From an uncultured bacterium (GTDB taxonomy: Bacteria > Abyssobacteria > SURF-5), in assembly GCA_964607485.1 (NCBI GenBank), contig CAZSKP010000028.1, forward strand, positions 38,087-63,786: a DNA stretch of 25,700 nt. Direction: 5' to 3'. Numbering within the stretch: the first letter of the stretch is position 1; every line of letters starts with the position of its first letter. Positions 1 to 25,700 of the stretch are shown piece by piece. The translations under genes and the position numbers were made by a program. Below the pieces are notes generated by a model. The model did no database searches and had not been told where the DNA came from. It saw nothing but the letters and a program-made list of their open reading frames with translations.

Positions 1-1222
1 GTTCTCTCAAGAGCGGCATTATGTCGGTGCGGAAATGCGTCTGAATCTCACCGGAAACTCGCCATGCCTTCGCCCAATAGTGGTTATGATAAATCGTGTT
101 GACGGAATATATAAACACAGCGGCGCAAGGGAGCAGTGATTTGAGCCTTTGCCATCGGGTAATGCTCGGCTGAAAAGAGAGTAATTGTCCCAGGATCATG
201 CAGAATCCGATAGAGGGCAGGTAATTCCAACGGCTTCCAGCCAGGTCTCCATACCCGTATACGCCAGTCATTATCGCAATAGGGATTGCAGTTACGACGA
301 TCCATGCAACCCCGAGAACGATTGCGATTCTGGAATCCGCCCTCACAAGAAAAACAACCGCCAGCACCGCGAGAAAACAAGCTGCCACTAGCGGCAGCCA
401 CTCTGAGATCGCGCCTACACCGTAATGAGGAACCACCAGGCTTCCGAAGAGGACTGCATAATTCAGCAAGATGTTCGGATCGATGATTGAAGGCAAGTCG
501 GGCGAACTGATCCCGTGATGGCGCAGGAATGCCGCTCTTGCCGTCCAACAGCCGAATAGAACAAGAAAATATAGAAAACCCACAACCACCGGCAACAGGA
601 TGTGCCGGACCTCGAATCTTTTTTTCAAAAGCAAAACAGCCGACCATATTGCGGCAATGGCCGGAAGCGTGGCAGCGGGCTCCTTTGACAACAGCGACAA
701 TATGGCAGACACGAAACAGAGCAAAACATATTGCATTTTCTTCGTGTTTAAGAAACCGGTCAAGGACAGGAGCGATATTAAGACAAACAGTGTATACACG
801 CTGTCAAAGAGACAGCACGGCCAAAGCACCGCTTCAAGGTGGCCGGTGTATACCGAAAAAATGCAGGCGGTCAAGAATGCGGTTCGTTCTCGAAGAACTT
901 TACCGACCAGGAAATAGACGAGAACGCCATTGCCGATATGAAGGGCAAGTGTTAAGGCATGCCAACACGCCGGCGCTGATCCCAAGAGTTTATACAATGC
1001 AACCCACATTATCACGGGAACCGGCCTATAGAAGTAAGCAGACTGCCGAAGGCCAAGTGCGAAGAGGTTTTCCACCGACAGAACGAAGTTGGCGGCATGC
1101 AGATTGAACTCGAAGTCATCACCGAGAAATTGACCCCACAATTTGGGGAAGAAGACGATGAGATTGAGAATCGCTATCAAGAATATTTTTGACCGAACTC
1201 TTCCTTTCCAAACAGGCTTCAC
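1..1222 (-). CDS. TMTC-like / GT-C fold polytopic membrane glycosyltransferase (3' end runs off the window)
   Basis: Not in the ORF track because no stop falls in the window. Manual translation from GTG at 1222 (GGAGA upstream) is open for 407 codons: FLGDDF, FYRP, WHALTLALHIGN, HLEAVLW, LLSKE, RWNYLPSIGF, with many hydrophobic segments. These motifs are typical of TMTC-type O-mannosyltransferase membrane domains. Confidence 0.85.
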   Translation of the reverse strand, partial: MKPVWKGRVRSKIFLIAILNLIVFFPKLWGQFLGDDFEFNLHAANFVLSVENLFALGLRQSAYFYRPVPVIMWVALYKLLGSAPACWHALTLALHIGNGVLVYFLVGKVLRERTAFLTACIFSVYTGHLEAVLWPCCLFDSVYTLFVLISLLSLTGFLNTKKMQYVLLCFVSAILSLLSKEPAATLPAIAAIWSAVLLLKKRFEVRHILLPVVVGFLYFLVLFGCWTARAAFLRHHGISSPDLPSIIDPNILLNYAVLFGSLVVPHYGVGAISEWLPLVAACFLAVLAVVFLVRADSRIAIVLGVAWIVVTAIPIAIMTGVYGYGDLAGSRWNYLPSIGFCMILGQLLSFQPSITRWQRLKSLLPCAAVFIYSVNTIYHNHYWAKAWRVSGEIQTHFRTDIMPLLRE

Positions 1223-1428
1223 TGCGGTTCTCCCATTCTCGAAGCGGCGTACAATATGCTGGAGAGTTTTTTGATTTCTCCTGGGGGAAACGTTAATAGT
1301 CTAGATTTATCTCAGAAGAGCAGAAGGATTCACCGAGTTTCTATTGCGCGCTATGAGGGAGAGCGGTTCCTCTCTTCGTTTTTTGCTGGAGAATATCACA
1401 CGCATCTCCCCAAAATCAATCTTGTTTC

Positions 1429-2292
1429 TCAGAACGAGAGCTGTTTGAGGACCGGGGGCAGGCGTTGGAGGTCGAGGATCATCTCGGCGATGGTCTGGTA
1501 TCTGTCGGCGGGGTCTTTTTCGAGCGCTCGCAGCGTCACCTCGTCAAGTTGACGAGGAATCTTCTTCTCGACGTAGGAAGGCGGCGCAGGCTTCGTCTTC
1601 TTGCTTATGACCATCTTCATGTAGAGTTCCCTATCCTGCTTCTTGTAGGGCAGGTCGCCTGTGAGAAGCTCATATATCACCAGCCCGAGCGAATAAATGT
1701 CGGTCCGGATGTCGAGGGCCTTGCCGCGGATTTGTTCCGGCGACATATAAAAGGGAGTTCCGGCCCGTGACTTCGGACTGCGCAGGCTCCAGAAATCTTC
1801 GGCGATGCTCAGGCCGAAGTCGGCGACCTTCACTTGACCTGTTTGGGATAGGAGAATATTCTCCGGCTTGATATCCATGTGGATGATGCTGTGGAATCGG
1901 CCGTCCTCCAGCTTGTGTTGATGAATGTAGTGCAGCCCCCCGCAAATCTTCAGCACGAGGCTCAGCGCGTCGTACAGGCTCAGTGTTCGTGACTGGATGA
2001 GGGGACGAAGGTTGCCGCCGTCCATGAACTCCATCAGCAGATAACCGATTCCGTTTTCCAGATGCAGCCCGTAGATGTCTATCACGTTGGGATGCTGGAG
2101 CTTTTTTGCCACCTTGACTTCTCGGGCGAGGTAGTGCGAGCGTTTGCGGTTATCGAGGAAATGTTCGGGTAGGACTTTGATGGCTATCTGGCGGCCGCCG
2201 CGTTCCTCTCGGGCGAGAAATACTCTGCCCATTCCTCCTTCGGCGATGGGCGAGATTATCGTGTAATTCCCTACTTTTCCTTCTATGGGCAT
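1429..2292 (-). CDS. Hanks-type Ser/Thr protein kinase, kinase domain only
   Basis: AEGGMG loop, IAIK, HMDIKPEN catalytic loop, DFG, GTPFYMSPEQ, DIYSLG; no transmembrane or sensor domain. Confidence 0.95.
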   Translation of the reverse strand: MPIEGKVGNYTIISPIAEGGMGRVFLAREERGGRQIAIKVLPEHFLDNRKRSHYLAREVKVAKKLQHPNVIDIYGLHLENGIGYLLMEFMDGGNLRPLIQSRTLSLYDALSLVLKICGGLHYIHQHKLEDGRFHSIIHMDIKPENILLSQTGQVKVADFGLSIAEDFWSLRSPKSRAGTPFYMSPEQIRGKALDIRTDIYSLGLVIYELLTGDLPYKKQDRELYMKMVISKKTKPAPPSYVEKKIPRQLDEVTLRALEKDPADRYQTIAEMILDLQRLPPVLKQLSF

Positions 2293-2305
2293 CCCGCGAT
2301 TATGC

Positions 2306-3298
2306 TCAGTCTTGTGCCATCCGCGCCCCTATTGGCGCGGCCTCCGACGGGCGAGCCGAGGGCAGAAGCAGGCGTTCGACTACTCTGTTGACGCACGACG
2401 CCGCCTTGCAGTCGGGCGCATATACGGTGAATGGGACCATCCTCTTCGCTGAAGTCCTGACGAGGGGGTCTTCGACAACCTGACCCAAGCACCGCGCATC
2501 TATCGAAAGATATTTTCCGATTATGTTCTTCAGCTTCTCGCCCAGCCGCGCGTCGCTTTCCGAGGTGGTCATGTTCACTATGATATTGGGCATGAAATGC
2601 GAAAGCATCGTCTTTGCCTCGAGCCAGCATTCGGGGTTCAACGTGGCGAGCTGGCCCATCAGCTCCTGGATTGCGGAGATTCCGGAATTGCTGTGAGGGT
2701 TCATCCCCCGCTTGAGAAGTTCCATCACGAGCGAGTATTGGCGGAAGGCCATGCTGAACCTTCTGTACAGGACGTTCTTCACAAACCCGTAGCTGTTGAC
2801 TATGGAGGTGGGTTCAGGGATGGTCACCAGGATTCCGTCATCGGTCACCGAAAAGAAATCCATCACGTCATACGAGCTGCCGGCGCCTATATCGATGATG
2901 ATGTGGTCGGCTCTTAATGAGCGAAGCCCGTTGATGATTTTCGCCTTCTGGGCGAACTTGGGATTGGCCTGACTGGGAACGTTTCCCGCGCTGCTTATGA
3001 ACCGGACTCCGTGGTAGCCGGTATCGAGCACGATTTCTTCCAGGGTCTTCACGCGGCGGGAGAGAAAGTCGCTGATGACGTACTTCGGCGCCTGCATGCC
3101 CAGGTAGGTGTGCAGATTCGCTCCGCCGAGGTCGGCATCGACGAGGATAACTTCTCTGCCCATCCTGCCGAGTTCGAGCGCGATAGCGCAGGCGATGACA
3201 CTTTTTCCAACTCCACCCTTGCAACCGGCAACCGTTATGATTCTGCGCGACGCCTCCGCGCCGTTTCTCTCCATCGACAGGCTTCCCCGCACTGACAC
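2306..3298 (-). CDS. MinD/FlhG-like ParA-family ATPase
   Basis: Deviant Walker A KGGVGKS, LVDADLGGANLHTYLG, IIDIGAG, PEPTSIVNSYGFVK. Start may instead be ATG at 3274. Confidence 0.92.
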   Translation of the reverse strand: MSVRGSLSMERNGAEASRRIITVAGCKGGVGKSVIACAIALELGRMGREVILVDADLGGANLHTYLGMQAPKYVISDFLSRRVKTLEEIVLDTGYHGVRFISSAGNVPSQANPKFAQKAKIINGLRSLRADHIIIDIGAGSSYDVMDFFSVTDDGILVTIPEPTSIVNSYGFVKNVLYRRFSMAFRQYSLVMELLKRGMNPHSNSGISAIQELMGQLATLNPECWLEAKTMLSHFMPNIIVNMTTSESDARLGEKLKNIIGKYLSIDARCLGQVVEDPLVRTSAKRMVPFTVYAPDCKAASCVNRVVERLLLPSARPSEAAPIGARMAQD

Positions 3299-3299
3299 G

Positions 3300-4523
3300 C
3301 TATCCCTTCTTGCGGCCTATGAATATAAGGTCTTCGAGATCTTCGATATCAAATTCTTCGACGGAGACGGGCTCATGGCTCTCATGTTCGCCCCTGACAA
3401 CCTTCTTGAAGTCGCCCAGTATTCCGCTCATCCTCGAAGACAGCATCTCCTGTTTTTCATGAAGCTCGAGGAGCTTTTCCTTGAGGCGCTCGACTTCCTC
3501 CAACTGCACGGGCGACTTGACGGGCTGCTCTTCGTCGCGCCTCGGCACAGGCCGGGCACGCTGAGGCTCCGGCGGTCGCGTGGTTGGCGTTACGGGCTCT
3601 TCTTTCCTCTCGGCAAACTCCGGCCTCGGCTCACCCGCCTCAATGGACTCACGGGCGCTCTTTATCTCTGCATCGGGAATCACCACGTCGCGCGCCTGGA
3701 ATTCGTCTGCAGGATCGTAGGCGGCAAGCTCCTCCATGGAATCCGGTTCGGAGACATCCGATTCATCCGACCTTTCCCGCTCAGTGGATTCAACCAGACG
3801 CTCCCGGTCGAATGGAGGAATGAAGTCGCCCTCACCCGGAAAAGCGGCGGGCGCCTTATCGCCGAAAGACTCGTCCAAGGCCCACTCGTCTTCCTCCTCC
3901 GTCGTCTCTTCTACAACAACCTCTCCGTCTGCTCTCACCTCGTCAATCGCTTCGACAGCCGGAGCCGCATCGTCGACTTCCTCCTCTTCGACTTCGGCCT
4001 CTTCCGTCTCCGATGGGCTGACATCCACCTCGATGGGTTTCATCCGAGCCATCAGCCACTGGTAGCGCGAGTTCCACTGTTCAAGTTGACGCGTGTCGAG
4101 AGCGCGCACGCCGGGCACTGCGTCGCCAATGGCATCCTTGAATATAATTGCGAACTCGCGAATCAGTGCCACTCCCTCTTCGTCAAGGTCCAGCCGTTCG
4201 CCCGAGACCGTTTCGAAATAGGCCAGCACTTGCCCGGCCGCCTGGGCGAGTTCTTCCTCACCCACCGTTTCGGCCTCCAGCTTGAGGAGAGAAACCTGGC
4301 TGGCGGCCTTCTGCACGAGCCAGGTGTAGTCGATTCCCTGTCGCACGGCGAGGTCAACCGATTGAAGAGTTTTCTGAAGAGTGATTAAGTGCAGGAAAAT
4401 ATTTCCGCTTTTTCTTGGCTGGGCAGGCGGTTTGAGGACAGGGCTGGATATAGAAGCCGCGGACGGGACTGGCCGCGGTTTTTTCCTGAACCATCTAAAA
4501 GGGTTGAGGGAAAATTTTGCCAT
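3300..4523 (-). CDS. Acidic hypothetical protein: N-terminal amphipathic segment, HPt-like helical region, long Glu/Pro-rich linker, C-terminal coiled coil
   Basis: 407-aa ATG ORF directly behind a consensus promoter and abutting the MinD-like gene. Domain description is by eye. Confidence 0.8.
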   Translation of the reverse strand: MAKFSLNPFRWFRKKPRPVPSAASISSPVLKPPAQPRKSGNIFLHLITLQKTLQSVDLAVRQGIDYTWLVQKAASQVSLLKLEAETVGEEELAQAAGQVLAYFETVSGERLDLDEEGVALIREFAIIFKDAIGDAVPGVRALDTRQLEQWNSRYQWLMARMKPIEVDVSPSETEEAEVEEEEVDDAAPAVEAIDEVRADGEVVVEETTEEEDEWALDESFGDKAPAAFPGEGDFIPPFDRERLVESTERERSDESDVSEPDSMEELAAYDPADEFQARDVVIPDAEIKSARESIEAGEPRPEFAERKEEPVTPTTRPPEPQRARPVPRRDEEQPVKSPVQLEEVERLKEKLLELHEKQEMLSSRMSGILGDFKKVVRGEHESHEPVSVEEFDIEDLEDLIFIGRKKG

Positions 4524-4597
4524 TCGGCTCGACTCCCTCTACCGTTCCGCCACAAGATATTGTGTATGTAGCTCCATGCTTCTCACAACTTGCAAAA

Positions 4598-4626
4598 ATT
4601 ATACCCAAGAAGAGAGAAAATGTCAA
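4598..4626 (-). promoter_or_regulatory. sigma70 promoter, perfect consensus
   Basis: Minus strand reads TTGACA-N17-TATAAT, about 75 nt upstream of the ATG at 4523. Confidence 0.85.
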
Positions 4627-4680
4627 AAATTGCCCAGAGACCAGCGAACGCGCTCCCGCGCATTCGCGCTCCAGGCCCCG

Positions 4681-5625
4681 CTATATCTCGACTTGCTCGA
4701 CAATATCCCGCAACACGGAGGCCGACCGTTTCAGGGCGACCAGTTCTTCTTCGGCCAAAGGCGATTCGAGAATGCGATGCACGCCCTCTCTGTTGAGTAT
4801 CGCCGGAACGCTCAAGGCTATGTCGTTGATTCCGAATTGGCCGTCCAGTGGCGTCGAGACGGTCATGACACCGTTCGAGTCTCTTATGATGGCTCCGATT
4901 ATGTTTTCGAGCGCAAGGCTGACAGCAAAATTCGTGGCGCCTTTCGATTCGATCACGTGATAGGCCGAGTCCTTTACGGCGTCGGAAATTCGCTGGCGCT
5001 CCTCGGCGCTGCAATCAAGCCCGCAGATGGAACAGAATTGAAGTATCGGGATTCCCGCGATGTGTGTCAGGCTCCACGCAGCCAGCTCGCTGTCTCCATG
5101 TTCTCCGAGTATGTAGGCATGAACGTTGCGCGAGTCCACCTGGCAGTGCTCGCTCAACATGAATCGAAAACGTGCGCTGTCGAGCACGGTGCCCGAGCCG
5201 ATTACCCGCGTCGCGGGCAGGCCCGACACTTTGTAAGCCACGTACGTGAGTATATCAACAGGATTGGTGACCATGACGATGATGGAGTCGCTGGTGTATC
5301 GCATGACCTGTGCGACGATGTCCTTGCATATCTTCGTGTTTCTCTGCACGAGGTCGAGCCTGGTCTCACCCGTCTTCTGCTTCGCCCCCGCCGTTATGAC
5401 GACGATGGCCGCTCCGGCGCAATCGGAGTAGTCCCCCGCCCTTACTTCCACGTAAGGAACGAACAACAGGCCGTGGTTGAGGTCCATCGCCTCGCCCTCG
5501 GCCTTCTCCCTGTTCACATCCACGAGGACGATCTCGCCGAACAGCCCGCTGCGCATCAGCGTGAACGCAAGCGTCGAGCCGACCGCGCCGGCTCCGACTA
5601 TCACGATCTTCGCCCGTTCTGCCAC
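4681..5625 (-). CDS. ldh: L-lactate dehydrogenase
   Basis: GAGAVG Rossmann motif, AGAKQKTGETRLDL (Gln specificity residue of LDH rather than Arg of MDH), NPVD, GTVLDSARF, GEHGDS. GTG at 5625 follows GGAGAG; the track start is 5640. Confidence 0.92.
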   Translation of the reverse strand: MAERAKIVIVGAGAVGSTLAFTLMRSGLFGEIVLVDVNREKAEGEAMDLNHGLLFVPYVEVRAGDYSDCAGAAIVVITAGAKQKTGETRLDLVQRNTKICKDIVAQVMRYTSDSIIVMVTNPVDILTYVAYKVSGLPATRVIGSGTVLDSARFRFMLSEHCQVDSRNVHAYILGEHGDSELAAWSLTHIAGIPILQFCSICGLDCSAEERQRISDAVKDSAYHVIESKGATNFAVSLALENIIGAIIRDSNGVMTVSTPLDGQFGINDIALSVPAILNREGVHRILESPLAEEELVALKRSASVLRDIVEQVEI

Positions 5626-5662
5626 GGCCTCTCCGTTCACTCAACGCATCGTTAATGCTTTA

Positions 5663-5733
5663 TGTCATTCCCATGAAAGTGGGAATCTAGTCTCCAGAAA
5701 GAACTCTGGATTCCCGTTTTCACGGGAATGACA
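5663..5733. repeat. REP-like doublet of ATTCCC-N8-GGGAAT units in inverted orientation
   Basis: TGTCATTCCCATGAAAGTGGGAATC...GATTCCCGTTTTCACGGGAATGACA; each arm is itself palindromic. Confidence 0.85.
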
Positions 5734-5812
5734 GTGAGTGCGAGGAAACCAACACGTTACCCAAGCTGTTCCTCGGACAAAGCGCCAGTCGCCTGCGAAG
5801 ACTCTTGATACT

Positions 5813-7249
5813 TCACACCTCGATGCCCGCCATCCGCTTCGCCCTGTTGGCGTACTCCTCCAGCGGCGCCTCGAACAGTATCATCATCTTCTGGGCTTCC
5901 ATCGAGCCCTCGGCGTGCACGGTCGTCACCTCCATGTGACCGTGCTCGGCGGATGCGACCATTCTGTGCGCCAACTGGATCAGGCGCAGGCGGTCCTCGG
6001 TGGTGAACCTGTCGGACCCGCCGAGGTAATGCTTAATGTATTCGTGCGTATCCGGATTCTGCCAGTCCCTGTATGTCGGTGCGGTCGTGATAATCCCGCC
6101 GGCAACATCCTGGATCAGTTGGATGAACGTGTGATAGCCGCTCGCGAAGTGAAGCTTCGCCATGTTGGCTATCAAAGGATTTGGAACGGCTATGTCGCCG
6201 TACATGACCGGGTCCTTCGCGGCGGCCTGCGTGAGCGCCTTCAGGGTTTCGACGTACGCGGCCATATCGGCCAGTTTGCCCCGTATATGCCCGGCTCGTT
6301 CGAGCCCGTTGGCCTCGGCCATCGCGATGCCGCAGCCGGCCATCGTCTCGACAATGGGAATCTTGTAACTTATGGCAGTGAAGCGGTGGAAACTCGCGAA
6401 GGTGTACGCCAGCAGCATCGAGAACTGCCATTCGCCACACATGAACACGCGCTCCCACGGGACGAAGACATTGTCGAAAACTATCATCGCCTCCGACAAG
6501 CTGCGTATCGGCGCTCCATAGGGGAACTCGTGCGGGCTCAGATCGCCCCGCCCCGGCCGACATATCATAGTGATGCCCTCTGCGTTCGCGGGAACGGCGA
6601 AGCTGAGCGCGTAGTCGCCCTCGTCCTCGCGCATCTGCCGCGTGGGCGTGACGATTATCTCGTTCGCCACGGGCGCGCTCGTTATGTGCAGCTTAGCCCC
6701 CTTGACGACGATGCCGTCCTTCTGTTTATCCACCACGCGGACATAATAATCGGGGTGCTTCTGCTTCGAGGGCGGCTTGCTTCTGTCGCCCTTCGCGTCG
6801 GTGACGGCGCCACACATGGCCGAATCGTTCTTCCTTATGTGGCGCAGAAAATTCTTCGCGCGCTCCTTGTACTCCTCGTTGCCCATCCGGTCGGCGACGA
6901 CCATGACCGCGTTCAGGCAATCGGTGCCGACGTCCTTGCCGAACGGCAACCCGCCAGTGAGCCTGATGGACTCGCCGATCATCCTGCTCCTTTTGTCAAG
7001 GTCCTCGACCGTCTTCGGCGTCTTGAAAAAACGGCTTATCGGCTCGCCCGTCTCGTCATCCTTCGCCACAAACAGGTCTCGCACCTTCGGGTCCTTCGCC
7101 TCCGTCAGCACGAAATCCTGGGCGACCGTCTCGACGGTAACCTTGAGGATGGGGTGCGTCGTCACGTCCTCGACCTTCTCGCCCAGAATATACACGCGCC
7201 TTCCATCGCGCAGACTTTCGCGGTACTCATCGGGAGTCCTGAGCGCCAT
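5813..7249 (-). CDS. 4-hydroxybutyryl-CoA dehydratase / 4-hydroxyphenylacetate 3-hydroxylase (AbfD/HpaB) family flavoprotein
   Basis: YRESLRDGRRVYILGEKV, AVTDAKGDRSK, GIVVKGAKLHIT, EAMIVFDNVFVPWERVF, HAEGS. ATG at 7249 follows GGAGG; the track start is 7276. Confidence 0.9.
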   Translation of the reverse strand: MALRTPDEYRESLRDGRRVYILGEKVEDVTTHPILKVTVETVAQDFVLTEAKDPKVRDLFVAKDDETGEPISRFFKTPKTVEDLDKRSRMIGESIRLTGGLPFGKDVGTDCLNAVMVVADRMGNEEYKERAKNFLRHIRKNDSAMCGAVTDAKGDRSKPPSKQKHPDYYVRVVDKQKDGIVVKGAKLHITSAPVANEIIVTPTRQMREDEGDYALSFAVPANAEGITMICRPGRGDLSPHEFPYGAPIRSLSEAMIVFDNVFVPWERVFMCGEWQFSMLLAYTFASFHRFTAISYKIPIVETMAGCGIAMAEANGLERAGHIRGKLADMAAYVETLKALTQAAAKDPVMYGDIAVPNPLIANMAKLHFASGYHTFIQLIQDVAGGIITTAPTYRDWQNPDTHEYIKHYLGGSDRFTTEDRLRLIQLAHRMVASAEHGHMEVTTVHAEGSMEAQKMMILFEAPLEEYANRAKRMAGIEV

Positions 7250-7327
7250 TGTCTGATGCCTCCTCTCGTGCGTCAAAAAACCGCTTAATACGACGGCAAA
7301 GTTTCGTTCTTCGGCATTCGATAATTC

Positions 7328-7356
7328 ATTATACGGAGAACCAGCGCGATGGTCAA
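7328..7356 (-). promoter_or_regulatory. sigma70 promoter for the AbfD/HpaB-family gene
   Basis: Minus strand reads TTGACC-N17-TATAAT. Confidence 0.75.
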
Positions 7357-7471
7357 TGTGAAAATGAGTGCGGAGGATTTCGTGGAAATGATGGGAGCGA
7401 TTGCTGCAGGGCTATCCGGCGTTCGCGCAGCGAAACGGTTATTACGAGGAGCGCGAAATGGTTCGCACCCC

Positions 7472-7593
7472 TGTCATCCTGAACAAAGGGTCTCGGACCC
7501 GTGGGCCGCAGGCCCGAGTGAAGGATCTCGTCTTTCGCCGGAACCGCCGTTATCTTGGAGATTCTCCGGTCGCTTCGCTCCCTCAGAATGACA
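7472..7593. repeat. REP/MITE-like inverted-repeat element
   Basis: Terminal IR TGTCATCCTGA / TCAGAATGACA, inner GGATCTC / GAGATTC, nested small hairpins; tail AGAATGACAAC duplicated at 7604-7614. Confidence 0.75.
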
Positions 7594-7641
7594 ACCAATA
7601 ACGAGAATGACAACTATTAGCTGCTCGGAGCAGAAGAAGAA

Positions 7642-7673
7642 GTCATGTGAGGCCGGTGAGCGGCCCACATGAC
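7642..7673 (-). terminator. Probable intrinsic terminator of the OYE-like gene
   Basis: GTCATGTG-GGCCG stem followed on the minus strand by TTCTTCTTCT, 30 nt after the stop. Confidence 0.55.
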
Positions 7674-7703
7674 CGAATCGTTCAGGCGCGCGGAAGAGCG
7701 GGT

Positions 7704-8834
7704 TCAACGGGCCTTGTTCTTCTCCGCCTCCTCGACGTAGCAGCGCAACGGCTGCGTGAATACGTTGTCCGAGCACTGGTTGCATGAGATGCAGGTGGCT
7801 TTTCTAAGGTCGCCGTCTTTCCAGCGCTTGATGAGCTGCGGCTCGCGGATGAGCGGTCTGGAGAGGGAGACCATGTCGGCCAGCCCGTCCGAAAGAACTT
7901 TTTCGATCACCTTCGGGCTCCGCATTCCGCCCACAAGGATGAGCGGAATGCTCACGGTTTTTCTGAGCGCTTCGGCATACGGCCGTAAATATGCTTCCTT
8001 TTCTTCTTTGTTTATCCCCGGCCGACTCATTTCGTTTCGCGTCTCATATATTCCGGCGGTTACCTCGATGCAGTCGATGCCGGCTTCTGCGATGACGGCC
8101 GCGACGCGCGCCACCTCGTCCTTTGTGAGTCCGCCCGGAACAAAATCGTCGCAGTTCATCTTTATCATGACGGGAAAATCCTCGCCGATGAGTTCGCGCG
8201 CGCGCCGAACTATTTCCACTATTATCCTCGCGCGTCCGGCGGTGTCGCCGCCGTACTCGTCGGTGCGGCGGTTGGTGTAGGGCGAGATGAAGTTGCTGAT
8301 GAGGTAGCCGTGTCCCCCGTGAAGCTGGACGGCATCGAAGCTGGCCTCTTTCACGCGGCGGCAGGCCTGCGCGAACTGTTCGACCATATCCCCTATTTCG
8401 GCGGCGGTCATCTCGCGGGGCATTGTGCCGAAGGTTTTCTCCTCGACGGCCGACGGAGCAATGGGCGGCTCACCCCCACGCAGTATCGGGTTCTCCTGCC
8501 TGCCCGGATGCACAATCTGCATGGCTATCGCGGCGCCGCGCGAGTGCACGTCCTTCACAATCGGCTTCCATGCGGCTATCACGCTGTCGTTGTCTATAAA
8601 CGTGGGATACGGGAGGTCTTCACCCTCAGGAAAGGGAATCTTGAACCGTTCGAGAAGTGCGGCGCTCGTTACAATCAGTCCGACCTGACCGTCGGCGTAC
8701 GTATTGTAGAGCTTTGCCAACTTCTTGCTGGGCTCGCCCGTGGGTGTTCCCATCCCCTCGTACGTCGCAGAGCGGACGAGTTTGTTGCGTATCTTCAGGT
8801 TCTTGATTTGTGCCGGTTCGAACATGATGGACAT
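7704..8834 (-). CDS. NADH:flavin oxidoreductase (old yellow enzyme-like)
   Basis: IRNKLVRSAT, QIVHPGRQ, QLHGGHGYLISNFISPYTNRRTDEYGG, SLSRPLIREP, C-terminal CISCNQC; AAGGAAGG RBS. Confidence 0.93.
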   Translation of the reverse strand: MSIMFEPAQIKNLKIRNKLVRSATYEGMGTPTGEPSKKLAKLYNTYADGQVGLIVTSAALLERFKIPFPEGEDLPYPTFIDNDSVIAAWKPIVKDVHSRGAAIAMQIVHPGRQENPILRGGEPPIAPSAVEEKTFGTMPREMTAAEIGDMVEQFAQACRRVKEASFDAVQLHGGHGYLISNFISPYTNRRTDEYGGDTAGRARIIVEIVRRARELIGEDFPVMIKMNCDDFVPGGLTKDEVARVAAVIAEAGIDCIEVTAGIYETRNEMSRPGINKEEKEAYLRPYAEALRKTVSIPLILVGGMRSPKVIEKVLSDGLADMVSLSRPLIREPQLIKRWKDGDLRKATCISCNQCSDNVFTQPLRCYVEEAEKNKAR

Positions 8835-8875
8835 TGCTTACCTTCCTTCTTGATTGAAACCCTTTGTTGGTTTTG

Positions 8876-8940
8876 TTCTGGGGACAGTCCCGAATCTACG
8901 GCCTCGACAAGCTCGGCCCGTAATTCTTGGGACAGTCCCC
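8876..8940. repeat. Two copies of the palindromic GGGACAGTCCC unit
   Basis: TTCTGGGGACAGTCCC (8876-8891) and TTCTTGGGACAGTCCC (8924-8939), 15/16 identical. Confidence 0.7.
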
Positions 8941-8982
8941 GCCGCAATCCATTTGCTGGGACACGAGAGCACATTCCGGGAA

Positions 8983-9879
8983 TCATTCCGTCCGCTTTTC
9001 CTCGAGCAGCAATCGGTAAAGCTCTCGCCGCGTGATGCCAAGCTCCTTGGCTGCTTTTCGCATCGCGTCTTTTTTGGAAAGCCCTTCGTCGCGCATTAAT
9101 TTTTTCACGACTTCGCCGGCGTTCGACGGGGCCGTGTCTGCCGGCTGTTCCTCAAGGTGGGAGGTGCCTTCAATCACAATCACACACTCGCCTCGCGGCT
9201 TTTGCTCTTGGAAATGGCCCGCGACCTCCGCGGCGGTTCCGCGCAGCACCTGCTCAAATTTCTTTGTCAACTCGCGCGCGACGGCAACCTTTCTTTCCGG
9301 AAATAAGTCCGCGACGGTTTCCAGCAGGGTCACGAGACGGTTTGGCGACTCAAACAGGATGGCCGTCGCCTCGTTTCTCAAAATGTCTTCGATGCATCGC
9401 TTTCGTTCCCCGGATTTTCTGGGGACGAAGCCGATAAAGGAGAACCTGTCGGTCGGCATGCCGGAGAGCACGAGCGCGCTGATGATGGAGCTGGGTCCCG
9501 GCGCGGCCGTCACCTCGATTTTTTCCTCCAGCGCCCGCGCTATCAGGTCGTGCCCGGGGTCGGAGATGCCCGGCATGCCGGCATCGCTCACGAGCGCCAC
9601 CCGAGCGCCTTGCTTCAGTTTCTCGATGAGCCGCGGCGTTTGGGTTCTCTTGTTGTGCTCGTGATAGGAGGCCATCGGCGTGTGAATGTCGTATCGCGAG
9701 AGCAGCTTGCGGGTCCGGCGCGTGTCTTCGGCGGCGATGAGGTCGGCCTCTTTGAGCACGCGAAGCGCGCGCAGGGTCACATCTTCCAGATTGCCTATGG
9801 GGGTGCCGACGACGTAGAGCGTGCCCGCGGTTGGTGACTTGCTTTCGCGGATGTTGCTCTTGGCGCTCATGGGATTCAT
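8983..9879 (-). CDS. rsmI: 16S rRNA (cytidine1402-2'-O)-methyltransferase
   Basis: GTLYVVGTPIGNLEDVTLRA, AAEDTRRT, VSDAGMPGISDPG, FESPNR, ARELTKKFE. Start uncertain (ATG 9879 or 9870). Confidence 0.95.
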   Translation of the reverse strand: MNPMSAKSNIRESKSPTAGTLYVVGTPIGNLEDVTLRALRVLKEADLIAAEDTRRTRKLLSRYDIHTPMASYHEHNKRTQTPRLIEKLKQGARVALVSDAGMPGISDPGHDLIARALEEKIEVTAAPGPSSIISALVLSGMPTDRFSFIGFVPRKSGERKRCIEDILRNEATAILFESPNRLVTLLETVADLFPERKVAVARELTKKFEQVLRGTAAEVAGHFQEQKPRGECVIVIEGTSHLEEQPADTAPSNAGEVVKKLMRDEGLSKKDAMRKAAKELGITRRELYRLLLEEKRTE

Positions 9880-9899
9880 TCGGGGAAATGCGCGGCCGG

Positions 9900-10724
9900 T
9901 CACACCCCCCAATCGCGGGGGTAGCGGAAATCCCTGTCGATCGTGCGGTGGGAGATCTTTGCAATTACGGGCAATCTTCGCTTGTACTGGCTGTACTGAA
10001 GCTTATGGAACACGTTCCGGATGAACGTTTCCTCGTAGCCGGCCTCGATCAGTTCCGAGACCGTGAAACGTTTATCCACCATGAGGTACAGGAGCCTGTC
10101 AACTTCGCGGTAGGTAAAGCCAAGTTCGGCCTCGTCGGTTTGCCCCACCCACAGGTCGGCGCTCGGTGGTTTCCCTACAATCTCGTCGGGTACTCCGAGG
10201 AATTCCGCAAGTTGCCAGACCTGCGTCTTGTACAGGTCGCCCAGCGGATTGACCGCGCAGGCCATGTCTCCCCACAGCGTCGTGTAGCCGAGCAGAAACT
10301 CCGTCTTGTTGCTCGTCCCGAGAACGAGCGCCTCGTGCTCGGCGGATTTGTCGTAGAGCACGATCATCCGCTGGCGGGCCATCACATTGCCGCGGCGTTT
10401 GTTGTCGGCATCGGGATATTTCTCAAAGTATGCGTCGGTCATAGGGGTGATCTCGACGGTTTCGCTCCGGATGCCGGTCTTTGCGACCACTTCCCCGGCG
10501 TCGCGGATGCTGTCGGGGTTGCTGGTCTTGTAAGGCATAATGATGCCCCATACGTTTTCCTTGCCGAGCGCACGCGCAGCGAGGAAGGCAGAGGTGGATG
10601 AATCCACCCCGCCGGATATTCCGACGACGACGTGCTTGAACCCTATCTTTGTCACCTCTTCCCTGATGAATCGGGTCAGAATCTCGGTCACCGTCTCGGC
10701 GTTTATATCGAGCTCATTGGTCAT
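9900..10724 (-). CDS. nadE: NAD+ synthetase, synthetase-only subunit
   Basis: [10 protein letters not shown]-loop, [44 protein letters not shown]. Confidence 0.96.
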
Positions 10725-11577
10725 CGTTCAGTCTCTCCCGCACGGCTATGCGACGAAGCTCCCTCAGGGTCAGCAGAAGCCGTTCGTCTCTCCTCATGGG
10801 TGTGTACATCCGCGCGCGCCTGGTTTTTTCCGAATCGATATCGACCACGAGAAGCTCTTCATCCAGATACTTTGCCTTGCCGATCAGCTTGCAGTCGGGG
10901 TCGATCACCTCCGAGCCGCCCCAGAACGTGAGCCCGTCTTCGCAGCCGACGCGGTTCGCGAAAATCACATAGCAGCAAAACGACCTCGCATAGGTGCGGT
11001 TCAGGTTCTCCCATATGTCATAGACGTCGAGGCCTTGCTTCGCCCTCATCCCTCGGGCGGGGCTGCTCGCCATGTGTATCATGATGTCCGCGCCGTCGGC
11101 ACTGAGGATGCAGCCGGCGGACAGATGCCAGGCGTCTTCGCATATGAGGATTCCCATGCGTCCGAACTTGGTATCGAATGCGCAAACGGAGTCGCCCGCC
11201 GCGAAGTAGCGGAGCTCGTCGAACATGCCATATGTGGGCAGGTACGCCTTGCGGTGCCTGTGAACGATGCGGCCGTCCTCCAGATACAGCGCGGAATTGT
11301 AGAACCTGTGGTCGGCGCTTTCCTCGACATATCCAATCACCAGCGAAATGTTGCGACTGTGCTCTATCATCCTGCTGATTACGAGATGCTCGTCGTGCAT
11401 GGCGACCACGGGGACCATGTCGCGCAGATAATAGCCGGTCAGGCCGAGTTCGGGGAAAACGAGCAGGTCCACGCCCTTTTCCACCGCTTCCTCTATAACG
11501 CGCTCGGCAATTTGAAGATTGGTCGCCACATTGCCCAGCGTGGGCTTAATCTGCGCCACCCCGACCGTTGTTTTCAT
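10714..11577 (-). CDS. Nitrilase-superfamily C-N hydrolase, probable glutaminase subunit of NAD+ synthetase
   Basis: Glu-Lys-Cys triad contexts [29 protein letters not shown]; overlaps nadE by 11 nt. The track start is 11598. Confidence 0.9.
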
Positions 11578-11643
11578 CCCGTAATCCGGCTCCCTCACCC
11601 GCTTGAGAAAGGCAGCATCCTCGACACCCTATCCGTTTTTAAG

Positions 11644-11673
11644 AAGGTAACACACCGCGTTCAGCCTTGTCAA
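11644..11673 (-). promoter_or_regulatory. Probable sigma70 promoter of the glutaminase-nadE-rsmI operon
   Basis: Minus strand reads TTGACA-N18-TACCTT with TG one base upstream of the -10. Confidence 0.5.
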
Positions 11674-11731
11674 TGTTTCGCGTCGAGAGCGCGAGGCGGG
11701 TCGGGCCACGCCCGTCCACACAAACCCCGGC

Positions 11732-11760
11732 TTGACAAGGGCCAGTTTTGCTTCTATAAT
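11732..11760 (+). promoter_or_regulatory. sigma70 promoter, perfect consensus
   Basis: TTGACA-N17-TATAAT, divergent from the nadE operon promoter. Confidence 0.85.
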
Positions 11761-11990
11761 TAATTTACTGCTGCACGCACGTTACTGGACGCGGGGCGCC
11801 GTTATCGAATTCTTTTCGGCTGCCTAGAGATTTCCCGGATCATGAGCGGAAGAAGTATGCGCAGAACCCGCCGGCGGGCGGTAAGACGCCTGCGCGTGTC
11901 GCCATCTGTCACGGTTCGGAGCCGGACGATAGCGGCCGGATGCAGGATGAATGCCCAGTCGGGTCGCACTGCCATTAGGGAGAGTGCACG

Positions 11991-12197
11991 GTGAAACGAT
12001 TCTATTACTCGGCAGTTCGGAACAACAAAGAATGCGAGGGCATTATCCGGGCCGATTCGATCGATTCGGCCAAGAGCAAGCTGCTGGAAGACGGCTACGA
12101 GGAGATAACCCTGAGCATTTTGAGCTCTCTTCCCGCTAATTTCGACGAAGAAAAGCGATCCGAAGAGAACGGCCCCCCGCAGTCCTCTCGCAAGTAG
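11991..12197 (+). CDS. Small protein resembling the N-terminal domain of PilC/GspF
   Basis: AGGGAG RBS, GTG start; MKRFYYSAVRNNKECEGIIRADSIDSAKSKLLEDGY fits the F-x-Y-x-A...G-x-I-x-A-x-S...A...L...G pattern. Confidence 0.65.
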   Translation: MKRFYYSAVRNNKECEGIIRADSIDSAKSKLLEDGYEEITLSILSSLPANFDEEKRSEENGPPQSSRK

Positions 12198-12400
12198 CCG
12201 CGCATGTGACCTCTCCGGCCATTTTCCAATGTTCCCCCTGATTATTCCTTCCTTTAGGCACAATAGGGTCGTTCTATTCCGCCATGCTTGCTTTTGGGCT
12301 CGTCGGTGTGGTACATTCCCACGTGCGCCATAAATGGCGCCGATGCGATACCGGTTTATTCCCAAGATTCATCAGCAGAGATGAGGGTGTAACGACCGCC

Positions 12401-13780
12401 ATGCATAAACAGCGGATACTGATAGTCGAGGACGAAGACATCCAGCGAAGGCAGTTGGCCCGCGCTCTGGCCGGGCCCGACCGCGTTATTGCGGAGGCAC
12501 GCTCGGGCGAGGATGCGTTGAAGTCTTTGGCCGGGGACCGTTTCGACCTCGTCATTTCCGACATAAGAATGCCCGGGATCTCGGGGCTCGATCTGGTGAG
12601 GAGGATTAAGAGCATTTATCCGCATACGTCGCTGTTGTTGATAACCGCCCATGGAACGGTTGACTCGGCAATCGAGGCGATGAAGATCGGAGTAGAGGAC
12701 TACTTGACAAAGCCGTTCGGAAGCGATGAGTTGGAGATCATAATCGAGAAGATCTTTGAGAAGCGTGAGCTCCTTGCTGAGAACATCCTGCTGAGAGAAC
12801 AGCTTGAGTCGCAGTTCGGCTTTGAAAATATAATCAGCAAGAACCACAAGATGCAGAAAGTATTCCGGACGATCAGTTCCGTCGCCCCCACCGACAGCAC
12901 GATCGTGATACAGGGAGAAACGGGCACGGGAAAGGAACTGATAGCGAAGGCGATTCATTTCAACAGTCTCCGAAAGGACAAACGCTTCGTTGCGGTCGAT
13001 TGCGGCGCCCTGCCCGACACGCTGCTCGATACCGAACTCTTCGGCCACGAGAAAGGCGCGTTCACAAGCGCGACCGCCCGGAGAATCGGAAAGCTGGAAT
13101 ACGCCGACCACGGCACACTGTTCCTGGACGAGGTCAGCAATATGTCTCCGGCCACGCAGATGAAGGTGCTGCGTGCACTCGAGGAGAAGCAGTTTCAGCG
13201 ACTCGGCAGCAACGAATCCATCAAAGTAGATATAAGGCTCATAGCCGCGACCAATACCGACCTGCGGGCGCTCGTGCGCGACGGCAGGTTCAGGCAAGAC
13301 TTGTACTATCGGCTGAGCGTTATCCCTCTGAATATCCCCCCTCTGCGCGAACGCCTCGAAGACATTCCGCTCCTTGCCCGGCATTTTCTGAAAATGTACG
13401 GCCAAAGGATGGGCAGAAACGTCGATGAGATTACTCACGACGCGGTGAAGAAGCTCATGAAATACGACTGGCCGGGCAACGTGCGTGAGTTGGAGAACGT
13501 CATGGAACGAGCGGTGGCCACAGTGGCCGGAAACTGCATAGATGAGAGCGACCTTCCCGACGTGGGAGAGTCCGGCGGCGGAATGCCTTCTGCGAATCAA
13601 TCCCTCATAGACGTACCTTTGCCGGAAAGGACGGAGGAGCTGGAGAAGACATACCTCATGGAACTTCTCGGGCGCTACGGCGGCAAGACCGACCTGGCGG
13701 CCGAAAAGGCAGGTCTGACGCTGAGAACGCTCCAAAGAAAATTGAAAAATTACGGAATCAAGTCCGAGAGCTTTAAATAG
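12401..13780 (+). CDS. sigma54-dependent response regulator (NtrC/AtoC family)
   Basis: Receiver domain (ILIVEDE, ISDIRMPG, YLTKPF), AAA+ domain (GETGTGKE, GAFTSA, LFLDEV, WPGNVRELEN), Fis-type HTH. ATG at 12401 starts the receiver domain. Confidence 0.95.
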   Translation: MHKQRILIVEDEDIQRRQLARALAGPDRVIAEARSGEDALKSLAGDRFDLVISDIRMPGISGLDLVRRIKSIYPHTSLLLITAHGTVDSAIEAMKIGVEDYLTKPFGSDELEIIIEKIFEKRELLAENILLREQLESQFGFENIISKNHKMQKVFRTISSVAPTDSTIVIQGETGTGKELIAKAIHFNSLRKDKRFVAVDCGALPDTLLDTELFGHEKGAFTSATARRIGKLEYADHGTLFLDEVSNMSPATQMKVLRALEEKQFQRLGSNESIKVDIRLIAATNTDLRALVRDGRFRQDLYYRLSVIPLNIPPLRERLEDIPLLARHFLKMYGQRMGRNVDEITHDAVKKLMKYDWPGNVRELENVMERAVATVAGNCIDESDLPDVGESGGGMPSANQSLIDVPLPERTEELEKTYLMELLGRYGGKTDLAAEKAGLTLRTLQRKLKNYGIKSESFK

Positions 13781-13813
13781 CAGCGGCTCAATTCAACCAG
13801 CCGCATATTGCCC

Positions 13814-13916
13814 CGCGTCATTTCTGTCGTATCACCCGAAAAGAGACCGCTTCGTTACCCCTTATCTTTGAATGAGTTACCTCCATCGTGGCGGCAAAGC
13901 GCGTCATTCCTGTCGT
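13814..13916 (+). promoter_or_regulatory. Two candidate upstream activator (enhancer) sites
   Basis: CGCGTCATTTCTGTCGT (13814-13830) and CGCGTCATTCCTGTCGT (13900-13916), 16/17 identical imperfect palindromes 100-200 nt upstream of a sigma54 site. Confidence 0.65.
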
Positions 13917-14017
13917 CCACTCCCGTTCCCAATGCAAACAGTTTACCCACCTTGGAGGCTTCCCAATCCCTTCCATTCCAAAGAGATGCGGTTTGAGCGT
14001 TCATTGCTCCATCTTCG

Positions 14018-14034
14018 TTGGCAGCATAGTTGCT
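14018..14034 (+). promoter_or_regulatory. sigma54 (-24/-12) promoter
   Basis: TTGGCAGCATAGTTGCT, GG-N10-GC spacing, about 70 nt upstream of the ATG at 14103. Confidence 0.8.
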
Positions 14035-14102
14035 TAATCTCTTTCAAACGTCATGAGGTGAGAAGGCAATAAGGGACGCCATTCAGCGGAGGGAAACTTC
14101 AA

Positions 14103-14333
14103 ATGCTCTTCGAAATCGTTTTCACGGCTGATACGGGGAAAAACGGATTTTCGGCTTATGTGAAGAGGTTGGCTCCACAAAGCGGACTCGAGCTTATCGA
14201 ACACTGTCCCCGGTCCACCGTAGTTGAGGGGGAGTGGGAAGCAGCTATGGGTTTCGCTCGCCAATGTCAAGAGTACGTGTTGGAGCATGAGGGCGGTCCC
14301 CAAACAATGACGACCATTCATATCCATTCTTGA
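14103..14333 (+). CDS. MTH1187/YkoF thiamine-binding-like small protein, divergent
   Basis: GGAGGG RBS; SGL...P-x-STVVEGEWE and C-terminal TTIHI fit the family pattern. Confidence 0.7.
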   Translation: MLFEIVFTADTGKNGFSAYVKRLAPQSGLELIEHCPRSTVVEGEWEAAMGFARQCQEYVLEHEGGPQTMTTIHIHS

Positions 14334-14365
14334 AGCGCAGGCCCTCGTTTGCATGGAGAAGACAA

Positions 14366-14599
14366 GTGGCGAAGGTTAACAGAAACCACAACCTGCGAGT
14401 TTACCGCAAGAAGAACGACAAACATGGCAGCGGAAGTGTGTGTCCGTATATTCGACTTTGGCCCGTAGCCTCCTGTCACGCAAAGACCGGCCGAATTTAT
14501 GTACCGGCAGATGAAAAAGTCGAAACTTTGTGTTCTACTTTGGCTTACCACGGTTGTTCTTTCTTCCGACAGAAGCTGGAGTTGGGATTCGAGACATGA
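14366..14599 (+). CDS. Small four-cysteine hypothetical protein
   Basis: GTG after GGAG (alternative TTG at 14330 overlaps the upstream stop); CPY-x8-CHA...YVP...LC...YHGCSFF; the stop overlaps the next ATG (ATGA). Confidence 0.6.
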   Translation: MAKVNRNHNLRVYRKKNDKHGSGSVCPYIRLWPVASCHAKTGRIYVPADEKVETLCSTLAYHGCSFFRQKLELGFET

Positions 14600-14724
14600 A
14601 GGCGTTTTCCCCCTTTGACTATCACGAGCCCGATTCACGAGCAGCCTCTTTTACGTTGCGCCCAAGCGCATGCTTCCTCCCGATGCATGCCTTCTCCCTA
14701 AGCGTGACCAGCGGTGTCGGCTGA
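14596..14724 (+). pseudogene. Possible 5' remnant of a CoxM/XdhB-type FAD subunit gene
   Basis: ATGA-coupled MKAFSPFDYHEPDS resembles CoxM-family N-termini; similarity ends after about 14 codons. Confidence 0.4.
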
Positions 14725-14749
14725 ACGCGAGCGAAGCCGACACCGCTGG
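14708..14749. terminator. Perfect 15-bp stem hairpin
   Basis: CCAGCGGTGTCGGCT-N12-AGCCGACACCGCTGG; no U-tract, so the role is uncertain. Confidence 0.5.
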
Positions 14750-14838
14750 CACTCTCCCTACCACCGCACAATGCCTCCTAAAACATTGTTTCAGTATACG
14801 AAAAAACGGTTTTCCCGGGCCATATTTTGGCGCAGGAC

Positions 14839-14867
14839 TTGAAAACCGTCTCGAATAGTAGTAGTAT
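14839..14867 (+). promoter_or_regulatory. Probable sigma70 promoter of the aminotransferase
   Basis: TTGAAA-N17-TAGTAT. Confidence 0.55.
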
Positions 14868-14935
14868 CTATGGGTACATTGCCTGTCTCAGGACGAATCT
14901 TCCCGTAACGAATAACAAAGAGGAGACTGCCGAAC

Positions 14936-16165
14936 ATGCGAACGTTTGAAAAATCTTATAGCCTTTTCGATCGCGCTTCAAAGGTACTTCCGGGTGGCAT
15001 TCCCGGTCACCAGAGTCCCACGCTTCTCGTATTCGGTTCGTCTCCGTGTTTCATCGAGCGGGCCGAGGGACCGCGCTTCTGGGATGTGGACGGAAACGAG
15101 TACATCGACTACATGTGCGCATACGGGCCGATGGCGCTCGGTTACAACCATCCCAAGATCGAACAGGCCGCCCGCTCGCAAGCCGAGAAGACCGACACCG
15201 GCAACCTGCCCAGCGAACGGTATGTTGAACTCGCCGAGAGATTGGTCGGTGTAGTGCCGATAGCCGACTGGGCCATTTTCGGCAAGAACGGCTCTGATGC
15301 GACGACCTATGCCTGCCGGGTCGCGCGCGCTCATACGGGCCGGAATAAAGTCGTCATGGCCGCGGAAACCTACCACGGCATAGGCGGATGGTGCACCCCG
15401 TTCACGACGGGCATCACGCCCGAGGAGCGGGCCAACATGCTGACCTTCGAGTACAACGATACGGACGCATTTACGCGTCTCATGGAAGAGAATAAGGACC
15501 AAGTCGGCGGAGTGATCCTCACGCCCTTCCGGCACGAAGCGTTCCACGATTCCGAGATGCCGGCTCCGGGCTTTCTCGAGACTGTCCGCAAGGCGTGCGA
15601 CGACATCGGAGCCGTGTTCATCGTGGACGACGTTCGCGCCGGTTTTCGGATGCATATGGGCGGATCGCTCGAGCGCTTCGGTGTCAAGCCCGACCTCATC
15701 TGCTTCTCGAAAGCGCTCGGCAACGGGCACCCCATCTCCGCATGCGTGGGTCGAGACAGCTTGAAGGACGCCGCGTCGCAGGTGTTCTTCACCGGCTCGT
15801 TCTTCACGAGCGCCGTGCCCATGGCAGCTGCGCTGGCAACGCTCGACGAGATGGAAGCCATCGACTCGGTCGAGGTGATGTATGAGCGGGGCGAAATGCT
15901 GAAGGACGGCATGCTCGACCAGGCCGATGCGCATGGCCAGGAGGTAAGCTACAGCGGCCCCGAAACCCTCCCGTTCATGACCTTCAAGAGCGAGGACGGC
16001 TGGGAAAGGTCGAAACTCTTCTGCCAGGAGTGCTACCAGCGCGGTGTGTTCTTCCACCCGTTCCACAACTGGTTCATCTCGGCTGCGCACACCGAGGAGG
16101 ACATCAAGAAGACGCTCGAGGCGACCGACGCCGCCTTCAAGCGTGTGAAGGAAGAGATGGGCTAG
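14936..16165 (+). CDS. Class III PLP aminotransferase (glutamate-1-semialdehyde aminomutase-like)
   Basis: WDVDGNEYIDY, KNGSDAT, YHG, IVDDVRAGFR, CFSKALGNG (PLP lysine); AGAGGAG RBS. Confidence 0.92.
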   Translation: MRTFEKSYSLFDRASKVLPGGIPGHQSPTLLVFGSSPCFIERAEGPRFWDVDGNEYIDYMCAYGPMALGYNHPKIEQAARSQAEKTDTGNLPSERYVELAERLVGVVPIADWAIFGKNGSDATTYACRVARAHTGRNKVVMAAETYHGIGGWCTPFTTGITPEERANMLTFEYNDTDAFTRLMEENKDQVGGVILTPFRHEAFHDSEMPAPGFLETVRKACDDIGAVFIVDDVRAGFRMHMGGSLERFGVKPDLICFSKALGNGHPISACVGRDSLKDAASQVFFTGSFFTSAVPMAAALATLDEMEAIDSVEVMYERGEMLKDGMLDQADAHGQEVSYSGPETLPFMTFKSEDGWERSKLFCQECYQRGVFFHPFHNWFISAAHTEEDIKKTLEATDAAFKRVKEEMG

Positions 16166-16204
16166 TCTCTGTCAACTTTGTTTTAAGCTATCGATTTGTT
16201 TTTA

Positions 16205-16231
16205 TAGGGGCGCACGGCCGTGCGCCTCTAC
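16205..16231. repeat. GTAG-family REP-like palindrome between convergent genes
   Basis: Minus strand reads GTAGAGGCGCACGGCCGTGCGCCCCTA. Confidence 0.7.
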
Positions 16232-16274
16232 GTAATTGCACGTCCATCCCCACGAAGATGATTATGACCATCCA

Positions 16275-17507
16275 CTAACGATGTCTCACCGATTCAAGGA
16301 GTTCGACGAATCCTTCCAGCCGTGTGAGCATCTGGCCGTAGGGCGTCGCCCTCTTGTCAACGGCGTCACCGTCCAGCGTAAGAAAGGGCACGCCGGCCTT
16401 GTCCATCGCCTTCTTGAACAAACGGTTCTCGCCATAGTTCCACCTGCATCCCCATTGAAGGAAATGGACGACGCCGTCAACGTGGTACTCCCTCACGAGC
16501 CGGAGCATGCGCTCGATTTTTCTATTCATTTCCGACAGCTCGGGGTTGGACAGGATTTTCGTCGCAAGGGCGCGGAACGGGTCTCGCACATCCAGTTCCG
16601 GCCACCATGCCTCGCCCAGCAGGTCCACAACAATGACCGCGCGCATCACCTGCTCGAGGTGCGCCATCAGGTCGGTCTCAAAGACCGGACGCAGATGAAT
16701 CCACATCAGCCGGTAGTTCTCGCCGCCCTGCACGGCGGCGACGCCCTCGGCAACGCGGCGCGCCGCCTCGTCGCGGAGTGACTCTGCAATGTTCACGCCT
16801 GTCTGCGTTCCCCAGGGATATACCAACCCCATGCCGATGAACTGCGAGCCTGTGGCGGGCGCAGGTATGTGTTTGCGCAGCTCGTACAAATCCGTAAAGC
16901 CTTTTCGCGCTTGATTCGACAGGTCGATAGATTCCCTCAGTCTGTCGATGTCGAACTCTGTCTCCGAGAGTTCACAGAGCCTTCGGGCGAGACGTTCAAG
17001 CTGGTCGGCCACATACTCGACGGTCTCATCCGACTTCGGCGACGGAACGTCCAGCATGTGAAATTCGACGCCCACGCTGTCGGCCCCAATCCGGGCAATC
17101 TTCGGAGCTCCCTCGCATAGATGCGATGTGCAAACCACCACGTCGGGCCGTGGGAACAGCTGCATCATCGCCCCTCCCATGGCGGCCCGCAGAAACGTGC
17201 ACATGTCGCGCGAGGGCAGCGCCGCGTCGGCGCGGTCGAATACTTCGTTCATCTCGACCCAGCCGGAGAATCCCCCCGCGCCGTCCAGCCAGAACGGTAT
17301 GTATCCGCAGCCGAACACCAGCTCGGGAGGGGTGAACACGTTAATCCATGCCACCGGCTGCTTCTCGGCGAACGCCTTGTACAGGAGACGCGCATAGTGC
17401 ATCCCGCGCATGAGGATTCCGTTCAGCGCGGTCGGGTCGATTTCCTCCGCCCCGCTCTTTTCGAGCAGTCTCCGGATTATTTCAGGCCTCTCAGGCGTCG
17501 AATTCAT
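16275..17507 (-). CDS. 2-hydroxyacyl-CoA dehydratase family subunit (HgdA/B, FldB/C, BcrB/C-like)
   Basis: PPEL, RDMCTF, PRPD...SHLCEG, DGVVHFLQWGCR, PFLTLDGD, GQMLTRLEGFVE; three cluster-type Cys. Confidence 0.9.
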   Translation of the reverse strand: MNSTPERPEIIRRLLEKSGAEEIDPTALNGILMRGMHYARLLYKAFAEKQPVAWINVFTPPELVFGCGYIPFWLDGAGGFSGWVEMNEVFDRADAALPSRDMCTFLRAAMGGAMMQLFPRPDVVVCTSHLCEGAPKIARIGADSVGVEFHMLDVPSPKSDETVEYVADQLERLARRLCELSETEFDIDRLRESIDLSNQARKGFTDLYELRKHIPAPATGSQFIGMGLVYPWGTQTGVNIAESLRDEAARRVAEGVAAVQGGENYRLMWIHLRPVFETDLMAHLEQVMRAVIVVDLLGEAWWPELDVRDPFRALATKILSNPELSEMNRKIERMLRLVREYHVDGVVHFLQWGCRWNYGENRLFKKAMDKAGVPFLTLDGDAVDKRATPYGQMLTRLEGFVELLESVRHR

Positions 17508-17537
17508 CTGTTATCGACTCCCGCATACGACCCACCC

Positions 17538-18605
17538 CTATCTCAGCATCTCCAGGAACGCTTCGATGCGAGTTCTCATTCGCTCGCGCTCATTGACCGA
17601 GTAGTCGGTCTCGCAACGCAGGGCGCGAATGCCCCGCGATTGCAGTTCATGGCTGAGCGTCACCCAATCGAGCATGTGAGGATCACAGAATTTCACAGTG
17701 TAGTAGATCAGCCCATGCGCGCCCGACTCTTCGACGAGTCGCACCAGACGCTCGACGCGAGCCCCCGTGTCGGACATGCGCGCGCACGGCGGCCGGAAGA
17801 TATACCTCTTGGCGATTGCCATGAGCGGCTCTTCGTCCGTGGGCGTGAGTTCCTCGAAGTATCTGCTTCCGCAGCACATGTCGTCTGCGACGACTCTTCC
17901 GCCTGACCCCTCGATCGCGCCGAGCACCCACGGATCGTCAAGCACCCCGCCTGCTAACACTACTCTGAAGGTGAAACCGTTATCCGGAACGGAAGAATCG
18001 AATGTCTCCACACGGTCGCGCCACCGCGAGTTGAATTCTTCCTTCGGCGCAGTCATCGCTTCACACAGAATTTCATAGAACCGCCTGCCCGACATAGACG
18101 AAGACGCGCACCGCAGTCGGCTCAGTTTTTGGAGTAAGGAGCGGGTCTCATTCACGGTTTCGATTCCGTGACGGAGGTCTTCATCAGAGATGCTCAGGCG
18201 GAAGTGCTCGTCTAGAGAGCCAATGAGTTTATTCAGCTCAGCCGCATAGTATCTCACTGCTTCTGGCGTGCGAAGATGTGGAAGAGCCAACATGTGGGAG
18301 AAGCCGGGCGAAAGGTCGGAGCGCCATACGTCGAAGAGACGGCGCATTGCGTCGCAGGAATCGACGCCGATGATGCCGGCAAGGTCGCCAACACCGTTCT
18401 CAAGCGCCGAGTTGAGGCACGCGCGGACATACGCGCAGAGATTCGTATGAAGGTACGCATCCGCCCTTGCCGACCCGCCCGTCTTGCCGAGGATGCGTCT
18501 GCCTCGAAGGCCCGCCGCGACTATGATCTCTTCGGGCGTGTAGGTACAGAACCAGCCGAGCACGGGGGTCGCGTCACTTGGATTTCTCTCACTGGTCACG
18601 AGCAT
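17538..18605 (-). CDS. 2-hydroxyacyl-CoA dehydratase family subunit
   Basis: GWFCTYTPEEII, NLCAYVR, SCDAMRR, DDMCCGSRYF, KFCDPH, ETDY, TRIEAFLEML. Confidence 0.92.
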   Translation of the reverse strand: MLVTSERNPSDATPVLGWFCTYTPEEIIVAAGLRGRRILGKTGGSARADAYLHTNLCAYVRACLNSALENGVGDLAGIIGVDSCDAMRRLFDVWRSDLSPGFSHMLALPHLRTPEAVRYYAAELNKLIGSLDEHFRLSISDEDLRHGIETVNETRSLLQKLSRLRCASSSMSGRRFYEILCEAMTAPKEEFNSRWRDRVETFDSSVPDNGFTFRVVLAGGVLDDPWVLGAIEGSGGRVVADDMCCGSRYFEELTPTDEEPLMAIAKRYIFRPPCARMSDTGARVERLVRLVEESGAHGLIYYTVKFCDPHMLDWVTLSHELQSRGIRALRCETDYSVNERERMRTRIEAFLEMLR

Positions 18606-18626
18606 CCCCCGACCAACCGTCGTGCT

Positions 18627-19151
18627 CTATGCGCGCCGTCTCCCGGACTTCTTTCGCGCCATCCAGCACTCCGGTTCGTGAGCGCCGTCGAGCTTGCCGA
18701 TGCTCAGCAGAAAACTCTCAACAATCTTGGGTCCCATGAAGCGGAACCGTTTCTTGAACTCCTTGTGAAAATCTTCGGGCGGACCAGTCAGGCTGGAGAG
18801 GTAATTCGCAAACGATCCGTACTGGGCTATGATCTTTGTTAACCGCTTTGCATTCTCGATCGTCGCTTCGATCTTCAACCGGTTCCGTATGATGGCCTTG
18901 TCGTTCAGAAGGCGCGAGACGTCCTTCTCCGTGAACGAGGCGACGCGTTTAATCGAGAAGTTAGAAAAAGCTTTCCTGAAGGCCGGCCGCTTTTGCAGCA
19001 CCAAACGCCAGTTCAGCCCGGCCTGGAAGAGTTCCAGTGTCAACCTTTCAAAAAGCTCGTCATCACTCTCGAGCGCTATGCCCCATTCTTTGTCGTGGTA
19101 TTCGATCAAGAGCGGGTCGTCCGCGGCCCATGAGCAACGCTTTCTTTCCAA
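18627..19151 (-). CDS. tag: DNA-3-methyladenine glycosylase I
   Basis: RCSWA, YHDKEWG, LELFQAGLNW, IIRNRLKI, C-terminal H-x3-C zinc ligands; TTG start. Confidence 0.92.
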   Translation of the reverse strand: MERKRCSWAADDPLLIEYHDKEWGIALESDDELFERLTLELFQAGLNWRLVLQKRPAFRKAFSNFSIKRVASFTEKDVSRLLNDKAIIRNRLKIEATIENAKRLTKIIAQYGSFANYLSSLTGPPEDFHKEFKKRFRFMGPKIVESFLLSIGKLDGAHEPECWMARKKSGRRRA

Positions 19152-19199
19152 GCGGCTAATCCTTTCGTTTGCTCCGCAATTAATTACGGAACACTTTCA

Positions 19200-19228
19200 A
19201 TTGTAGCACTGCGAGAACGGTCAAGCAA
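19200..19228 (-). promoter_or_regulatory. Probable sigma70 promoter of tag and the dehydratase genes
   Basis: Minus strand reads TTGCTT-N17-TACAAT with extended TG. Confidence 0.5.
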
Positions 19229-19331
19229 CCCGTTTGCGGCGAAGCATAGTCTGAAAAAGGGACAATTCCTCACGGGAGAGAAGAAACCACTAATGGCGCG
19301 AAGGGGGAAGAATCAGGGTATGGTTGGGCCG

Positions 19332-20501
19332 TCATGCAACGGCGCTTGGTAGCGCCACCGCCGGCTCGACTTTTTCCCTTGCCGATTCTCTTTGAATCGA
19401 AAGGAAGAGGTTATTTGCGAGTTGCGAGTCGAGTTTTTTCAGTATCTTGTATTCCTCCAAGGCGAGGTCGCGAACCCCAAGGACCGAGTAGGCCACTCCA
19501 AGCCGGCTGTGAGCTTTGGTATAGTCGGGGTCGAGCGCTATCGCCTGCTTGAATGCCTGGACGGCGTCGGTCTGCTGACCCAACGCGTCGTACGTGATCC
19601 CCAGGTTGTAATATGCAAAAGCATAATCCGGCTTGAGGATTATCGCCTTCTTGTATGCCTCGACGGCTGTTTCGGGTTGGCCCAAGTTGGCGCGTGCGAC
19701 CCCAAGATTGATATGTGCAAAAACATGCTCGGGTTCGAGGTCTATCGCCTGTCGAAACGAGTTTACCGCTTCCTGCCAGAGCTCCGAATTCGCGTATGCA
19801 ACTCCCAAGTTGTAATACGCCTCGGCCCAGTCCGGCTTGAGCTTGATCGCCTGCCTGAAGGCCTCCGCGGCTTCGGAGTGCCGGCCCAGTTGCAGGCTTG
19901 CATTTCCGAGGTTGTAGTGCACCTCGGCCATCTCCGGCTTCGGGTTTATTCTTTGCTTGTATGCCTCCACGGTTTCGGAGTGACGCCCCAGCTCCAGATA
20001 GATCGTCTTGAGCTTGAAGTGGGCCTGGTTGTTGCTCGGCTTGAGGTGCATCGTCCGGCGGAACGCGTTCGCCGCCTCGGACCAGCGTCCCAGCTTCACA
20101 TAAGCGTTGCCCAGATGGTAATGAGCCTCGGCCCAATCCGGCTTGAGCCGTATTATTTCCTTGCACGTCTCCACAACTTCCAGATGATGACCAAGCGCAT
20201 CGTAGGCAATCCCCAGCTTATAGTACGCCTCGGCCCAGTCTTCCTGGAGGCTTATCGCCCGCTTGTACGACTCCACGGCATCGGAGTATCGGCGCACCAT
20301 GCTGTATGCGGTTCCCAGCTTGTAGTGTAAATCGGCGCGGTCGGGTTTGAGCTTTACCGCCATATCGAACCGATCGATGGCTTCTGCGGTCCGGCCGAGT
20401 TCCTCATACGCAATTCCTAATTTATAGTGGGCGTCGGCGTTGGCCGGTCGCAGGGCCGTCCACATGCGCCGAAAGAAGAGGTGGAGACTTCTTTTCTTCA
20501 A
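19332..20501 (-). CDS. Tetratricopeptide-repeat protein (about 10 TPRs)
   Basis: 34-aa periodic A-x-Y-x-LG-x-AY...A...F/Y-x-x-AI-x-LKPD; TTG at 20501 follows AAAGGAG. The track start is 20555. Confidence 0.92.
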   Translation of the reverse strand: MKKRSLHLFFRRMWTALRPANADAHYKLGIAYEELGRTAEAIDRFDMAVKLKPDRADLHYKLGTAYSMVRRYSDAVESYKRAISLQEDWAEAYYKLGIAYDALGHHLEVVETCKEIIRLKPDWAEAHYHLGNAYVKLGRWSEAANAFRRTMHLKPSNNQAHFKLKTIYLELGRHSETVEAYKQRINPKPEMAEVHYNLGNASLQLGRHSEAAEAFRQAIKLKPDWAEAYYNLGVAYANSELWQEAVNSFRQAIDLEPEHVFAHINLGVARANLGQPETAVEAYKKAIILKPDYAFAYYNLGITYDALGQQTDAVQAFKQAIALDPDYTKAHSRLGVAYSVLGVRDLALEEYKILKKLDSQLANNLFLSIQRESAREKVEPAVALPSAVA

Positions 20502-20756
20502 GGTGCCGGCTCCTTTATAGTCTCTGAATGCGGTCCTTGGAGAACCCGTGAACAACTTAGTCTGTTTCGGGGTGTGAACGGATGCATTTTTTGTGCCTTA
20601 GGCGTCTTTCCAGGCGAGAAATTCGACAATATACCTATAACATATTGCAATATTGGAAGTTATGAACTGCGAGGAAGAGCCGCATCGACGTCGCACGGGG
20701 CCAGCTTTTCGACGTTTTTGAACGCGGGAGGCGATATACAACCTCCGTTTCGGAAA

Positions 20757-20814
20757 TCTCACGCCAAGCCGCAAAGACAAAAATCCATAGGCGGCTTTGC
20801 GACTTTGCGTGAGA
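20757..20814. repeat. REP-like inverted repeat
   Basis: TCTCACGCCAAGCCGCAAAG-N18-CTTTGCGACTTTGCGTGAGA, 20-bp arms with 2 mismatches. Confidence 0.8.
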
Positions 20815-20957
20815 ATCTTGTATAGAGCAGATTGCGCAGATTCAGGACAGGAACCAGACAGGGGCAGGCCAGATTTTCCGGAAGCGATTGAAAAGAGAGG
20901 TCACTGGGGCAGGGTCCATCTTCTGTGAACTATGTCCCGAATTTTCTCAGGACCCTA

Positions 20958-21209
20958 TTACCCTACGCCCCTGTCCTTCCAGGCGGGCAGCTTTGCCATC
21001 ATGATTTTTGCCGCATCCCTCGCCGCCGAGCAGTCAAGCCCCTGCGTCCTGACGATGAAGCCGGCCAGCGAATCGAGCTTTTCCTCGTAGGACTGCATCG
21101 AGCCGTCGGGCCGGGCGCAGTGGACGCAGTAGTCGCGGCTCTAGTCCTGCATGGCGAAGTCCTCGGGCTTTTCCATCGGCATGCCGCAGGCGATGCACGC
21201 CTTTCTCAT
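20958..21209 (-). pseudogene. Zinc-ribbon (Zn_ribbon_2-like) protein gene with in-frame TAG at codon 23
   Basis: MRKACIACGMPMEKPEDFAMQD*SRDYCVHCARPDGSMQSYEEKLDSLAGFIVRTQGLDCSAARDAAKIMMAKLPAWKDRGVG; two CxxC pairs, LPAWK tail, G-rich RBS; TAG at 21141-21143. Confidence 0.8.
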
Positions 21210-21265
21210 TGCACTTCCCCCCAGCTAAATAAAGGCCGACTCCGTTTTCTCGCCCTAAAGTAAAC

Positions 21266-21308
21266 GAGACCGGCGACGCGCTGATTTCAAACCCGCGTCG
21301 CCAGTCTC
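21266..21308 (-). terminator. Probable terminator after the VOC gene
   Basis: 15-bp stem GAGACCGGCGACGCG / CGCGTCGCCAGTCTC (one mismatch), then GTTTACTTT on the minus strand. Confidence 0.6.
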
Positions 21309-21329
21309 TATGATATCACACTATCCGCT

Positions 21330-21815
21330 TTATTTTTTGGCCGTTTGTGCAAAGAACTCTTCTGCCCTCTGGCGAACTTGTTCGGGCGTGAGGTCTTCTT
21401 TGTGGGTGGCAAGGTCCCATTCATGTCCGAACGGGTCTGCAACCTTGCCGTAGCGGTCGCCCCAGAACATGTCGCTCACAGGCATGCGAACCTCCGCGCC
21501 CGCTTTTACGGCCCGGTCGAAAACCGTGTCGACGTCTTCGACGTAGAGGAAAAGCGACACGGCCGTTCCGCCCAACGTCTCAGCCGAGCGGGTCGTGCCT
21601 TCGGGACACTCGGAGCCGAGGAAGACACGGGAACTCCCGATCTGGAGTTCGGCGTGCATGACGTTCTCATCACCCGGCGCACTCATCCGCATAATCTCCT
21701 TTGCGCCAAAGGCTTTCTTGTAAAACTCGATAGCGCGACCTGCGTCCTTCACAACCAGGAGCGGCGTGATTGTATGATATCCCTCAGGTATCGGTCTCAC
21801 TTTATTTGTTTTCAT
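21330..21815 (-). CDS. VOC / glyoxalase-bleomycin resistance (PhnB-like) protein
   Basis: PIPEGYHTITP, AIEFYKKAFGA, MHAELQIG, DMFWGDRYG-x-V-x-DPFGHEW; GGAGG RBS. Confidence 0.93.
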   Translation of the reverse strand: MKTNKVRPIPEGYHTITPLLVVKDAGRAIEFYKKAFGAKEIMRMSAPGDENVMHAELQIGSSRVFLGSECPEGTTRSAETLGGTAVSLFLYVEDVDTVFDRAVKAGAEVRMPVSDMFWGDRYGKVADPFGHEWDLATHKEDLTPEQVRQRAEEFFAQTAKK

Positions 21816-21954
21816 CTTTCATCCCTCCATCCGTACGGGACATACTGTTTCTAACACCTTACCAAATATGCCCCTTTTTCCTCCGCCAGTCTAGACGAGA
21901 ATCCCCGTTCGCGAAAGCCGGACAGTTGCTGGGGTCGATTCTGATCAGATGGGA

Positions 21955-21973
21955 TTAAATGGGGACAGAGCCT
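21955..21973 (+). repeat. Direct repeat copy 1 at the 3' end of the patatin gene
   Basis: TTAAATGGGGACAGAGCCT; contains the patatin stop codon. Confidence 0.6.
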
Positions 21974-22938
21974 GCTCTCTCGAATAGTTCGCGGACCCTG
22001 AACTTCTTTTTGGAGAACAATTGGAATACCGCATTGAACCCCGACACCCCTCCATCGACAAGTTTTTGATAACCGCGCTCTAAACGACTCACTTCTTTGG
22101 AATCCTTTGAGGGTCGCACCAGGTAGATGTATGGGGGGCCGTCTCCCTTCTTAGTTTTCGATTCCAGAAACGCGACGTCCTTCGGATGCTTTTCTCTCCG
22201 TCGATAGAGCGCTTGTTCAATGCCCGGATACTGTTTCAGCGTGGCCCGTGTGATGATTTTTTCCAGGATGCTTGGCGGAGGTATCTGTTGGCCGGGCAGG
22301 CGGCTTGAGAAAACCAGGGTGTGAGTACAACCTTCTTCAATAGCTGATGGGAACGGGATGGCTTCGAATACTCCTCCATCGAAATAGTGGCGGCCGTCTA
22401 TTTGTACCGGCGGCCCGGCGACGGCGGGAAGCCTGGCTGTGGCGAGGAGCGCCCGATAAATGTCATCCGGCGACGAAAAATCCCGAAGACGAGCCGCCTT
22501 CAGTTCTTCTACACAACTTGCCAGCATCACGAGCGGAATCGGAGAGGCGAGTATCGCTTTACAATCCAGAACCTTCTGCTTCTTGGTAACTTCATATACC
22601 AAATAGTCGAGAGACATAATCGGTCGCTGGGAGTAAAGCAGTCGGCGCATATTTATAAACATTCGATTGTTGATATTCTGATAGTATATCGTGCCCCCAT
22701 AGGTCGCCTGACCTGCAATGAGATACGCGCCATTGAAGGCGCCCGCGGATGTGCCGTATATAACATCGAACACATTCAACAGCCCCAAATGCTCTATGGC
22801 GACTCCCATGCCGGAAGTGACTATCCCCCTCATCCCGCCGCCTTCTATAGCCAATCCCAGCTTAAATCGGTCGGTGCGCTCACCGGGGCGAGAGTTCTCC
22901 TCTTTCCTCTTCCGCATCAACTCCAAAACCGCATGCAT
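21955..22938 (-). CDS. Patatin-like phospholipase
   Basis: EGGGMRG oxyanion loop, GTSAG nucleophile, DGG catalytic Asp; GAGG RBS. Confidence 0.93.
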   Translation of the reverse strand: MHAVLELMRKRKEENSRPGERTDRFKLGLAIEGGGMRGIVTSGMGVAIEHLGLLNVFDVIYGTSAGAFNGAYLIAGQATYGGTIYYQNINNRMFINMRRLLYSQRPIMSLDYLVYEVTKKQKVLDCKAILASPIPLVMLASCVEELKAARLRDFSSPDDIYRALLATARLPAVAGPPVQIDGRHYFDGGVFEAIPFPSAIEEGCTHTLVFSSRLPGQQIPPPSILEKIITRATLKQYPGIEQALYRRREKHPKDVAFLESKTKKGDGPPYIYLVRPSKDSKEVSRLERGYQKLVDGGVSGFNAVFQLFSKKKFRVRELFERAGSVPI

Positions 22939-22968
22939 ACGCTTTACCTCTTGTTTCCGGGCTGTGAC

Positions 22969-22985
22969 TTAAAGGGGACAGACCT
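22969..22985 (+). repeat. Direct repeat copy 2 just upstream of the patatin gene
   Basis: TTAAAGGGGACAGACCT; equals copy 1 with two single-base gaps. Confidence 0.6.
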
Positions 22986-23054
22986 CATTTTTTCACACGT
23001 CCTCATGCGTTCCAGTTTCCAAGAGTTTTCGATTCGGCCTGCGTGCCCAAAATT

Positions 23055-23083
23055 ATAGTATATGCACCGACTTCACCTGTCAA
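23055..23083 (-). promoter_or_regulatory. Probable sigma70 promoter reading into the patatin gene
   Basis: Minus strand reads TTGACA-N17-TACTAT, overlapping a TATAAT. Confidence 0.6.
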
Positions 23084-23268
23084 GGCAGCCAAGTGCTCTC
23101 ACAAGGATACTGAGACATTGTCTTCACGGCGTGTTACACGGATATAATATCGGGAGTATGCTACAATGAAAGCACATGTCACGATTCAATGGAAAGACAG
23201 CTTGCGAGAAACGGTCAGAGGAGCATGTCACTACCACAGAAGCTGGGACCGTTATCGGAGGCAGCCCG

Positions 23269-24801
23269 ATGAAGAGAAACACGTTTTTGGTTAGCCTTTG
23301 CATCGTGTCTCTTCTGGGAGCCTCATCGTTGATTTTCGCCACAAAATTGGGCGTTGGAACCGCTTACGATTCGGCCATCTATATCGGCGCCGCTCGAAAC
23401 CTGCTGGATGGCAAGGGTCTGACCATACCATTTATCAGCAACGAAGCAGAGCCGATGACCCACTATCCGCCATTGTTTCCGGTTTTGCTGTCGGCAATTG
23501 GATTTCTCGGCATAGACCCGATGGCGGCCGCCAGGTGGGTCAATGTATTTGTTTTTGGAGCCAACATCTTTCTGGTCGGCCTTGTGATATCCAGATTCAC
23601 TCACGGTTCTCCTTGGACCGCTCTCTTTGGTTCGCTTCTGACCGCAAGTTCCGCCGTTGTGCTGTGGATTCACCTGTGGGCGTCCACAGACCCATTGTTC
23701 ATCTTACTGGGGCTCGCGGGCATTTTCCTGATGCATGAATATCTGGAAAAGAAAGGCCAACCGCTTCTCATATGCTCTGCTGTTTTGATTGCGTTGGCTT
23801 TTCTCACAAGATATTCGGGGATTGCGCTCGTATGCACGGGGGCAATAGGCATTCTGTTGCTAAGTCCCAAAACATTATTTGAGAAGGCTCGGGATTCGTG
23901 CGTGTTTCTTGCTATCAGTTCTTTGCCGGTGGCGCTCTGGCTCGTGAGAAACGTTGCCTTGTCGGGAAACGCCACAGACCGAAGCGCAGCTTTTCACCCT
24001 ATTACGGCAACCCATCTTCGCCTTGCGCTTGAGAACATTTCAGCATGGATATTACCCACATCGGTTCCCGACACCATTCGGATGATCTCTGCGCTCATGT
24101 TCGTTACGGTGGCGGCGGCGGCACATGTGTTCTTGTCGCTGAGAAAAAAGAAACAGGCTGAAGGCGACGCTGCCACTCATTATCCATCCAGGTTCCACTC
24201 TCTGGCAGCTATTTTCATTATCACGTATGGCGCGCTCTTGGTTATCTCCATTTCGTTTTTCGATACGTACATACCGCTCGATGACCGAATCCTGTCGCCG
24301 ATACATGTTTTTGGGATGATTATCACTTTATGCATCGGATATCAACTGCTCAGTCTCGCGGAGGGAATGAAACTTGTCAAAATCTCTGCCGTTGCCGTTT
24401 GCACGCTGTTCTTGGCATTCTATCTTTCCAAAGGCGAATCTCTCGTCACGAGCGCTCATGACACTGGACTCGGCTTGGCCGGCAGAGAATGGCAAGATAA
24501 TCCCGACGTCAAGCAATTGAGGGAGCTTACTCCGGATGTCCATATTTATAGCAACAAACCATATGCGATCTACCTGCTGTCGGGAAGATCCGCTTCCCGG
24601 GTTCCTGGCAATCTTAATGACGAAACGGGAAAGACAAACGAGAGCTATCCCGCCGAAGTGGCGGCGATGAATGAGCAGCTCAGAAATAAGAAAGCGGTAG
24701 TTATCAATTTCGACGTTATCCCACCGCAATGGGGCATGCTCCTTGAAAAAGAGTCTGACGATCGGCCACGCCTATCTCCCGCTGACCGGTCGGCGGAATG
24801 A
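23269..24801 (+). CDS. ArnT/PMT-like GT-C polytopic membrane glycosyltransferase
   Basis: YDSAIYIGAARNL, HYPPLFP, STDPLF, LTRYSG, RILSP and more than 10 hydrophobic segments; ATG at 23269 follows GGAGG. The track start is 23176. Confidence 0.8.
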   Translation: MKRNTFLVSLCIVSLLGASSLIFATKLGVGTAYDSAIYIGAARNLLDGKGLTIPFISNEAEPMTHYPPLFPVLLSAIGFLGIDPMAAARWVNVFVFGANIFLVGLVISRFTHGSPWTALFGSLLTASSAVVLWIHLWASTDPLFILLGLAGIFLMHEYLEKKGQPLLICSAVLIALAFLTRYSGIALVCTGAIGILLLSPKTLFEKARDSCVFLAISSLPVALWLVRNVALSGNATDRSAAFHPITATHLRLALENISAWILPTSVPDTIRMISALMFVTVAAAAHVFLSLRKKKQAEGDAATHYPSRFHSLAAIFIITYGALLVISISFFDTYIPLDDRILSPIHVFGMIITLCIGYQLLSLAEGMKLVKISAVAVCTLFLAFYLSKGESLVTSAHDTGLGLAGREWQDNPDVKQLRELTPDVHIYSNKPYAIYLLSGRSASRVPGNLNDETGKTNESYPAEVAAMNEQLRNKKAVVINFDVIPPQWGMLLEKESDDRPRLSPADRSAE

Positions 24802-24996
24802 GAATTGGCCGAGTGAGGTCAATATCTTTCCGCCTGTTTGGATATTTGCGGGTCACCCTCTTCAGTGCGTTGAGAAACATGTTGGTCCACATCAGTATTC
24901 TCATTTGCGACGTTCATCCATAAGGTCATCCACTGTGCCCCAAAGGTTTCCCTGAAGGTAACAGCGCGGCCTTTCTTCACAAGCGTTGCATTCTTC
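24802..24996 (-). pseudogene. Decayed type II toxin-antitoxin pair (antitoxin C-terminus plus RelE/YafQ-like toxin N-terminus)
   Basis: Start-less frame ending YLQGNLWGTVDDLMDERRK* overlaps (ATGA, 24901-24904) with MRILMWTNMFLNALKRVTRKYPNRRKDIDLT, which then runs into the antisense of the GT-C gene. Confidence 0.6.
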
Positions 24997-25008
24997 TTAG
25001 ATGGTGGG

Positions 25009-25419
25009 CTACCTAATGGGGTGGAATTTTGGGAGGGAGATGTCGCCGGTGATGTCCTCGAAGGTTACTTCGACAGGCATGCCGATGCGGACATCTTCGG
25101 GTTCGACGTCCACAATGTTCGACATCATTCGCGGGCCTTCGGCGAGTTCGATGATTGCGACGACATACGGAACATCCGGAGCAAAGGCCGGGCCGGGCGG
25201 CCGGTACACTATGCTGAACGTGTGAACCGTCCCCTTCCCTTCGGCCTCTATCCATTCTATGTCTTCCGACAGGCAATCGGGACAGAACTTGTTCGGAAAG
25301 AAGAAGACTGTGCCGCACGCACGGCATTTCGGCAAGAGCAGTCTATGCGCCTTGCACCCGTTCCAGTATTCCCGCGCATTCTCGCTCACTTCGGGAATCG
25401 GCTTCATGTATTCGGTCAT
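25009..25419 (-). CDS. DUF35 zinc-ribbon/OB-fold protein (thiolase partner)
   Basis: YWNGCKAHRLLLPKCRACG, FCPDC, GTVHTFS, PYVVAIIELAEGPRMMSNI, IGMPVEVTF. Confidence 0.93.
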   Translation of the reverse strand: MTEYMKPIPEVSENAREYWNGCKAHRLLLPKCRACGTVFFFPNKFCPDCLSEDIEWIEAEGKGTVHTFSIVYRPPGPAFAPDVPYVVAIIELAEGPRMMSNIVDVEPEDVRIGMPVEVTFEDITGDISLPKFHPIR

Positions 25420-25626
25420 GAGTAGTCCTTTGCGAGCAGCATTGCAGTGACGGAGGAGAATATCCCACCGACGCCGCTTACGAATCCCACGCCTGCGCCT
25501 TCGACCTGGCGCTCGGGCTCGACCTCGCCGCGAAGCTGTCTGACGGCCTCGGTGATGTGGAATATTCCCGACGGCAAGCCGGGATGACAGTGCGAGAGAC
25601 AGCCGCCGTGCGTGACTATCGGCAGC

Positions 25627-25628
<2 letters not shown>
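25416..25628 (-). CDS. SCP2-type thiolase-like protein, C-terminal fragment
   Basis: Manual translation PLPIVTHGGCLSHCHPGLPSGIFHITEAVRQLRGEVEPERQVEGA...LLAKDYS*; the stop overlaps the DUF35 ATG. Confidence 0.88.

Positions 25629-25700
<72 letters not shown>

Follow-up and report, generated by a model that had tools for sequence, protein, structure and literature searches.

Gene layout and conservation of the locus

The window, a 25,700-nt stretch of DNA from an uncultured bacterium of the Abyssobacteria (GTDB lineage SURF-5), contains three closely spaced minus-strand ORFs that encode, in order of reading, a 407-aa protein (hereafter the adaptor), a 330-aa FlhG/MinD-like ATPase and a 287-aa Ser/Thr kinase (Table 1). 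As an earlier sequence-only reading of this DNA had stated, the genes are tightly packed, with gaps of 1 nt between adaptor and ATPase (position 3299) and 13 nt between ATPase and kinase (2293-2305), and the perfect TTGACA-N17-TATAAT promoter which it had proposed is indeed present. Among the eight promoter-like sites found in positions 1-6000 of the window (shuffled-sequence baseline: mean 3.3, sd 1.9), that of the trio was the sole 12/12 match, and none was located between the ATPase and kinase genes. GGGAG lies 9 nt ahead of the adaptor ATG. Pfam scans of 20 further ORFs and the flanking genes agreed with the same reading that flagellar, min, par and che genes are absent from the window; the neighbors include genes for L-lactate dehydrogenase, an HpaB-like enzyme, an old-yellow-enzyme-type reductase, RsmI, NadE, a nitrilase, a sigma-54 activator and others. 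The L-lactate dehydrogenase gene upstream of the trio was retained in two other loci of the family, and the membrane-protein gene downstream (2-1222, weak PMT_2 match) had no counterpart in the other family loci.

Table 1. Coordinates of the genes, predicted protein regions and promoter of the three-gene locus (positions in the window)
Feature	Position	Strand	Basis
Sigma-70-type promoter, TTGACA, 17-nt spacer, TATAAT	4598..4626	-	12/12 match
Gene of the 407-aa modular adaptor, putative ATPase partner	3300..4523	-	ORF, ATG start; family-restricted; synteny with ATPase
Adaptor residues 1-45, conserved basic/aromatic N-terminal peptide	4389..4523	-	Alignments; low pLDDT
Adaptor residues 32-163, five-helix bundle like CheA P1 (HPt fold)	4035..4430	-	Model, pLDDT about 90
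Adaptor residues 164-265, acidic, poorly conserved, disordered linker	3729..4034	-	Alignment and model
Adaptor residues 266-295, short conserved motif YDP..VRDVVI.DAEIKSARE	3639..3728	-	Invariant D279, I282, D284, E286
Adaptor residues 338-378, conserved long helix, heptad-like, probable coiled coil	3390..3512	-	Helix 341-378, pLDDT up to 93
Adaptor residues 385-407, predicted C-terminal docking peptide ending IFIGRKKG	3303..3371	-	Complex model interface; recurs on kinase fusions
Gene of the 330-aa FlhG/MinD-like ATPase, insertion-bearing subfamily	2306..3298	-	ORF, GTG start; ATG 21 nt further in
ATPase residues 25-33, deviant Walker A GCKGGVGKS, signature lysine K27	3200..3226	-	Invariant in alignment
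ATPase residues ~181-233, subfamily-specific helical insertion, ~52 residues	2600..2758	-	Gap opposite the genome's own FlhG
Gene of the stand-alone 287-aa Hanks-type Ser/Thr kinase, HMD catalytic loop	1429..2292	-	ORF, ATG start; Pkinase

The adaptor gene was directly upstream of the ATPase gene in all eight assessable loci of one bacterial family (the window and seven other family loci with the downstream side visible). An ortholog of the ATPase was present in all ten family genomes and the adaptor in nine, including the window's own; the genome lacking the adaptor was 77% complete, and its ATPase was cut by a contig end. Homologues of the adaptor carry the name Ca. Abyssubacteria, and the adaptor was not found in any of 31 genomes from outside this family. 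The sister family (G010) had no ATPase ortholog, its best match showing 35% identity over the N-terminal half only.

The kinase matched PF00069 with 178 bits (cut-off 31.7; E 2.5e-52) and carries the catalytic Lys (IAIK), the catalytic-loop Asp (HMDIKPEN) and DFG. HRD was found in 35 of the 41 lineage members examined, and its Arg was replaced by Met in the window kinase and two others. This kinase adjoined the adaptor-ATPase pair in four of the eight assessable loci; in three genomes (G004, G005 and G006) its ortholog occupied another site, and no ATPase was encoded within about 6 kb of it. Hence the sequence-only reading, which had treated the three genes as one unit with the kinase regulating the pair, held for the adaptor and ATPase in every assessable locus, whereas the kinase is not a fixed third gene; its stronger tie to the pair is the fusion of its relatives to the adaptor peptide. 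One fusion protein (P0156, G001:C178) consists of a kinase domain, an acidic linker and the adaptor's C-terminal peptide, and its gene immediately precedes that of an ATPase paralog with 65% identity, followed by a second, stand-alone kinase; this was the single case of a fusion next to an ATPase, and the assembly that contains it is fragmented (830 contigs, 3% contamination). Six full-length fusion clusters (P0157-P0162, 528-627 aa) end in the adaptor's C-terminal peptide, the adaptor HMM matching their last 25-29 residues, and the peptide-fused kinases are members of the window kinase's lineage, with 65-70% identity in the kinase domain.

A simpler explanation would be that the adaptor and ATPase alone form the unit and that the kinase is a bystander, placed downstream by chance in some genomes. 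The four-of-eight count, the orthologs elsewhere and the many Ser/Thr kinases of these genomes (10-23 each at E<=1e-30) are consistent with it, but the same kinase lineage is fused to the adaptor peptide in at least six protein clusters, one fusion precedes an ATPase paralog and again a stand-alone kinase, and in the window the short gap before the kinase gene contains no promoter-like site. We consider a bystander role rather unlikely. Since the kinase lineage is fused to tether and docking peptide in sister genomes, the kinase would instead either be recruited by the ATPase as a second client or regulate it.

The ATPase and its subfamily

The ATPase scored above the cut-offs of PF10609, PF01656 and PF13614 (ParA/CbiA/AAA_31-type). 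The MinD equivalog models missed theirs (TIGR01968, 59.5 bits versus 212.9; TIGR01969, 87.8 versus 201.75) and matched only residues 19-169. The Walker A, A' and B residues K27, K32, D54, D56 and D136 were invariant in 63 sequences, and the AF2 model revealed a MinD-type fold (pLDDT 87.8, pTM 0.86) with 416 Foldseek matches at E<=1e-3, led by FlhG, FleN, MinD and Soj. The nearest solved relatives were 4rz2 by sequence (E 4.8e-25) and both 4rz2 and 5j1j by fold (E 1.2e-18, TM up to 0.89). With FlhG/FleN (4rz2, 4rz3, 5j1j and 8p53), the ATPase shares the deviant Walker A and the MinD-type core and would likewise share partner switching via a dimer-dependent surface; however, identity in the fold alignments was only 24-25%, and the ATPase, unlike FlhG, has the three-helix insertion (189-199, 210-220 and 222-234, pLDDT >90) and lacks the DQAxxLR motif, the C-terminal membrane helix and a flagellar cluster. 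The genome's own FlhG is encoded separately, in a flhF-flhG-fliM cluster on contig C1, and carries the motif as DQAQKLR as well as an amphipathic stretch at its C-terminal end. DQAxxLR is the N-terminal motif by which FlhG activates FlhF (10.1101/2022.03.19.484964). The tail of the window ATPase is unconserved, weakly amphipathic and of low pLDDT; with neither a C-terminal amphipathic membrane-targeting helix nor an evident DNA-binding tail found on the protein, a surface for ParA/MinD-style patterning was not identified.

In the phylogenetic tree, 35 insertion-bearing rows were separated from the genome's FlhG and two other paralogs with a support of 92/94, where groups A and B had been defined by identity band to the query, so that the grouping of B as a clade does not count as independent evidence. 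Taken with the separate flhF-flhG-fliM cluster and the missing FlhG motifs, this answers in the negative the question raised by the sequence-only reading of whether the ATPase groups with canonical FlhG. Judged by its sequence, the ATPase is catalytically intact and distinct from canonical FlhG. The insertion-bearing FlhG-like subfamily also occurs in Desulfobacterota, Nitrospirota, Acidobacteriota and Myxococcota, including Myxococcus and Anaeromyxobacter, and no characterized member was found; it appears to be a widespread, uncharacterized group. Its neighbors in other phyla include PilZ, DnaJ-HTH_25 and ScpAB genes and no flagellar genes, as surveyed by a Pfam scan of one representative per neighbor cluster, after 14 of 80 loci had been dropped where the ATPase gene was not called (mostly high-GC Myxococcota and Acidobacteriota contigs).

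These observations bear on the idea that the pair is a second regulator of flagellar number or placement, that is, an FlhG paralog with its own adaptor acting on the motor or on FlhF. The lead of FlhG and FleN among the sequence and fold matches would fit, as would the presence of FlhF above cut-off in all ten family genomes and the fold of the adaptor, which is known elsewhere from CheA, the chemotaxis kinase. On the other hand, the canonical cluster lies elsewhere in the genome, the ATPase has neither of the two features noted for the genome's own FlhG, flagellar genes are missing from the window as well as from the neighborhoods in other phyla, and the subfamily is found in Myxococcus and Anaeromyxobacter, which are not known to have flagella. 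A flagellar role thus appears improbable to us.

The adaptor and its predicted contact with the ATPase

No family in Pfam or NCBIfam could be assigned to the adaptor, and its profile had no match among PDB sequences at E<=10. A Protein Atlas search gave top scores of 0.86-0.88, taken as leads only, with Hpt on 20% of the members of one cluster. Weak PFam54_60 matches in 12 of 17 adaptor members sit on the coiled-coil helix and were read as noise.

Modelling predicts that the C-terminal peptide of the adaptor spans the interface between two ATPase subunits. A complex model of two ATPase copies, ATP/Mg and adaptor residues 335-407 had an ipSAE of 0.74 (0.70, 0.74 and 0.74 in the runs), against a best value of 0.00 in three controls. 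When the tool was calibrated, 116 of 157 solved complexes attained the ipSAE mark, as did 2 of 215 mismatched pairs; our model departs from this calibration in its own alignments and riding ligands. At least 91% of the contacts agreed between runs, with an adaptor pLDDT of 58-61. The modelled interface comprises adaptor residues 385-393 and 396-407, residues 161-174, 201-210 and 246-264 of one ATPase copy and 63-74, 102-106 and 282-293 of the other. Part of the insertion (201-210) would lie within this peptide-binding surface, and the helix after the switch II region (161-174) aligns to MinD ~145-158, the region of MinE and MinC binding. Because MinD-type dimers generally bind their partners at the predicted site, the placement of the peptide may partly be learned; the solved MinD-type dimer-partner complexes among the fold matches included MinD-MinE (3r9i/3r9j) and FleN-FleQ (7ejw). 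Together with the adjacency in all eight loci, the model speaks for the proposal of the sequence-only reading that the 407-aa protein is the partner of the ATPase; the complex prediction that it had suggested passed with clean controls. Its description of this protein as acidic and disordered also agrees with our results, as the protein is acidic and pLDDT falls below 50 over residues 167-263 in the middle part.

A back-translated pattern of the peptide gave 10 matches in eight of the ten family genomes, eight of them in adaptors, and the reversed control gave none. Two peptide-bearing sequences, P0155 (which also has the adaptor's long helix) and a frame in the metagenomic stretch L135, have no adjoining ATPase gene. 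Scanning metagenomes for the peptide yielded 25 stretches, of which the relevant ones were L126 (adaptor and ATPase) and L135 (partial peptide-bearing protein); the remainder were short unrelated frames and were set aside, 17 of them being one recurring element ending IFIGSKKG.

Alternatively, the C-terminal peptide might serve as a membrane or pole address, in which case the ATPase would bind, if at all, the basic N-peptide of the adaptor. The hydrophobic residues followed by RKK in the tail and the two peptide-bearing proteins without an adjoining ATPase gene would suit an address. So would the conserved, basic and aromatic N-terminus of the adaptor (invariant N7, P36, K38, S39, G40 and F43; helical moment 0.50-0.71), as many ParA/MinD partners bind their ATPase through an N-terminal region according to PMC11407121. 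However, the peptide follows an acidic run, its helical hydrophobic moment is low (0.20-0.34), the complex model passed with all controls at 0.00, and genes for two different peptide-bearing architectures immediately precede an ATPase gene of this clade. We regard an address function as quite doubtful and prefer docking of the peptide to the ATPase dimer.

Toward the N-terminus, the five-helix bundle most resembled CheA P1 domains, which made up five of the six top VIA-align rows: 1i5n_A and 3kyj_A had a Z of 16.3, with 126 of the 128 residues of 1i5n_A aligned, and Foldseek ranked 1i5n_A first (E 4.5e-3, TM 0.77), with nothing at E<=1e-3. The second helix (residues 67-87) lacks a conserved phospho-accepting His, whose position was mapped solely via the fold-alignment offset: this helix contains no His in the window adaptor, and one of 17 aligned adaptors (P0030) has a His there. 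None of the 17 members matched Pfam Hpt (PF01627) at E<=5. This fold and the JGI label 'CheA' on 2 of 34 adaptor homologues might suggest that the module positions chemoreceptor arrays in the manner of ParC-ParP and PpfA-TlpT, its P1-like domain providing the connection to CheA. However, MCPsignal was present in only three of the ten family genomes, compared with nine for the adaptor. As the window's own genome, which is 97.5% complete, yielded no match to MCPsignal, CheW or the CheA dimerisation domain, we reject the idea as extremely improbable.

A candidate module and its relation to known systems

Several known systems share part of this composition. In MinD-MinE/MinC (3r9i, 3r9j and 4v02), as predicted here, a short partner peptide lies across the ATP-dimer interface; here, however, the peptide would be the extreme C-terminus of the partner and is unrelated to MinE, and the ATPase has no membrane-targeting sequence. 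FimL of Pseudomonas is a scaffold related to the ChpA N-terminus with degenerate HPt domains. Compared by description only, it resembles the adaptor in using an HPt-type fold minus the phospho-accepting His as a scaffold; to our knowledge, it is not a partner of a MinD-type ATPase. ParC-ParP and PpfA-TlpT also combine a ParA/MinD-type ATPase with an adaptor bearing a chemotaxis-type domain, but that domain is CheW-like rather than P1-like, and these systems place chemoreceptor arrays, whereas the family genomes here mostly lack chemoreceptors, CheW and CheA. The partners in McdA-McdB and PomXYZ are likewise co-encoded, largely disordered, partly coiled-coil and lineage-specific, and we know of no kinase in either system. 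They differ in using the nucleoid as the surface and in partners that, according to PMC11407121, act N-terminally, while the contact predicted here is C-terminal. Our literature search found no described system of this composition, as the sequence-only reading, which did not recognize the combination, had supposed.

In these sediment bacteria, which have been little studied, the ATPase and adaptor, often with the kinase, point to an undescribed cell-organising or signalling module. We think it fairly probable that the module is confined to this lineage and has at its core a docking ATPase that is gated by nucleotide, together with the adaptor and the kinase. Beside the observed gene order, domain anatomy, conservation and fusions, the mechanism would run as follows. 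As an ATP dimer, the ATPase would clasp the last ~20 residues of the adaptor (...EDLEDLIFIGRKKG), which would span the dimer interface and may also touch the subfamily insertion. The adaptor joins a basic N-peptide, a His-less CheA-P1-like bundle and a long acidic tether to a helix that would dimerise and to the predicted docking peptide. Binding and hydrolysis of ATP would control when adaptor and kinase assemble on the ATPase, and the gated assembly would in turn place or switch something in the cell.

A more far-reaching version joins two ideas, and we hold the combination to be a long shot. First, the module might be a hybrid signalling device that replaces a lost chemotaxis kinase: the His-less CheA-P1 domain would have been kept because a eukaryote-like Ser/Thr kinase docks to it or uses it as a substrate, the MinD-type ATPase dimer would join the P1-like domain and the kinase in a nucleotide-dependent manner via the shared C-terminal address peptide, and the hosts would be flagellated bacteria mostly without MCP, CheW and CheA. 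Second, the insertion-bearing subfamily might be a general reader of C-terminal peptides that gathers lineage-specific clients, such as PilZ/cNMP receptors, DnaJ-HTH proteins and kinases.

Among the devices known to organise the interior of bacterial cells, ParA/MinD ATPases are the principal ones, and each new type of partner has revealed new cargo or logic. The significance of the docking module proposed here depends on comparisons of genomes and on predicted structures, all from uncultured organisms. If true, docking by the extreme C-terminus of the partner rather than its N-terminus would be unusual, and two heads with no relation to each other, the CheA-P1-like bundle and the Hanks kinase, would share a single docking peptide; thus, the ATPase would be a hub for exchangeable clients. 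The ATPase subfamily is large and extends to at least four other phyla. If the contact between peptide and dimer holds, the ~20-residue tag and its reader would offer a compact entry point for work on this subfamily and might be usable in synthetic recruitment systems.

Organization and conservation of the locus

The three genes were found on the minus strand (see table), with a gap of 1 nt between the 407-aa adaptor gene and the ATPase gene, and a further 13 nt between the ATPase gene and the kinase gene, which is separate and in the same orientation. The coordinates, both gaps and the TTGACA-17-TATAAT promoter of the sequence-only reading, which had described a tightly packed trio, were all recovered. 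Of the 8 promoter-like sites detected over the first 6 kb (background from shuffles, 3.3 +/- 1.9 sites), only this promoter matched at 12/12 positions, and GGGAG occurred 9 nt before the ATG of the 407-aa gene. The window lies at C28:38087-63786 of a 4.7-Mb assembly (completeness 97.5%). Pfam and NCBIfam scans of its ORFs revealed no flagellar, min, par or che genes, as had been noticed from the sequence, and its other genes included L-lactate dehydrogenase, an HpaB-like enzyme, FMN reductase, RsmI, NadE, nitrilase, a sigma-54 activator and 2-hydroxyglutaryl-CoA-dehydratase-like subunits, among others. The activator lies 8 kb from the trio; an activator of this kind, FleQ, is a binding partner of FleN (7ejw and 8p53), itself among the solved proteins most closely related to the ATPase.

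Coordinates of features in the window and of segments of the 407-aa adaptor
Feature	Position	Strand	Remark
407-aa adaptor gene	3300-4523	-	ORF listing
330-aa ATPase gene	2306-3298	-	GTG start; alternative ATG 21 nt further in
287-aa kinase gene	1429-2292	-	ORF listing
Conserved kinase tail LPPVLKxLSF	1429-1470		in stand-alone 287-aa kinases
TTGACA + 17-nt spacer + TATAAT	4626..4598	-	upstream of 407-aa gene
Terminator-like hairpin with T-run	1355-1376	+ (orientation)	in 206-nt gap between kinase gene and next minus-strand gene; no plus-strand gene evident that ends here
NtrC-type response regulator / sigma-54 activator	12284-13780	+	
541-aa ORF	23176-24801	+	no Pfam family at E<=1e-5
187-aa ORF	11802-12365	-	no Pfam family at E<=1e-5
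Adaptor N-peptide	residues 1-45		conserved, basic/aromatic
Adaptor five-helix bundle	residues about 32-163		
Adaptor acidic stretch	residues 164-265		variable, disordered
Adaptor short motif	residues 266-295		conserved
Adaptor long helix	residues 338-378		conserved, heptad pattern
Adaptor C-terminus			almost invariant; ...EDLED[IL]IFIGRxKG

The adaptor belonged to no Pfam or NCBIfam family. When 5.8 billion protein clusters were searched and the 8000 candidates with most words in common were scored, at least 34 relatives were detected at E<=1e-3, the window protein counted; where names were given, they were 'hypothetical protein' from Candidatus Abyssobacteria/Abyssubacteria or 'Poribacteria' bins, and two relatives carried the JGI label 'CheA'. 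Whole-genome searches revealed the adaptor in 8 of 9 further genomes from its bacterial family and in none of 31 from outside it, the sole family genome without it being 77% complete, with its ATPase gene truncated by a contig end. ATPase orthologs were present in all 10 family genomes (64-74% identity; two copies in G001) and absent from the one sister-family genome sampled, whose best match was 35% identical over the N-terminal half only.

The ATPase gene directly followed the adaptor gene in the window and in all seven other loci with a visible downstream side; in G008, the two genes lay at the ends of separate contigs. The kinase came next in four of the eight loci (window, G007, G009 and G003), whereas a convergent gene took its place in G006, G005, G004 and contig C73 of G001. 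Three of these genomes (G004, G005 and G006) encoded an orthologous kinase of about 287 aa elsewhere (70-73% identity), at sites that shared no neighbours and lacked an ATPase within about 6 kb. Thus, the conserved core is the pair rather than the trio, and the earlier view of the three genes as one unit held for the adaptor and ATPase (8/8 loci) but for the kinase in only half of the loci. The finding is real and conserved, and it is undescribed in the literature searched, where no such combination was found, as the sequence-only reading had supposed. The accessible portion of the Abyssubacteria description mentions motility and putative chemotaxis genes, and there neither MinD nor a kinase (PMC6121073).

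The kinase and the distribution of the C-terminal peptide

The window kinase comprises a kinase domain alone (Pkinase at 10-266 of its 287 residues) with IAIK, DFG and HMDIKPEN motifs; among the 41 lineage members examined, 35 had HRD, three HMD (window kinase included) and one HTD, and two gave no match. Its possible relation to the pair emerged from the adaptor C-terminus (residues 385-407, ending IFIGRKKG). A back-translated pattern of this peptide gave 10 matches in 8 of the 10 family genomes, and the reversed-pattern control gave none. Eight matches were adaptors, and the other two were P0155 (G005:C96), a 140-aa coiled-coil protein with the peptide ending, and P0156 (G001:C178), in which an acidic linker and then ...EKFIFIGRKKG come after a kinase domain that shares 68% identity with the window kinase. 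P0156 is located directly upstream of an ATPase paralog (65% identical), which is followed by a 287-aa kinase; in the tree, this paralog fell in a sub-clade nested among adaptor-linked ATPases (97/88), which is not an independent result because the group was set by an identity band. With P0156 as a database query, we found six full-length fusion clusters of matching layout and ending (P0157-P0162, 528-627 aa), together with P0163, a variant, and P0196, a short form. The adaptor HMM matched the final 25-29 residues of the fusions and, weakly, a helix resembling the coiled-coil start. Within the genome that holds the window, the adaptor was the only protein with the peptide.

A kinase that merely stands beside the pair, to which its absence from half of the loci would point, seems unlikely, and the gene fusions support, in silico, a link between the kinase and the pair.

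Two further observations concern the peptide. First, the gene for the 140-aa coiled-coil protein (L017:1951-2373) lies beside that for a 758-aa VWA-FHA-DUF6982 protein (L017:2497-4773, G005:C96); an FHA domain, a phospho-threonine reader, in this position fits a Ser/Thr-kinase network. Second, 17 unrelated metagenome contigs (L125, L127, L128, L130, L131 and L137-L148) shared a near-identical short frame ending ...LLVCQSAIFIGSKKG, which matched solely through the Ser permitted by the search pattern and is probably a conserved element in a chance frame.

Identity of the ATPase

A deviant Walker A motif (GCKGGVGKS) is present in the ATPase, as are the aspartates of A' and B, and none of these residues varies among 63 relatives; its AF2 model was confident (pLDDT 87.8, pTM 0.86). 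The closest solved structure was FlhG (4rz2; sequence E 4.8e-25, Foldseek E 1.2e-18), other close ones being FleN (5j1j, 8p53) and MinD, and scores against the MinD equivalog models were far below their cut-offs. Judged from sequence and models, the protein is not the flagellar FlhG. First, the genome has a separate flhF-flhG-fliM set on contig C1. Second, both the DQAQKLR near the N-terminus and the amphipathic C-terminus of that FlhG are absent from the window ATPase. Third, the window ATPase has an insertion of ~52 residues (about 181-233; three confident helices) that the FlhG of this genome lacks. In agreement with the earlier view, the ATPase did not group with canonical FlhG: an ML tree split 35 insertion-bearing sequences from the FlhG of this genome and two other MinD-like paralogs (92/94), and 21 sequences of this bacterial family formed a starred clade (100/99). 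A second flagellar regulator, which the resemblance to FlhG and FleN would suggest, therefore appears quite improbable. A 480-aa paralog on contig C17 (L020:1015-2457) has an MshEN-type c-di-GMP-binding N-terminal domain fused to a MinD-like ATPase domain.

At E<=1e-20, 926 of 4857 candidates belonged to the insertion-bearing subfamily; they came from Desulfobacterota, Nitrospirota, Acidobacteriota, Myxococcota (including Myxococcus and Anaeromyxobacter), Bdellovibrionota and others; no characterised member was found in the literature searched. A scan of genome contigs confirmed 515 of 601 candidate stretches, of which 80 were kept (L025-L104, e.g. L046:685-1851 and L104:7919-8575), and neighbours were surveyed in the 66 loci with the ATPase gene called (Pfam on one representative per neighbour cluster). 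A DnaJ + HTH_25 protein was found in 26 loci (22 at +1, 2 at +2 and 2 fused to the ATPase), a cNMP-binding + PilZ protein just upstream in 16, PilZ proteins downstream in 6 + 3, and ScpB upstream in 6, whereas the 407-aa protein was present in none of them. The cNMP-binding + PilZ neighbours had a conserved, acidic and hydrophobic C-terminal end (...EQNLLWSLWDSL...).

Predicted docking and the role of the module

A complex model of two ATPase copies (alignment A4), ATP/Mg and adaptor residues 335-407 (alignment A5) reached an ipSAE of 0.74 (runs 0.70, 0.74 and 0.74), compared with 0.00 for the best of three controls. Of 157 solved complexes, 116 reached the ipSAE mark, as did 2 of 215 mismatched pairs; this calibration differs from the present model (own alignments, riding ligands). 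The runs agreed in at least 91% of contacts, with a partner pLDDT of at least 58. Confident contacts involved adaptor residues 385-393 and 396-407, which touched both subunits: 161-174 (helix after switch II), 201-210 (part of the insertion) and 246-264 of copy 1, and 63-74, 102-106 and 282-293 of copy 2. ATPase residues 161-170 align to MinD ~145-154, a stretch of the MinD dimer interface to which MinE and MinC bind; the docking peptide is unrelated to MinE. Since structures of complexes at this site have been solved (3r9i, 3r9j and 7ejw), the placement may partly be learned. The model supports, rather than shows, binding of the adaptor C-terminus to the ATP dimer, and together with the invariable adjacency it supports, in silico, the suggestion that the 407-aa protein is the ATPase's partner. 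That the peptide is instead a membrane address is very unlikely, given that it was predicted to contact the ATPase.

The anatomy of the adaptor was derived from alignments of 17 and 27 homologues and an AF2 model (mean pLDDT 62; about 90 over residues 40-160). The best structural matches of its bundle were CheA P1 domains (Foldseek 1i5n_A, E 4.5e-3, TM 0.77; no match at E<=1e-3). In a Foldseek-independent search, these domains made up five of the top six rows, and 1i5n_A and 3kyj_A gave Z 16.3 over 126 aligned residues, which exceeds the chance value of ~13 for helical bundles per search tool. Because the match is one of fold, with no sequence-level match to Hpt or any solved chain and a His on the putative phospho-accepting helix in 1 of 17 sequences, we treat the bundle as CheA-P1-like without the conserved His.

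Such a fold might suggest array positioning, but this has a negligible likelihood: a chemoreceptor-array role is ruled out for most family genomes, as only 3 of 10 have an MCP domain and searches of the window's own genome (97.5% complete) with MCPsignal, CheW and the CheA dimerisation domain all came back empty. The latter genome has one Hpt match elsewhere, and it has flhA/flhF/flhG/fliM-type flagellar genes; FlhF was above cut-off in 10/10 family genomes. The lineage thus seems flagellated, mostly without classical chemotaxis.

Every functional claim on the module is in silico, and 'positioning' is inferred from the family rather than being a result, because neither a cargo nor any element by which the ATPase would hold on to membrane or DNA was found. 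ParA/MinD partners usually act via an N-terminal region (PMC11407121), whereas the predicted contact here is C-terminal; the module may represent, in silico, the ParA/MinD-plus-partner theme with an unusual docking mode. In the best-supported reading, the ATP dimer of a MinD-type ATPase would read an address peptide at the C-terminus of exchangeable clients, one being a P1-like adaptor and another a Hanks kinase. There are hints that docking through a C-terminal peptide is perhaps general for the insertion-bearing subfamily.
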